This document shows, piece by piece, positions 1 through 64,000 of a stretch of 64,000 nt of DNA (positions are counted from its first letter, which is position 1; each line of letters opens with the position of its first letter). The stretch is from Candidatus Hydrogenedentales bacterium (GTDB taxonomy: Bacteria; Hydrogenedentota; Hydrogenedentia; Hydrogenedentales; SLHB01). The translations under genes were made by a program, and so were the position numbers. The notes under the pieces were generated by a model. It made no database searches, had not been told where the DNA came from, and saw only the letters and a program-made list of their open reading frames with translations. The stretch lies in contig JBMNGZ010000005.1 in the NCBI GenBank assembly GCA_050950105.1, positions 684,168-748,167 of the forward strand. The letters run 5' to 3'.

Positions 1-927
1 GCAGCGGGTGGGGGGCCGGCTCCATCGCTTCAAACGACACATCTTTGCGGTGATTCGGGAAACTGATGAGATCTTTCATGTTGTGGTAGCGCGCCCCCGC
101 GATCAGCGTGTCGTATTGGGTGATTTTCATCCGTTCCTCGCAGCAATTGCAGCAGTTCCATCGGCATGGTGGCGTCGTGCACCAGCCGGGTGGGGCGGCC
201 CGCTTTCCGCTGCTTCAGCACGCGCTCCATCTTGCGCACGTGGCCTTCAGAGAAATCGTTGTCGATATCCAGCTGGGCGTCGCGGGAGATCTTGAACTCG
301 TAGGCGCCGATGCGTTCGTAGTCGAAGATGTAGAAGATGTCGTTCAGCGCATGCCGGATGAGATCGTCCACGTACATGATCGCGCCGTTGGGCAGCTCCA
401 CGAAGCGCGGGATGCTCGGGCGGGATCTCGAGAATCGCATAGCGCACCGGGTCCCCCCACATCTTCACTCCGAAATAGAGGGCGCCGTCCGTCAGCTGGG
501 GGAATGGCTGCGATTTGCGGAGAATGATCGGCACGAGGCTCGGCAGCACGTGTTCTCTGAAATAGTCGTCCAGCCAGGGGCCGAATTCCTGGGCGCAGTG
601 TTCAATGTCGTGCTCATTCAGGATCCGGATCCCCTGGGATGCAAGCTCGGACGCGATGTCTCCGTAGGCGGCGCGGAACCGTTCGTCCAGTTCTCGGGCC
701 TTGTGCGCGAGGACCTCGAGCACGTCCTGCATGCCGCTGTGCCCCAGCTCGATCCGGCGCTGCACGCTGGCAACACGCACCTTGAAGAATTCGTCCATAT
801 TGGAGGAAAAGATACCCAGGAATTTCAGACGCTCCATGGACGGGTTACGCCGGTCCTCGGCTTCCTGAAGCACCCGTTCGTTGAAGGAGAGCGCTGACAC
901 CTCGCGAATCTGATGGACGTTTTGCAT
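1..927 (-). CDS. ppk: Polyphosphate kinase 1, N-terminal ~300 codons. The gene runs off the window start. Frame break near 420-440 joins ORFs 247..927 and 30..440.
   Basis: N-terminus MQNVHQIREVSALSFNERVLQEAEDRRNPSMERLKFLGIFSSNMDEFFKVRVA matches the PPK1 N-domain. The continuation in a second frame (FVELPNGAIMYVDDLIRHAL...) shows a frameshift. Confidence 0.8.
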
Positions 928-1043
928 GCCGTTTCCTGCCCAGGGGCCCGCTTCAACAACCGGGCACGGGCTGGATGAATGCTGCGCTCTCAGGTTGCTA
1001 TGATAAGCGCTGCGATAGCCCGTTCCGGTGGGCGGAGGACTTT

Positions 1044-2107
1044 ATGAGACACCATTTTACTGCTGAATACAAGCCGTTACCGAGGTATGGGCGGTGGATA
1101 CTGCTGGCACTGGCCTTTGCGACAGTCCCTCTGGCCGGGGCACAGCCGCCGGCAGCGGCCCGGGCCGCCGGGCAGCCACAGATGTCCGGCCCGCTGGTGT
1201 GTGATGCACCGGTCTACGATTTTGGCGAACGCGACAATTTCACCCGGGTGACTCACCGGTTTCAATTGAGAAACACGGGTTCCGAGCCGCTGGACATCAA
1301 TCGCGTCTTGACCACCTGCGGATGCACCGTCGCGAACCTTAAACAAAGAACACTCGCCCCGGGGGAATCCGTTCCCCTGGAGGTCGAAGTGTCATTCGAG
1401 GGACGCACGGGCGTGTTCGAAAAGCATCTCTTCGTCCTGTATGGCGGGAAGGCCCAGAACAGAGTACAGCTCACCATGAAAGGCATGGCGGTGGAACACC
1501 TCCGTATCACCCCGCCGACAGTCAATCTGAGCAATTCCGCGATGGACCACGCCAGTGAGAGCAGCACAACCATCGAGCGCTGGAGGGGGCCTCTGCATTC
1601 AAACTGCGCGAGGTCAAGACAAATAGCCCCTACCTCGAGCTGACCGCTGAAACCAGCCCGGATGGCCTGAAACATACCATTCATGTGCGGACCCGGCCGC
1701 CCCTCCCTCTGGGCGTCTCTCCGGCGCAAATTCACGTTTTCACCGACAGCGACGCATACCCCGTGCTGGAGATCCCCGTGGCGCTCCGCGGAGTCGACAA
1801 GATCGAGGTGGTGCCTAAAGAAGTCGTGGTGTATGACAAAGGGACCGGCGATGCCGACACCGCAATCCGGTTCTTGAACGTGATACCCGGCAGCGTGTCC
1901 CAATTCACGGTAACTGGAGTCGAAACGCCCGGAGCAGGCATCGTCTCAGAGGTCATCCCACGCCCGGAGAACCGCTACCTCATCAGGCTGCAGAATCTTC
2001 CGGCGGATCCGGCCTTCGAGGGCAAAGACATCGTGATTTTGACCGATGTCCCCGGCCGGGAACGAGTTTCTGTGCCGTTGCACATCAAAAAATATCCCGC
2101 TCCATGA
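1044..2107 (+). CDS. Secreted DUF1573-domain protein. Frame break near 1575-1590; the ORF 975..1643 continues in the 1685..2107 frame.
   Basis: Signal-peptide-like RWILLALAFATVPLAGA, then FDFGE...TGSEPL...TTCGCT (the DUF1573 hallmark). The downstream frame reads KLREVKTNSPYLELTAETSPDG. A homopolymer 'aggggg' sits at the junction. Confidence 0.6.
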
Positions 2108-2206
2108 ATCGGGCCCTCTCCAAGCCGTCCAGGCCAAATCTCTGCTGCGCTGGCCCACGTTTCGGACGGGGCGGCTCATTTATTCACGGAAAGCGGGGAG
2201 GGCGGT

Positions 2207-3430
2207 TTACGGGGCGCTGTCTTTGAATACCCGTCGCAGCGCCTCCAGATAGGCCATGCCGTTGCGGGTGTCCGGTTCAAGATAGCTGCCTTCGGTCCAT
2301 TCGTTCCAGCAATTGATGGTGATGATGCGCTTCGACGGAGGCAGCGTATCCGCGAGCGCTCTGACCGCACGCAGCCCCTCTTCGAAGGCCTGGGGGTCAT
2401 TCTCCGAGATCGTCGCCATGAAGGGGTACCCGGAGTACGTAAACTCATTGTCCAAATGGCAGCGGGGCGACGAGTCCCAGCCCATGGTCACGTTGGGGAA
2501 ATACGGCACGGGATACCGCGGGGCGGCCTCGTTCCAATGTTCGACGTATTGGTCCCGCACGTAAGCGTAGGGCGTTTGAGGAAATTGCGGCAGCGGGACG
2601 TGGTGGATCCAGACATACGACGTGACGCTGTCGAAGCCCAGCAGCGGCACAAGCTCCTCCGGTTTGGATACCGCGGTCTCACCCGGCAGGATGCGCACGC
2701 CAAAGGTCACGGCGTTCAGATGCAGGCCCGCGAACCCCGCCGCGATGGTCTTTTCGCGGAACCGCTCGAGCGCCGCGCGGGTGGCCTCGAGACTTCCGAA
2801 GCTCTGGATGAGGGTATGCAGTTCATAGACCGAAAAGTAAGGGCAGCCGTCGATTTGCCAGTGGCAGGGGTGTTTGAAATAGGTCTCGATAATGTAGTCG
2901 GTCATCTGCTCAAACGTTTCCGGCGTCACCGTGCCCGGATACAGCACGGCGCTCGGTTTGTCAGAGCGCGCGGGATGGATGTCCAGCCAGTCGTGATTGG
3001 CCCACATCAGGGCGAATTTCATGCGATCGCGGTTCGTGGCCTTCATGAAGCCGTCTTCCAGGCCTCGCTGCAGGAACGGACCGTCGTCATACCAGTACCA
3101 GTCAAAGATAAACACGTCGACCCCGTGGTCGGCCGCGGCCGTGATCTTTGCGGCCATCGCTTCGGGATCGGATTCGTCGGTATAGCCCCAGAGCGGCACA
3201 TTCGGCTGTTGATGGCCCTCGAAGCGCGGCCGGGACGTTTTGACCAATTCCCATTCTGTCCAGCCTTCGCCGTGCTGCTTCGCGTTGCGCGCGTCCGGAT
3301 GGTAGTTGGGGAAATAATAGGCGGCAACCGTATACCTGTTGGGCATGGACTGTTCCGTTTCGGGTGTTTGCGCCGATTCAACTGCGCCGTGCGTGTAGAA
3401 AATAGTCAAGGTCAACAGTGCGGTATACAT
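2207..3430 (-). CDS. Secreted WbsX-like / GH99-fold protein (PF14307-like)
   Basis: Signal peptide present. N-terminal AAYYFPNYHPDARNAKQHGEGWTEWELV resembles the WbsX 'YLPQFH...WWGKGFTEW' motif. Assignment from memory of motifs only. Confidence 0.5.
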   Translation of the reverse strand: MYTALLTLTIFYTHGAVESAQTPETEQSMPNRYTVAAYYFPNYHPDARNAKQHGEGWTEWELVKTSRPRFEGHQQPNVPLWGYTDESDPEAMAAKITAAADHGVDVFIFDWYWYDDGPFLQRGLEDGFMKATNRDRMKFALMWANHDWLDIHPARSDKPSAVLYPGTVTPETFEQMTDYIIETYFKHPCHWQIDGCPYFSVYELHTLIQSFGSLEATRAALERFREKTIAAGFAGLHLNAVTFGVRILPGETAVSKPEELVPLLGFDSVTSYVWIHHVPLPQFPQTPYAYVRDQYVEHWNEAAPRYPVPYFPNVTMGWDSSPRCHLDNEFTYSGYPFMATISENDPQAFEEGLRAVRALADTLPPSKRIITINCWNEWTEGSYLEPDTRNGMAYLEALRRVFKDSAP

Positions 3431-3568
3431 GGTGTTTCTCCCTGCCAGCGTTGGGCATTAGCTTAGCCGCTGGAACAACCGTAAGCAAACCGCCGAATGC
3501 GGCATAATTGAGCGCAAAACACACGAGAAACAGCATCGTATCGGCCAAATAGCCGGGAACGGCTGGCA

Positions 3569-3989
3569 CATTCACGTTCTAAGTGCACTGGAAGCGATTT
3601 TTCGTTTCTGCAGGAAGATTTCAGTGGGTGCTTGCTATCCGAGGCATTTTGGGGGCGATTGTTGAGTTCATCGACTATTTCCAGGAGTTTTTCTAATGTA
3701 GGGGTGGCCCACCGAGGCCGCGTATCCGGATCGTCCCTGCGGCTGCGTTAAAGAAGGGAAGACCCCGTGTCTGCCCATCCGGATAGCCCCAGCACATCTG
3801 GCGATCCCCTGGCGTTCGCGCTCCGGTTGTAGGGGCAGACCCCTGTGTCTGCCCATCCGGATAGCCCCAGTGGCTGCCTTTAAGAAGGGCAGACACAGGG
3901 GTCTGCCCTTACGCGCGGCGTAACTCCCGAACAAGACTCATCTACAGAAATGGGCCCAACCCAAAAACCGTGCACTTTAGTATTAGAAT
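3569..3989 (-). mobile_element. Degenerate IS30-family element, ~420 bp, transposase gene deleted. Structure: IRR (CATTCACGTTCTAAGTGCAC), antisense remnant of the last ~40 transposase codons (frameshifted), three GTAG-initiated REP-like palindromes, ~60 bp of 5' UTR, and IRL (rc CATTCTAATACTAAAGTGCACGG).
   Basis: Imperfect terminal inverted repeats, 16/21 match. Minus-strand translation gives TLEKLLEIVDELNNRPQN..., which matches the IS30 transposase C-terminal LNNRPRK motif region. The ends are shared with locus 2 at 43343 and 43679. Confidence 0.55.
3700..3912. repeat. Cluster of REP-like GC-rich palindromic units, consensus GTAGGGGCAGACCCC(C)GTGTCTGCCCATCCGGATAGCCCCAG plus inverted variants
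   Basis: A direct ~37-bp repeat occurs twice (3756-3792 and 3833-3869), with an inverted copy at 3873-3910. Each unit has an 8-bp stem GGGCAGAC/GTCTGCCC. The same units recur at 43.8-45.0 kb. Confidence 0.75.
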
Positions 3990-4085
3990 GCGCGGCTTTT
4001 GTCGGTGGAAGAAATCTTACGTCGAGACTGCTACAATGCCCTCGATGACATCTCGGAAAAATCCACCATCGGGGAGGACGGATAA

Positions 4086-7000
4086 ATGCTCGTGCAATGG
4101 ACGCGTTTCACATTAATTCTGGGGGCCGTGGCAGCGTTCACATTGCCGGTCAGTCTGGCGCAAACCGTGGATGTGCCCAACGCATCTTTTGAGGAAGGAC
4201 AGGACGGGCCGGCTGCCTGGACGCTGTCCGGCGGCTCGGGCCAATGGCTCGACGGCGAGGCGTCCAGTGGCTCGCGCGCCATCCAGGTGACGGGCACCAG
4301 CGACAGCAGCAACTTCTGGCGTTCCGGCCCGATCGCGCTCGAACCGTCATCCGTGTACATGGTGAAATTCGACGCACGAAACTGGGGCGGCAGCGGCGGG
4401 ACGGCTATCACCGGCCCGAGCTTCTGCAACCGGGATCTGGGCGCGCTCACTGGCGAATGGAAGCCATACAGCTCGGTCTTCTTCACTCCGGAGAAAGAAG
4501 CGCCGGGGGAGGAGGGACTCCGGTTTGGCCAATGGCAGCATGGGGGAGCGATGGCGTTCGACAATGTGACCGTCTTTGCCGTGCAGCCTCTATACGTCGA
4601 CCAGGAAGGCATACGTTTAGGAGAGGGTGAGCGCATCGATGGCCTCACCTACACTTTTACTGCGCCGCATTATTCGGTTTCACGTAATCAGAGCCGGCCG
4701 TTGATCAGGCAGCAGTGCCATTTCAACACCAATCGATGGAGCTTTGGCGCCGGTAGTGAACTCGTCTACCGCCATCAGTTGGCTGGCCGCCACCAGGTCG
4801 ATGCCGGCATCGAGGTAAGCCTTTCCTATCATTCGGCCGGCCGTCTGACCGCAGAAGCCTCTTTGGATGGAAAGGATTGGACGCCCATCGGAGAGGCTGC
4901 CGAAGATGGCGGCGGGTCCTTTACCCTACCGGAAAATCTCTTCCCTGCGAATGAAATCTACGTCCGGTTGCGGGGAGTGGTGGGCGACGCTGCTGAAGGC
5001 CGCGCCGGTTCCTGTTCCTTCACGCTGAACGGCTATACGTACCGGGCAACACTGGACGGCTCCCCCGTCATGGCTCAAGGCGGGACCCGCTTCGTCGCCG
5101 TGACGGACGCAACCCCGGGCGCGAACGTGACCGTCGACTCCCTCGGCGATGCCCTGCCCGGCGGCGCGAACACAATCCGCCTGCTGGTAGACAACCGCGC
5201 CGATGCCCCGGTCTCCGTTACGCCCACGGTTTCGCTTACGGGGGACGGCGGAAGACTGGAGCAGGACTGCCCTTCGGTAGAGCTGTCCGCCGGAGCCAGC
5301 GTTCTGGAGATCCCCTATGAAGTGCCGGGTTCGGGCTCCTTCGCTCTCGAAGTCGCACTCGAGCCGGGGCCGGTGTTTGCATTCCACGCCGATTTCCACG
5401 TGCCCCACCTTTTTGAGACCGGCTACGGAGAGCGTGTGCCCGGGTCTACGGCCGATGTCGCGTTGTGGCGCGCTTCCTCCGGATGGAAGATCGCCCAGAC
5501 CCGCCCTGCACCGACCCGTCAAGCCGATGCGGTCCAAGTGCGCCTCGCCCGGAATGAGGCCGAGGCCGTCCAGTTTGTGATTACGCCCCAGCGGCCGCTG
5601 ACGGGATTGACCGTCACGGCTGGCGATCTGGCCGGTCCCGCCGGCGCGCTGCTTCCCGCATCCGCCGTGGAGGTGTTGCGGGTGCGTTATGTCGATGTCG
5701 TGTACCCCACCGACGAGACCGGTGTGGCCGCGCCGTGGCCCGATCCATTGCCGCCGTTCCGTGGCCCTATCGACGTAGCGGCGGGCATGAACCAGCCTGT
5801 CTGGGTTCGAGTGAACACGCCCAAAGATCAACCCGCGGGCATCTATCGCGGTTCGCTTCGTGTGACTGCGGATGGATTTACGGCGGAAACGCCCCTGGAA
5901 GTCGAGGTTTACGATTTTGAACTCCCGGATCGAATGACCTGCGTCTCGGCCTTTGGTTTCTCACCCGGGCTCGTGTTCGAGTATCAGAAGCTCAGCGACC
6001 CGGAGCAACGGCGCGAAGTCATGGACAAATACCTCAGCAACTTCAGCCGGCACCATATTTCGCCCTATGACCCGGTGCCTCTGGATGCCATCGGGCTGAC
6101 ATGGAGCGGTTTACCCAAGTGGCAGGGCGGCGAGACGGATACGGAAACAAAAAAGAGCGGCCATGCCTCGCGCTTCTTGAATGACCCGCATACGGACCAG
6201 AATGTCTCGCTCAATTATGCCGATCGCCTATCCATACCCGAGAAGGGGCTGCGCGTGCGTTTCTGGTACAAAACGAAGGAACCCGGCCAGCGCTTCCTGA
6301 CCTCGATCCGGCATTTCGACGCCTCGGGCACGTGGATGTCCGGCCGAAATCTCGATATCATCAGCACCGGAGACGGTTCATGGCAGTCCTTCGAGCGCAC
6401 GATCTCGACATTCCCCGAGGGGGCGCACTCCTGTGCCTTTGCCGTGTTTCCCACCCTGTGGAGCGATGCCGGCGAAACCACCGGAGCCCTATGGCTCGAT
6501 GAGATCGTTATTGAAGATGCGGGGACGGGCCAGGCGCTAAGCGATGAAGAGGGATTCGAGGGTACCGCGCCCGACCGCATTCAGCCTGTTTTCGATTGGA
6601 CCAACTGGGATCGCGCCATGACCCACGCGATCGACGAACTGGGCTTCAACTCATTCAAGTTGCCGGTTCAGGGTCTGGGCGGCGGCACATTCCACTCCCG
6701 CTACGAGCCGTCCTTGCTCGGGTATGCCGAAGACACCCCGGAGTATCAACACATCTTCCGGACCTATGTGCAGGGTCTACAGGAACATCTCCGTGAAAAA
6801 GGCTGGCTCGACGAGGCCTATGTCTACTGGTTTGACGAACCGGATCCCAAAGACTATGAATTTGTCATGAACGGGTTCCGTAAGCTCAAGGAAAACGCGC
6901 CCGATATCAACCGCATGCTCACCGAGCAGATCGAACCCGAGCTGATCGGCGGACCCAACATCTGGTGCCCGCTGACGCCCGCCTACGATTTCGAGGCCGC

Positions 7001-7604
7001 GGAAGAGCGCCGCGCCGCAGGCGACAAGTTCTGGTGGTATGTCTGCACCGGGCCCAAAGCCCCGTATGCGACCCTGTTCATAGACCATCCGGGGACCGAA
7101 CTGCGCGTCTGGCTCTGGCAGACCTGGGAAAATAAGGTCGAGGGCATCCTCGTGTGGCAGAGCAACTATTGGACCAGCTCCGTCGCCTATCCGGATGCGC
7201 GACAGAACCCGTATGAAGATCCGATGGGTTGGGTGACCGGCTACAGCACCCCCGCAGGCACCCGGCGGCCTTGGGGGAACGGGGACGGACGATTCATCTA
7301 TCCGCCCGAAGCCGCCGCTGACGGCGCCTCTGCGGAGCCGGTGCTGGAGGGGCCCGTCGACAGCATCCGCTGGGAGATGTTGCGCGATGGCGTCGAGGAT
7401 TACGAATACTTTGTCATTCTCGAGAGGCTCTTCGAGGCGCGCCGGGAACAGATCCCCCTGGAAGAACGGGGGCTCTATGAAGGACTGCTGGAGGTTCCGG
7501 ACAGCATTTCAAAGAGCCTGACGGAGTTCACGAAAGATCCGACCCCGCTGGAGACGCGCCGCGATGCGATCGCCCGGGCTATCGAGGCGCTGAGCCGCCG
7601 CTAG
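4086..7604 (+). CDS. Large secreted DUF4091-domain protein, putative GH123-like glycoside hydrolase with N-terminal carbohydrate-binding-like region
   Basis: Signal peptide present. C-terminal region WWYVCTGP...ILVWQSNYW...GDGRFIYPP...SIRWEMLRDGVEDYEYFVIL matches the DUF4091 signature. Confidence 0.6.
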   Translation: MLVQWTRFTLILGAVAAFTLPVSLAQTVDVPNASFEEGQDGPAAWTLSGGSGQWLDGEASSGSRAIQVTGTSDSSNFWRSGPIALEPSSVYMVKFDARNWGGSGGTAITGPSFCNRDLGALTGEWKPYSSVFFTPEKEAPGEEGLRFGQWQHGGAMAFDNVTVFAVQPLYVDQEGIRLGEGERIDGLTYTFTAPHYSVSRNQSRPLIRQQCHFNTNRWSFGAGSELVYRHQLAGRHQVDAGIEVSLSYHSAGRLTAEASLDGKDWTPIGEAAEDGGGSFTLPENLFPANEIYVRLRGVVGDAAEGRAGSCSFTLNGYTYRATLDGSPVMAQGGTRFVAVTDATPGANVTVDSLGDALPGGANTIRLLVDNRADAPVSVTPTVSLTGDGGRLEQDCPSVELSAGASVLEIPYEVPGSGSFALEVALEPGPVFAFHADFHVPHLFETGYGERVPGSTADVALWRASSGWKIAQTRPAPTRQADAVQVRLARNEAEAVQFVITPQRPLTGLTVTAGDLAGPAGALLPASAVEVLRVRYVDVVYPTDETGVAAPWPDPLPPFRGPIDVAAGMNQPVWVRVNTPKDQPAGIYRGSLRVTADGFTAETPLEVEVYDFELPDRMTCVSAFGFSPGLVFEYQKLSDPEQRREVMDKYLSNFSRHHISPYDPVPLDAIGLTWSGLPKWQGGETDTETKKSGHASRFLNDPHTDQNVSLNYADRLSIPEKGLRVRFWYKTKEPGQRFLTSIRHFDASGTWMSGRNLDIISTGDGSWQSFERTISTFPEGAHSCAFAVFPTLWSDAGETTGALWLDEIVIEDAGTGQALSDEEGFEGTAPDRIQPVFDWTNWDRAMTHAIDELGFNSFKLPVQGLGGGTFHSRYEPSLLGYAEDTPEYQHIFRTYVQGLQEHLREKGWLDEAYVYWFDEPDPKDYEFVMNGFRKLKENAPDINRMLTEQIEPELIGGPNIWCPLTPAYDFEAAEERRAAGDKFWWYVCTGPKAPYATLFIDHPGTELRVWLWQTWENKVEGILVWQSNYWTSSVAYPDARQNPYEDPMGWVTGYSTPAGTRRPWGNGDGRFIYPPEAAADGASAEPVLEGPVDSIRWEMLRDGVEDYEYFVILERLFEARREQIPLEERGLYEGLLEVPDSISKSLTEFTKDPTPLETRRDAIARAIEALSRR

Positions 7605-7699
7605 CGGAGGTCATAGGGACCGCCGCAGAAGAGCCGTTTGGGAAACCGGCGCGGTACTCTCTTCGTGGCGCCCAGGATTGAGCGCTGCCCGCGGAAAGA

Positions 7700-8779
7700 T
7701 CAGAGCGTGGCAACCCGGTTGGCGATCTCGTCACCGATCTGGGTGGTCGAGAGCCCGCATTCCTGGATCTCTCGGGCCGACATGCCCGAAAGCCGGCCGC
7801 TCTTCAAAAAGTCGACGCAGGCCGTTTCAACCAGCTGCGCGGCCTCCTGCTCGCCCAGGTAATCAAGCATCATCTGCCCGGCGAAAATGCACGCCAGCGG
7901 GTTGATCACGTTTAAGCCCGTGTATTTCGGCGCGCTGCCGCCGATAGGCTCAAACATCGATACGCCCTCAGGATTGATGTTGCCGCCCGCGGCGATGCCC
8001 ATGCCGCCCTGTACCATGGCGCCCAGGTCCGTGATGATGTCGCCGAACATGTTGCCGGTCACGATCACATCGAACCATTCGGGGTTTTTAACCATCCACA
8101 TGGTGATGGCGTCGACGTGGGCGTATTCGCGCTTGATATCAGGATACCGGGCCGCGCCCATCTCATGAAACGCGCGTTCCCAGAGGTCGTATACGTAGGT
8201 GAGCACGTTGGTTTTTCCGCACAGGGTCAGCGTGTTTGTCTTATTCCGCTTGCGGGCGATGTCGAACGCGAACTTCAGGCAGCGGTCCACTTCAAAGCGG
8301 GTATAGACCATGCACTGCTCGGCCACCTCGTGGGGAGTGCCCTTCTTTTGGACTCCGCCAAAGCCCGTGTAGAGCCCCGCGGAATTCTCTCGAATGACCA
8401 CAAAATCGATGTCTTCCGGGCCCTTGTTCTTGATCGGGGTCTCGATGTTTGGATAGAGCTTGACCGGGCGCAGATTGATATATTGATCCAGCTCAAAGCG
8501 GGTCCGCAGAAGGATGCCTTTTTCCAGAATGCCGGGTTTGACGTCGGGATGTCCGATCGCGCCCAGAAGGATCGCGTCGTGCCGGCGGAATTCGTCCAAC
8601 GCGGAATCCGGCAGGATCTCGCCGGTCGCCAGGTAGCGCTCGCCGCCGAAATCGTAATCCGTCGTTTCCAGGGTGATGTTGCAGCGGGCAGCGGCCGCGC
8701 GGACGACTTTCATCGCTTCCGCCAGCACTTCCGGGCCCGTCCCGTCTCCGCCTATCAAAGCCACCGTGTAGTTTGACAT
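7700..8779 (-). CDS. leuB: Isopropylmalate / tartrate dehydrogenase family (beta-decarboxylating dehydrogenase), leuB-like
   Basis: MSNYTVALIGGDGTGPEV ... YINLRPV ... IRENSAGLY ... NMFGDIITDLGA ... GSAP. Classic IDH/IMDH motifs, ~360 aa. Symbol uncertain; tartrate dehydrogenase is possible. Confidence 0.75.
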   Translation of the reverse strand: MSNYTVALIGGDGTGPEVLAEAMKVVRAAAARCNITLETTDYDFGGERYLATGEILPDSALDEFRRHDAILLGAIGHPDVKPGILEKGILLRTRFELDQYINLRPVKLYPNIETPIKNKGPEDIDFVVIRENSAGLYTGFGGVQKKGTPHEVAEQCMVYTRFEVDRCLKFAFDIARKRNKTNTLTLCGKTNVLTYVYDLWERAFHEMGAARYPDIKREYAHVDAITMWMVKNPEWFDVIVTGNMFGDIITDLGAMVQGGMGIAAGGNINPEGVSMFEPIGGSAPKYTGLNVINPLACIFAGQMMLDYLGEQEAAQLVETACVDFLKSGRLSGMSAREIQECGLSTTQIGDEIANRVATL

Positions 8780-8929
8780 GCTCGACTCCCCTTCCCGTTG
8801 ATGACGAATGACTCTCGGGCGTGCAGCGCCGCCAGGAAGACGAAATGGTAGCACGCAGCGGGGAGGGATGCAAAAGGAGGAGGGTGGCGAAAATCCAAGC
8901 GCGCCGCATCCGAAGCTTTGGCGAAGGCG

Positions 8930-10231
8930 TTATCCTCTTCCGACGCTGAAATACTGAAACCCGTTCTGCTTCAGGGTGGCGGGAGTATATAAGTTGCGGC
9001 CATCGAAAATGACGCGTTCGCGCATGAGTCCGGCCATTCGGTCGTAGTCCGGGCGGCGGAATTCGTTCCATTCGGTGCAGATGACGAGCCCGTCGGCGTC
9101 TGCCAGCGCGTCGTAATTTTTGGCGGCCACCCGGATGCGATCACCGTACAGCGCCGCCAGTTGTTTGCCCGCGACGGGGTCATAGGCGTGGATGGTCATC
9201 CCGGCATCCAGCAGGGCATCAATCACGCGCAGGGCCGGCGCGCCGCGCAGGTCGTCGGTACGGGGTTTGAATGTCGCCCCCCAGACGGCGATCTGCTTCT
9301 GCGCGACCGCGTCCCCATAAAACGACAGAATACGCTCGATGAAGCGGCGCAATGCCGTGTCGTTTACAGCGGCGGCGGCATGCAGCATGGACGCGTCGAG
9401 CCCCATCGATTTGGCCCAGGCCGCGCTGGCGATCACGTCTTTGGGCAGGCAGGAGCCCCCAAAACCCAGCCCGGGAAAGAGGTAGCCGGCGCCGATCCGT
9501 CCATCCGCGGCGACCGCTTCCCTCACATGCGACACGTCGGCGCCGGCGGCTTCGCAGAAGATGGCGAATTCGTTCATCACGGAGATGCGGGCGGCAAGCA
9601 TGGCGTTTACGGCGAGTTTGCTCATTTCGGCGCTGGCGAGGTCCATCGCCAGGAAGGGTTTGCCGGTACGCAGGAACGGCGCGTACAGCTCGCGCATGAT
9701 CTCCAGCACACGGACATCTTTGCACCCGATCACGATGCGGTCGGGTCGCAGAAAATCGTCAACCGCGGCGCCTTCCTTGATGAACTCGGGATTGGCCACG
9801 ACATCAAATTCGTGGGAGGTGAGTTCTCTCATGCGCTTGGCGAGCCGCGCGGTAGAACCGGCAGGCCCCGTGCTTTTGTTGACGATGATGCGGTAGCCAT
9901 CCATGACCTGGGCCACCTGTTCGGCCGCGCCAATCAAGGCGGAGAGGTCGTGTTCGCCAGATTCCAGTAGCGGTGTGCCCACACAGAGGACTACCAGAAG
10001 AGACTGGGACACGGCCTCCCTGAGGTCGCAGGTGAAGCTGAGGCGTTCTTCCTCGATGTTACGGGTGAGCAGTTCCTCCAATCCCGGCTCGTAAATGGGC
10101 ATTTCGCCCCGTTTGAGCCGGTCGATCCGGTTTTCGTCGACATCGACGCAGATGACGCGGTGGCCCGTATCGGCAAGGCAGGTGCCGACTACAAGACCCA
10201 CATAGCCCGTCCCAATGACCGAAATCTGCAT
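8930..10231 (-). CDS. ugd: UDP-glucose 6-dehydrogenase
   Basis: MQISVIGTGYVGLVVGTCLADTGHRVICVDVD ... GGSCLPKDV ... YDPVA. UDPG/GDP-mannose dehydrogenase family. Confidence 0.85.
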   Translation of the reverse strand: MQISVIGTGYVGLVVGTCLADTGHRVICVDVDENRIDRLKRGEMPIYEPGLEELLTRNIEEERLSFTCDLREAVSQSLLVVLCVGTPLLESGEHDLSALIGAAEQVAQVMDGYRIIVNKSTGPAGSTARLAKRMRELTSHEFDVVANPEFIKEGAAVDDFLRPDRIVIGCKDVRVLEIMRELYAPFLRTGKPFLAMDLASAEMSKLAVNAMLAARISVMNEFAIFCEAAGADVSHVREAVAADGRIGAGYLFPGLGFGGSCLPKDVIASAAWAKSMGLDASMLHAAAAVNDTALRRFIERILSFYGDAVAQKQIAVWGATFKPRTDDLRGAPALRVIDALLDAGMTIHAYDPVAGKQLAALYGDRIRVAAKNYDALADADGLVICTEWNEFRRPDYDRMAGLMRERVIFDGRNLYTPATLKQNGFQYFSVGRG

Positions 10232-10367
10232 GGATTGGTTTCCTCCGAGGAGCGCAGACTGTTCCGGGAGCCTCAACGGCCGCGTGGCGTGGTCCCGGAT
10301 GCGGTAAAAAGGCTTGCGGGAGCCCGCGCCGAGCGGGCTCCCGCATCAACGACGCCGGATTCGGGCA

Positions 10368-11330
10368 TCAAGCCCAGGTTATCGCGGTAACTTCTTCCGA
10401 AATGATGGCCTGCTTAAGGCATTCCACGGCCTTGCGCAGCCCTTCATTGTTGGACATGAGCGAGTCTTCGTGCTCGATGCTCAACACATAGTCATAGCCG
10501 ACCATGCGCAGGGTCGACACGAAATCCTTCCACCACTCGATGCTGTGGCCGTAGCCGCAGGTGCGGAAGAGCCACGAACGGTTGATCTCGTCGCCGTAGT
10601 GTTTGGTGTCGAGCACGCCATTGAGTCGGGCGTTCTGTTCGTATACCAGCACATCCTTGGCATGCACGTGGAAGATCGCCTCGCCCAGAGCGCGCACGAC
10701 GTCGATCGGATCCATGCCCTGCCAGAACAGATGGCTCGGGTCGAGGTTTGCGCCCAGATTGTTGCCGCAGGCTTCGCGGAGCTTCAGCATGGTCTCGGTG
10801 TTGTACACCACAAAGCCCGGGTGCAGCTCAAAGGCCACCTGAACGCCGTGATCTTTGGCGAATTTCGCCTGCTTGGTCCAGTACGGAATGACTTTCTCGT
10901 CCCACTGCCATTCCAAGGCTTCCAGGAAGTCCGGCGGCCAGGGGCAGGTGATCCACGAGGGGCGCTTGGCGCCTTCATCGGAACCCGGGCAGCCCGAAAA
11001 ATCGATGACGGTCTTCACGTCCATCATCTCCGCCAGCTTGATGGTGTCGGTCTGCACCTGCTGGCATTTCTGGGCGTATTCTTCGTCGGGGTGGAGGCAG
11101 TTGCCGTGGCAGCTCAGCGCGCTGAGGATCATGCCCTCGCCTTTGAGCATGGCCAGCAACTCGTCGCGCTTGGGCTTGGATTGCAGCAGTTCCTGAAGCG
11201 GCGCGTGCGGGTCGCCCGGGAAATTACCCGTGCCCAGCTCGACTGCTTCAAGGCCCAGCGGCCGCGTCAGTTCAAGGACTTTCTGAAGCGGCATGTCGCT
11301 ATACATCGCTGTGAGAAAACCCAGTTTCAT
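10368..11330 (-). CDS. Sugar phosphate isomerase/epimerase (xylose isomerase-like TIM barrel)
   Basis: LGLEAVELG ... FELHPG ... HVHAKD ... SIEHED pattern typical of the AP endonuclease 2 / xylose isomerase-like TIM barrel family. Confidence 0.7.
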   Translation of the reverse strand: MKLGFLTAMYSDMPLQKVLELTRPLGLEAVELGTGNFPGDPHAPLQELLQSKPKRDELLAMLKGEGMILSALSCHGNCLHPDEEYAQKCQQVQTDTIKLAEMMDVKTVIDFSGCPGSDEGAKRPSWITCPWPPDFLEALEWQWDEKVIPYWTKQAKFAKDHGVQVAFELHPGFVVYNTETMLKLREACGNNLGANLDPSHLFWQGMDPIDVVRALGEAIFHVHAKDVLVYEQNARLNGVLDTKHYGDEINRSWLFRTCGYGHSIEWWKDFVSTLRMVGYDYVLSIEHEDSLMSNNEGLRKAVECLKQAIISEEVTAITWA

Positions 11331-11588
11331 AGTCGTTCTCCCTCCTCTGGTTTAAATCTTCGCGGACATGACAACGCACCGTGCATCCAGCCGGGCGTTT
11401 TCCATGTTCATGCCCTCAGCCCGTGCAGTTCATCCAGTGTAATCAGACCTTCCCCAAATTTCACCCATAAAAGCCCGGCCAGACGCTGACGCAGCCGGAC
11501 CGGCGTATGCGTCGCGCCGGGATGGACACAAGATCCGGCCATCCCGGCGCGGCTGCTTGCTGTTCTGAGGCCCGGTTCCGAACTCAAG

Positions 11589-12755
11589 TCACTTCACCGT
11601 GACCCAACGCTTGGTCTTCGCGGCCTCTTCGACCGCGTCGAGCACCTTCTGGCATTTCACCGCGTCCTCGAAGGTCGGGTAATCATTCTTTTTGCGCCGG
11701 AGGCCCCGAAGGAATTCGTAAATCTCATGCACAAAGAGATGTTCGTAGCCAATCAGGTGTCCCGGCGGCCACCAGGCCTGGGTGTAGGGATGGCCGGAAT
11801 CCGTTGCCAGCACTTTCCGGAAGCCCTGCGTGGTCGCGGAGTCGGCGCAGTTGAAATAGTGGAACACGTTCATGTCTTCCTTGTTCCACAGCACCGAACC
11901 CTTACTGCCGTAGATCTCGATCGCGTTGTAATTGCGTCGGCCGGGAGCAAAACGCGTCGCTTCGAAGGTCGCCAGGGTGTTCGCCCCTTTGATGCGGGCC
12001 ACATAGGCCACCGCGTCGTCCACGTCCACCGTGTCGTATTTTTTCTGTTTCTTCCGGCCTTTCGCGCCCCACGCGCCCACGTCGCTGTCCGCGATAACGC
12101 GTTTCTTGACGAAGGTCTCCATCGTGGCCGCGAGTTCCGATACATCCCCCACCAGGAAATGGCACAGGTCGGTGATGTGGGCTCCGATGTCGCCCAGCGC
12201 TCCGCTGCCCGTGTGTTTCTTCTTCAGACGCCAGACCATCGGGAATTCGGGATCGGCGATCCAGTCCTGCTGGTACGCGGCACGGAAATGATAGATGTCG
12301 CCCAGCTCTTTTTTCGCGATCATGTTCTTGATCGTCTGTACCGCCGGCGCAAAGCGGTACGAGAATCCGCACATGTGCTTCACGCCCGCCTTTTCGGCGG
12401 CTTTCAGCATGTCCTGTGCTTCGGTCAGCGTGTTTGCCAGCGGCTTTTCGCACACGATGTGTTTCCCCGCTTTGGCCGCTTCGATGGCAATGGCCGGATG
12501 CAGGAAGTTCGGGGTGCAGATGTCCACGATGTCGATATCCGGACGGTTGACCACTTCTTTCCAGTCCAGCGAGGATTCCTGCCAGCCCCATTTCTCGGCG
12601 ACCGCTACCTCTTCCTCGAATTTTCCGCACAAGACCTTCATCACCGGCTCGACCGGGGCGTCGAAGAACATCCCGACCTGCCGCCAGGCGTTGCTGTGGG
12701 CTTTGCCCATGAACTGGGCGCCCACCAGGGCCACATTCACTTTTTTCTTGGCCAT
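11589..12755 (-). CDS. Gfo/Idh/MocA family NAD(P)-dependent oxidoreductase
   Basis: N-terminal Rossmann VNVALVGAQFMGKAHSNAW ... EKPLA motif. Confidence 0.85.
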   Translation of the reverse strand: MAKKKVNVALVGAQFMGKAHSNAWRQVGMFFDAPVEPVMKVLCGKFEEEVAVAEKWGWQESSLDWKEVVNRPDIDIVDICTPNFLHPAIAIEAAKAGKHIVCEKPLANTLTEAQDMLKAAEKAGVKHMCGFSYRFAPAVQTIKNMIAKKELGDIYHFRAAYQQDWIADPEFPMVWRLKKKHTGSGALGDIGAHITDLCHFLVGDVSELAATMETFVKKRVIADSDVGAWGAKGRKKQKKYDTVDVDDAVAYVARIKGANTLATFEATRFAPGRRNYNAIEIYGSKGSVLWNKEDMNVFHYFNCADSATTQGFRKVLATDSGHPYTQAWWPPGHLIGYEHLFVHEIYEFLRGLRRKKNDYPTFEDAVKCQKVLDAVEEAAKTKRWVTVK

Positions 12756-13052
12756 ACTTCTCCCTCCTCCACGGTTATTCGGTTGCTGCCTTTGCAGGAC
12801 TTCCTATTATAGGAACGCTTGTCTCGAATGCCAAGTGCCATTTGATTCGAAATTCTGCTTCAGACCGCGCTGGGCGACCCCGCAATATTTCCTGGCTCCA
12901 ACGCGGCATTTTTCCTGCTGCGCAGACGCTTGGGCGTTGTGTGCCATGAGCGCAACAGCTATACTTCGCCGTATCACACGATGTACCCCCGCCAGTTTTC
13001 TCTGTTGGATGCTAAGCGGGCGGTTGCCTCGAAAAAGACGGGCGATGCGCAC

Positions 13053-13856
13053 ATGGATGTCGTGAAAGTCATTATTTTTGCTGTGGTCGAAGGGATAACC
13101 GAGTTTCTGCCCATCAGCAGCACCGGCCACATGATTCTGCTCGAGCGAGTGCTGCAATTCCGGCAGAGCGAGCGCTTTCCGGCCGTGTTCATGGTGGTCA
13201 TTCAGCTGCCGGCCATACTGGCGGTGGTGCTCTATTTCTGGTCGACCCTGTGGCCGTTCGGAAAGTCGCGAGAAGAGTGCGCCGCTGCCTTCGGACTCTG
13301 GGCCCGGATCGTTGTGGCCGTTCTTCCTGCGGTGGTGCTGGGGCTCCTGTTCGATGATTTTATCGAGGAAAAACTGTTTAATCCCCTGGTTGTGGCGAGT
13401 GCCCTGTTCGTTGGTGGCGTGGTCTTGATCCTGCTCGAGCGCGGCGATCGTAAGCCTCGCTTTGAACACGCGGGGGAGGCAGGATTCGGCCGCGCGCTGG
13501 CCGTCGGATTCTTTCAATGCCTGGCCATGATTCCCGGTACCTCTCGCTCTGCCGCCACCATCATTGGCGGCATGCTGCTGGGGGCAAGCCGTTCGGCAGC
13601 CGCAGAATTTTCCTTCTTCCTCGCCATTCCCACCATGTTAGGCGCCACCACGCTGAAAATCGCAAAAACCGGCGCTGCTTTTGCTCCCATGGAATGGGTG
13701 CTGCTGGCCATCGGCTCCGTGGTTGCGTTCGGGGTGGGATATGCCGTCGTGGCCTTTTTTATGAACTACATCCGCCGGCACGATTTCAAAGTGTTTGGCT
13801 ACTACCGAATTGTATTGGCCCTGGCGGTGTTTGCATACTTCTACTTCACAGGGTAA
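13053..13856 (+). CDS. uppP: Undecaprenyl-diphosphatase (BacA/UppP)
   Basis: VVEGITEFLPISSTGHMIL ... multi-TM ... GTSRSAATIIGGMLLG motif. Confidence 0.85.
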   Translation: MDVVKVIIFAVVEGITEFLPISSTGHMILLERVLQFRQSERFPAVFMVVIQLPAILAVVLYFWSTLWPFGKSREECAAAFGLWARIVVAVLPAVVLGLLFDDFIEEKLFNPLVVASALFVGGVVLILLERGDRKPRFEHAGEAGFGRALAVGFFQCLAMIPGTSRSAATIIGGMLLGASRSAAAEFSFFLAIPTMLGATTLKIAKTGAAFAPMEWVLLAIGSVVAFGVGYAVVAFFMNYIRRHDFKVFGYYRIVLALAVFAYFYFTG

Positions 13857-14111
13857 TGTTCACGCGTATGCATGACACCAGACGACGCGGGACGTTTTCA
13901 TGAATACCAACACCGCGAGACACGTCCTTAACGTGATGGCGGTGCTCCGGCTGGCAGCTTCGCGAATGTCGGCGAGTTCTTCTGCAAGCAGGCTGACAAC
14001 GCGGAAGGGTCTAGAAGGTAGAATGAACGTGTTTGGTCGTGACTGTACAGGGATTTCCTCAAAGGCGCCGCGATCGCGCGGATGTGATTTTGAAAGATTT
14101 CTTCGGAGACT

Positions 14112-15344
14112 TTGATGATGCGAACACTCCTTTTCCCGTCATTCCTGCTCGCCCTGGCCCTGACTCTGTCTCTCTCTGCGGCAGCGGCCTCGCTGCTGGA
14201 AAGCGAGGAAACCACCAAGGCGGAGACCCTCAAACTTCTTGATGGGTCCACCGGGAAGGCTCGTTTTGTTGGCTTGGCCACGGTTAACTCCGATCAGGAC
14301 TTACTCCAGGATATCCTTCTCGTGGATGAGCTGGGGACGGTCTGGGTTCTGTTGAACGAAGGCGAATGCAATTTCGCCAAACCGCGGCGGATCGCAGGCC
14401 CGGTGAATTCGGTACCGGGCCCCGTTTCACTGGAGCTGTCCGATGTGGACCTCGACAACGACGAGGATATCATGATCGCGAACAGCCTGGGTGCGATCTA
14501 TCTGGTCATGGCCGAAGGGCGGGGCCGGTATCGCGACATGGTAAAAATATCGCAGGAACTCAATGCCGTGAGCGGGCCTGTGCATGTTCGTGCGTCGGAC
14601 ATCGACCTCGATAACGATGAGGACATCATCGTCGGCAACACCGAGGGGATTTTATACAAAATCGAAAACGTCGGCCTGGGGAAATTTGGAGGCGCCACGC
14701 TGCTCACCCGGATCCCCGGCATGGCGCCCGGCCCATACAATTTCGTGCTGACCGACTTGGATTTTGACAACGACGACGAGATTATCCTGGTCGATTCCCA
14801 GGAGAACGTGTTCCTGCTGGAAAATCTCCGGGGCCGCTTCGCTTCCCCCAAAAAAATTGCCGGACCGCTCACCAAACAGCCGGGACCCGTGCAGATCGAG
14901 GTGGCTGACTACAATTACAACGGTCACGACGATTTGATCATCATGGGCGGCTCAGGGGCGGTGGTGCTTCTCGAAAACAAAGGAAAGGGGGCGTTTTCTT
15001 CGACCCCGAAGCAGCTCGTGCCCCCCCTCGGTCCAGAAGGCGGCGAACGCATCATGGCGATGTCAGACATGGATACCGCCACCAGCGAAGACATCGTCGT
15101 CGTGAACACCAAAGGCTGGGTATTTCTCATCGAAAACGATGGCCAGGGAGGAGCGCAAAAACCGCAGTGCCTGACCGATTCACTCGCGATGGCCCCGGGG
15201 CCCGCTTCCGTTACACGTGAAGATCTGAATGGCGATGGTTTCGAAGACACGCTGATTCTCGACGGAGCGGGTAACCTGTTTCTCGTGCTGGGCATCTTCG
15301 ATCCGCTGGAAGAACGGCTGCGCGGCATGGAAGATGACCTGTAA
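14112..15344 (+). CDS. Secreted FG-GAP/VCBS-type beta-propeller repeat protein
   Basis: Signal peptide present. At least 5 repeats of D(L/I)D(N/F)DxDxDI...GxxxG (SDVDLDNDEDIMIANSLG, SDIDLDNDEDIIVGNTEG, TDLDFDNDDEIILVD, EDLNGDGFED). Confidence 0.6.
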   Translation: MMMRTLLFPSFLLALALTLSLSAAAASLLESEETTKAETLKLLDGSTGKARFVGLATVNSDQDLLQDILLVDELGTVWVLLNEGECNFAKPRRIAGPVNSVPGPVSLELSDVDLDNDEDIMIANSLGAIYLVMAEGRGRYRDMVKISQELNAVSGPVHVRASDIDLDNDEDIIVGNTEGILYKIENVGLGKFGGATLLTRIPGMAPGPYNFVLTDLDFDNDDEIILVDSQENVFLLENLRGRFASPKKIAGPLTKQPGPVQIEVADYNYNGHDDLIIMGGSGAVVLLENKGKGAFSSTPKQLVPPLGPEGGERIMAMSDMDTATSEDIVVVNTKGWVFLIENDGQGGAQKPQCLTDSLAMAPGPASVTREDLNGDGFEDTLILDGAGNLFLVLGIFDPLEERLRGMEDDL

Positions 15345-15607
15345 TTCGAGCCAGGACCTCCAAATGGCACAGCGCAGGCGCCATACAGCAAGTTCTGTCG
15401 TAGGATGGGCGCCTCTCCGCGCCGAGTCACAGTCTTGAATCCTGACCCGTCGGCATGCTCCAGCGCCATGTTCCCGGTTGCTCCGGGGCGTCATTCCCGG
15501 CCGCTTGCCGTGTCTTCGATTTGCCGCTGCCATGACTTGAGAAACGGGCAATTGCTTCCGTAGACTGAAGCCGGGCCGCAATCGCAACATTCAGGGGATG
15601 ACACGCC

Positions 15608-16867
15608 ATGAAAGATCGCTGTAAGGCACTGCTCAAAGAAGTGCAGCACCACCTCCGCGAAGAGTTGATTCCATTCTGGATGACCCACGGGGTCGACGAG
15701 GAATATGGGGGATACCTGACGTATTTTGACAAAGACGGCAATCCCACGGGCGAAACCCTCAAAACCCTCGTGTGCCAGACCCGAATGATCTTCACATTTT
15801 CGTCCATGTTCCGCGCGGGATACGGCGGACAAAAGGCCCTCGAAATCGCCCGGCAGGGGGTCGATTTCCTGCTTGAATACATGTGGGACAACACGCATGG
15901 CGGCTGGTACTGGACCGTCGAGCGCGATGGCAGCCCTGCCAACCGGAGCAAGCTGGGCTACGGCCATTCGTTCGGCGTCTACGCGCTGAGCGAGTATCAG
16001 ATGGCCACAGGCGACCCGCGCGGGCTCGAGTGGGCCATGCGAAACTACGAAATCCTGCAGACCCACATGGCCGACAATTGCTACGGCGGCTACTACGAGT
16101 TTCTCGAGGAAGACTTTCAAAAAAAACGCCCCGGCAAATACGGCGGCGACCGAAAGTCCTTCGATATTCACATGCACCTGATGGAGGCCTTTACCAACCT
16201 CTATGAGGCCTCAGGCGCGCACGTGATTCACGACCGAACCGAAGAGATGATCCAGCTTCTGTTCGCTCGTATCATCGACCCCGAGTTCGGCACCGGTATC
16301 GCCCAGTTTGCGCTGGACTGGACGCCGCTGAGGGCGATCCTCTTCGCCGATGTCTGGGGCTCGGATCGCGACGTGGGCGACGAAGCGGGGCGGCCCATGA
16401 ACAACACCAGCTTCGGACACAATGTCGAGTTCGCATGGCTCTTGAACCACACGCTGAACATCCTGGGCAAAGAGCGCAGCGGCTACCTCGAGGCCTTCCG
16501 GAAAATCTACGATCATTGCCACCGCTATGGCATCGACTGGGAGCGCGGCGGCGTCTACTGTGAAGGCCCCCACGACGGGCCGGCCCGAGAGAAAAACAAG
16601 GAATTCTGGCAACAGGCCGAATGCCTGGTGGGCATGCTCGACGCCTACCTTCTCTTTGGCGACGAAAAATATCTTGATGCCTACGAGAATGTCCACCGCT
16701 TCGTGATGGATCACGTTATCAACCACGAGGTCGGCGAGTGGTATCCGCTCTTCGACGAAAACAATAACCGGCTGTGGGATTACATGGGACATGCGTGGAA
16801 GATCAACTATCACACCGTGCGTTCCATGATTCAGTGCGAGAAACGTCTCATGAAGATTGTGGGGTAA
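15608..16867 (+). CDS. N-acylglucosamine 2-epimerase (AGE) superfamily protein (AGE / cellobiose 2-epimerase / sulfoquinovose isomerase-like)
   Basis: (alpha/alpha)6 barrel motifs: LIPFWMTHGVDEEYGGYLTYFDKDG ... KTLVCQTRMIFTFS ... GGWYW ... HSFGVYALSEY. Confidence 0.7.
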   Translation: MKDRCKALLKEVQHHLREELIPFWMTHGVDEEYGGYLTYFDKDGNPTGETLKTLVCQTRMIFTFSSMFRAGYGGQKALEIARQGVDFLLEYMWDNTHGGWYWTVERDGSPANRSKLGYGHSFGVYALSEYQMATGDPRGLEWAMRNYEILQTHMADNCYGGYYEFLEEDFQKKRPGKYGGDRKSFDIHMHLMEAFTNLYEASGAHVIHDRTEEMIQLLFARIIDPEFGTGIAQFALDWTPLRAILFADVWGSDRDVGDEAGRPMNNTSFGHNVEFAWLLNHTLNILGKERSGYLEAFRKIYDHCHRYGIDWERGGVYCEGPHDGPAREKNKEFWQQAECLVGMLDAYLLFGDEKYLDAYENVHRFVMDHVINHEVGEWYPLFDENNNRLWDYMGHAWKINYHTVRSMIQCEKRLMKIVG

Positions 16868-17052
16868 GGAGGCGCGCGTCACGTCCCTCACTCTGTGTGC
16901 GCTGTACCTCTATGGGAGGCGTTCGGAAGCAATCAGCCACAGAGAACACAGAGAACGCGCAGGTAGAGAGGGGGAGGCGTGAGTGCGGGGTAGCGACCCG
17001 TCATGAACAGGGCGCCCATGTCGCTGCGAAGGCCACGCCGCCGTGACTGCGG

Positions 17053-19086
17053 GTGGAGGAGATGTTTATGACGGAACCTCAATCGGATGCCGTTGACGCA
17101 CGCGCGACCCTTTTGGGCGCGTCGGTCTTTCTCTTTTTCATTCAACTGCTGACACTGTGGATCGAGAGCATCTACCGGCTGAGTCTGGTTGAACTGCGCC
17201 CCGGAAAAGAGGTGTTGGGACTGCTCTTTGTGCTGTCTCCGCTGGTGGCGCTGTCTGCCGGGCGAGGCGCGCAGCGCTGGCTGTTCCCGGGCAGTCTCGT
17301 CGTGATGTTTGTGGCGCGAGCGCTCTGTCCAGTCCTCGGTGGGCCGGCCCTGATCCTTGTCGCAGGAGCGGGCACGGGCGCTTTTCTCGTTGCGGTCTGC
17401 TGTCTGCCGCTCGAGGGGTCCCGAGTCTCGCCAAAGAGCCTTGGTCTCGGCCTGGCGATAGCCGTGCTCCTGTCGATCGTGTTGCGGGCGTGGGGGTCCT
17501 CGCTCGACATCTCGATGGGGAGGCAGGGAGATGTTCTGGCGTGGGCCCTTGTGGCCTGCGCGGCATTTCTGTGCAAGGGTACGCTTTCCGGCCCCGGAAC
17601 CGGCGAAACGGCGTCATCCGGCACGCTGCTCGGTCGTCTGGCCGCATCCATTCTCCTCTTCTCAAACCTTGCGGTCGTCTATCTCGTCCTGTCGAGCCCT
17701 GTCGTGGTGACGGCCTGGTCGGGAAGCAGTTATCTCACCGGCCTGTTCCTCATCTCACTCTCCTTCGGATTGACCCTGCTTTTTTGCGCCGGCGGGCTGC
17801 GCAGCCCGGTCCCGTTGTCCCGCGGCGTGCTGGTCATCTGGAATGGGGCGTTCCTGGCAGCCCTTCTGAGCGGCATACTGCTGCACCGGGTGGACTTTCC
17901 GGATTCTCCGACTGCCCCGGTGCTGATAGTGCATCCCACGGCGTGGCCGTATCACATCCCCTTTTATCTCATGTTTCTGTTGTCTCCGGTCGTCATATTT
18001 AACGTCATGGCCGCGTTCAGGCGGGCGGCGGGTGCGAGTCCGCGCGCACAGGCGCTGCCCGTCCTGTTGGGCGCGTTCTTCCTCGTCGTGATCACGCTGC
18101 TCTTGATCTTCACCAACACGTGGGGCTACACAGGCGCCCTGGGACACGCGCTCCGGAACCGGTTTTACCTGCCCTTTGCCCTGTTGGGCGCGGGGATGCT
18201 CGTCCCCTGGCTGCTCCCCGTGTGGCCGACTGCGTTTTCGCTTCGCCAAGCCGGCCCGCGGTGCATTCCTCTCGGGGTTTTCGCGCTGGCCATTGGCCTG
18301 TTTGCCATCGCCGGCGCGGCGTATCGGAGCGCAGGGGCGCGCCATCCCCCGACCCGCCCCGACACCGTGACCGTGCTTACGTACAACATGCAGCAGGGAA
18401 CAGATGTGGAAGGCCATCAAAGCCTGCAGCGCCAGCTCGCATTTCTCCGAATGGTGGATGCGGACATCATCGGTCTGCAGGAGAGCGACGCGGCGCGGCC
18501 GTCGCTGGGTCACACGGATGCACCGAGATTTTTCGCCGAGGGATTGGGATACCACGTGTATTATGGTCCCAACACCATCTCGGGGACATTCGGGACCGCC
18601 ATCCTCTCGCGCTATCCCCTGGAAAACCCGCGAACGTTCTTCACCTACAGCACCATCGATGAAATCGGTACCGCGGTGGCCGAGATCCAGGTCGGCGACC
18701 GCCGCATCGGCCTGTTCAACAACCACCCGGCCGGGCCGGAGGAGGTCAAACGCGCCCACGCCGAGGCCCTCGTGAACGAATGCGCCCCATATAAACACGT
18801 GATCACCATGGGCGACCACAACACGCGCCCCGACAGTCCCGCCTATGCCATAGTGGCGGACGTGCTGTCGGAAACCTGGCTGCAGAGGTATCCCGACGGC
18901 AATGGACCACCGCACCCGAGCTGGCCGGGAAGTACGCCCGAGAATCGCGGCTACGACATCCGCACGAGACGCATCGACTACGTGTTCGCATCGCCCGGCT
19001 TCGAGGTTCTCGAGTCGTATTATGTGCTTTCCCCCGATTCAGAAACCGACCACCCGGCCCACTGGTCCGTCTTGCGGTGGAAATAG
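17053..19086 (+). CDS. Polytopic membrane protein (~10-12 TM) with C-terminal endonuclease/exonuclease/phosphatase (EEP) domain
   Basis: N-terminal 430 aa hydrophobic. C-terminal VTVLTYNMQQG ... GLQE ... NNHP ... MGDHNT ... IDYVFASP ... DHPAHW are EEP-family catalytic motifs. Confidence 0.65.
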   Translation: MEEMFMTEPQSDAVDARATLLGASVFLFFIQLLTLWIESIYRLSLVELRPGKEVLGLLFVLSPLVALSAGRGAQRWLFPGSLVVMFVARALCPVLGGPALILVAGAGTGAFLVAVCCLPLEGSRVSPKSLGLGLAIAVLLSIVLRAWGSSLDISMGRQGDVLAWALVACAAFLCKGTLSGPGTGETASSGTLLGRLAASILLFSNLAVVYLVLSSPVVVTAWSGSSYLTGLFLISLSFGLTLLFCAGGLRSPVPLSRGVLVIWNGAFLAALLSGILLHRVDFPDSPTAPVLIVHPTAWPYHIPFYLMFLLSPVVIFNVMAAFRRAAGASPRAQALPVLLGAFFLVVITLLLIFTNTWGYTGALGHALRNRFYLPFALLGAGMLVPWLLPVWPTAFSLRQAGPRCIPLGVFALAIGLFAIAGAAYRSAGARHPPTRPDTVTVLTYNMQQGTDVEGHQSLQRQLAFLRMVDADIIGLQESDAARPSLGHTDAPRFFAEGLGYHVYYGPNTISGTFGTAILSRYPLENPRTFFTYSTIDEIGTAVAEIQVGDRRIGLFNNHPAGPEEVKRAHAEALVNECAPYKHVITMGDHNTRPDSPAYAIVADVLSETWLQRYPDGNGPPHPSWPGSTPENRGYDIRTRRIDYVFASPGFEVLESYYVLSPDSETDHPAHWSVLRWK

Positions 19087-19228
19087 AGCCCGGGCCGCGA
19101 TTTGGGAAGGTTGCGCTTACTTCCGATGTCAGCCCCCATGGGCCAGGGCGCACCGGCCTCGAGTATCCTTGATTTTCCGCGGGGAAAACCCCACGATACG
19201 TTTGGGCACGCAACCAGGAGGACGAAGC

Positions 19229-20824
19229 ATGCGCAGGACGGTTTTGCTTGTTTGTGTTGGCGTTATCGTGGGATGCCTTGCCGCCGGGGCGGCGGAAACG
19301 GCCGCGCTGGAAAAAGCCCGATTCCTCGACAAATGCCGCGGCGCGTGGGCCGGGCAGATGTTCGGCGTATGCTTTGGCGCGCCGTACGAGTTCCGCTTCA
19401 ACGGAATGACCATCGACGAAGAACTGCGCCCCTGGAAACCGGAATATATCGCGGGCGCCCTCCAGCAGGATGATTGCTATGTCGAGATGACCTTTTTGAA
19501 GGCGCTGGAGGACCACGGCCTGGACATCACCTACGAGCAGGCCGGGCTGGCCTTCGCACAAACGGAATATCCCCTCTGGCACGCCAACTACTACGGCCGG
19601 GAAAACGTGCGGGCCGGCATCATGCCGCCGATGTCCGGCCATCCACTGTACAACCGACATGCCGACGACATCGACTTCCAGATCGAGGCCGATCTCTTCG
19701 GGATCTTGTGCCCGGGGCTGCCCGGCGAATCGAACCGGCTCTGTGACATCTTCGGCCGTATCATGAACTACGGCGACGGCCTGTACGGCGGCATGTTCGT
19801 GGCGGGAATGTATGCGGCGGCGTATTTTGAAGACGAAGACGTTCATGCCGTTCTCCGTGCTGGCCTGGACTGCATACCGCCCGAATCGCAGTATCGGAAA
19901 TGCATCGAGGATGTGATCGCGTGGCATGAGCGGTCGCCCGGCGACTGGCGGGCGACGTGGCAGCGGATCGAGGACAAATGGCAGGACGATATCGACTGCA
20001 TGCCGGGTAACCCTTTCAATATTGACGCAAAGCTCAACGGAGCGTATATCGCTGTGGGGCTTCTCTACGGAGAAGGCGACCTGCTGCGCACGGCCGAAAT
20101 CGCCACGCGTTGTGGCCAGGACACCGACTGCAATGCATCCAACGCGGCGGGCGTTTTGGGCTGCATGAAGGGCTTCCATGCGATGGGGGCCGAGTTCACC
20201 TCCGGCATCGAAGCCATTCGACACGAGAAGTTCATCCATACCGACTACGGCTTTGACACGCTGATCGAGGCCTGCCAGGCCGTCACAGAAAAAATCATCG
20301 CACGAACCGGCGGACGCGTTGAAGGCGACGTGTACCATATCCGGCGGCAGCCGCCTTCGCCTCCCATTACGCTGGAACAATGGGTGCATCAGGAAGAAGT
20401 GCTGCGAACCGTGATCACGCCCACCGAAATGCGCCTGTGGAACCCCGAATGGCGCGTTGTCGCCTGTGGTTTTGATATGGACCCGGGGGTTCGAGGTAGT
20501 TGGGGCGGCGTAGACAAGGTACTGGTCCTGCATCCTGTAAACGAGGAGGAGCCCGCCGCGATTGACGCCGTGCTCGAGGTGCCCGCCGACGCGAAAGAGC
20601 TCGTAGCAACGGTGGCATCGGACCGCCGAGGCGATTTCCTGCTCCGGGTGCTTATAGACAGCGAACTGGCATTTGAGTCGCTCATCGACAGCCAGGGAGA
20701 ATGGCAGGAAGTGGCCGTCGAGCTGGCCCCGTACGCAGGCAAGGCCGTCCCGGTTCGCATCGAGAATGTCGCCAACGACTGGCGCTTTGAGGCCGCCTAC
20801 ATCGCTTCGATCACGGTGCGGTAA
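19229..20824 (+). CDS. Secreted ADP-ribosylglycohydrolase (ARH/DraG) family protein with long C-terminal extension
   Basis: RBS aggagga upstream. Signal peptide MRRTVLLVCVGVIVGCLAAGAA. Motifs DKCRGAWAGQMFGVCFGAPYEF and CGQDTDCNASNAAGVLGCMKG match ARH-family N- and C-terminal motifs. Confidence 0.65.
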   Translation: MRRTVLLVCVGVIVGCLAAGAAETAALEKARFLDKCRGAWAGQMFGVCFGAPYEFRFNGMTIDEELRPWKPEYIAGALQQDDCYVEMTFLKALEDHGLDITYEQAGLAFAQTEYPLWHANYYGRENVRAGIMPPMSGHPLYNRHADDIDFQIEADLFGILCPGLPGESNRLCDIFGRIMNYGDGLYGGMFVAGMYAAAYFEDEDVHAVLRAGLDCIPPESQYRKCIEDVIAWHERSPGDWRATWQRIEDKWQDDIDCMPGNPFNIDAKLNGAYIAVGLLYGEGDLLRTAEIATRCGQDTDCNASNAAGVLGCMKGFHAMGAEFTSGIEAIRHEKFIHTDYGFDTLIEACQAVTEKIIARTGGRVEGDVYHIRRQPPSPPITLEQWVHQEEVLRTVITPTEMRLWNPEWRVVACGFDMDPGVRGSWGGVDKVLVLHPVNEEEPAAIDAVLEVPADAKELVATVASDRRGDFLLRVLIDSELAFESLIDSQGEWQEVAVELAPYAGKAVPVRIENVANDWRFEAAYIASITVR

Positions 20825-20912
20825 GCTTATCTCGCGGTGCAACCGCGCCCCTGCACCTGTGCTGTGAATTGCGGTTGCCGAGCCGGAATGTCCACGACAG
20901 GAGAACGCGGAT

Positions 20913-23900
20913 ATGCACTTTTTGACCCTCGCCTTGATACTCTCGGCAGCTGCGGCGGAACCGCATATCTATGTGGAAAATCTCAGCGTGTCCGCTTCGT
21001 CGCAAACCGGTGGCGCGTATGCGGTGGAAATGGCGATCGACGGTCAGCCCACAACCCGGTGGGCCAGCGCGGGCAAGGCTTCCATGCCGCAGTGGTTCGA
21101 ACTGCGTTTCGCCAAACCAGTCGAGCTGGACACCCTGCTCCTGCACATCCCCGCAGATCATCTGTATGCGGCCTGGAAGGACGTCGAAATCTCCTTTTCC
21201 GACGGTAACCCCGTCTTGCTGACCCTGGACGTCAGGGATTCGCGCCCTGTTATCCGGTTTGAAGCGCGTACAACGCAGACGGTGCGCATGACGATCCGCT
21301 CGGTGTATGAAGCCCGCCATTATGTCGGCCTTTTCGAGATTCAGGCGGCCCTTGACCCCGACCACCAGCTCGAAAGCCCGGGCGCCCCGCCACGGCCGAA
21401 ACAGAAGGACGATATTGTCGTGCGTGGCCGGACAGAGCATCCCTGCGTGAACCTCCTGCAGGCGGATGTGGATGCCGCGCGGAAACGATGCGAAGAATTC
21501 GAATGGGCCAGAGCCAGAAGGGATGCCATCATCGAGGCTGCGGAGCCCTGGTTGCGCGAGTCGGATGACTACTGGCTGCAGTTTCTTCCCGAGCCGGGCG
21601 CCGCCTATGCCTATGGATTCACGGGCGACCCATCGACGGGCGCCCGGTTTGGCAGTGCCTGGTCCGGCGCCCCCTGTACCTGGGGCCGCCCCCGGCAGGT
21701 CCGGGGCGCCAAAGGCCGCTGGTTCCCCAACGAGGAGTATCCGGATCCGGGGACGGGCTACCAGGCCGAAGACGGACGCATCCACTATTTCGTGGGCATC
21801 TACAATGCCTGGGTGACCGAGCAGTGGACCCTTAAGGCCTTGCCCGCGCTGTCGGAAGCGTATCTGCTGACCGGGGAGGAGCGCTATGCTGAGCGCGGCA
21901 TACTGCTGCTGGATGCCCTGGCATCGATCTATTCGGAGTCTACTTCCGGCTCATGGGATTATCCGAGCACCCCCCCGAGCGGACGCCTGGCCCGGCCCTG
22001 GTATCAGGTGGCCCGGACGCTCGTCATGTATGTCGACCACTTCGATTTCATGTACCACAGTCCGGCCATGGACAAACCCTCGCTCCGGCAAGGCATGACG
22101 CGCCGCGAGAACATCGTGAACCATATGCTTCTGGATGGCGCGTACTACTGCTACGAGCACAGCTATCAAGGTGCCTTGCATAACGGACACGCGGATTATG
22201 TGCGGGGCGCCCTGGCCGTAGGCTGCCTGCTCGACATCCCCACCTACATCGACAACGCGGTCACCAGCGCTTTTTCAATCTATACCATGCTCGAGAACAA
22301 CATTGACCGCGACGGGCGGTATCACGAGACGGCGCTCGGCTACGCCATCCATGCGCGAAGCCTGTATCTGACTTTCGCTGATCCGTTGTACAACCTCCGA
22401 AATGCGGAGTATCCCGAGGGCATTAACCTCTACGACGACCCAAAGATGCAGTCAACGCTATGTCTCCCCGAGCTGACGGTCATGTTGGCGGGGCGTATGC
22501 CCAATTTTGGCGATACCGCTCCCGATTTCAAGCATAAACCGATGCCTGCGCGGCCCATGTCGGCCACCGATTACGGGTATCTGGAGCGGCTCTATGCGAG
22601 AACCACAAACGCCGAGCAGCGCGAGGCGTACGGCGCAACGTTGCTGTGGCTCGCAGACGGTGATCTGGCCCGGTTGCGGAGAGAGCAGCGCGAGCCGTGG
22701 CTGCTCTGGCATGCCGCCCCAGAACCCGAAGGGAACCCGGACTTGCCGCCCGAGCTGGCTGCCCGTGTAACAGGTTCCTGGGTGGCCGGCATGAAAGGCA
22801 TGGCCATGCTCCGCTCAGGCGATCAGGCGGCACTCCTTCGCTTCGGACCCAGTCTGAACCACGGCGATCCCGATGATCTGGGCCTCTTATATTACGCAAA
22901 CGGTTACGAACTCACCTACGACATCGGCTATGGCCTGGGCAGTACCCACGTCCACTGTGGCTGGGCCTCGAGCACCGTCAGCCACGCTCTCGTCACCGTC
23001 GACGAATCCAACCAGTTCGAAGAACCCGGTTCCGGCGGCAGCCTGCTCCTCTTTGCCGATCTGCCGGCATCAAACTGGTCCAGGCCACCAGTGAAATGAG
23101 TTATCTGGCCTCCGATGTGAGCGAATACCGCCGTACCCTGGCGCTCATGGGCCGAAGCGGCTATCTTGTGGACCTGTTCCGTGTAACGGGTGGAAAGACG
23201 CATGATTACAGTTTCGGCAGCATCGGCACGAATCTCGAACCCTTTGGCCTGGATGCACTGGAGTCTCGTGAAGGCAGTCTCGCCGAGGGGTATGACTGGG
23301 GCCACCAGATCGGCATGGACGGCGATATCCGCGGCTATCCCAACAAACCGTACTGGAATCCGCCACCCGGAAATGGCTACGGTTTCTTCTTTGACGTGCG
23401 GACCGGCACGCCGCCCGCACTCTGGGGCGGCATCTGGACCCTCGATGGCGAGGAGCCGACCACTTTCCGCATGCACGTGGCCGGAGACCCGGCACAGGCC
23501 ATCTTCGCATCCGCCCCAGGCCTCTATCCCCACATGCCGCTGTCCAGCTACGTGATCGCCCGGCGCCAGTCCAGCGACGGAGCGCCTCTTGCAAGCACGT
23601 TTCTCTCGGTATACGAGCCCGCTGTCCCAGATTCACCATCGCCGCGACTGAGTTCGGTGAAACGGCTTGGTGAACAAGCCGTCGAGATGCTCCCGCGCCG
23701 ACGGTTTTGTCGATGTGCTGCTTGTGGGCGACGGCAGCTTTGACACGTCCTGTGGCCGGGTCGTTTTTCGCGGGGATGCGCTTCACTTGGAAGGAAGAGG
23801 CCGGGAGCTGACCCTCGTCGAGACGCTCGGATGCGCTTATCTGGAACTTGAGGAGCAAAATCCTCCACGAAGGTCCCGCAGCTTTTGAGGCCACGGTGCT

Positions 23901-24369
23901 GGAGGTGGACTCGCCGGGGCGGTCGGTCACGCTCGATGCCGATGTTCCGGAAGGCCTCGAGGATTTTGTGGCTGTCTTTTCAAATCCCGCCTGGACGCGA
24001 AGCGCCGCGTATCACGTTGCGGGGGCTGAGGGCGCGAATCTTCTACTGCGCGCCAATACCTTGACCCTCGGCATCGGCCGCGTCAGCGGGATACTGGGTA
24101 AACAGAGTATCGCCAGCGAGATCACCCACGAATACACCCGAACCGTCAAAAAAGGCCATTCCACCAGATTTTTCGACGGAAAACGTATTGTGGGCGCCAA
24201 TGGAGGGGAAACGCGCGTGACCACCACCGTGCCCGGAACACCCTTGATGGTCGATGTCGAGGACAGCACGGTGCTGTCGGTGGGCGAAACGTTTACCTAT
24301 TACGATCTCGGACCTGGCGACACGGTGCGCATTGCGTGGCCGCGCGTGCATTTGGCGCCGGCTGACTGA
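20913..24369 (+). CDS. Polysaccharide lyase: N-terminal F5/8-type-C (discoidin/CBM32-like) domain plus alginate-lyase/heparinase II/III-like catalytic region. Broken into at least 4 frames, with shifts near 23070, 23695 and 23860.
   Basis: Signal peptide present. AIDGQPTTRWASAG is discoidin-like. NHMLLDGAYY...HNGHADY and YYANGYELTYDIGYGLGSTHVHCGWASSTVSHALVTVDE match heparinase II/III motifs. ORFs 23096..23743, 23667..23888 and 23848..24369 continue the same protein in shifted frames. Confidence 0.6.
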
Positions 24370-24436
24370 AGCGCTTTGAGTCAGATAACGGCGTTCCTGC
24401 CGGGCTCGATGTGCTGGCAGGCCAATCACGCCATCT

Positions 24437-25025
24437 TTGAGTAGACGGGAATCAGTTGACTTCGACGCCCACGCGTGCGAGTGCGCGGCGCAGGTCGTCC
24501 GGAGTGAAGGGTTTTCTGAGGCAAAGGGCGGCGCCATTCTCGATGGCGCCCTCCATCATGCCCGAATCCTCCGAATTGACCATCGCGATGATCTGTGTGC
24601 TGGCGTAGTCGGGGTTGCCTTTGATGCGTCCGCAGATGTTGCCGCCACTGAAACCGGGCATATGCAGGTCGACGAACAGCACATCCGGCCGGAACAGAGC
24701 GATCTGGTGCCCCGCCTCGAAGCCATCCGTCGCAACCCGCCACCTGAAACGAATTCTGAGACCGCTCGAGAAAGCGCTGGATCACGGTTACGACCGATTT
24801 TTCCGTATCGGCAACCAGGATTTTCGTGCCTGCGTCGCGCAGGTCGGCGTGGATAGGGATCTTGTTGTCGCGTAAAAACAGAATCAGGTCTTCGTGTCGG
24901 ATGCGGCGGTGTCCGCCGGGCGTTTTGAACACGTGTATGCGGCCGGCTTCAGCCCATTTGCGGATGGTGTCCGGGGTGACGTGGCAATATTTGGCAACTT
25001 CTGACGTGCTGAATGACTGTTTCAT
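24437..25025 (-). CDS. Response regulator with N-terminal excisionase/MerR-type HTH and REC domain. Frame break near 24700.
   Basis: MKQSFSTSEVAKYCHVTPDTIRKWAEAGRIHVFKTPGGHRRI is an Xis/AlpA-type HTH. KILVADTE ... (frame 2) LFVDLHMPGFSGGNICGRIKGNP...TQIIAMV is a receiver domain. Confidence 0.55.
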
Positions 25026-25643
25026 CGTAACCGTTTAACCAGGGTTCGCTGCTTCGCCAAAGCAACAGGCTGCTCCAGGCGCCGCAAACATGCATTGTAT
25101 ATCCTACCAAAAAGGGATGGCAAATCCGAAAACCGCGGCGAACTCCGCAGTAAACTCACGGAAAGAAAACCCATCCCCAAGCTCAGTCTCGGGCTGGAAA
25201 TATCGGGCTGCCCACGTTTGACGCGCAAAACGGCATGCTAGCATACCGGTTAGATAAAAACAATCACAACGCCAGTGATTTAAGGGTTTTTTATGCTGTT
25301 TTCTTGCCGTATGCCTTCATGGGGTCAATGGTTGCATCTTTTGAGGCGGGATCGGTGAAATTCGATGAAGGGAAGGAAAAGTATGAAATCAAGAGACGGA
25401 AGGTTCGATTGGAAGCGCTCGCAACGAAAAACGAAGATTCGGCGCGCCTTGAGAAGGGGCAGGGTTTCGCCACTGCGTAGCCCGTCCAACGCACTGTATC
25501 GAGCATCGTGCCCTCATGCGGCGGCATCGCAACAGATACAGGTAGAGAGCCTCCCGTAATTTCTGGTAAGGTGTGACGCAAATTCCAGACCATCCGGGGG
25601 CGCCGCGGTGTGGGGCAAAACGGCGCACAGGCATGTACGCACG

Positions 25644-26619
25644 ATGAATTGGGACGGCAACAATACTGAGGATGAGCGCCGCGCCCGGCACTCGGGACCA
25701 GGCGCATGGCGGCGCTTTGGCCTGCTGCTCGCGCTGCTGGCCGTCAGCCTGATTCTCGCGGCGGCCAGGCCCCGGGCAATGTCCGTCGATTACGTCCTGA
25801 CCCTGCTTCGCCAGGTGTCCATCAACGGGATCCTGGCGGTGGGAGTGACCCATGTACTGCTGACGGGGGGCGTCGACTTGTCGCTGGGTTCGGTGGTGGC
25901 GCTGGCGGGCGTGGTCGCGGCCACCTTTGCCCATCCGGGCGACTATGCGCTGGCCCTGCCTCTGCTGCTGGGCCTCTGCACCGGGGCGCTTTGTGGCGCC
26001 GTGAACGGCCTGGTCGTAACCTGGGGGCGGGTCGCACCGTTCATTGCCACCCTGGGCATGATGACGGCGGCGCGCGGGCTTGCCTACATCATCAGTGGCG
26101 GCCGCCCCGTTTCACGCCTGCGGCCGGAATTCAATGCTATTGGCAGCGGCAGTCTCTTGGGGATCCCGGTTCCGGTGGTCCTTCTGGCGGTGGTGGCGTT
26201 GCTATCGATGATCTTCCTGAGATATACCCGGGCGGGACGGCACCTGTACGCGACGGGCGGGAACGAGGTCGCGGCGTATGCGTCGGGCATCAATACGCAT
26301 CGGGTCAAAGTGTTGGCGTACCTCCTGTGCGGCACCCTGGCAGGTCTGGCGGGCATCGTGCAGGGCCGCCCGTAGCACCACGGGCCAGGCCAACGCCGGG
26401 ATGATGTATGAACTCGACGCTATCGCCTCGGTAGTCATCGGCGGAACCAGCCTCGCGGGCGGGGTTGGCGGTGTTGGTGGAACGCTTTTGGGGGCCCTGC
26501 TGATGGGGATGATCAGCAGTGGACTGGATATGCTGAATGTCCCCTCGTATTACCAGCAGGTAGCGAAGGGACTTATCATTATTGGCGCGGTTATGCTGGA
26601 TCGGTGCGGATCAAAGTGA
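25644..26619 (+). CDS. Sugar ABC transporter permease (RbsC/branched-sugar type). Frame break near 26300-26375.
   Basis: Multi-TM protein with ...GGVDLSLGSVVALAGVVAA... and C-terminal ...DAIASVVIGGTSLAGGVGGVGGTLLGALLMGMISSGL in a second frame. Confidence 0.65.
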
Positions 26620-26656
26620 AACGGCCCGAAACGGGCACTACAGGGGAAGAGAGACG

Positions 26657-27620
26657 ATGGGGATTGTGCGAAAAACCGGGGTTATTGCAGTGATCGCCGC
26701 GTTAGCGGCTGGGACGCTCCAATGCGGCCAGGGCGGCCCTGCGCCGGACGGCGAAAGGGCCGCTGCTGCGGACGGCAAGCGTGTCATTGGCGTGTCGCTT
26801 TTGAATCTGTCGAACGAATTCATCGTGCTGCTTGAACAGGCGATGAAGGAGGAAGCGGCGAAGCAGGGCGTGCGCCTGATCGTGAATGACGGCAATCGCA
26901 GCGCCGAGCGGCAAGTGCAGCAGATCGAAAATTTCCTGCTTCAGAAGGTGGATGCCATCCTCCTCAACCCGTGTGAACACGAGGCCAGCTCACCGGCCGT
27001 CGATAAGGCCCTCGCCGCCGGCGTCCCCATCGTCAATGTGAATTCCCAGACCCGTTCCACGCCCACGGCCTTTGTAGGGTCTCGGGACGAAGAATCCGCC
27101 CAGCTTGCCATGCAGTACATCGCGGAGCGCCTGGATGGCTCAGGCCATATCGTCATGATGCAGGGATTTATGGGCCAGACGGCTCAAATTGACCGCGAAC
27201 GCGGCGCACAGGAGGTGCTGGCCCAGTATCCCCAGCTGAACCTGCTGGCGGCCCAGACCGCCGAATGGGACCGCGCAAAGGCCGTCACCTTGATGGAAAA
27301 TTGGCTTCAATCTTACGGGGAGCAGATTAACGCGGTCTTTGCACAGAACGATGAGATGGGCATGGGCGCAGTCCTGGCCCTCGAACAGGCTGGAATGAAA
27401 GAGCGGGTGGTGGTCGCGAGTGTCGACGCCATCGCCGACGCGCTGGAGGCGGTCCGGGCCGGCCGCCTCGATGCGACGGTATTTGCAAGACGCGCGAAGC
27501 CAGGGAAGCACAGCCGTGCAGACCGCCTGTGCGATTGTGTCGGGTCAACCCTTCGAAAAGGAGGTCTTCATTCCATTCCGCCTGGTCACTCTCGACAACG
27601 TCGACGCCTATCTGCCGTAA
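26657..27620 (+). CDS. Sugar ABC transporter periplasmic substrate-binding protein (RbsB-like). Frame break near 27480.
   Basis: Lipoprotein-like start. VIGVSLLNLSNEFIVLLEQAMKEEAAKQGVRLIVNDGN ... AILLNP ... the C-terminus continues in ORF 27420..27620 (QPFEKEVFIPFRLVTLDNVDAYLP). Confidence 0.65.
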
Positions 27621-27634
27621 CCGGGCGTGGGTAT

Positions 27635-29457
27635 TTATTTCGAGATCGAGAGGCGGTCGCGTTCCTCGCCATCCGCGCTGAACGTGCGCAGTTCGAGCGT
27701 ATTTCCGTCGAGACGCAGGGTCTGGTAAAGCGCGGGCCCAGAGAAGATGACATCGGCGTAGGGGGGGGCCTCGCCGCTCCAGTCGCGTGAGGGGATACCT
27801 ACGGAAACCAGGTAGATCGTGCCCTCCGCAGGAGAGGCGACCGGCTCGCCCCCATACAGCGGTTTGCTGCGCAGGTAATGGTGCACGTGGCCGGCGAAGA
27901 CCATGTCGACATGGTAGGCGTCGAAGACGGGTCCCCAGATGGCGCGCAGGCGCGGGTAATCTTCGGTGGGCGCGTACGGCGGGAAATGCACCATGGCGAA
28001 TTTCCAGGTGGCGGAGCTGTTCGCCAGACGCGTTTCCATCCAGGCCGCCTGGGTTTCCAGCGGCGTGGCGATGTCCAGTATGAGGAACAGGGCGTTCCCG
28101 TATTCAACGCTGTACATGCGTTCCGGTTCGACCCCGTCGGGTCCATTTCGGGGCAGGCCGAACATATCGAGATACATCCCCGCCCCCAAACCGTCCTGGT
28201 CGTCGTGGTTGCCGATACAGGGCACGACGGGGCACTGCCGGAACACTTCTGTAGACAGCGCGAAAAACTGGTCCCAGTCATCCCGGTAGAGGGCCCGTGT
28301 TGACCAGGTCGCCACCGAGGAGGTAGAACGCGGTCTCGGGATGACGGGCATAGGCCTGGCCCAGCAATCTCACCCCAGTGCGGTGAGCAGTGTGTGTCGC
28401 CGATGAAAACAAACGTGAACGGGGCGGAGGATGCAGGCGCCGTGGTAAACACGGTTTCGTCCGACCAGGCGCCGGTCGCGGGGTCCCCGGCCCGATACGT
28501 GTACGCGGTTCCCGGCTGGAGCCCGGTCAATGTAGCGGTAAATCGGTGGCAAACGGGGTCATTGGCGAGCAAGCGGTCCTTGATAAGCGCCCGTTCAGCA
28601 GGGACCGTTTGCCAGGGTGTGCTGTCCGAAGCCTGTTGCGGGCGATACTGGACTGCGCCGCGTTCGATGGCCGTCGTGTTTCGCCACTGGATTGTCTGGG
28701 TGGTGGTGGGCTCGTCGCTCCAGGTCAGCACCACGTGGTCAGGCTGTTCACTGGCGGGATAGCTCGTCTGCCGGAATGCGCCGATGAGATGCGCTTCACG
28801 GGCGCGCCCCCGCACCGTAGTGAGCAGGACATGCCCCGTGAGTTCGGGGGGGACCTCTTCGAGGACAAGCTCGGTCCAGTCGTGATAGGTCAACGCGCCT
28901 ACACTCATGAGGCTTTTGGAATATTCGGCGGGCATAAGGTTGGTCACGCGCAGTGGCGTGCCCGTGCGTTGCGGCCCCACGGCGACGAAGTAGTGCGGGC
29001 GGTGTTTGTCGAATCCATTGATGCCCAGCTCAACGCGGCCCGCATCGAAACGTTTCTGCCAGACCTCGTAGGTATAGTGATCGTTTCGGACGGTAAGCGC
29101 GGTTTTTTGGAACCCTGCCTCAGTCAGCCAGAACGGCATCACCGCCTGTTCATTGTGGCGCATTACCGATACCACCACAGGGACATTCACATCGAAGGTC
29201 CAGTATTTCGTGGCAAGTACCGTTCGCTCTTCCGGGGTGATGAAGGTCCCGATGGCTTCGTTGTCAAGCGCGGCCAATTCATCGATATTTAACGATTGAT
29301 ACATGCGTTCGACGACCCGATCCATGACCGTGGCCACTTCGGGGGCCGGCTCGGCCTGCACAGCAACTGACAGGCATATGAAAGAAAGGCCGGCAACGAG
29401 GGCGGCCTTTCGCAGAAAATGTGATCTCGAAGGCATCGCTGTTCTCCTTGATTGCAC
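27635..29457 (-). CDS. Secreted purple-acid-phosphatase-like metallophosphoesterase. Frame break near 28300-28350.
   Basis: Signal peptide present. N-terminal FN3-like region ... FVFIGDTH (ORF 27799..29457), then in a second frame CIGNHDD ... AMVHFPPY ... FAGHVHHY metallophosphatase motifs (ORF 27635..28351). Confidence 0.65.
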
Positions 29458-29598
29458 ACCAGTATCGGAACGCCTCTCAGTATAGCGGATTCTGCGGCCC
29501 GGCCGAACCGGCCTCAGGTGTATACTTTGGGGGCGCCGCCGTTCTGAACCCGGAGGAATGCAGACGCAGGCATCTCGGCGGGCTTTACGGCACTGCGT

Positions 29599-30333
29599 TT
29601 GAATTCAATGAGCCTGTTTACAGGAGTTTTGTCAATGACCGGCCAAGCCACCTGGCAGTACGATGAGTTTACCTGCACCGGTACCGATTACGGAGACCCG
29701 GAAGAGGTGTCGCACTACGAAGCGCGGATGAGCGAACTCCGCGATTTTGATGTGGAGGCCGGGGAGATTATGACCGCGATTGGTCTTGCCCCCGGGCACA
29801 CGCTTCTCGAAATGGGCATGGGTACGGGATGGTTTGCCCTGCGGGCCACGGCGCACTGCCGGTTTGTGTATGCCTGCGACGTGTCCCGGGCGATGATCGA
29901 GCACGCTCGCCGGCGGGCGGATCGGGAAGGCATCCAAAACATTGCCCTCCATCATGCGGGTTTTTTGACCTATGAACACGAAGGCGGCCCGGTCGACGCA
30001 GTGGTTTCGCAGCTTGCCCTGCACCACATTCCCGATTTCTGGAAAGCCATTGCGCTGCAGCGCATCGCGGCAGCCATGAAACCCGGCGGCATGTTCTGGT
30101 TCAAGGACGTGGTCTTCGGGTTTGATCCCGGCGACTACACGCGGGCATTCGACGAGGCGCTAGCGTCATTCCCGGCCGCATTTCATGATCCATGGGTCGG
30201 GCACGTTAATCGCGAATTCAGCACGCAATCGTGGATCATGGAGGGACTTCTCGAGCGGGCGGGGTTCCGCATCGAGTCCGTTGCGCCAGGCCCGCTCCTG
30301 GCAATAAGCTACCTGTGCCGCAAACCGGGATAA
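29599..30333 (+). CDS. Class I SAM-dependent methyltransferase
   Basis: LEMGMGTGWFALRA (motif I) ... YACDVS ... GMFWFKDVV. Confidence 0.7.
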   Translation: MNSMSLFTGVLSMTGQATWQYDEFTCTGTDYGDPEEVSHYEARMSELRDFDVEAGEIMTAIGLAPGHTLLEMGMGTGWFALRATAHCRFVYACDVSRAMIEHARRRADREGIQNIALHHAGFLTYEHEGGPVDAVVSQLALHHIPDFWKAIALQRIAAAMKPGGMFWFKDVVFGFDPGDYTRAFDEALASFPAAFHDPWVGHVNREFSTQSWIMEGLLERAGFRIESVAPGPLLAISYLCRKPG

Positions 30334-30345
30334 ACCCGCCCGCCG

Positions 30346-33300
30346 TTACTGGGCGGCAAGCTCTACCACAGCCTCCGTGGATGTTCCCGTGGCGGTGTCG
30401 CGAAAGACCAGGCGCCAGGCCCCCGCGGGATCATTGAGTGCAAACGGAATCGTGCCTTTCCCCCGGCCGAGCGCACAGGCGAGGTTCTGGCTGTATTCTC
30501 GGTGCGGGCGTTCGCTTTCAGGTGCGAAAACGTCCACGCGCACCACGTGAAACTGAGGCTGTACGCCTTCTACGGAAACGGCCGCGGCCATTTCGAGCGT
30601 GCCTCCAAGAGCGCATTCCGGCGCAACGTCAACTTCGAGACCGGCCACCGCATACGGCATAAGCGCGAAGAGTCTTGGGTTTCCCCGTGAGATGGTTGTC
30701 TTCCAGTTCGCGGTCGGCGTATTCGATACGGAGCGTCCCGCCCGCACATCGTAGACATACGCCGGCGCGTCAATGGTCACGATGAATTCCTGTGGCTCGA
30801 GGTTGCGAACCAGGATGTCTTGCTGCAGGGCCAGGTAGCGCAGCGCGCCGTCCTCGAAGAGGATCTGTTCGATGCAACGGGCCGGCTGCCCCTCGACGGC
30901 CAATTGTGCGGAAGGATTGACTCCCGCCAGCGCCAGATAGCGCGTTAATGGGTCCAGCAGCGTGCGTTCGCGCCCCTCGGCCCGCAGGGCCGTGGCGGTC
31001 GTGAACGGCACATTGAGCAGCACGGCATGCCCGTCGCCAACGGCATGGATGATGAAGCAGGGCGCTTTTCCGGCTGCCTCTGCACGACCATCCGCCGGCG
31101 TGATGCCTGGCTCCAGTACGCTTGCTTCCATCGGCTCGCCCATCAGTTCAAAAGTGCCGGTCTCCGGAGGCGCCTTGAAGGCTTCCAGACCCGCCGGAGA
31201 TTGCACGCCAAATAGCGCGTCCAACGGCCGCTGCTCCCGAATTTCGCCGTTGCCCGTAAGCAGCGCGCTGCGACCGTCTGCAATGACCACCCCGCCTCGC
31301 TGTGCAAAGGCGTGCACGGACTGCACCAGGCTGTCGGACAGGCAGGTGGCGAGCGGCAGGACCAGCGTCCGGTACTCTTCCAGGCAGGCCGGATCCGCCT
31401 CGATTTCCGCGGCAGCGACGAAGGTATACTGGTATCCGGCGTCTTCGAGCGCATGCATGACGCCAATCAGATTCCTCTGCCAATCGGGAAGAGGCTTATC
31501 GTGCGGCATGGCGTTGAGGAGTCTGGCCGCGAAGAGATCGGCCTGGTTGTAGAGGACCGCGATCCCCGAATCATCCCGCTGGGCGTGGAGCAGCAAACGG
31601 CCCGGCCCCGCCTTGATCTTCGCCGCGCTGTCGAAAAACCATTTTCCCATGTGCGAGATGGACATGTCCGGGTTGAAGGGGATGTAGTCGCAGCCCCACG
31701 AGGTCCACCACCAGCCGGAATTGTGCCCGCGAAACAGGGTGTGCCAGAGGATCGCAGAAAAGCCGTCTTCCTTGTCCGCGACCGCATTGCCCCATTCGCC
31801 GGTAAGTGCGCCGGGCTGTTTGAATGAACGCACGAGTTCGCCCTGGAGTGGATAGGAGGTGTACACCTGGTTAAGCTCAAGATTGCGCGAGAGTTTGTAG
31901 AAATCGTATCCGGCCTGCCAGTGGTAGGTCAGGAATCCGTCCCAGCCAACTTTTGCGCCCGCATCTTCGCCGCGCACAACGTCGGCAAAGGTCTCGTGCA
32001 GGTCCGCAAACGCGTCATCCATGAAGCAGCGGAAGTCGAACCACGCTGCGAAAGAGGCGGTCTGGTCCCGGGCTTCTTCGAGCAACATTGGCTCGCCGAG
32101 GGCATCGAAACTGGCGTGGCCGGTCCTCCAGGCCGCGTTCAGGGCGTCGATGTCGGGATAGCGCTGTTGCAGCCACGTCTTGAATGCCGCCGTGCTCTCC
32201 GGCGACACGTCGACCTCCGTGCCGCTGCGGGCCAGGTAATTCTCGTCGCCCAGGGTGTACGCCGGTGGCTGATACGGCGCGGCTTGGCGGCAACTGATTT
32301 CCATCGAAGCCTGTTCACGCTGAATCCACCCCTGGTCGAAGAGGCTGGGTTTCAGGATATGGTCCTCGGTGGCCTCTCCGGCAATGCGCGTCACGTAGGG
32401 GACGATCCGCTGGCCCGATTCGGCCGCCAGGGCATATTCGCGCGCGGCGCCCGCATCGCTGTAGCCGCGCATATGGCAGAGATCCATCATGTCCGAACCG
32501 AGTTCGTAGCAGAGGCGGTTTTCGGTGCGCAGGGTGAGATCTCCTTCCGCATAAGACCACATCAAGACGGTGAAATCGTCGTAGGGGTAGGGCACTGTGG
32601 CCGTGAACCGCAGCTGAGCCGTCGCCAGCAGCTCTCCTTCTCCCCAGAGACGCGCGCTAAGGCGATGAGGGACGGCCATCGGACGCGGGAAGTGGACATC
32701 GAGCGAGGCCTGTCCATCCGCCGTTACAAGGCTTTCTCCACGCGCGGTGATCCGGTCCAGACAGTCCTGAATCTCGAATTCCACGCGCAGTGTACCGTCT
32801 TCAGGCGCCGGAGTGACGGCGGCCGTGAGGGTCAGTGGGCCGCCTTCCGGCAGATCCACCCGCGGCGGCGCAGTTTCGTGATTTTGACCGGACGGGGTCA
32901 CCTCGAGCGAGGCCAGGGCGTATTCCGGTGCGATCTGCAGGATCGTGCCTCCTATCCCGACACATTCGTTGGAGTCGTTCAGCGCGACGATGTCGAGATA
33001 ATAGGCGTGCATGGCGGGCAAGGGGGGAATCCGGAGACAGGTTCGGGTTTCATCGAGCAGATCGTCCCCCAGGGCCAGCACGGCGTCAGTTTCGTCCTGA
33101 ATGCGTACGCGCACTTGAGTGAATTCAGCGCCGGAGAAATCCACCGGCAATTCGCTCGCGGTAGCCGCCATGGTCGGCGCCAGCGATTCGCCGAAGGTGA
33201 TGCGGGAGGGGAGAGGCCGTTTCGCCGCGGCGGTCCAGAGCAGAGCATGCAGGGCGAGCAGACGATCATCCGCGCCGTCCAGTCCCTGCTTTAGAGAATT

Positions 33301-34905
33301 GAGCGGCAGCAGGGCGCTGTAATGGGCCAGCTTGGCCTGGAACACGAACACTCGTCCCTCGCCGTAGGGGTAGGTGCGCAACGGCGGCGCGTCGTCCAAG
33401 CGTCCGCGGCTGCCTTTTCGCAGGCTGGGCATTTTCTCCCAAGGAAAATACGACAGGAGCTTCGCCGCGAACTCCGTGTCCTCGTCCGCGAACAGCTCCT
33501 GCGGCCACCCTGCGGTGGCATCCGCAGCACTGGTGATGATGAGCCCTTTTCCGTCACGGATTTGCTCGAGAATGATCTGCTGCAGGCGCGGGCCAATGGC
33601 TTCACTCTTCAGCTTTGCCACGACGATGACTTCGCGCTCGGGATCCAGACAGATGGCGGCGGCGTTGCGCATGGCCAGGCTGGGACTGAGCGGTCCGATG
33701 CCGGTGTGCGCCCGGTAGTACCATACGTTGGGATTGGTGATGACGTCCCTGGAGTCGAAGTATTGATGCCGCACATCGAGAGCCAGGCGGCGCGCGAGTT
33801 CCATGGTGTCGTAGGCCATCCATCTGGGCGACAAGAGCGCCGCGCGAACCGGTCCTCCGGGCAGATCCACGGCCCATGGAAATTCAAGCGGCTCGGGGCA
33901 GGGGCGCCAGAGTTCCGCAGGACGGTTCAGCTGGGCCTCATCTTCCGAACGCACTTGGGCCAGGCGCTCTTCGTCGACTGGAAGGACTGCGAGAGGCTGA
34001 TCCCAATCCGCGCCGGCCAGGGTGGCGAGGGCATTGGATTCGGCCTCGGCACTCCGGCGGAAATACGCGCGGACGGCCTCAAAATCCTGCAGGGACGGGT
34101 CTTCGTAGAATCCGAGAACAAAATCGCGCCGGCCGGGGCTGAGGGTGATGTCCGTATATTCGGCGTAGCCTCCGATCGCGCTGACGGTCACGCGCGCGAA
34201 GGCGGAGGCATCGCCCAGCAGCAGTCCCGCTGAGCCCGTGCCCGCCCGCCCGGGTTCAACGTCCTCGAATAAGAGCCAGCGTTCCTGTTCCAGGTCGATG
34301 TCGGCGGCGCCGTCTGCGAGCGTGCGCGTTTGGGTGGTCACGCGCCGGTTCCAGGGTTTTTGGAATGTGGCCGGATACGCCATCAAGCGGAGCCGGACGT
34401 CGCGGATTTCCTCTTTGGGCTCATAGCGGCCGAAGAAAAGCAGTTTGTCACTTCGCGACGTGACGGCAAAGCGCGCAACGGCCGTTACTTTGGGCGTGTC
34501 CCAGAGGTACTCGATCATGGCGTCCTGCCCGAATTCCCGGATGATCCGGAATTGTGGCTTGAACTCATGGATGTTGAATCCGTCGAAGGTCCACTGGAAA
34601 AAGCCCTGGTTGTACCAGTTTTCCATGGAGGGTTTGGCGATGCCCACGGGTACATATCCGATTGTGGGCGCCCATTTCGAAAACCCGATGCGGGCGGGAT
34701 CATCCTCGCGCTCGAGATATTCGCAGCGCAGTGTATATCCGGCCGAGGCGGTTTCGAAGGTCACGTCCTGTACGATATGCAGCCCATCATCCGTGGGTTC
34801 CGAGCGTTGGTTCAGTGTGGCGCTGGCATCCAGCATCGCGGCGTAGGCGCAGGAAAACACGGCGGGCAATGTCAGAGCGAAAAACCGGACTATCTGGCTG
34901 ATCAT
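30346..34905 (-). CDS. Very large (1519 aa) secreted multidomain protein. Putative glycoside hydrolase with ThuA/beta-galactosidase-trimerisation-like module.
   Basis: Signal peptide present. Uninterrupted 4.56-kb ORF. Segment VIVVAKLKSEAIGPRLQQIILEQIRDGKGLIITSAADATAGW resembles the class-I glutamine amidotransferase-like / GH42 trimerisation fold. Family not resolved. Confidence 0.45.
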   Translation of the reverse strand: MISQIVRFFALTLPAVFSCAYAAMLDASATLNQRSEPTDDGLHIVQDVTFETASAGYTLRCEYLEREDDPARIGFSKWAPTIGYVPVGIAKPSMENWYNQGFFQWTFDGFNIHEFKPQFRIIREFGQDAMIEYLWDTPKVTAVARFAVTSRSDKLLFFGRYEPKEEIRDVRLRLMAYPATFQKPWNRRVTTQTRTLADGAADIDLEQERWLLFEDVEPGRAGTGSAGLLLGDASAFARVTVSAIGGYAEYTDITLSPGRRDFVLGFYEDPSLQDFEAVRAYFRRSAEAESNALATLAGADWDQPLAVLPVDEERLAQVRSEDEAQLNRPAELWRPCPEPLEFPWAVDLPGGPVRAALLSPRWMAYDTMELARRLALDVRHQYFDSRDVITNPNVWYYRAHTGIGPLSPSLAMRNAAAICLDPEREVIVVAKLKSEAIGPRLQQIILEQIRDGKGLIITSAADATAGWPQELFADEDTEFAAKLLSYFPWEKMPSLRKGSRGRLDDAPPLRTYPYGEGRVFVFQAKLAHYSALLPLNSLKQGLDGADDRLLALHALLWTAAAKRPLPSRITFGESLAPTMAATASELPVDFSGAEFTQVRVRIQDETDAVLALGDDLLDETRTCLRIPPLPAMHAYYLDIVALNDSNECVGIGGTILQIAPEYALASLEVTPSGQNHETAPPRVDLPEGGPLTLTAAVTPAPEDGTLRVEFEIQDCLDRITARGESLVTADGQASLDVHFPRPMAVPHRLSARLWGEGELLATAQLRFTATVPYPYDDFTVLMWSYAEGDLTLRTENRLCYELGSDMMDLCHMRGYSDAGAAREYALAAESGQRIVPYVTRIAGEATEDHILKPSLFDQGWIQREQASMEISCRQAAPYQPPAYTLGDENYLARSGTEVDVSPESTAAFKTWLQQRYPDIDALNAAWRTGHASFDALGEPMLLEEARDQTASFAAWFDFRCFMDDAFADLHETFADVVRGEDAGAKVGWDGFLTYHWQAGYDFYKLSRNLELNQVYTSYPLQGELVRSFKQPGALTGEWGNAVADKEDGFSAILWHTLFRGHNSGWWWTSWGCDYIPFNPDMSISHMGKWFFDSAAKIKAGPGRLLLHAQRDDSGIAVLYNQADLFAARLLNAMPHDKPLPDWQRNLIGVMHALEDAGYQYTFVAAAEIEADPACLEEYRTLVLPLATCLSDSLVQSVHAFAQRGGVVIADGRSALLTGNGEIREQRPLDALFGVQSPAGLEAFKAPPETGTFELMGEPMEASVLEPGITPADGRAEAAGKAPCFIIHAVGDGHAVLLNVPFTTATALRAEGRERTLLDPLTRYLALAGVNPSAQLAVEGQPARCIEQILFEDGALRYLALQQDILVRNLEPQEFIVTIDAPAYVYDVRAGRSVSNTPTANWKTTISRGNPRLFALMPYAVAGLEVDVAPECALGGTLEMAAAVSVEGVQPQFHVVRVDVFAPESERPHREYSQNLACALGRGKGTIPFALNDPAGAWRLVFRDTATGTSTEAVVELAAQ

Positions 34906-35109
34906 CGTAGCATCTCCTCCAGGATACGGCGGGAATGGATGCGCTGCGAGCGCATTTTGCCAGTCTGCCTGATTGAAATCCTTTGGGCAAGCTCGTAAGG
35001 TGACGGCCGCAGCCTGGTTGAAAGGCAGAGACAGATCTTCGAAGCCAGCCGGGCCGCGAGAAACTGCAAACCGGAGCGCGAAGTCTATTCGCGCGGATCT
35101 GAGGCGCCC

Positions 35110-37488
35110 ATGACATTCACCCTGTTTTTTCTGGCGCTCTGTGCTTCCCTGTCCGAGTCGGCGGCGCCTGCGAACGCTCCAGCGTCATCGGAGAGGACTG
35201 AGCTTCCCCTGGAGTTGTGGTATCCGAAACCCGCGGACGACTGGGTGGAGGCGCTGCCCGTCGGCAACGGCCGCCTGGGCGGCATGGTGTTTGGTGGGGC
35301 ACTCCACGAGCGAATCCAGCTCAACGAAGAGACGGTCTGGGCCGGTAACTGCGAGACATACGCCGATAAATGGAACGGAGCCCCCAAGATCGAGGAGGCG
35401 CGCAGGTTGTTCTTTGCGGGCCGCTACGCGGAAGGCGAGGAACTCATCCAGCGCGAGATCATGAACAAGCACATCACACCGCGCAGTTACCAGACCCTGG
35501 GCGATTTGCGGCTTGTCATGAAAGACGCGGGACACAAGGTCTCGGATTACCGCCGAAGCCTGGACCTCGATACGGCAACGGCTACGACTCAGTTCATCCT
35601 GGATAGTGTCACGTACACACGTGAGGTGTTTGTGTCGGCGGCGGACGATGTGCTCGTTGTGCGGATTACCGCCTCCCAGCCCGGCGCGCTCGACCTGGAA
35701 ATTGCCCTGGATCGCCCGGCAGATTCCGTGACCAGCGTGCTGGACGGACACCTTCTGGCGATGTCGGGACAGGCCTCGCAAAACGGGGAGCAGAAAGGCG
35801 TCCGCTTCATGGCGCTGCTCCGCGCGCTCCCTGAAGGAGGAGTCCTGAAGGCCGCGGACGGGCGCCTGATGCTCGAGAAGACCGACGCCCTTACCCTGCT
35901 CCTTTCGGCTGCCAGCGATTACAACCGTCGGCAACCGAATGCTCCCCTCAAGCACGACTTGACGTCAGCCTGTTTGGATATCCTGGCCCGCGCCGCCGTA
36001 AAACCGTACGAAGAATTGCGGCGTGCGGCGCTCACCGAACACCAGCGGCTGTTTCGCCGTGTGGCCCTGGATCTCGGCTCGTCGTCGGTTCAAAACCTGC
36101 CCACCAGCCAGCGGCTCGAGCACTTCAGGCGCGGCGAGGCGGATCCCGGCCTGGAAGCGCTCTATTTCCAATTTGGCCGCTATCTCCTGATTTCGTCGTC
36201 GCGTCCGGGCACTCTGCCCGCCAATCTGCAGGGCCTCTGGAATGAGCATCTCGAGGCGCCCTGGGACAGCGACTACCACATCAACATCAACCTTCAAATG
36301 AATTACTGGCCGGCAGAAGTGACAAATCTCGCCGAGTGCCATGGCCCGTTCTTCGACTTCATCGAGGGCGTTGCCCGCCGCGGGCGCGATACGGCCCGTG
36401 TCACGTACGGCTGTGGCGGATTCACCGCCCACCATACAACCGACGCCTGGCAGTCGACCGCGCCTCACGGCCTGGTGGTGTGGGGGATGTGGCCCATGGC
36501 GGGCGGCTGGTGCGCTCAGCATTTCTTCGAGCATTTCCGGTACACCGGGGATCGGAGCTTTCTGTCGGAACGCGCCTATCCCATAGTGAAAGATGCCGCG
36601 CTGTTCTATCTCGACTGGCTGACTGAAGACCCCGTCAGTGGGCAGCTGGTCTCGGGACCCGGCGTATCGCCTGAAAACACCTTCATTACCCCGGAAGGAC
36701 AGCGTGTCAGCCTGTCCATGGGATGCGCTATGGATCAGGAGATCATCTGGGACACCTTTACCAACTGCCTGGAAGCCGCCAAAATCCTGGGTATCGACGA
36801 TGATTTCACGAAACGCGTGGCCGCCGCCCTCCAACGGCTCGCTTTGCCCGAGATTGGCGCGGACGGGCGTCTGAAAGAATGGCGGCACAGTCTCGAGGAG
36901 GCGGAACCGGGCCACCGCCACATGTCGCATCTTTTCGGGCTGCATCCCGGCCGGCAATTCACCCTGACTGGCACGCCCGAATTCGCTGCCGCCGCACGGG
37001 CATCGCTGGATTACCGTCTGGCTCATGGTGGAGGGCATACCGGATGGAGCCGGGCGTGGCTCATCAATTTCTTCGCGCGGCTTCACGACGGCGAGGCGGC
37101 TTACGAAAATCTGCGCTTGCTCCTGACTAAGTCGACGCTCGATAACTTGTTCGATAACCACCCGCCATTCCAGATCGACGGCAATTTCGGTGGCGCCGCC
37201 GGTATCGCGGAGATGTTGCTCCAAAGCCACACGGATGAAATTGTGCTGCTGCCTGCCCTCCCCAAAGCCTGGAAAGACGGGGCCGTCACGGGTCTGGTTG
37301 CGCGCGGGGGATTCGAAATTGGCCTGAGATGGCGTGAGGGCCGGCTCGTGAGCGCAGCGGTGCACTCGCGATCAGGCAATCCCGGGACGCTGCGGTATGG
37401 ACCGTATACCGCCGTGCTGGCCGGAGAAAAAGGCGAGCATGCCTTGTTCGACGGGACACTCCAGCCCGCAGCCAGCGGAACGCGTTGA
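35110..37488 (+). CDS. Glycoside hydrolase family 95 alpha-L-fucosidase
   Basis: LWYPKPADDWVEALPVGNGRLGGMVFGG...ERIQLNEETVWAG is the GH95 N-terminal signature. Length ~790 aa with signal peptide. Confidence 0.85.
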   Translation: MTFTLFFLALCASLSESAAPANAPASSERTELPLELWYPKPADDWVEALPVGNGRLGGMVFGGALHERIQLNEETVWAGNCETYADKWNGAPKIEEARRLFFAGRYAEGEELIQREIMNKHITPRSYQTLGDLRLVMKDAGHKVSDYRRSLDLDTATATTQFILDSVTYTREVFVSAADDVLVVRITASQPGALDLEIALDRPADSVTSVLDGHLLAMSGQASQNGEQKGVRFMALLRALPEGGVLKAADGRLMLEKTDALTLLLSAASDYNRRQPNAPLKHDLTSACLDILARAAVKPYEELRRAALTEHQRLFRRVALDLGSSSVQNLPTSQRLEHFRRGEADPGLEALYFQFGRYLLISSSRPGTLPANLQGLWNEHLEAPWDSDYHININLQMNYWPAEVTNLAECHGPFFDFIEGVARRGRDTARVTYGCGGFTAHHTTDAWQSTAPHGLVVWGMWPMAGGWCAQHFFEHFRYTGDRSFLSERAYPIVKDAALFYLDWLTEDPVSGQLVSGPGVSPENTFITPEGQRVSLSMGCAMDQEIIWDTFTNCLEAAKILGIDDDFTKRVAAALQRLALPEIGADGRLKEWRHSLEEAEPGHRHMSHLFGLHPGRQFTLTGTPEFAAAARASLDYRLAHGGGHTGWSRAWLINFFARLHDGEAAYENLRLLLTKSTLDNLFDNHPPFQIDGNFGGAAGIAEMLLQSHTDEIVLLPALPKAWKDGAVTGLVARGGFEIGLRWREGRLVSAAVHSRSGNPGTLRYGPYTAVLAGEKGEHALFDGTLQPAASGTR

Positions 37489-37571
37489 ATCCTCCCAAGG
37501 CCTGCCGTACCCTTTCCCATTGAAGGCCAGTGAACGGCAAAAATGGCGCGCGAACGCGCAAGGATCGGGGC

Positions 37572-38591
37572 ATGGCATCAACATCGCGGGAACGGGTATA
37601 TCAGGCCCTGCAGTTCGAGGACCCGGATCGTGCGCCACGGCACCTGTGGACCCTGCCCTGGGCAGAACTGCATTACCCTGAAGATTTGAGCAAGCTTCGG
37701 GCCGACTATCCCGACGATCTGGTCAGCGCTCCCGGGTTTTGCCGGGAGATCGCCAGAACTGACGGAAGCGAGTACGCGCCTGGGCGCTATACGGATCCGT
37801 GGGGTTCTGTCTTTGAAAATATTCAGCCCGGCGTCATTGGTGAGGTGAAGGAACCCCTCATCAGGGACTGGGCCGCCGACGCCGCCAAAGTGCACATCCC
37901 GCGCGAATGGCTGACCATTGATACCGAGCGCGTGAACGAGTTCTGCGGGGCAACGCAACAATTCGTGACCGGCGGCTGTTGCCCGCGGCCGTTCGAACGG
38001 CTGCAATTCCTGCGGGGAACGGCCAATCTGTATATGGAGCTGTTGGAACCTCCGCCGGGGATGGCCGAGTTCGTGCGTGAAATGCACGCATTCTACTGCC
38101 AATGGATGGAGGTCTGGGCGGCCACCGATGTCGATGCGCTGAATGTCATGGATGACTGGGGGGCGCAGAACGCGCTCTTAATCGACCCCGTGCTCTGGCG
38201 CGACGTGTTCAAACCCCTCTATCGCGACTACATCCATATCGCCCACGGAGCGGGCAAAAAGATCTTTCTGCACAGTGACGGCCACATCCTCGCCATCTAC
38301 CCGGACCTCCTCGAGCTTGGGTTTGACGCCATCAACTCGCAGCTTTTCTGCATGGGAGTGGAGAATCTCGCCCCTTACGCCGGCAAAACGACGTTCTGGG
38401 GGGAGATCGATCGCCGGCATCTTCTGCCTCAGGCAACTCCCGAGGAAATCGACCGGGCCGTCTGCCGGGTTCACAAAACCCTCTGGGAAAAAGGCGGATG
38501 CATCGCGCAGTGCGAGTTCGGTCCCGGCGCAAAACCAGAAAACGTGCGCCAGGTTTTCACTTCGTGGGACCGACTCACTCTTCGCGGATAA
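37572..38591 (+). CDS. Uroporphyrinogen decarboxylase (URO-D/MtaA-like) family protein
   Basis: ~340 aa with start RERVYQALQFEDPDRAPRHLWTLPW. URO-D-like TIM-barrel pattern. Weaker assignment. Confidence 0.55.
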   Translation: MASTSRERVYQALQFEDPDRAPRHLWTLPWAELHYPEDLSKLRADYPDDLVSAPGFCREIARTDGSEYAPGRYTDPWGSVFENIQPGVIGEVKEPLIRDWAADAAKVHIPREWLTIDTERVNEFCGATQQFVTGGCCPRPFERLQFLRGTANLYMELLEPPPGMAEFVREMHAFYCQWMEVWAATDVDALNVMDDWGAQNALLIDPVLWRDVFKPLYRDYIHIAHGAGKKIFLHSDGHILAIYPDLLELGFDAINSQLFCMGVENLAPYAGKTTFWGEIDRRHLLPQATPEEIDRAVCRVHKTLWEKGGCIAQCEFGPGAKPENVRQVFTSWDRLTLRG

Positions 38592-38703
38592 ACACATCGC
38601 AGAATGAAACGGCAGGGGAGAGGCCTGGTTCAAGGGTTTTTCGTGGCGCAACGGGACAATCCCGGAGTGGGACGGCCGGCAACGCCTTGGAGAGGCAGGT
38701 GGG

Positions 38704-39546
38704 TCAGGCGCGGAGCCGTTTTGCCGCGAGGACGGCCAGATAAACGGCCGCGCCGGTGACAATGATCATGGGCCCGCTCGGAAGATCATAGGGGTAACTT
38801 AAGGCGATGCCGGCGGTCGAGAACACCATGCACAACAGGACCGCCATGACCATAATCCAGGCCATGCGCCGCGAAAACTGCCCCGCCACCGCAGCGGGCA
38901 GGGTCAGCAGGGCGATGACCAGGACAATCCCCACAAGGTAAACCAAAAGGACGATAGTCACCGCGATCAGGCACAGGAGGAGGAGGTAATAGTAGTCGAC
39001 GGCCAGGCCTCGTGTGCGCGCGAATTCTTCGTCGAAACAGACCGCCAGCAGCTTGTTGTAAAAAAACACCGCGACGGCCGTCACCAGGATGTCCAATCCC
39101 GCGACCATCCAGACGTCTCGCTTGGTGATCAGGAGGATGTCGCCGAAAAGGTAGCTCATGGTGTCTTTGTTGTAGCCGGGGGTCTTGGCGAGCAACAAGA
39201 GGCCCAGAGCCATGCCGACAGCCCACACGGCGCCGATGACGGTGTCCTCGCGCTCTTTGGCGCGCAGGCTGACGAGCCCGATGATGAGGGAGGAGAGCAA
39301 AGCCGCGGGCAGGGCCCCGTGGATCGGTTCGAGCCAGGTCAATCCGGTGCGGGCACGCAGATACAGCACGGCCCCGATGCCTCCCAGCACGGAATGCGCG
39401 ATCGCCGCGGCGATAAACGTGACCCGCCGGGTGACCACAAAGGCGCCCACAATGCCAAACGCTACGCTCGACAGCAGGCCCACCAGTACGGCATGGCGCA
39501 AGACCGGAATGTCTGGATGCAGCAACGCTTTCAGAAACTCATGCAT
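38704..39546 (-). CDS. znuB: Metal ABC transporter permease (ZnuB/MntB, ABC-3 family)
   Basis: 8-TM ABC-3 pattern VLVGLLSSVAFGIVGAFVVTRRVTFIAAAIAHSVLGG. Overlaps the upstream ATPase gene by 8 nt. Confidence 0.75.
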   Translation of the reverse strand: MHEFLKALLHPDIPVLRHAVLVGLLSSVAFGIVGAFVVTRRVTFIAAAIAHSVLGGIGAVLYLRARTGLTWLEPIHGALPAALLSSLIIGLVSLRAKEREDTVIGAVWAVGMALGLLLLAKTPGYNKDTMSYLFGDILLITKRDVWMVAGLDILVTAVAVFFYNKLLAVCFDEEFARTRGLAVDYYYLLLLCLIAVTIVLLVYLVGIVLVIALLTLPAAVAGQFSRRMAWIMVMAVLLCMVFSTAGIALSYPYDLPSGPMIIVTGAAVYLAVLAAKRLRA

Positions 39547-40339
39547 GGTCGTGGTCCGTTTCCTCGCCGCGCTGGTCATGCCGGATAAGACGGGCATCTT
39601 CGCCGTACAACTCACGCAGGCGGGCCGTGGTCAGCTCGCTGGTGGGATGGATGTGCGCGCGTTGATTGACGCAGATCACTCGCGAGACCAGGTCGTAAAT
39701 GAAGGTTGGGTCATGCGAAACCATGATGATGGTCCTGCGTTGCGCGATCGTTCGAAGGGTCTGCATCAGGCGTTTCGCGGCCGCGAGGTCCACGCTGGCC
39801 GTGGGTTCATCCAGAAGCAGCAAGTCCGGGGAGGAAATCAGGGCTCGGGCAATAAGCACTCGCTGGCGCTGGCCTCCCGACAAGTCAGAAAATGGCCGGT
39901 GCCACAGCTCTTCAATGCCCATCTCGTCGAGCACGCGCCGGGCCGCATCTTTCTCCTCGAGCGTATAACGGCCGCCCCAATGGCGCTCCGCCAGGCCCAT
40001 CAGCGTCACGTCCAGCACCGACACAGGGAATAGTGGGTCGTACTGGGCGAATTGCGGCGTGTAGCCGACGCGCCCGCGGACGCTCGCGGGTGCTTGACCA
40101 AAAACCCGCACCTGGCCTTCATCCGGGGTCAGGAGCCCGAGGATGAGCTTAAGCAGCGTCGACTTGCCGCCGCCGTTCGGGCCGATCACACTCGAAAACA
40201 CTCCGAAGGGAATATCGAGGTTCACATCCCGGAGCACGGGCTGGGCGTTGTAGGCAAACGACACGTTATGAAGGCACACCGCCGGCGGAACGCTGTCACG
40301 GCTCGCGGCGGCATCCTCCGCTGGGATACGCGGGGTCAT
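39539..40339 (-). CDS. znuC: Metal ABC transporter ATP-binding protein (ZnuC-like)
   Basis: Walker A GPNGGGKST, signature LSGGQRQR, Walker B LLLLDEPT. Start codon ATG overlaps the znuA stop (ATGA). Confidence 0.8.
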   Translation of the reverse strand: MTPRIPAEDAAASRDSVPPAVCLHNVSFAYNAQPVLRDVNLDIPFGVFSSVIGPNGGGKSTLLKLILGLLTPDEGQVRVFGQAPASVRGRVGYTPQFAQYDPLFPVSVLDVTLMGLAERHWGGRYTLEEKDAARRVLDEMGIEELWHRPFSDLSGGQRQRVLIARALISSPDLLLLDEPTASVDLAAAKRLMQTLRTIAQRRTIIMVSHDPTFIYDLVSRVICVNQRAHIHPTSELTTARLRELYGEDARLIRHDQRGEETDHDHA

Positions 40340-41277
40340 GGCGCGGGCTCCGCCCGCAACGCGTGGGCGAGCGCGTCGCCGATCGCGCGCAGGTTGTCGA
40401 GTACCTCTTCCCGCAGTGGATCCAGCGCGACTACAGTGCCCTGAATCGCGTCGGCTACCGATTGGGCGCTGCGCTGGTCGAATTGCGGTTGCACGAAGAT
40501 GGTATGCACGCCGTCTGCCTGCGCCTGCTCGATGAGTTCCTGGAGCTGTCGAGGCGTTGGCTTTTTGCCGTCCATTTCCACGGATTTCTGGCGCAGCCCG
40601 TACGTCTCCGCAAAATAACCGAGCGCCGGGTGGTAGATGTAGAACGTGCGCCCCGTGAAGGGCGCGAGCTGTTCCCGCAAATGATGATCCAGGGCGTCCA
40701 GCTCTCCCTGGGTTGCCGCGAGGTTCTGCGCGTAATCGTCTGCGTGCGCGGGGTCGAGCCGCAAGAACGTCTCGGCGATCGTGGCCGCCATGGCCTTCAG
40801 CATGACGGGTGACATCCACACGTGCGGATCCATATCGTCGGCATGGGCGTGTCCGGCCGCGTCCTCACCGTGCTCGTGCGAAGTGTCCGCAATACGCGCT
40901 AAGCCGTCGGCAAGATCTTGAATTACCAGCGACGGAAAGTTGGCTTCGATCCGTTTGGCAAGCTCCAGTTCAAACGGAAATCCACCCACATGGAAATACG
41001 CCGACGCACCGCCAAGCGCCATCACCTGTTTCGGCGTGGTGCTGAAGGTGTGGGGACCCTCTCCAGGGGCAAGAAGGGTCGTGACGTGCACCTGATCTCC
41101 ACCGAGCGCTCCAGCAAGCGCGGCCAGCGGCGGGATGCTGACAAATACCTCAAACGGCCCATCACCTGAAGCGCCGTGCCTGGCCGGTGCAGGCGCAGGG
41201 CCGCATCCGCACACGAATAGCAGCGCCGCGAACAATACGGGCAGCGCTCCGCCGGCCATTAAACGTTTAGCGTTCAT
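40336..41277 (-). CDS. znuA: Metal ABC transporter substrate-binding protein (ZnuA/TroA family) with His-rich loop
   Basis: Lipoprotein signal ...LFVCGCG. His/Asp/Glu-rich loop DTSHEHGEDAAGHAHADDMDPHVW is typical of ZnuA. Confidence 0.75.
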   Translation of the reverse strand: MNAKRLMAGGALPVLFAALLFVCGCGPAPAPARHGASGDGPFEVFVSIPPLAALAGALGGDQVHVTTLLAPGEGPHTFSTTPKQVMALGGASAYFHVGGFPFELELAKRIEANFPSLVIQDLADGLARIADTSHEHGEDAAGHAHADDMDPHVWMSPVMLKAMAATIAETFLRLDPAHADDYAQNLAATQGELDALDHHLREQLAPFTGRTFYIYHPALGYFAETYGLRQKSVEMDGKKPTPRQLQELIEQAQADGVHTIFVQPQFDQRSAQSVADAIQGTVVALDPLREEVLDNLRAIGDALAHALRAEPAP

Positions 41278-41560
41278 GATGCCCCGTGGCCTCCGGCGCC
41301 TCCTCGGCCATACACACAATGCGAATCGCATGGCAGTCCTCACACTGTTCCACATTGTGCGTGGTCGCGAAATGATCCCAGTGTTTCCGCTGTTTGGGCG
41401 ACAAGGTGCCCGCGCCCAGGCAAAGCGGGCAGACGTTCTCAAGCGCAGCCAGAATCGCCCGGCGGATGAATTCCGAACGGTTCCCGATGCCCTGCATCGC
41501 CTGCGACAGGCCTTCATCGACTTTGAAGGTGATGATCTCCTGCTTCTTTGCTGAAGACAT
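41267..41560 (-). CDS. Ribbon-helix-helix (CopG/NikR-like) regulator with Cys/His-rich C-terminal metal-binding tail. First gene of the znu-type operon.
   Basis: MSSAKKQEIITFKVDEGLSQAMQGIGNRSEFIRRAILAAL is the RHH. CPLCLGAGTLSPKQRKHWDHFATTHNVEQCEDCHAIRIVCM...GHH is the Cys/His-rich tail. RBS ggagg 7 nt upstream. 3' end overlaps the znuA start. Confidence 0.55.
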   Translation of the reverse strand: MSSAKKQEIITFKVDEGLSQAMQGIGNRSEFIRRAILAALENVCPLCLGAGTLSPKQRKHWDHFATTHNVEQCEDCHAIRIVCMAEEAPEATGHHER

Positions 41561-41819
41561 GCGCGCCCTCCGGGTTCTTTTCTCGTAACTATAATACTTT
41601 TTATTACCAAACGCAACGGCGGCTCCGACTATTCCAGGAAAGGCCCGAAATCTGGCGCCCGCAATCGCCATTGAAGAGCTGCTCGTAAATTTGCGTTCAC
41701 CGCACTTTTTGCTGTTTAATCAAATCGATCACAAGCCCACTAAGTTGAAGAAAGCCAAAGTGCGCCGGGAAAAGCCGAAAAATCGGGTTGCTGGCGCACG
41801 AACGCGGGGAGGACGCACC

Positions 41820-42705
41820 ATGACTACGACTCGAATGCTTTCCGTTGCCTTACTGGGAGCTGTCTTGTGCTTTTCGATCCTGGCTGCAGAGTCAGAGCCG
41901 GCCGTAGAACATGTGGTCGTCATTGGCGTGGACGGCATGACGGCCAAATCGCTCGAGGCTGCCGAGACGCCCAACATGCACGCGCTGATGGCAACGGGCT
42001 CATACACGCGTGCGGCGCACGCGGTCAAACCGACCGTGAGCGGCCCGAACTGGGGTTCCATGCTCATGGGGAGCAAACCCGAAACCCACGGCGTGGTGAA
42101 TAACAACTGGACGCTCGACACGGAGAATCCGTTTCCAACCGTCTTTACGGCCTTGCGCGCGGCCGAGCCGGAGGCCACCGTGGTCGCGGCCTACGAATGG
42201 GGCTCTTTTGGCCGCTTGTTCGTCGATGAAGACGTGACCCCAGCGTATCGGCGTGGATAAGGAAGCCATTGAAAACGATACCTCAGAAAACGCGGCTTCC
42301 CGCTACATCGCCACGCAGGTGGCCGAGTGCATCAAAGAGAAAAAACCTCGGCTGACCTTTATCCATCTCGACCTGGTCGATCACGCGGGCCATTCCCATG
42401 TCTACGATTCGGAAAAATATAACGCGACGGTTGGCGAAGCGGACAAGCTCGTCGGCCTCATTGTGAAAGGCATCGACGACGCCGGCATCCGAAAAAACAC
42501 CGCCATCTTCGTCGTCTCCGATCACGGCGGCATCGACAAAGGCCACGGCGGCGATACGCCCGAAGAAACCATCGTGCCGTGGATCGTGTCGGGGCGCGGG
42601 CATAGCCCAGGGCGCCGCCATCCCCGACGGCATCAGCGTCGCCCCAGACCGGGCCCACCATCGCGGCCCTCCTGGGCGCCGAATTGCCCGCGCGCTGGAC
42701 CATGA
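41820..42705 (+). CDS. Secreted type I phosphodiesterase / nucleotide pyrophosphatase (AlkP-core superfamily). Frame break near 42250.
   Basis: Signal peptide present. VVIGVDGMTAKSLE...TPNMHALMATGSYT ... (second frame) IHLDLVDHAGHSHVYDSEKYNATVGEADKLVG...VVSDHGG matches the PF01663 pattern. Confidence 0.6.
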
Positions 42706-42757
42706 AGCCCGTGACCCAGATTTTGAAAAAGTAAAAATCTCCCGACACCACCCGCAC

Positions 42758-42960
42758 GACATCGCCCCGGGGACTGCGACATAACGGCACTCCCCGGGGT
42801 ATTACGACAGGACATCGCTCCCGGGGACTGCGGCATAGCGGCACTCCTCGGGGCATTACGACATGACATCGCCCCCGGGGACTGCGGTATAACGACACTC
42901 CTCGGGGCATTACGACCCGACATTGCCCCCGGGATGGCTCCGCACGGAGCCTCCCGGGCC
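42758..42960. repeat. 54-bp tandem hairpin minisatellite, ~3.7 copies. Unit GACATCGCCCCGGGGACTGCGACATAACGGCACTCCCCGGGGTATTACGA.
   Basis: Copies at 42758-42808, 42809-42862 and 42863-42916, plus a partial copy. Each unit carries an inverted repeat CCCCGGGGACTGCG...GCACTCCCCGGGG. No unique spacers. Confidence 0.8.
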
Positions 42961-43195
42961 TCAACTAATTGCCCACAGACCATTCCTGCTTTTGATGGCG
43001 CGCACGCGGTCCGCCTCGCGGAAACCTCTGCTCTGTCATCCGGTCCGCCATCTGCCCCGGCCACCACACGGAGATCAGCCTACGCAGCTCGGAACCTCTG
43101 GGTGACCGTGTTTTTCGACCGGCGTCTGCGCACAGTTGTGCAGATTGGCGCGGAGGGCGATGGAGATGGGGGAGAGGTGATTTGAGGGAAGAAAC

Positions 43196-43274
43196 TGGTC
43201 GGGGCGGCGGGATTCGAACCCGCGACCTCCTGCTCCCAAAGCAGGCACGCTAAACCGGGCTGCGCTACGCCCCG
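43196..43274 (-). tRNA. tRNA-Pro (anticodon UGG)
   Basis: Reverse complement CGGGGCGTAGCGCAGCCCGGTTTAGCGTGCCTGCTTTGGGAGCAGGAGGTCGCGGGTTCGAATCCCGCCGCCCCGACCA. 7-bp acceptor stem, anticodon stem CCTGC/GCAGG, loop TTTGGGA with TGG at positions 34-36, T-loop GGTTCGAATCC, encoded CCA. Confidence 0.85.
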
Positions 43275-43342
43275 ACCGGATTGAGACGGAAGATAGGATA
43301 CCATAGAGGACGGGTGCGAAGCACGCGTTTCGTTGGGCGCGG

Positions 43343-43678
43343 CATTCTAATACTGAGTGCACGGTTCCTGGGTTTAGCCCTTTCCCGTCGGAGCCGTCCG
43401 TCGCTCACCGTGAGCGGCGGCGGACGATGACAGAGGGAAGGACGGCCTTTTTCCTGTTGGTGAGTCTTGAGCGAGGAGGTGGAAAAGAAAAAGACATCGG
43501 GACCCATTCGGTATTCTTGGAGATAGCAACCAACCAAGAGCGAAAGGAATCCCGATGTCCTACACCCATCTTACCCCAATGGAGCGCGCGAAGATCGAGT
43601 TTTTTTTCGCACAGGGATGGAGCTACACTGCGATTGCCTGCCAATTGGGCCGGCATCGCATGACCATTAGCCGCGGTA
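43343..43678 (+). mobile_element. IS30-family IS, 5' portion only: IRL CATTCTAATACTGAGTGCACGG, ~190-bp leader, first 39 transposase codons
   Basis: The IRL matches the rc of the locus-1 right end (21/23). The leader is ~75% similar to locus-1 internal sequence. It is truncated by insertion of the next element at 43679. Confidence 0.55.
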
Positions 43679-43691
43679 CATTCACGTTTTA
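43555..43691 (+). pseudogene. IS30-family transposase N-terminal HTH fragment (truncated after the TISR motif)
   Basis: MSYTHLTPMERAKIEFFFAQGWSYTAIACQLGRHRMTISR|GTFTF*. Matches the IS30-family N-terminal consensus MxYxHLTxxER...LGR..STISRE. Diverges exactly where the second element's IRR begins. Confidence 0.65.
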
Positions 43692-45040
43692 AGTGCGCGC
43701 AAGGCGATTTTCCGTTTTTGCAGGAAGATTTCATTGGCTGTTCGATATCCGAGGCATTTTGGGGGCCGGTTGTTTAGTCCATAGACTATCTCCTGAAGTT
43801 TCTCTAATGTAGGGGCAACCTCCTGGGTCGCCCATCCGGATTGTATTGGCAACCCCCACGCGCTGCAGTAACCTGGATGCACCAGGGCAACCCCAACGCG
43901 GCAGCGTTCCGGAATGTAGGGGCAGACCCCCGTGTCTGCCCATCCGGATCGCCCCTGCGGCTGCGTTAAAGAAGGGCAGGCACAGGGGCCTGCGCCTACG
44001 CGCTGCGCAAAGCAGTCCCCGCGCGGCCGGCCATCCGGATCGCTCACGCACTTCGACGGGACGCTGTGAGCTGGAAGTCACACCCCCCAAAATCCAAGCT
44101 GCAAAACTCCACCTCCGAATCGGTTGACGCCGATTCTCCTCTGCCCGCGGAGGATGGGTAGCCTGGGAGCGCCGACGTCCTCGTCGGCACACGGTTCAGC
44201 CCCGCCCGCGTGGGACAGGTGCGCCGCATCTCAATCTCCAGTTCGGGTTCTTATGTCCCCCGCTGATGGAGCAAAGTATGCCTCGCTGGCCAGCACCGGT
44301 TCCGGGTCTTCTGTCCCCCGCGGGCGGGGGTGGACACGCGCCCCGCGTGGCCGGGGGTGGATTGTGCGGGCAGACACGGGGGTCTGTCCCTACGCGCTGC
44401 GTAAAGCAGTCCCCCGCGGTTGCCGTCCGGATTATTTGGGCAACCCCCACGCGCTGCACAACCTGGGTATGTCGCGGCAACCACAACGCGGCAGCGTTCC
44501 GGAATGTAGGGGCAGACCCCCGTGTCTGCCCATCCGGATCGCCCCTGCGGCTGCGTTTAAGAAGGGCAGGCACAGGGGCCTGCCCTATGCGCTGCGCAAA
44601 GCAGTCCCCGCGCGGCCGGCCATCCGGATCGCTCACGCACTTCGACGGGACGCTGCGAGCTGGAAGTCACACCCCAAAATCCAAGCTGCAAAACTCCACC
44701 TCCGAATCGGTTGACGCCGATTCTCCTCTGCCCGCGGAGGATGGGTAGCCTGGGAGCGCCGACGTCCTCGTGCGGCACACGGTTCAGCCCCGCCCGCGTG
44801 GGACAAGTGCGCCGCATCTCAATCTCCAGTTCGGGTTCTTATGTCCCCCGCCTGATGGAGCAAAGTATGCCTCGCTAGCCACCACCGGTTCCGGGTCTTG
44901 TGTCCCCCGCGGGCGGGGGTGGACACGCGTCCCCGCGTGGCCGGGGGTGGATTGTGCGGACAGACACGGGAGTCTGCGCCTACGCGCTGCGCAAAGCAGC
45001 CCTCGCGGTTGCCGTCCGGATTACTTGGGCAAGCCCAACG
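43679..45040 (-). mobile_element. IS30-derived non-autonomous element inserted into the IS30 copy above. Structure: IRR CATTCACGTTTTAAGTGCGC, antisense remnant of the last ~43 transposase codons (…LEKLQEIVYGLNNRPPKCLGYRTANEIFLQKRKIALRALKT*), and a ~1.2-kb array of REP-like palindromes. Right boundary degenerate.
   Basis: The 130-bp IRR plus C-terminal-remnant 'leader' (43679-43812) is ~85% identical to 3569-3705. Its junction with the REP array is identical in both loci (…TCTAATGTAGGGG). LNNRPPKCLGY matches IS30 LNNRPRKTLGF. Confidence 0.55.
43849..45029. repeat. Two tandem copies of a 590-bp unit (43849-44438 and 44439-45029, ~95% identical). Each unit is built from GTAG-initiated REP-like palindromes and CATCCGGAT motifs.
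   Basis: Direct read-through alignment; period 590 bp. Sub-elements include GTAGGGGCAGACCCCCGTGTCTGCCCATCCGGATCGCCCCTG, GAAGGGCAGGCACAGGGGCCTGCGCCTACGCGCTGCG and GCGGGCAGACACGGGGGTCTGTCCCTACGCGCTGCG. A third unit starts and is truncated (GGGCAAGCCCAACG). Confidence 0.8.
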
Positions 45041-45173
45041 TGGTTGCGTTCCTGCTGGCGGATCGGCCAAAATGGGTCGTCCGGGTGGTTTTTGATTTCA
45101 CGGTTCGCCATACAATGAGGCGCGGGATGTTTTGTACGGAATCCCGGCGTCTGTCTGGCTGAAGGAGACGGGT

Positions 45174-45772
45174 GCATGAGGAAGGTGTTGACGTTTATCG
45201 GAGTGGTGGTGGTGGTCGGCGTCGTGGCCTCGTTTAATCACTGGGGTACCGCTTGAACAATGTCATCAATCTCCATACTGAGATGGCGAAGAACGTGCGG
45301 CAATCGCTGGTTGACCGGGGTATGCGCCCGATCCCCTGGGAATTGCTGGCGAAGACCCAGGGCGAATTCGAGTCGGTGCCCGTCTATCCGCCGGAATTGA
45401 AGGAACACGAGGGGGAAACAAGTTATGTTTGTGGGCTACGGCATGCCGCTGAGCGGCGATCTGCCGTCGCATGATCATGACCATGATCATGCCCACGCGT
45501 CGATGCTGCCGCGTGTTCTGCCGCTTCTCGAGCTTTTCAAAGGGCATGTCCACACGCAGAAATATAACGGGGTGCCGGAGGTGATGCTGACCCCTCTGCC
45601 GCTTGAATGCTATAGGAAACGCTTGCCGCCACTAAACCAGGCCGTCTATGTACGCCCGGCCGAGCCTATTGATTTTGCGGACGGCTCGGTGATCGGATTT
45701 CGAGGCACGCTGGAACTGCGGGGAAATGGAAGGCCCAAGTTTTTCTTCGTCCTCACGAACGCCGAATGTTGA
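45174..45772 (+). CDS. DUF3299-domain protein with N-terminal TM segment. At least 2 frame breaks (~45250, ~45420).
   Basis: MRKVLTFIGVVVVVGVVASF (TM), then MRPIPWELLAKTQGEFESVPVYPPELKEHEGE, then GYGMPLSGD...VPEVMLTPLPLECYRKRLPPLNQAVYVRP. This resembles the DUF3299 core 'GYMVPL...EFLLVP...PPPPNQIVHV'. Confidence 0.5.
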
Positions 45773-45853
45773 AATAATGTCGCGTGGGGGAGGGGCGTTG
45801 CGTCTCCGGCTGTGTGGGCTGGCTGCTCCGGCGCCGGGGGATGAGGAATCTCG

Positions 45854-47961
45854 TTGACCGCCAGGACGTGCACGAATCCAAACGAGGCGTTCGAGCCCGG
45901 AACGTCGTCGCTGGAGCAAACGGTGGCCGCGTTGCCCGGAATTGGCGACAAACGCGCTGAACTGCTCCGTAATCTCGACATCGTCACAATCCGCGATCTG
46001 CTGTTTTATTTACCCCGGACGTATGAAGATCGCCGCCGGGCTTGCCCGATTGCGCGCCTGAAGGAAGGCGACACCGCGACCATCCGGGCCGTGGTGGTGC
46101 GCTCGGCCACCCGGCGCCTGCGCCGCAGGCTCGCCGCCACCGAAGCCCTGCTGCGCGACGACTCGGGCGAAATCAAGGCCATCTGGTTTGGATTGGGGTT
46201 TCTCTCGCGCACGTTGACCTCCGGCAGGGAAGGGTTTTTCACGGGGACGGCCGGGAAATGGAACGGTCTGAGCCTGCGGAATCCCGACTACGAATTGTTG
46301 TCACATGACGACGAAGATCGGCTCCACACCGGCCGTATCGTGCCCGTCTACCGCCTCACCGAAAAGGTCTCCCAGCGGATGTTCCGCCGCTGGGTCCGCA
46401 TCGCTCTCGACGAAGCCCGGGATCTCGTCGAGGACCGGTTGCCTTCGGATATCGCCCGGCGCCAGGCCCATCGTGACGTGCGCCGGGCCATCGAGGCCGT
46501 CCATTTTCCCGGCAGCCTGGAAGAGGCCCGCAAAGCGCGCGACCGGTTCGCTTACGAAGAACTCCTCGGCATTCAACTCGGCATCCTTCAGGGCCGGGCG
46601 CGTCGTGCCCATGAGGAGGATGGCTACTGCCACGTTATCGACGGGCCGCGCCTGAACGCCCTGCGGCAATCGCTCCCGTTTGCGCTGACACGCGCCCAGA
46701 CGCGCGCCGTGGACGACATCCTGCGGGACATGGCGTCCGTTCGTCCGATGGTCCGGCTCCTTCAGGGGGACGTGGGTTGTGGAAAGACGGTCGTAGCCCT
46801 GCATGCGCTCGCGGCCGCCGCCGACGGAGGCTACCAGGCCGCGCTGATGGCCCCCACCGAGATCCTGGCCGAGCAGCACGCGCTGAACCTGCGTGAAACG
46901 CTCGAGCCGCTGGGCATGACGGTCGAGGTCCTGACCGGCTCGACGGGCGCCGCCCGCGCCGTCCGCCAACTCGCGGCTGCCGGCAGCGTCGACGTTCTCG
47001 TGGGCACCCAGGCGCTGATCCAGGAAAAGACCGGCTTCCGCAACCTGGGACTGGTTATCATCGACGAACAGCACCGCTTTCGGCGTCGTCCAGCGCGACG
47101 CCCTCGTGCAGAAGGGCGCTGCGCCCCGACATTCTCCACATGACCGCCACGCCCATCCCCCGCACCCTGGCCATCACGGTCTATGGCGGCATGGACATCA
47201 GCGTCATCGACGAACTGCCGCCGGGACGCCAGCCCGTCAAGACGCGCCGCGTCACCCCGGCCAAAGTCGAACGACTCTGTACGCCTACATCAGCCGAACA
47301 GGCCCGGAAAGGGTTCCAGACCTATATCGTGTGCCCGCTGGTCGAGGAATCCGACAAGCGCGCCCTCACCTCCGTGGTCCACCATTTCGAGGAGCTGTCC
47401 GCCGGACCCTTCTCGCGAACTTCGCACGGGGCTCCTCCACGGGCGTCAAGGCCTTCGCGGAGAAGGACGCGGTCATGCGCCGTTTCAAGCGAGGGCGAAC
47501 TCGACGTCCTCTTCACCACCACCGTCATCGAGGTCGGCATCGACTGTCCCTAACGCCACCACCATCGTGATTGAAGACGCGCCCCAGTTCGGGCTCACCC
47601 AGCTCCACCAGCTTCGGGGCCGGGTCGGGCGGGGCGCCGAGCCGTCCCACTGCTTTCTGCTGGGCAAGCACACGCCACGCCCGACGGCAAGAAGCGCGTC
47701 GAGGTCATGTGCGCCACCGGCAGCGGCTTCGACATCGCCGAGGCCGACCTCGAACTCCGCGGGCCCGGCGAATTCCGCGGCGTGCGCCAGTCCGGCCTGA
47801 GCGACCTGCGCATGTCGCCGACCTGCTCCGCGACGTGCGCCTGCTCGAGCAGGCCCGCCGCGAAGCCGAGGCCATCCTGCAGCACGATCCCGGCCTTGCC
47901 GCGCCCGAATATCCAGGCCCTGGCCCGGCTCGCCCAACGCTACGACGGAATGGCCCTCTGA
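45854..47961 (+). pseudogene. recG: ATP-dependent DNA helicase RecG. Full-length homology but at least 6-7 frame disruptions (~47083, ~47410-47470, ~47552, ~47690, ~47810, ~47900).
   Basis: Wedge domain present. Helicase motifs LLQGDVGCGKTVVA, IIDEQHRF|, [31 protein letters not shown]|[28 protein letters not shown] and [19 protein letters not shown] are spread over at least 6 ORFs in three frames. The 47083 shift sits in a T-run (cgctttcgg). Confidence 0.8.
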
Positions 47962-48211
47962 TCCGGGACCTGCGCGGCGGACCAGCGCAAAGTCCTGGAC
48001 GCGATGGACAAGATGGACAAGAGGGATGCCCCGGCCCCTGACGATTCCGCTGGAATCGAGGCCGCGGGCACGGCCCCTTTCGCCCATACCGCCCATGGGG
48101 TCCACACGTCCACCGCCGATGGCCACCATCCGCCGAGCGGGGCCAGGCATGACCCGTTGTCCTCCCCCGGGGTGTCTGCTATAGTAGATCCGCGGGAAGG
48201 AGGGGCTTTCC

Positions 48212-48771
48212 ATGCAACGGCCAACGGCTGTGACGGTATTCGGGGCCTTGAACATCGTTTTCGGGGTGATGGCGGTCACGCTTACGCCGCTTGTGCTCAT
48301 CACAATCAAGCTTGGCAACATCTACTTGAAAGCCTGCCTGAAGCGTCGCAAATGGAGAGCCCGCTCCAGAGGATGGTGCAGTCTCCCAGTTTTATGGCCT
48401 ACACCCGCGTGAGTGTGGCGGCGACCATGGCGGTGGGGGCTCTCCAGATTGCCGCGGGCATCGGCTTGCTGAAATTGCGGCCGTGGGCGCGTCATGTGTC
48501 GATCGGCTATGCGGTGTACAGCTGGGTGGCTACCACTGCCGGGGCGGTGATCAACTATTTTCTGATCTATGCCCCGATGCTGCAGGCCCCCTCGGGCGAA
48601 TCCGCACGCATCGTATTCGCAAGCTCCATTGTATGCACGGCCGTCGGCACGTTCACGTCGTTGATCTATCCGACGATCCTGCTCATCTTCATGTTGCGGC
48701 CCGAGATCAGGGCGGCCTTTCAACCCGGCTGGGGCACACCGCCGCCCGTTTCGCCGGGTTCGGAGTCTTGA
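48212..48771 (+). CDS. Small polytopic membrane protein (hypothetical). Frame break near 48350.
   Basis: MQRPTAVTVFGALNIVFGVMAVTLTPLVLITIKLG (TM1) continues in the other frame as ...SFMAYTRVSVAATMAVGALQIAAGIGLLKLRPWARHV...IYPTILLIFMLRPEIRAAF. Confidence 0.4.
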
Positions 48772-48788
48772 CCGTCTCATCCCCCAAC

Positions 48789-48825
48789 AAAAAAGCCCCC
48801 TGCGGGCAGGGGGCTTTTGTTTTTG
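48789..48825. terminator. Bidirectional rho-independent terminator: AAAAAAGCCCCCTGC-GG-GCAGGGGGCTTTTGTTTTT
   Basis: Perfect 9-bp GC-rich stem with 2-nt loop, flanked by an A-run and a T-run. It lies between the convergent membrane gene (+) and the sORF/PEP-CTERM genes (-). An exact copy sits at 50609-50645. Confidence 0.75.
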
Positions 48826-48845
48826 CCGGCGACGGGCGGCGGCGG

Positions 48846-48977
48846 ACTAGCGGGACATCCAGAGCATATTGGCAATCAGCAGTTGTTCGAGGCCCACGAA
48901 AAGCTCGGACTGGCTATCCCCATTGCGGTTTTCCGCACGCTTGAGGCCGGCAGCGCCATTTGTGACGCTGCCGGCCA
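48846..48977 (-). CDS. Conserved small ORF (43 aa), 41 nt downstream of the PEP-CTERM gene: MAGSVTNGAAGLKRAENRNGDSQSELFVGLEQLLIANMLWMSR
   Basis: The C-terminal 30 codons plus the following terminator are conserved (~85% nt identity) with a second copy at 50665-50785. 3 of 8 codon differences are synonymous. Weak RBS (aagg). No family recognised. Confidence 0.3.
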
Positions 48978-49017
48978 TAAAGCCTTGCCAATACCTAAGT
49001 TGCGACCGCTGTCCGAA

Positions 49018-49725
49018 TCAGCTCCGGCTGCGTTTACGCGCGGCTTTGAACGCCAACGCGGCAACACCAAGCCCCAGGAGAGTCATCGACGCGGGTTCAG
49101 GAACCACTGCCGATTCGATGGTGAGGGAGGCGTTGTCCAGCGGACCGTAATACCCGCTGAAGTAGGTCCATGACGGCGAAGAGTACCAGGGATTGCCGCA
49201 CCAGGTCGGAGTCGGTACGCCGCTGTAGCTCAGCTCGAAGGTGGCGTAGAAGGGGTCCCCATTCTCTTCAAACAAGGCGGTGACTTGAGCTGCGAGATCC
49301 GCATGCCCGGCGATTTCGTTTCCATTGGCCCAATCGGGATCGGGCATGTAATACTCGCTGTAGTCCGCTGAGAAGTTGAAATCGACGATCGTTCCATAAT
49401 AGGCGTAACGAGACTCCGGATCGCTCGACGAATACCAGGGATCATCGGGCATGTTGGACAAATAGACCCAGCCCGAATCGAACCACCACTGAATGTCCCA
49501 CTGGGTATAGGCTCCCGTCCAGTTGTTGGCGAACACGAATCCAAACTGGTTGTCCCACTGAGTTCCGATTTCCCTGGTGTCAGGCAGGCCGGAGGGGCTG
49601 TTTGGGCTGGTCGACCAGGTCTGAGGCTCGGTGATGATGTTGTCATAGGTGCCGAAGATAGGCGCGGCGTGCGCCACGCCCAGGGTGATCAGACAGACAG
49701 CCAATGCCATACAGATGTTTTTCAT
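49018..49725 (-). CDS. PEP-CTERM sorting-domain protein (exosortase substrate), secreted
   Basis: Signal peptide MKNICMALAVCLITLGVAHA. W/Y/G/D-rich repeats. C-terminal VPEPASMTLLGLGVAALAFKAARKRSRS is the canonical PEP-CTERM motif (TM helix plus Arg cluster). Confidence 0.85.
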   Translation of the reverse strand: MKNICMALAVCLITLGVAHAAPIFGTYDNIITEPQTWSTSPNSPSGLPDTREIGTQWDNQFGFVFANNWTGAYTQWDIQWWFDSGWVYLSNMPDDPWYSSSDPESRYAYYGTIVDFNFSADYSEYYMPDPDWANGNEIAGHADLAAQVTALFEENGDPFYATFELSYSGVPTPTWCGNPWYSSPSWTYFSGYYGPLDNASLTIESAVVPEPASMTLLGLGVAALAFKAARKRSRS

Positions 49726-50282
49726 GCGAACTACTCCTCGTTACTCTGGCTACGCGAGGGGAATAACGTATGCCAGTAATGCATATCTCGGGCATTTCAG
49801 CGTGTCGTGGTCCCCCTACAACTTCGAATTACGCACGCCGACTTTCTGTCATGAAGATGCTGCAATATTCATGCCGTTTTTTGAGAAATTTCATAAGTGG
49901 CGACAATCCAGTCTTTTATGTTAACCATGCCACAGTGGCTGAATTAGCCATCTGGTCGTCTGTTAAGCAAACGTGAACACTCTATGGCCGATATAAAATT
50001 GCATTCTTTCGAGATAAACTTGGATATAGAAGGTCGATATCCGTATTTTGCGTAAAAATCGTGGTTCCGGGCCTTTCAGGCGTCTCCCTACGTTGCCTGT
50101 CAGGGTTTGGGGGGGACCTGCAAGCCAAAAAGAGGCGTACTGCGAATTATCGTTGAATTTCGCCCCGGCAGAGCCTGCCGCCAGCACATGAACCGAAAAT
50201 CTCGTTTGGAGGCACAGGCGGCAGCGCCTGTGCCGACGCTGCCGCCCATAAGTATAAAATCGGGTCAACAGTGTCGATATGT

Positions 50283-50600
50283 CCCGTAATCAGCCCGGGT
50301 TGCGCTTTCGTACGGCTTTGAACGCCAACGCGGCAACACCAAGCCCCGGGAGGGTCATCGACGCGGGTTTAAGAGCCACCGCCGATTCGATGGTGAGGGA
50401 GGCGTTGTCCAGCGGACCGTAATACCCGCTGAAGTAGGTCCATGACGGCGGAGAGTACCCGGGATTGCCGCAGCAGGTCGGAGTTGGTACGCCGCTGTAG
50501 CTCAGCTCGAAGGTGGCGTAGAAGGGGTCCCCATTTCTTCAAAGAGGGGAGTGACTTGAGCTGCGAGTTGCGCGTGCCCGGCGATTTTGCTTGCATTCTT
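50283..50600 (-). pseudogene. 3' fragment (~105 codons) of a PEP-CTERM paralog, 5'-truncated, with indel and degraded motif (…ALKPASMTLPGLGVAALAFKAVRKRNPG*)
   Basis: ~88% nt identity to 49021-49330. Has a 1-nt deletion (cccattctcttc > cccatttcttc). PEP changed to LKP. Homology ends at ~50600, where the terminator copy is fused. Confidence 0.6.
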
Positions 50601-50608
50601 CCGTTTAT

Positions 50609-50645
50609 CAAAAAAGCCCCCTGCGGGCAGGGGGCTTTTGTTTTT
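50609..50645. terminator. Second copy of the AAAAAAGCCCCCTGC-GG-GCAGGGGGCTTTTGTTTTT terminator
   Basis: Identical hairpin to the one at 48795-48814. Precedes the duplicated sORF tail in the same relative arrangement. Confidence 0.7.
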
Positions 50646-50664
50646 GCCGGCGACGGGCGGCGGA

Positions 50665-50841
50665 CTAGCGGGACATCCAGAGCATGTTGGCAATCAGCAG
50701 TTGTTCGAGGCTCATTAAAAGTTCGGACTGGCTGTCCCCATGGTGGTTTTCAGCGCGGGTTGACGCCGACAGCGGCACCGCACCTCGCGCCTGTTTCGCT
50801 GCGGTACACTCGTTCCAGAGCATCGTTTCTTCCCCTTTCAT
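50665..50841 (-). CDS. Second copy of the conserved small ORF (…RAENHHGDSQSELLMSLEQLLIANMLWMSR*). N-terminus uncertain.
   Basis: Shares the C-terminal ~38 codons and stop with the sORF at 48846. Lies downstream of the CDP-sugar epimerase gene. Only the M58 start (MKGEETMLWNEC...) was considered. Confidence 0.3.
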   Translation of the reverse strand: MKGEETMLWNECTAAKQARGAVPLSASTRAENHHGDSQSELLMSLEQLLIANMLWMSR

Positions 50842-50977
50842 CCGGCGCCATACCGGACTAAACAACGGGCGCGTTCTGACCAGAACGCGCCCGAATTGGC
50901 TCTTGATTCGCTTTGTCAACGTAAACAACCGGGGTGGGGCGGCTATTCCGAAGGTGTGCGTACGGCGGGACCGTGGT

Positions 50978-51973
50978 TTAGCGCAGGAACCACGGGTTCG
51001 TCTGGTACCACTGAATCGTTTTTTGCAGGGACTCCAAAAGTGGAGTGCGCGCCTGAAAGCCGAGGGATGTGGCCAGCGTTGTGTCCGGCCAGGCATCGAG
51101 CGGCTCATCCGCCCGTTTTGGCAGTGCGCCCGGGCGGAGCAGCTCCGTTGCGCCCAGCTGCCCGGCCAGCCGTTCCGCGAGCTTCCGGATGGAGACCGGG
51201 GGACAGGCCGGTGCGTTGATTAGCGGAGGGAAGGCCTCATCGGCGGCAAGGCGTGCGGCGGCTTCGAGGAGCAGCCCCGCCGCGTCTTCAACGTACAGGA
51301 ACGCCCGGCGCTGATTGCCTTCGGTCATGGGGATGGTCTCCCCGCGGAGGGCTTTTCCGATGAGTTCCGGCACGAACAGCGCTGGAGGCTGGCCCGGCCC
51401 AAAGACGATCGGCAAGCGCAGGACACACGCACGGAGCGCATGCCCCCGCACGGCCTCGAGTACATGCTCCGTGGCGGCAAGTTTCCCTGCTCCGTAGGCG
51501 TTGACTGGCTCACAAGGCCGGTCTTCGGTCCACGGCATGGGCGCCGCCCCGTATTCCATCTGCGAGCCGGGCAGGACCAGGACCGGGCGCTCATCGGCCG
51601 GCAGGGCGTGCAGGGCGTCGACCAGAGAGGCCGCCAAACCGGCGTTTCCCGCGAAGACCCGGGCCCAGTCTTCCACGCCGGTACTTCGCTCGATCGAGCC
51701 CGCGCAGTGCACGACCACCACGGGTCGCAGTTCCTGCAGGATGTGGAGGAGCGCCTGCTGGTCCATGAGGTCCGCGGCGTGCACTTCAACGGGACGCATG
51801 CCCAGCGATTCACGCACGCGCTGCGCCCGTGGGGATTCCTGGGTAAGGTCTATTCCCGCGATCTCTGCGCCCTGGCGCTGTGCCGACGCGGCCGTGTGAA
51901 TGCCAATGAAACCCTGAATGCCTGTAATCAGGACCCTGCGACCGGCCAGGGAAAAAAGCGCTGTGCTCGACAT
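50978..51973 (-). CDS. NAD-dependent epimerase/dehydratase (SDR) family. Likely the CDP-4-keto-6-deoxyhexose reductase/epimerase step.
   Basis: VLITGIQGFIGIH Rossmann motif. ~330 aa extended SDR. Last gene of the rfbF-rfbG-SDR operon. Confidence 0.75.
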   Translation of the reverse strand: MSSTALFSLAGRRVLITGIQGFIGIHTAASAQRQGAEIAGIDLTQESPRAQRVRESLGMRPVEVHAADLMDQQALLHILQELRPVVVVHCAGSIERSTGVEDWARVFAGNAGLAASLVDALHALPADERPVLVLPGSQMEYGAAPMPWTEDRPCEPVNAYGAGKLAATEHVLEAVRGHALRACVLRLPIVFGPGQPPALFVPELIGKALRGETIPMTEGNQRRAFLYVEDAAGLLLEAAARLAADEAFPPLINAPACPPVSIRKLAERLAGQLGATELLRPGALPKRADEPLDAWPDTTLATSLGFQARTPLLESLQKTIQWYQTNPWFLR

Positions 51974-51985
51974 GCCGCCTCCGGC

Positions 51986-53119
51986 CTATTGGGAATCAGC
52001 CCAGGGCAAGCCCCGGGCCGCCGCATCCTGCACGAAGCCCCGGATCTGGCCCTGGGTCTTGTTGAGCAATTCCGACGGATCAAACCCGGATTCATGCGCC
52101 CGCTTGTACCAGGATACCGTCTGCTCGACGGTCGCGGCGAAGTCCCAGACCGGTTGCCAGCCGAGGAAATGCCAGGCTTTGTCGATGGCGAGTTTCAGAA
52201 AGCGCGCTTCGTGCACCGCCTCGTGGTCGGGGGAATGGGCCCAGGCGCCACCGCCCCAGGCGGCCACGAGCGCGTCGCAAAGCTCTGCAACCGTTCGTTC
52301 CGATTCGCGGCCGGGGCCGAAATTCCACGCCGTGCAGTACTCTCGCGCTTTACGGCTGGTCATGAGTGCCGCGCCGATCTGAAGGTAGCCGGATAAGGGC
52401 TCGAGCACGTGCTGCCACGGACGAACAGAAAGCGGATTCCGCACGGGGACCACTTGCTCTTGCATCAACGCGTTCATGGCATCGACCATGATGCGGTCGG
52501 TCGACCAATCGCCGCCGCCGATCACATTCCCGGCCCGGCAGGTCGCGAGCCGGATGGCCGAAGCGCCTTCCGTCCCGCTGTGAAATGAGCGGCGCCAGGA
52601 GGCAGCCAGCAGTTCGGCCATGCCTTTGCTGACGCTGTACACGTCGTGGCCGCCCATGGGCTCGTCCTCGCGATAGGCCGAGTACGTTTCCCGATTTTCG
52701 TAGCATTTGTCCGAGGTGATGACGACGACGCCGCAGGGGCGCTCGGGCTCGTATCCCGCCCGGTCAATCGCACTGAGCACATGAGCCGTGCCCATGACGT
52801 TGGTCGCCAGTGTTTCGAGCGGAATTTCATACGATAGGCGCACCAGTGGCTGGGCGGCCAGATGAAACACCAGGTCCGGGCGGATGGCCGCTATCCGTTC
52901 CGCCAACGGCTCCGGTTCGCGAATGTCCAGAATGGTATGGTTCACGCGGTCTTCAAGCCGCAGCAGGGTGAACAGCGCGGGAACCGTGTTGGGCGCCAGG
53001 GCGATGCCGTAGACCTCCGCGCCCAAAAGCTCGAGCCAGGAGGCCAGCCACGAACCTTTGAACCCGGTATGCCCCGTGACCAGCACTCTTTTGCCCAGAT
53101 AATAATTGCCGAAAGGCAT
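51986..53119 (-). CDS. rfbG: CDP-glucose 4,6-dehydratase
   Basis: FWLGKRVLVTGHTGFKGSWLASWLELLGAEVYGIAL...PALF matches the RfbG/DdhB N-terminus. ~375 aa. Confidence 0.8.
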   Translation of the reverse strand: MPFGNYYLGKRVLVTGHTGFKGSWLASWLELLGAEVYGIALAPNTVPALFTLLRLEDRVNHTILDIREPEPLAERIAAIRPDLVFHLAAQPLVRLSYEIPLETLATNVMGTAHVLSAIDRAGYEPERPCGVVVITSDKCYENRETYSAYREDEPMGGHDVYSVSKGMAELLAASWRRSFHSGTEGASAIRLATCRAGNVIGGGDWSTDRIMVDAMNALMQEQVVPVRNPLSVRPWQHVLEPLSGYLQIGAALMTSRKAREYCTAWNFGPGRESERTVAELCDALVAAWGGGAWAHSPDHEAVHEARFLKLAIDKAWHFLGWQPVWDFAATVEQTVSWYKRAHESGFDPSELLNKTQGQIRGFVQDAAARGLPWADSQ

Positions 53120-53164
53120 GGGGGACTCTCCTTACCTGCAAGGGCGTCGACAACAGCGGCGGGG

Positions 53165-53944
53165 TCAGGCTCTCTTCAGCCAGGGTGCGTCGCCGCGGCT
53201 CCACATCTCGTTCAGCAACGTGTATTCGCGGAAGGTATCCATGGGCATCCAGAACCCGTCATGGTAATAGGTCATCATCTGACCGTCACGCGCGAGGCGT
53301 TGCAGCGGTTCGCGCTCGAAGGTGCACGCCTCATCCTCGCTCACGTAGTCAAAAACCCCCGGTTCGCAGACAAAAAATCCGCCGTTGATGTATCCGCCCG
53401 CGGCTTGCGGCTTCTCCTGAAACGAGGTGACCTGCTCTCCCTCGACCACCAGCTCGCCGAAGCGGGCCGGCGGCCGCACCGACGTGATCGTGATGAGTTT
53501 TCCGTGCGACCGGTGAAAATCCACCAGGGCGCCCACGTGGATATCGCCGACACCGTCGCCGTAGGTCAACAGGAACGGATTGTCGCCCACGTGCTTCTGG
53601 ATCCGTTTGATACGGCATCCCGTCATGGCGTCGAGGCCCGTCTCCGCGAGCGTCACTTTCCAGGGAGGCAGCACGGCGGCGTCGTTGTAGGTAACCGCGC
53701 CGTTCTGGGACATATCGATGGTGATGTCGGCCGTTCCCGCGCGAAAATTGAGAAAATACTCTTTGATCTTCCAGCCTTTGAAGCCGAGGCATAAGATGAA
53801 GTCCCGAAACCCGTAGAGGCTGTAGGTATCCATGATATGCTTCACGACAGGATATTCGCCGATGGGAATCATCGGTTTCGGAATCTCGCTCGACACGTCG
53901 CGGATGCGGGTGCCTTTTCCGCCGCACAAGATCACGGTCTTCAT
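53165..53944 (-). CDS. rfbF: Glucose-1-phosphate cytidylyltransferase
   Basis: MKTVILCGGKGTRIRDVSSEIPKPMIPIGEYPVVKHIM...FILCLGFKGWKIKEYFLN matches RfbF/DdhA. ~258 aa. Confidence 0.85.
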   Translation of the reverse strand: MKTVILCGGKGTRIRDVSSEIPKPMIPIGEYPVVKHIMDTYSLYGFRDFILCLGFKGWKIKEYFLNFRAGTADITIDMSQNGAVTYNDAAVLPPWKVTLAETGLDAMTGCRIKRIQKHVGDNPFLLTYGDGVGDIHVGALVDFHRSHGKLITITSVRPPARFGELVVEGEQVTSFQEKPQAAGGYINGGFFVCEPGVFDYVSEDEACTFEREPLQRLARDGQMMTYYHDGFWMPMDTFREYTLLNEMWSRGDAPWLKRA

Positions 53945-54095
53945 ACGTAGCCCCCTGGCCAGAAACGGGCGCCGCCTCGTCGCCCCGGTAAGTTGCGATC
54001 AACAGTCTGCTTCCATACTATACGCCGGTCAGAACACGTTCAAGGAAATCTCATCCGCCGACAAGGCGGTCGTCATACGGACACGGACAGGGATC

Positions 54096-55259
54096 ATGGA
54101 GCAACCAACGATCAAAACGCTTTATCCGGTTTTCTGCCGCAATGCGGGCGCCACGCACGCCTGTTACTCGCTCTTGAAAGCCATGCGAAACGAATCGCTG
54201 CCCGTCGAATACTGGTCGGCCCAATTCGCGCCGCAGCTCACGGACGACTTTCTCCGCCCCGGGATTCCGCGCACGATGTACCGCGGCCTCTGTTCCCTCC
54301 ACCTCTATGAGCAGTCGGCCGTGGCGTCGTGGAGTGCGCGGCGTCTCGAGCGGCGCTACCTGCGCAGCCTGCGCGACCAGGATATCGCCTATCTCTGGCC
54401 GTCGGTATCGCTCGCTCTCTACCGCGCGATCAAGAAACGGGGAAACACGATCGTCGCCGAGCGGATCAACTGCCACCGCAAGACCTCGATGCGGGTTTTA
54501 CGCGAGGCCTATGAACGGCTGGGGTGGCCTCCTGAACACGGCATTCCCACAGCGGATCTCGAGGTCGAAAACGAAAAGATGGCGTTGTCGGATTATATCT
54601 TCGCGCCCAGCAGTAATGTGGCCGAATCCCTGCTGGATGCGGGCATCCCGGAACGAAAATTGCTCCGCTCCAGCTACGGGTGGGAGCCCCGCAGGTTCCG
54701 TTTCGAAGATCGGGCCCCCGCCGCGCCCGACTGCCCGACCTTTCTCTTCGTGGGCCGGGGCTGCGTCCGAAAAGGGGTGCCCTGGCTGCTGGATATGTGG
54801 GAACGGGCCGGGATCCGTGGGCGCCTGCTCCTCTTTTTGTTGGGAACCATGGAAAAGACGGTGCGTCAGCACTACGGCCACTACTTTGAACGGGACGATA
54901 TCGTGCTCCCGACCGATACCAGCAACATCAACGAGGCGTACCGTCATGCCGACGTCTTCATTTTTCCGACCCACGAGGAAGGCAGCCCGCTGGTCAGCTA
55001 CGAGGCCCTGGGCTGGGGGCTGCCGTGCCTGGTGAGCCCGATGGGTGGCGGCGAAATCATCCGGGACGGCGTGGAAGGTTTCGTGATGAATCCGTATGAC
55101 ATTGAGCTTTGGGCGGAACGCATCCGGCAACTCGCGCAGGACCAGGCATTGAGAGAAACCATCGCCCGGGCCGCACGCGAACGTGCGGCGTCGTTCACCT
55201 GGGATCGCGTGGGCGTCCGTCGCCGGGAGCTTCTGAACTCTGTGCTTGTAAGCCGATGA
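54096..55259 (+). CDS. GT4-family glycosyltransferase
   Basis: C-terminal GT-B motifs: TFLFVGRGCVRKGVPWLLDMW ... ADVFIFPTHEEGSPLVSYEALGWGLPCLVS (the EX7E region). Confidence 0.8.
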   Translation: MEQPTIKTLYPVFCRNAGATHACYSLLKAMRNESLPVEYWSAQFAPQLTDDFLRPGIPRTMYRGLCSLHLYEQSAVASWSARRLERRYLRSLRDQDIAYLWPSVSLALYRAIKKRGNTIVAERINCHRKTSMRVLREAYERLGWPPEHGIPTADLEVENEKMALSDYIFAPSSNVAESLLDAGIPERKLLRSSYGWEPRRFRFEDRAPAAPDCPTFLFVGRGCVRKGVPWLLDMWERAGIRGRLLLFLLGTMEKTVRQHYGHYFERDDIVLPTDTSNINEAYRHADVFIFPTHEEGSPLVSYEALGWGLPCLVSPMGGGEIIRDGVEGFVMNPYDIELWAERIRQLAQDQALRETIARAARERAASFTWDRVGVRRRELLNSVLVSR

Positions 55260-55330
55260 TTTTCCTGGATTTATGGCCTTTATTCAGCTTCTTTGCGATG
55301 GCGCATCCGGAGTCTGACGCTCAACTTTAG

Positions 55331-55359
55331 TTGACAGTACGCATAATCGCCCCTACAAT
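55331..55359 (+). promoter_or_regulatory. Sigma70-like promoter TTGACA-N17-TACAAT upstream of smg-topA
   Basis: Consensus -35 at 55331-55336 and near-consensus -10 at 55354-55359, with 17-bp spacer. Lies 47 bp upstream of the smg start. Confidence 0.4.
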
Positions 55360-55405
55360 AAGAGCATCACATTGAGATGCCCGGTCGAGGCATCAGGAGC
55401 GGTGA

Positions 55406-55864
55406 ATGAAAGAATCCCTAATCGAATTGGTGGATGTCATCCTGAAACGCATTCAGGACCAGCCGGAACGGGCAAAATCAGAGTCAGGCCTGCGTAAGTG
55501 GCTTGCTGGACAAGGATATAAGAAACGCGATATCGATGCCGCCATGCAACTGGTGGGATCGCGGATCATGCCGCGCCGCCCTGGCGGCCCGTCGTTGGTA
55601 GTGCCTGTGCGCGCGCTGACGGAGAGTGAATTCCATAAAATGGCGCCCGAAGCGCGCGACGCGTTCGGCCGCCTCGACTATTACGGGCTGATATCTCCGC
55701 AAGAGCGCGAGACCATCCTCGAAAATGTGGTGCAGTTCGATGGCCGTATCGGCCTGGATGAGCTGGACTACCTGCTCTCTTGGATTGTGTGCGGCAATCG
55801 CGATTTCGAGTCCCAGCAGACGATTTACAGTGTCATGGAAGGGCAGGTAGAGACCCTCCATTGA
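55406..55864 (+). CDS. smg: Smg protein (DUF494)
   Basis: ~150 aa ending ...VMEGQVETLH (Smg proteins end in LH). The synteny smg-topA matches the enterobacterial dprA-smg-topA arrangement. Confidence 0.6.
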   Translation: MKESLIELVDVILKRIQDQPERAKSESGLRKWLAGQGYKKRDIDAAMQLVGSRIMPRRPGGPSLVVPVRALTESEFHKMAPEARDAFGRLDYYGLISPQERETILENVVQFDGRIGLDELDYLLSWIVCGNRDFESQQTIYSVMEGQVETLH

Positions 55865-55940
55865 CCTGCGGGCGATAGGCTTTGCTTGACGCCCTTCCCA
55901 GCGTCGGGAAGTGGCGTTGTTCTTTGATCGGGAGTCATGT

Positions 55941-58226
55941 ATGGCAAAGTATTTGGTTGTTGTTGAATCTCCTGCTAAAGCCAGGACCATCAATAAGTTT
56001 CTGGGGTCAAGCTATGTGGTGAAAGCCAGCTACGGCCACGTCCGGGATCTGCCCAAAAACAACCTGGGCGTAGATATCGAGAAGAATTTTGAACCCAAGT
56101 ACGTTGCGCTGAAAGATGCGCGAAAAGCGGTCAAAGAACTGAAGGAAGCCGCGAAAAAAGTCGATCGCATCCTGCTGGCCACCGACCCCGACCGGGAAGG
56201 GGAGGCCATCGGCTGGCATGTCGCTGAACTGCTGAAACAGTCTGACAAACCCGCTGATCGCGTCGTGTTCAATGAAATCACGAAACGCAGTGTGCGCGAG
56301 GCGACTCGTAACCCGCGGCCCATCGACGCAAATCTGGTCGATGCGCAGCAGGCGCGCCGCATTCTCGATCGCCTCGTAGGCTACAAAATCAGTCCGCTGC
56401 TCCAATTCGGCATGCAGCGCGGTCTGAGCGCGGGGCGCGTACAGTCCGTCGCCGTCCGCATTGTCTGCGAACGTGAGGAGGCGATCCGCGATTTCGTGCC
56501 GCGGGAGTACTGGACCCTCGATGCGGCGTTTTTGACGCCCCGTGAGGATGGATTTACGGCCCGCTTGAACCGCATCCGCGGCGAAAAGGCCGAGCTTGAC
56601 AACGAGGCTGCGGTGCAGACCGTGCTGGCGGCGCTCGAGGGCGCGGAATTCCACGTGGCAAGCGTCGAGCGGAAACAAGTCAGGCGCCGCCCGTACCCGC
56701 CCTTTATCACCAGTTCACTTCAGCAGGAGGCGTCGCGCAAACTCGGATTTTCCCCACGCCGGACCATGCAATTGGCCCAGCAGCTCTATGAGGGTCAGGC
56801 CATCGGCGAGGAAGGGCGCGTGGGCCTGATCACCTACATGCGAACCGATTCGACCCGGCTTGCCATGGAGGCGCTCGACGATGTCCGGCAGTATATCCAG
56901 GCCAATTTTGAAGCCGGCATGCTGCCCGACAAACCCAACTTCTACCGCAACAGAAAAAGTGCGCAGGACGCGCATGAAGCCATTCGGCCCACCCTTACGA
57001 GCCACACGCCGGACGCCATGGCCCGTTATCTGGAGCCCGACCAGCTCAAACTCTACACGCTCATCTGGAAACGTTTCGTGGCCTGTCAGATGATGCCTGC
57101 CGTGTTCGATCAGACTGCAATCGATATCGAGGCGCGCGGCCACCTGTTCCGGGCAACGGGCTCGGTGTTGAAGTTCAAGGGATTCCTGGCGATGTACGAG
57201 GAAACCCAGGAAGATCCTGCCGACGAGGGGCCCTCTGGAGGTCTCCTGCCTGAAGTGCATGAAGGTGAGAAAACCCCGCTGCAGGAGTTCAAGCCGGAAC
57301 AGCACTTTACCAAGCCCCCACCGCGCTTTACGGAGGCAACGCTCATCCGGACGCTCGAGGAAAACGGCATCGGACGCCCCAGTACCTACGCGCAGATCAT
57401 GAACACCATTTTGGAGCGCGGCTACGTGGTGCGGGAGAGAAGGCGACTCGCGCCCACACCCCTGGGGGAAGACGTCAACCGGACGCTCGTAGCCAACTTC
57501 CCGGACATACTGGACATCCATTTTACGGCCCAGCTCGAAACCGAGTTGGACGAAGTGGAAGAAGGGCAGCGAGAGTGGCACGACCTGCTGCGGAGCTTTT
57601 ACACGCAATTTGAGAGAGATTTGCTGGCTGCACAGCACAAAATCGTGGTCGAAACCGTCGGCGAGGACGCAAAGTGCCCGATCTGCGGCGGCGAACTCGA
57701 ATTCCAAACCGGGCGTTTCGGTCCATATCTTCGCTGCGCCAAGCACCCGGACTGCGAGGGGCGCGTCAGTGTGCCGCGCAAAAAGGTTGAAGAACCATCG
57801 GATGTCATCTGCCCCGAATGCGGCGCCCCCATGGTCTATCGCAGAAGCCGATTCGGGAAATTTCTCGGTTGTTCGCGCTATCCCGAATGCAAACACACCC
57901 TGAAAGAGGACGGGAAGAAAAAGACGCCGCCGGAGCCCGTCGGACTGAAATGTCCTCAATCCGACTGTGATGGAGATCTGGTCTGGCGTATGGGCCGTGG
58001 AAAACGGTTCATCGGCTGTTCGCGTTACCCCAAATGCCGGTTCAATGCGTTCGGCGAGCAGGATATGAAGACGCCCTGCCGCTCCTGCGGCCATCCCTGG
58101 ACCTTGCTGTCGAAACGAGGCAAGCAGATGACCCGCAAATGTGTGAAATGCGGTGAAGAGTATAAAGAAGCGGTCACCGAAGCGCCGAGCAAAGAATCGC
58201 CCACGACAGAACAGTCCGAGGTCTGA
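55941..58226 (+). CDS. topA: DNA topoisomerase I, with four C-terminal C4 zinc-ribbon modules
   Basis: MAKYLVVVESPAKARTINKFLG...YVVKASYGHVRDLP (TOPRIM). Active-site region ...GLITYMRTDS... Zinc ribbons: CPICGG, CPECGA, CPQSDC, CRSCGH. Confidence 0.9.
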   Translation: MAKYLVVVESPAKARTINKFLGSSYVVKASYGHVRDLPKNNLGVDIEKNFEPKYVALKDARKAVKELKEAAKKVDRILLATDPDREGEAIGWHVAELLKQSDKPADRVVFNEITKRSVREATRNPRPIDANLVDAQQARRILDRLVGYKISPLLQFGMQRGLSAGRVQSVAVRIVCEREEAIRDFVPREYWTLDAAFLTPREDGFTARLNRIRGEKAELDNEAAVQTVLAALEGAEFHVASVERKQVRRRPYPPFITSSLQQEASRKLGFSPRRTMQLAQQLYEGQAIGEEGRVGLITYMRTDSTRLAMEALDDVRQYIQANFEAGMLPDKPNFYRNRKSAQDAHEAIRPTLTSHTPDAMARYLEPDQLKLYTLIWKRFVACQMMPAVFDQTAIDIEARGHLFRATGSVLKFKGFLAMYEETQEDPADEGPSGGLLPEVHEGEKTPLQEFKPEQHFTKPPPRFTEATLIRTLEENGIGRPSTYAQIMNTILERGYVVRERRRLAPTPLGEDVNRTLVANFPDILDIHFTAQLETELDEVEEGQREWHDLLRSFYTQFERDLLAAQHKIVVETVGEDAKCPICGGELEFQTGRFGPYLRCAKHPDCEGRVSVPRKKVEEPSDVICPECGAPMVYRRSRFGKFLGCSRYPECKHTLKEDGKKKTPPEPVGLKCPQSDCDGDLVWRMGRGKRFIGCSRYPKCRFNAFGEQDMKTPCRSCGHPWTLLSKRGKQMTRKCVKCGEEYKEAVTEAPSKESPTTEQSEV

Positions 58227-58252
58227 TCCGGGCTGGCGGAGGGACGGATGGG

Positions 58253-59185
58253 ATGCCGGATCCGGAGCTTCAGCGCTTTTCAGAGTATCTCTCGGTCGAA
58301 CGCGGATTTTCAGATCATACGACCCGCGCGTATCTCACCGATATCGCACAGTTCTGCCGCTATCTTAAACAGGGTCCCGCCGCCTTAAGCCCCGAAGAAA
58401 CAGAGGAATCCGCTGAACCGCGGTTCGAAATCTTGCGGCGCGCCAGCCGGAATGATATCCGCGCGTTTCTCGGCCATCTTCGCACCCTCGGCGCATCGCC
58501 ACGCACGGCGGCACGGAAACTGTCTTCCATACGGGCCTTGTACCGGTTTTCCGTTCGCGCCGGCGCCATGGAAGAAAACCCGGCTCAGCCGATTCGTTCG
58601 CCCAGGCTGCCGCGCGACCTTCCCGTGGCGCTCAGCATTCCGGAAGTCACGGCCCTGATGGAAGCGCCTGATACCGCAACTCCATTGGGCAAACGAGATC
58701 GCGCCATTCTTGAGACTCTCTATTCCAGCGGCGTACGCTGCGCGGAACTGGCGGGCCTGACCCTGGATTCCATCGACCTCATCGGCGGGACGATGGTCGT
58801 GCTGGGCAAACGGAAAAAAGAACGGATCGCCCATCTGGGGAATTGGGCGCTCGATGCCTTGCAGGCGTATCTTTCCGTGAGACAGACCTTAGGGCATCCA
58901 GAGCACCGACGTCTCTTCGTCAACGCACGCGGAGGCCCGCTCACGACGCGAAGCGTGCAGCGCGTAATGGAAAAATACGTGCGGGCCGTGCTGCCGGGCC
59001 GGCGTGATGTATCTCCGCACACCTTGCGCCATACCTTCGCAACCCATATGTTGAATGGCGGCGCCGACCTCCGGGTAGTGCAGGAGATGCTGGGTCATGA
59101 GAGCCTTTCGACCACGCAGATCTACACGCATGTGAGCGTCGACCGTTTGAAAGCAGTCTACCGGCAGGCGCATCCTCACGCATGA
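58253..59185 (+). CDS. xerC: Tyrosine site-specific recombinase XerC/XerD
   Basis: [22 protein letters not shown] ... [22 protein letters not shown] ... [39 protein letters not shown] (R..HxxR...Y). Position before hslV matches Bacillus codV/xerC. Confidence 0.8.
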
Positions 59186-59214
59186 AGGAAGCGCTTCCCT
59201 TAGAGGAGGACGTA

Positions 59215-59748
59215 ATGGACACCTTTCACGCCACCACGGTGTGCGCCGTTCGCAAAGGGGATGCGGTCGCGCTCGGCGCCGACGGGCAGGTGACCCTCGG
59301 CAACACAATCATGAAGTCGACCGCCACAAAGATCCGCCGCCTGGCCGAGGGACGCGTCCTGGCTGGTTTTGCGGGCTCGGTATCCGATGCCATCTCGTTG
59401 TTCGAGCGCTTCGAAGGGAAATTGAGCCAATTCAACAACAATCTGTCCCGCGCCGCCGTAGAACTGGGCAAGGAATGGCGCACCGACAAGTACCTCCGCA
59501 ATCTGGACGCCCTCCTGGCCGTGTGCGATAAGGAGCAGTCGCTGCTCATCGCCGGCAGCGGCGAAGTCATCGAGCCCGACGATGGCATCCTTGCTATCGG
59601 TTCGGGAGGTCCCTTCGCGCTCGCAGCCGCCCGGGCCCTCCTGCTCCACACGGCGATGCCCGCCGAAGAGATCGTCCGGGAGTCCCTGCGCATCGCGGCC
59701 GGTATCTGCATCTACACCAACGAGAACATCCGCGTCGAGACCCTTTAG
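59215..59748 (+). CDS. hslV: ATP-dependent protease subunit HslV
   Basis: [42 protein letters not shown] (N-terminal Thr nucleophile) ... [14 protein letters not shown]. Confidence 0.85.
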
Positions 59749-59789
59749 GCTCAGCAACAGCCTACGTAATCCCCCCCGGGTGCGGCGGT

Positions 59790-60458
59790 TTACGAAGCAA
59801 GCGGCGTCTCGGTGACGCGGCCGTTGGTCAGTTCAAGCGCCCGGGACCCCAGTTCCAGGAGGCGTTCGTCATGTGAGGCGAGCACGATGGTCCGGCCTCG
59901 CCGATGCTCTTCGGCGAGGCACTCAGCGATGATGTTCCGGTTGGCGGCGTCCAGGTTTCCCGTGGGTTCATCGGCGAGGATGATGTCCGGCTCGCAAATG
60001 AGGGTACGCGCCATGGCCACGCGCTGTTGTTCACCCACGCTCAACTCTCCAGGACGGTGGGATAAGCGGTCCGTTATGCCGAGCCGTTCGGCGAGGGCGT
60101 GGATTTGGCCACGAGGGCGCGCGCGCCGCAACGCGATCGGTACGCGGATGTTGTCGTAGGCGCTCAGATACGGCATCAGATGGAATTGCTGAAAAATGAA
60201 CCCGATCTTGGAGCGCCGGAATCGGTTGCGGGCAATGCCCAGACCGCCGTAGAGATCGACGCCGTTGCATCGCACAATGCCGCTGGAAGGCGTCAGCATC
60301 CCCCCCAGGATGAGCAGAAGCGTTGTCTTGCCACTACCGCTCGCGCCGTGAAGCACCAGGAATTCGCAGGGCGCAATTCTCAGATGTAGGTCATCCAAGG
60401 CTCGAACGCGGTGTCCGGATTTACCGTAAATTTTTGAAAGATGCTGGACATCGTACAT
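59790..60458 (-). CDS. ABC transporter ATP-binding protein (LolD/MacB-ATPase/FtsE-like)
   Basis: GASGSGKTTLL (Walker A), LSVGEQQRVAMARTL (signature), IILADEPTGNLD (Walker B). Confidence 0.8.
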   Translation of the reverse strand: MYDVQHLSKIYGKSGHRVRALDDLHLRIAPCEFLVLHGASGSGKTTLLLILGGMLTPSSGIVRCNGVDLYGGLGIARNRFRRSKIGFIFQQFHLMPYLSAYDNIRVPIALRRARPRGQIHALAERLGITDRLSHRPGELSVGEQQRVAMARTLICEPDIILADEPTGNLDAANRNIIAECLAEEHRRGRTIVLASHDERLLELGSRALELTNGRVTETPLAS

Positions 60459-60463
60459 GAACG

Positions 60464-61648
60464 TTATTCTTCCACGAGGGTTTTACTGGGGTCAGTCCGT
60501 ATCAGCTGGATCATGGGCAAGAGCATGGCCGCCAGCGCGACCGCGACGCTCAAAAGGGCCACGGAGGGCAGGTCTCCCCACAGGATGCGCACCGTGCGGG
60601 TCTGCGTTACGAGAAATGTGGCCGTCATGTGCACCGCGAGTTCCGAGCCGATGAGGAAGCCCGTAACGGCCGCAGCCGCAGCCAAGGCGCAAATTTTGAC
60701 GAGATACAGGCCCACAATGTAGGGCAGGCCGGCTCCCATAGCCACCAGGATACCCACTTCGCGCCGCCGTTCGGTGACTTCCTGCATACCCGCGATGGCG
60801 ATGATGAGGACGGTGGCGCCCAGGACGATGCCGAGCACGTAATACAGGGTTTTAGACGTGGTCTCGCGAGCGAGGTAGCGCCCTCGCGCGATGGGCATGA
60901 TCGAGATGTGCTTGAACCCCGGCAGGGCTTCGGCGAGCATTTCTGCGTGAAGATCTTCGATTTCCTGCAACGGGCCGCCGTGATGCAGGCATTGGAACGC
61001 CCAGATGGCATTAATCTGCCCTTCCCGGCCCGAGAGCCTCTGCAATTCGTTCAAGGCAAGGTAGATGCGGTAATCTCGCTCGGTTCCCTGAGCCTGCAGG
61101 ATTTTTTCGACCCGAAAAGACTCTCCCATCAGTTCCAGTGCCGCGCCTTCCTGAAGTCCCAGCGCTTGCGCGGCCGCATGGCCCAGCCGCACCGTCCCGG
61201 GCGCTACGGGCTGCATCATGTTGCCTTTCTCACTGGTCTCATCGGTTCGTTCCACCGGTTGGATTCCCGTGAGCAGCAGATCGCTGTCGTTGAGGTTCCA
61301 ACGCTGTTGCAGCACGGATACATAGTATCGTGAAAACAGCTCGAGGCGCCCCGCCAGATTGCGCGTGGTTTCGTCGTCGAAGAGCGGCTGATTATCCGTG
61401 CACAGGAACGTGTCAAGCGGATTGGTCGTTTCGGGCAGAATGAACATGTTGTGTCCCATGTTCTTCATTACCAGCTGCATGGCGCGGTTTGTGAAGCGAT
61501 TGGTGTTGAGCAGATACACGTACAGCGTCACGAGAACCGTCATAGCGAGAAAAAGGAGCAGCGTAAACATCCAACGGTAACGCGCCTGACTGAGAATTAT
61601 CTTGAAAAACACGGTATTTTTGCCCCCGCGCTTGCCCAGCCGCCACAC
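60464..61648 (-). CDS. ABC transporter permease with FtsX/MacB-type domain
   Basis: N-terminal TM, large periplasmic domain, and a C-terminal 3-TM FtsX-like block (ILGIVLGATVLIIAIAGMQEVTERRREVGILVAMGAG). Adjacent to and co-oriented with the ATPase. Confidence 0.7.
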   Translation of the reverse strand: MWRLGKRGGKNTVFFKIILSQARYRWMFTLLLFLAMTVLVTLYVYLLNTNRFTNRAMQLVMKNMGHNMFILPETTNPLDTFLCTDNQPLFDDETTRNLAGRLELFSRYYVSVLQQRWNLNDSDLLLTGIQPVERTDETSEKGNMMQPVAPGTVRLGHAAAQALGLQEGAALELMGESFRVEKILQAQGTERDYRIYLALNELQRLSGREGQINAIWAFQCLHHGGPLQEIEDLHAEMLAEALPGFKHISIMPIARGRYLARETTSKTLYYVLGIVLGATVLIIAIAGMQEVTERRREVGILVAMGAGLPYIVGLYLVKICALAAAAAVTGFLIGSELAVHMTATFLVTQTRTVRILWGDLPSVALLSVAVALAAMLLPMIQLIRTDPSKTLVEE

Positions 61649-61688
61649 CGCGTACTTTTTCGCGGTGTGGCGGCGGCATCATTGGCGT

Positions 61689-62606
61689 TTAGTTGAACTC
61701 GCGGTCGTAGCGGCCCATGATCCGCGGTCCGTCAACCGTGATCATCCAGGGCGTATCTCCCGGGTATTTCGAGAAGGTGACATGGCCGTCCATGTACAGC
61801 ACATTGACACCAGACGGCACGTGCGTCGAGCCTTTGATCTGCGGCGTGAGGTGATCCCACATGACCGGCACGACGCTTTGTGAATTTGCCGACGAGGCCG
61901 GATTATTGATGTCGGTGATCATGAAGCGTTCGACGCCTTCGCGCAGCCGGTACAGAATGCTGCCGCCGCCGGCCTGGGTGCCGGGGAACGTAGACGTGTA
62001 ATTGTAGTCTTCATCAGACGCGACGCCCTCGGAGGCTGCGCTTGCCGCGCCCAATTCGCCCAACGGTGTATCGAGGTAGTCGGTCCCTTCGTAGCGTCCC
62101 CCGACGCCGCTGCCGGGAATGCCCGCCTTGTCAAAACCCAAAAAGTTTACGGCGTCCATGTAAAGCCACCCGGTGTAATTGAAGGGCGATTTGACCAGCT
62201 CTTCCGGCTGAATGATGCCGTCTTGGTTACCCGAACCGCGGGCGCCTCGGTCGTAGCGCTCCATGGGGGAGGTGCTTGCCATAGACGGGCACCAGACCAC
62301 CGTAAGGTCAGAAATGTATTCGGGATACATCGACGGACCATTAAAGATCATGGTGTCGGAAAGCTCACCCTGAATGTTGCGAATCATCCGCGGCGGCCAT
62401 TTTTCGCCCGGGGATTCGTTCGCGTACATTTTGAAGGACAGCCCTATTTGTTTGAGGTTATTGGCACACGCGGCGCGGCGAGCGGCCTCGCGGGCGCGTG
62501 CGAGTGCGGGCAACAGAATTGCAGCGAGGATACCGATAATTGCGATAACCACGAGCAGTTCAATCAATGTAAAACCTCTTTGCCTGGTGATATGTTTCTC
62601 CATCAT
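61689..62606 (-). CDS. Prepilin-type N-terminal cleavage/methylation (DUF1559) protein
   Basis: [54 protein letters not shown] plus C-terminal ...[10 protein letters not shown]... are the DUF1559 hallmarks. Confidence 0.8.
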
Positions 62607-62816
62607 TTGGATCCTCCGCGCGAAACCTATGTCGACGAGTCGTTGCGCCGTGAGTATCCCGCGCCATTGAACTCAAGAAACTTTCTGAATTATACGGGGC
62701 TGGAAAAAAAATGACAAATTAAAACCTGCACGCAAATTGAGCGCAAGTCACTCCCGTCGCGTTCTCGCGGCGGCGCCAATTACTGCTCAGCGAACGGCAA
62801 TGACCGGCAGGGCGGA

Positions 62817-63980
62817 TCACAACTTGATGATAATGCCGTCATTATAAAGTTTTCGGGCCGCCAGGTAACAAAAGGCGTACATGGCCACAAACCCGAGAAG
62901 AGCGGGCAGCACGCCACTGCTCTCCGGGATGTATGCCCCGTGAATTTCCATCAGCGAATACTGGAGCAGGTAGATGAACAGGGCGTTATGGCCGAGGATG
63001 GTCAGCGTGGGAAATTGAAATTCGCGGACCTGGCAGACGTAGTAAAAAAACGCAAAGGCCAAGAAGCACAGCCCCGTTGATAGGAGCATGGCCGGGGCGA
63101 TGCACCAGCGTTTGGACAGCGACCAGAATGCGCCGTAGTTGCTGCCGTAACCGGCCCAGTCCCTCGGGATCAGATACCAGGCCACCCAGCCGGCCAGGAT
63201 GAGCCCGATACCGCCGAGGATGGACCAGAGAAGCGCCCGGTTCGCGTCGCTTTCTGAGAGGAGATCATAGGCGAGCGTGCCGAAGAGAAGCACAAAGGCC
63301 CAGCTCAGCGGACCCAGCGGCCCGCCATTCATGCTGCGCATCATAAAAGTAGGCCCGTAGCTGGTGCCCATATAGAGCAACATGAACAGCGCGAGATACC
63401 CGACCGCCGCAGCTATCCGCACGCCGGCGTTCTTGTCGATAAATGGCAGGGAGAGTAGGCCTGCCAGAGCGATGTGGGTCAGCGCGTCCCACCAGTCTAT
63501 GCGCGCGTCCGGCCCGTAAAAGGCGAGCGCCACCACGAAGAGGACGAGGTAGCGGCGGGCCGTTTGCCATCGGGCGGCCCCAAGGCCGACTTTCTGAATC
63601 CGGCGCAGGAGCGAGAGGCGGAATCCCATGCCCACGACGAAGACGAACAGCGGCGCGATGGTGTCGGCATAACTGAAACCGGTCTTGTGATGCCGGAACG
63701 TCCAGGGCATGGAATCAAAATGTCCGAGATAATTGACGAGGATCATGCCGAAAATGGCATACCCTCGGAGCTGATCGAGCATGGGAAGCCGTCTGGCGGG
63801 TGAGCGGGCGCCGGACGGATTTTGCGCCGTCTGTGATGCTGCGGCGGGAACCGGCACGGTGTTCAACGGGGTAGCCGTGATGCTCTGGCCGCAGGAGGCA
63901 CAGGCCGTCGCTGCGCCCATCGATGAGGCGGGGATGCGTGTCTTATGGCCGCATGTGCACAGTAGCATGAGGTATTCCAT
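62817..63980 (-). CDS. DUF1624 / HGSNAT-like membrane acyltransferase-family protein with N-terminal zinc-ribbon
   Basis: CTCGHKTRIP...CASCGQ (Cys4). LDQLRGYAIFGMILVNY, then ~9 TM helices. Confidence 0.55.
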   Translation of the reverse strand: MEYLMLLCTCGHKTRIPASSMGAATACASCGQSITATPLNTVPVPAAASQTAQNPSGARSPARRLPMLDQLRGYAIFGMILVNYLGHFDSMPWTFRHHKTGFSYADTIAPLFVFVVGMGFRLSLLRRIQKVGLGAARWQTARRYLVLFVVALAFYGPDARIDWWDALTHIALAGLLSLPFIDKNAGVRIAAAVGYLALFMLLYMGTSYGPTFMMRSMNGGPLGPLSWAFVLLFGTLAYDLLSESDANRALLWSILGGIGLILAGWVAWYLIPRDWAGYGSNYGAFWSLSKRWCIAPAMLLSTGLCFLAFAFFYYVCQVREFQFPTLTILGHNALFIYLLQYSLMEIHGAYIPESSGVLPALLGFVAMYAFCYLAARKLYNDGIIIKL

Positions 63981-64000
63981 TACTTGATCTCCCAGAAGAT

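Follow-up and report, generated by a model that had tools for sequence, protein, structure and literature searches.

A conserved small ORF, its terminator and an apparent truncated duplicate of both flank a PEP-CTERM array in a Hydrogenedentota genome

Background

Bacterial small proteins of fewer than ~60 amino acids that consist largely of a single amphipathic or membrane helix form a class that includes MgrB, AcrZ and SgrT. The small open reading frame considered here, termed sORF52, resembles this class in its size, in having a single confidently predicted helix, and in standing alone as a gene that carries its own terminator and neighbours a gene for a membrane protein. It differs in showing no sequence similarity to described families in Pfam, NCBIfam or PDB, and its helix is of the amphipathic type.

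A second described system that bears on the locus is the PEP-CTERM/exosortase system (Haft et al. 2006, PMC1569441). RpoN-dependent PEP-CTERM genes are known, a -24/-12 promoter having been mapped for pepA, and in sludge bacteria such genes have been linked to the formation of flocs (PMC9850573). The locus encodes a 235 aa protein that shares with this system the sorting tail and an upstream motif of the -24/-12 type; the repeated module that is the subject of this analysis is not part of it. A search of the literature combining PEP-CTERM with Hydrogenedentes retrieved nothing.

The remaining features of the locus have more general precedents. The hairpin of the module is like other rho-independent bidirectional terminators in its GC-rich stem, bordered on one side by an A-tract and on the other by a U-tract, and in lying between convergent genes, its only oddity being that two identical copies are found 1.8 kb apart. 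Likewise, as in relics of tandem duplication with reciprocal loss, there is a novel joint, in which the 3' end of recG lies beside the 3' part of an epimerase gene, along with truncated gene copies, deletions at short direct repeats and conversion-like mosaics. The locus departs from the usual relics of this kind in that the distal terminator has seemingly been reused by the adjoining PEP-CTERM gene, and in that a new in-frame start codon has re-created an ORF.

Results and Discussion

Organisation of the locus

The window is the whole stretch of 64,000 nucleotides that was analysed. On its minus strand, an epimerase gene is followed by the proximal copy of the module, a 3' fragment of a PEP-CTERM gene, an AT-rich spacer, an intact PEP-CTERM gene and the distal copy of the module; all of the elements listed in the initial annotation were located, in the order that it gave. 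The proximal module (50609-50777, minus strand) lies between the epimerase gene and the PEP-CTERM fragment, and the distal module (48788-48958, minus strand), comprising the tail of sORF52 and a terminator, matches it over 172 nt at 89.5% identity (E = 1e-61). The repeat is thus as described, although its extent is ~170 nt, rather than ~135 bp. A 55 nt run that includes the terminator is 100% identical between the two copies, and a sequence similarity search found no third copy within the window.

Each module ends in a hairpin that a terminator scan detects on both strands, with 12 pairs, in agreement with the proposal that these are bidirectional terminators. The proximal intrinsic terminator of sORF52 (50612-50639) has U-tracts on both strands, and the distal terminator (48791-48818), which has the same sequence, separates the PEP-CTERM gene from the convergent gene membr186. 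Reading the module on the plus strand was rejected, as this yields only antisense ORFs that are not conserved.

The intact PEP-CTERM gene (49018-49725, minus strand) encodes the 235 aa protein, and has the only PEP-CTERM tail in the window. It scores 27.7 bits against PF07589 and 16.4 bits against TIGR02595, passing the respective cut-offs of 20.7 and 16 bits. Upstream of it, as had been claimed, is an AT-rich regulatory region (~49726-50218, minus strand; GC 0.44-0.45) homologous to the spacer between the PEP-CTERM genes of L004. This contains a sigma-54-like GGCAT-N5-TTGC sequence (49862-49875, minus strand) that is found ~155 nt from the ATG, the same distance as in L014 and in the second PEP-CTERM gene of L012 (PEP B). 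The frameshifted fragment (50288-50597, minus strand), the 3' part of a PEP-CTERM paralogue that is now a pseudogene lacking both promoter and start codon, is 309 nt in length, where 318 bp had been given; it is 91% identical to 49016-49326, carries a 1 nt deletion such that tblastn matches it in two frames, and has ALKP in place of VPEP, as the reported change from PEP to LKP implied. Strain L010 has this fragment as well. No exosortase gene is listed in the gene table within 10 kb on either side of the PEP-CTERM gene.

Directly after the intact PEP-CTERM gene is a hairpin (48945-48976, minus strand) with 14 pairs and no U-tract. Both of its arms have changed together relative to other cassettes, from GGGCGG/CCGCC to GGCCGG/CCGGCC. 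This hairpin recurs at 50219-50251 (minus strand), after the PEP-CTERM fragment, as a 33 nt third repeat that the initial annotation missed; this second occurrence is 82% identical to 48948-48980 and aligns with the hairpins of six cassettes.

Coding evidence for sORF52

The epimerase-side copy of the small ORF, sORF52 (50665-50823 including the stop, minus strand), has 52 codons, its product starting with MLWNEC and finishing with LEQLLIANMLWMSR immediately before the stop. Comparison with its orthologues indicates that it is a genuine, previously unnamed protein-coding gene, and the module is the 3' two-thirds of this gene plus its intrinsic terminator. The orthologues, found in five diverged lineages, are 50-52 codons long, and all retain the frame, start and stop, beginning MFW or MLW and finishing WM(S/A)R-stop. 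The final arginine codon may be CGC, CGA or CGG, and the stop TAG or TAA. Frame-breaking indels beneath an intact hairpin had been named as the mark of a non-coding element; the sole indel among the orthologues is of 6 nt, and is in frame.

Variable positions are concentrated at third codon positions (41 of 52) relative to second codon positions (21 of 52). The comparison of substitution rates across further copies that had been suggested gave pN/pS values of 0-0.27 for codons 33-52, the C-terminal 20, and of 0.42-1.0 for codons 1-32, where some comparisons are near-neutral. The constraint on coding suspected from the two copies in the window is therefore evident among orthologues that keep frame, length, start and stop through many synonymous changes. 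The count on which that suspicion was founded, three synonymous differences out of eight, needs correction: over the 30 shared sense codons there are ten differences, five of them synonymous.

The N-terminal half of the product is basic and poorly conserved, and its C-terminal part is a strongly conserved amphipathic helix. AlphaFold2, supplied with the five-row alignment, places this helix at residues 30-51, with pLDDT values of 86-96 by 10-residue block; its mean hydropathy of 0.65-0.82 is that of an amphipathic helix and not of a transmembrane segment. The protein would most likely bind the membrane surface or a partner, possibly the membr186 product.

An alternative is that the module is a non-coding RNA element, either a 3'-UTR element or a small RNA with a terminator, in which the ORF is incidental. 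Such an element might be suspected from the window, where the 55 non-coding nucleotides are more conserved than the ORF, and where the folding energy of the distal RNA is far lower than that of shuffled controls (z = -5.1), but two ordinary hairpins explain this low value. Rfam gives no support: at gathering thresholds the whole window yields only a tRNA elsewhere, and at permissive thresholds nothing relevant is found in 48600-51100, the best local matches being far below threshold. Furthermore, between the five lineages the spacer separating the stop from the terminator is unlike in sequence, and the terminators themselves differ in sequence while the stem is kept; for instance, the shorter stem of L017 has, as read by eye, a double change from C-G to U-A. 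As the spacer and stem vary while the coding frame is kept, with substitutions gathering at third codon positions, a conserved 3'-UTR is rejected for the proximal copy, and a non-coding explanation of the module as a whole is very improbable.

Distribution of sORF52 and its relationship to PEP-CTERM genes

Sequence searches with the small ORFs and their alignment found no match in Pfam, NCBIfam or PDB. Both a word-indexed protein search and an exhaustive HMM search returned only the small proteins of this locus (P0001-P0005), a family of five clusters among 1.84 billion representatives, and these two database searches, together with scans for peptide patterns in metagenome contigs and in species genomes, detected the module at this locus alone. 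Scanning a genome collection with a degenerate coding pattern matched only one MAG. The carriers are a few Hydrogenedentota that, judging from contig names, come from bioreactor and activated-sludge metagenomes, and the source records either call the products 'hypothetical protein' or leave them unnamed. Among named relatives the closest is a Candidatus Hydrogenedentota MAG, placed by the NCBI taxonomy in the FCB group, rather than in the PVC group that had been suggested for further searches.

The epimerase gene (50978-51973, minus strand) encodes an NAD-dependent epimerase/dehydratase (PF01370, 3e-39) and ends a CDP-sugar operon in which it is preceded by genes for a cytidylyltransferase and a CDP-glucose 4,6-dehydratase. 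The synteny of this region is kept in L012, L015, L017, L014 and L018. On the other side, the conserved neighbour of sORF52 is membr186 (48212-48771, plus strand), a convergent gene for a 186 aa membrane protein with no Pfam match at the curated cut-off. In the window it reads as frameshifted at ~48311, through a 1 nt difference from L001 in a T-run; using the L001 protein as the query, tblastn finds homologues of 52-81% identity in L012, L015, L017 and L019.

The initial annotation had proposed that the small ORF follows each PEP-CTERM cassette, raising the possibility that it and the terminator are a dedicated accessory, a micro-protein co-transcribed after every PEP-CTERM gene. The window and strains L009, L010 and L016 do have an intact 43-codon ORF 37 nt after an intact PEP-CTERM gene, with a terminator common to both. 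However, what lies ahead of the proximal copy is the epimerase gene and not a PEP-CTERM gene, and the PEP-CTERM fragment comes after it. Nor is the small ORF a fixed follower of these cassettes in other strains: in L015 and L017 the order is epimerase, sORF52, terminator and convergent membr186, and in L019 sORF52 faces membr186 homologues, with no PEP-CTERM gene at that position in any of the three. Conversely, the two PEP-CTERM genes of L012/L004 (PEP A and PEP B) are each followed by the cassette hairpin only, and that of L014, which lies between membr186 and recG, has no such small ORF directly after it. The distal copy in L012 has decayed, and genome, metagenome and protein searches place the module at no other locus. 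Given the sORF52 loci free of PEP-CTERM genes, and the PEP-CTERM genes without the module directly after them, sORF52 is not a PEP-CTERM accessory, a role for the module as a whole that is extremely improbable. The tempting link between a micro-protein and exosortase/PEP-CTERM cassettes was wrong, and is hereby removed. As had been described, the PEP-CTERM cassettes form a decayed tandem array, but the small ORF does not belong to it.

Origin of the distal copy

The distal module is, to judge from its alignment with sORF52, a truncated duplicate of that gene, with a 5' end drawn from other DNA. It overlaps a chimeric 43-codon ORF (48847-48978, minus strand), also called in strains L009 and L010 (P0003), in which a cassette hairpin has supplied a start codon and 11 codons, joined to the last 31 codons of the duplicated sORF52; the first 11 codons align with the hairpin found after every PEP-CTERM gene, codons 2-11 being encoded by the hairpin at 48945-48976. 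In L012 the distal junction is composite: the cassette hairpin is succeeded by 37 nt of the recG 3' end (92% identity), 76 nt of the epimerase gene (88%) and then a 121 nt sORF52 tail (89%). Neither a stop codon nor the left arm of the terminator survives in the L012 distal copy, which shows an estimated 5.5 non-synonymous changes relative to the proximal copy of that lineage. In L010 and L009 the distal copy is a mosaic, the 5' part being of the distal type and the 3' part of the proximal type.

The best overall explanation, which we consider likely, is that sORF52 and its terminator are resident, and that the second copy arose through local duplication, deletion and gene conversion. sORF52 itself is the resident gene between the last gene of the CDP-sugar operon and the convergent membr186, with which it shares one terminator. 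Under this model, a PEP-CTERM cassette, composed of the AT-rich region with its sigma-54-type promoter, the gene and the hairpin, would have come to this position by a local tandem duplication that reached from the 3' end of the epimerase gene to that of recG, as suggested by the junctions, and the duplicated copies would then have lost different parts, so that a truncated second sORF52 tail, with its terminator, was left beyond the PEP-CTERM array. In the lineage of the window, a deletion between 11-12 nt direct repeats probably fused the cassette hairpin to the truncated copy, generating the chimeric ORF.

Local duplication is indicated by the chromosomal recG and epimerase fragments carried by the distal repeat of L012, and the history of tandem duplication is one reconstructed from a single composite junction in one lineage; the spacers between membr186 and recG in different lineages share no relic of a lost PEP-CTERM copy. 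Gene conversion with the proximal copy, which would keep the distal copy similar to it, is suggested both by the mosaic in L010 and L009 and by the 55 nt that are identical in the window though the spacer varies between lineages. The distal terminator is now the strongest one predicted both for the PEP-CTERM gene, downstream of which the cassette hairpin of the window lacks the U-tract present in that after PEP B of L012, and for the convergent membr186. The locus is a clean example of relocation and copy number variation of a PEP-CTERM cassette, which illustrates local duplication, microhomology deletion and gene conversion, and how a duplicated terminator can be reused.

The two copies might instead be the old flanks of a mobile PEP-CTERM island, which the PEP-free relatives lost through recombination between them, in which case the module would mark an excisable cassette. 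Direct repeats of ~170 nt flank the array, the content of which differs among strains, some having no cassette, some a single one located elsewhere, some one together with a fragment and some two, and recombination between the repeats would yield exactly the arrangement in L015; the PEP-free state of L015 and L017 could in principle be derived in this way, rather than being ancestral. Yet there is no integrase or transposase in or adjoining the array, the chromosomal fragments in the L012 distal repeat point to local duplication, and the most divergent lineages, L017 and L019, are without the array, making such an island improbable.

Compatible with an origin by local duplication is the suggestion of a truncated but functional paralogue: the 43-codon ORF would be transcribed together with the PEP-CTERM gene, having acquired a start codon from the cassette hairpin by a change of ACG to ATG and kept the C-terminal helix. 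In its favour, the two parts are joined in frame, four strains of the window lineage have the ORF uninterrupted, and the conserved helix LEQLLIANMLWMSR has not changed. On the other hand, a 14-pair GC-rich hairpin right after the AUG should hinder initiation, the window copy has three consecutive unique non-synonymous changes (F-V-G), and the counterpart in L012 is clearly decaying; the tails of the window and L010 differ by Nd = 4 and Sd = 3, a comparison confounded by gene conversion. A function for this ORF is therefore doubtful. Were it a working paralogue, the PEP-CTERM transcript of the window lineage would also deliver a micro-protein. What is new at the locus is a narrow family of small proteins, the rest being ordinary duplication and decay; this is a modest outcome, comprising clear coding evidence, a conserved membrane-protein neighbour and a leader.

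Candidate control elements of sORF52

Between the epimerase stop and sORF52, the terminator scan identified a GC-rich hairpin (50866-50893, minus strand), which forms a 12-pair consensus helix in five lineages, the top of its stem showing G-U pairs and double substitutions; its counterpart in L017 and L022 is without a U-tract. It is a candidate terminator for the operon, leader hairpin for sORF52, or both. Also on this side of the gene is a GGAATA-N17-GTTT motif (50923-50949, minus strand), a candidate promoter of sORF52, that is invariant in five lineages, the spacer varying in sequence and being fixed in length. In its GGAAT-N18-GTT form, the motif resembles the SigR/SigH consensus of ECF-type promoters; a crude search of the window for an ECF sigma gene, using an E. 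coli RpoE query, gave no convincing match. The conservation of the motif suggests that sORF52 may have a promoter of its own and be expressed by way of a structured leader. The more ambitious combination, in which sORF52 founds a new, lineage-restricted micro-protein family controlled by an alternative-sigma-type promoter and by a translational leader, and hairpin fusion has made a working paralogue of the 43-codon ORF, is decidedly doubtful. Where 0.02 sites would be expected, the window has two GGAATA-N17-GTTT sites, the second of them upstream of a znu-type operon.

Organisation of the locus and its relatives

On the minus strand of the window, an epimerase gene (50978-51973) is followed by a GC-rich hairpin (50866-50893), a 52-codon small ORF ending at 50665 (sORF52) and, after it, a terminator at 50612-50639. 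Next come a 3' fragment of a PEP-CTERM gene (50288-50597), which is read as frameshifted because its tblastn match takes two frames, a 33-nt hairpin (50219-50251), an AT-rich stretch extending from this hairpin down to 49726, and an intact gene matching PEP-CTERM models (49018-49725), to which the fragment aligns over 309 nt with 91% identity. A second hairpin of the same kind (48945-48976) and a second copy of the small-ORF tail and terminator (the distal module, 48788-48958) then lead to the convergent gene for a 186-aa membrane protein (membr186), which ends at 48771 on the plus strand and faces the distal terminator. The distal module is 89.5% identical to the proximal copy across 172 nt (E = 1e-61), with a 55-nt stretch including the terminator the same in both; neither further module copies nor further PEP-CTERM tails are found in the 64-kb window. 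The initial annotation had described the two modules, the PEP-CTERM fragment, the intact gene and the terminators correctly, save for small counts; where it gave three of eight differences as synonymous, a recount finds ten in the shared 30 codons, half of them synonymous.

The PEP-CTERM protein of the window is also encoded on JGI metagenome contigs nearly identical to it (L001-L003). Of 185,579 species genomes, just one, a Candidatus Hydrogenedentota MAG (L004), matched a degenerate pattern coding for the tail of the ORF; relatives had been assumed to lie among the PVC bacteria, but NCBI taxonomy places this phylum in the FCB group. By searching proteins with a word index and, exhaustively, with a profile, and by scanning metagenome contigs for a peptide pattern, we added further window-lineage strains (L009, L010, L011 and L016), long contigs of the L004 lineage (L012 and L013) and three more distant lineages (L014/L015, L017/L018/L022 and L019-L021). 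Across the genome, protein-database and metagenome-contig searches, every module match sits at one locus. Some metagenome contigs begin or stop inside the module (the start of L010, the end of L011, and L016), as expected if a 170-nt repeat disrupts short-read assemblies.

A narrow family of small proteins

Comparison between lineages identifies the epimerase-side copy, sORF52, as a real protein-coding gene that ends in an intrinsic terminator of the usual kind. Full-length orthologues are present in all five lineages (52, 52, 52, 52 and 50 codons, the sole length difference being a 6-nt indel), starting with MFW or MLW and ending in LEQL(L/I/M)IANMLWM(S/A)R and a stop codon. Variable positions number 41 of 52 at third codon positions and 21 of 52 at second positions; pN/pS is 0-0.27 in the C-terminal 20 codons, with pS of 0.31-0.73, and 0.42-1.0 in the first 32. 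Even close copies vary in the last Arg codon (CGC, CGA or CGG) and in the stop (TAG or TAA). The coding constraint suggested earlier is thus upheld. The alternative, a conserved 3'-UTR element, fails on the same comparison: a stem-loop and U-tract are present in every lineage, and the sequences of the post-stop spacer and terminator vary between them. A conserved RNA element would not show such a pattern, in which the ORF is kept whereas the spacer and terminator are not, and Rfam agrees.

The AlphaFold2 prediction, based on five sequences, contains one confident helix (residues 30-51; pLDDT 86-96 by 10-residue block), amphipathic rather than a membrane span, and is of low confidence across the N-terminal half. 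No relatives are found in Pfam, NCBIfam or the PDB; sORF52 represents a narrow, previously unnamed small-protein family. Our best guess, held with low confidence, is that its product is a small modulator binding the membr186 protein or the membrane surface; nothing points to a mechanistic tie to exosortase sorting.

Stable and variable neighbours

A common order is found in L012, L014, L015, L017 and L018: a divergent glycosyltransferase gene, glucose-1-phosphate cytidylyltransferase, CDP-glucose 4,6-dehydratase, epimerase, sORF52 and its terminator, then convergent membr186 and recG. The end of membr186 lies directly after the sORF52 terminator in L015 and L017, with no PEP-CTERM gene between; sORF52 is likewise opposite membr186 homologues in L019; L014, with an sORF52 identical to that of L015, has its PEP-CTERM cassette at another site, between membr186 and recG; and L012/L004 have two intact PEP-CTERM genes (PEP A and PEP B) between sORF52 and membr186, each with a cassette hairpin, and not the module, as its next element. 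As sORF52 is tail-to-tail with membr186 throughout these gene orders, its stable context is this facing position, usually after the epimerase gene, with the PEP-CTERM cassette as the variable element. The proposed micro-protein is a real gene, but its assignment to the PEP-CTERM system was mistaken, sORF52 having no such gene beside it in L015 and L017; nor does the module follow each cassette, given the arrangement in L012/L004.

The most divergent lineage carries two tandem paralogues of the membrane protein (L019, 258-1489; 55% and 38% identity). L014 (3636-5108) and L015 (6797-7172), of one lineage with identical sORF52 regions, differ in the whole membr186-recG spacer, which is ~1.4 kb with the PEP-CTERM cassette in the former and ~0.37 kb of unrelated sequence in the latter. 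Between 42000 and 48500, the window differs by scattered 1-nt indels from the otherwise identical contig L001, with 247 mismatches in the recG region (46000-48000) alone; recG and membr186 (~48311) read as frameshifted in the window, membr186 differing in the length of a T-run. Assembly error and a mosaic of strains are both possible causes.

Origin of the distal copy

The locus is best read as an ordinary, well-resolved case of local duplication, microhomology deletion and gene conversion around a copy-number-variable PEP-CTERM cassette. In L012, the sequence after PEP B is composite: the cassette hairpin, here with its U-tract, then 37 nt with 92% identity to the recG 3' end, 76 nt matching the interior of the epimerase gene at 88% identity and 121 nt with 89% identity to the sORF52 tail. 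A tandem duplication of a segment running from within the epimerase gene to just inside recG would be expected to leave such a joint, with the recG 3' end fused to a 3' part of the epimerase gene and both in one orientation. The ancestor would have been L014-like (epimerase, sORF52, terminator, membr186, PEP-CTERM gene, hairpin, recG), and the L012 order would have arisen once the first copy lost membr186 and the second lost the PEP-CTERM cassette; no relics of the lost copies were found in the membr186-recG spacers. The distal copy of L012 is decaying, with CAA in place of the stop codon, the left terminator arm deleted, and changes relative to the proximal copy estimated at 5.5 non-synonymous and 4.5 synonymous.

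In the window lineage, the right arm of the hairpin (GCGCTGCCGGCC) continues directly into the TCAAGCGTGCGGAAAAC of the sORF52 tail. An L012-like ancestor would have had the near-identical GCACTGCCAGCC at its epimerase/sORF52 joint, and a deletion running from the hairpin arm to that sequence would take out just the U-tract and the two pieces from recG and the epimerase gene. The distal 43-codon ORF (48847-48978) is a chimera of the cassette hairpin and the sORF52 tail, because its ATG, which is ACG in other cassettes, and first 11 codons (MAGSVTNGAAG) are the hairpin itself. The 14-pair GC-rich stem directly after its AUG argues against efficient initiation.

The distal copy of the window has GAG, AAT and an extra CCG in common with the L012 proximal gene, and the window proximal copy has changes of its own. 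In L010/L009, the distal copy is a mosaic: its 5' part is of the distal type, and from GAA CTT TTA ATG AGC onward it is of the proximal type. These three patterns, together with 55 identical nucleotides in a spacer unconserved between lineages, are read as signs of gene conversion between the two copies, not of selection for a common function. Similarity within the window is no evidence of constraint, for the dead PEP-CTERM fragment matches its paralogue just as well as one module matches the other.

Since the window hairpin at 48945-48976 lacks a U-tract, the module terminator (48791-48818), which also faces membr186, is the strongest of those predicted downstream of the PEP-CTERM gene. The reverse holds in L012, where the hairpin keeps its U-tract and the module terminator is broken. 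This complementary pattern suggests that the window lineage has kept the distal module because it serves as a terminator, making reuse of the duplicated terminator probable. That both arms of the 14-pair stem have changed jointly relative to other cassettes suggests that this hairpin, too, is still of importance. Every PEP-CTERM cassette has a GC-rich hairpin ~40 nt after the stop codon (48945-48976 and 50219-50251 in the window, 7395-7434 and 8705-8744 in L012, ~5010-5042 in L014), with compensatory changes between lineages and a U-tract in some copies only.

Candidate regulatory signals

In all five lineages, the interval between the epimerase stop codon and sORF52 contains GGAATA and, beyond a spacer that is constant in length but not in sequence, GTTT (form GGAAT-N18-GTT). 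The exact motif, GGAATA-N17-GTTT, occurs twice in the window against 0.02 expected, at 50923-50949 and 41609-41635 (both minus strand), each time intergenic and upstream of genes; the second site precedes a small regulator-like gene, after which come the znuA/ABC transporter genes of an operon. It may represent a promoter class of the source organism. Downstream of the motif, the sORF52 leader (50824-50910, minus strand) includes an AAUCAnGArC box and a hairpin of 12 pairs, both conserved, as well as a Shine-Dalgarno sequence. Pairing is possible between the box and sORF52 codons 2-3, with one matched double change (GAGC with GCUC in the window, GAAC with GUUC elsewhere), and may exert translational control.

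A sigma-54-like motif, GGCAY-N5-TTGC, lies at 49862-49875 (minus strand), at a conserved distance upstream of PEP-CTERM start codons (~155 nt for PEP B in L012 and ~160 nt for the L014 gene). This agrees with the RpoN dependence published for one PEP-CTERM gene (PMC9850573); the motif is mutated in strains L010 and L016.
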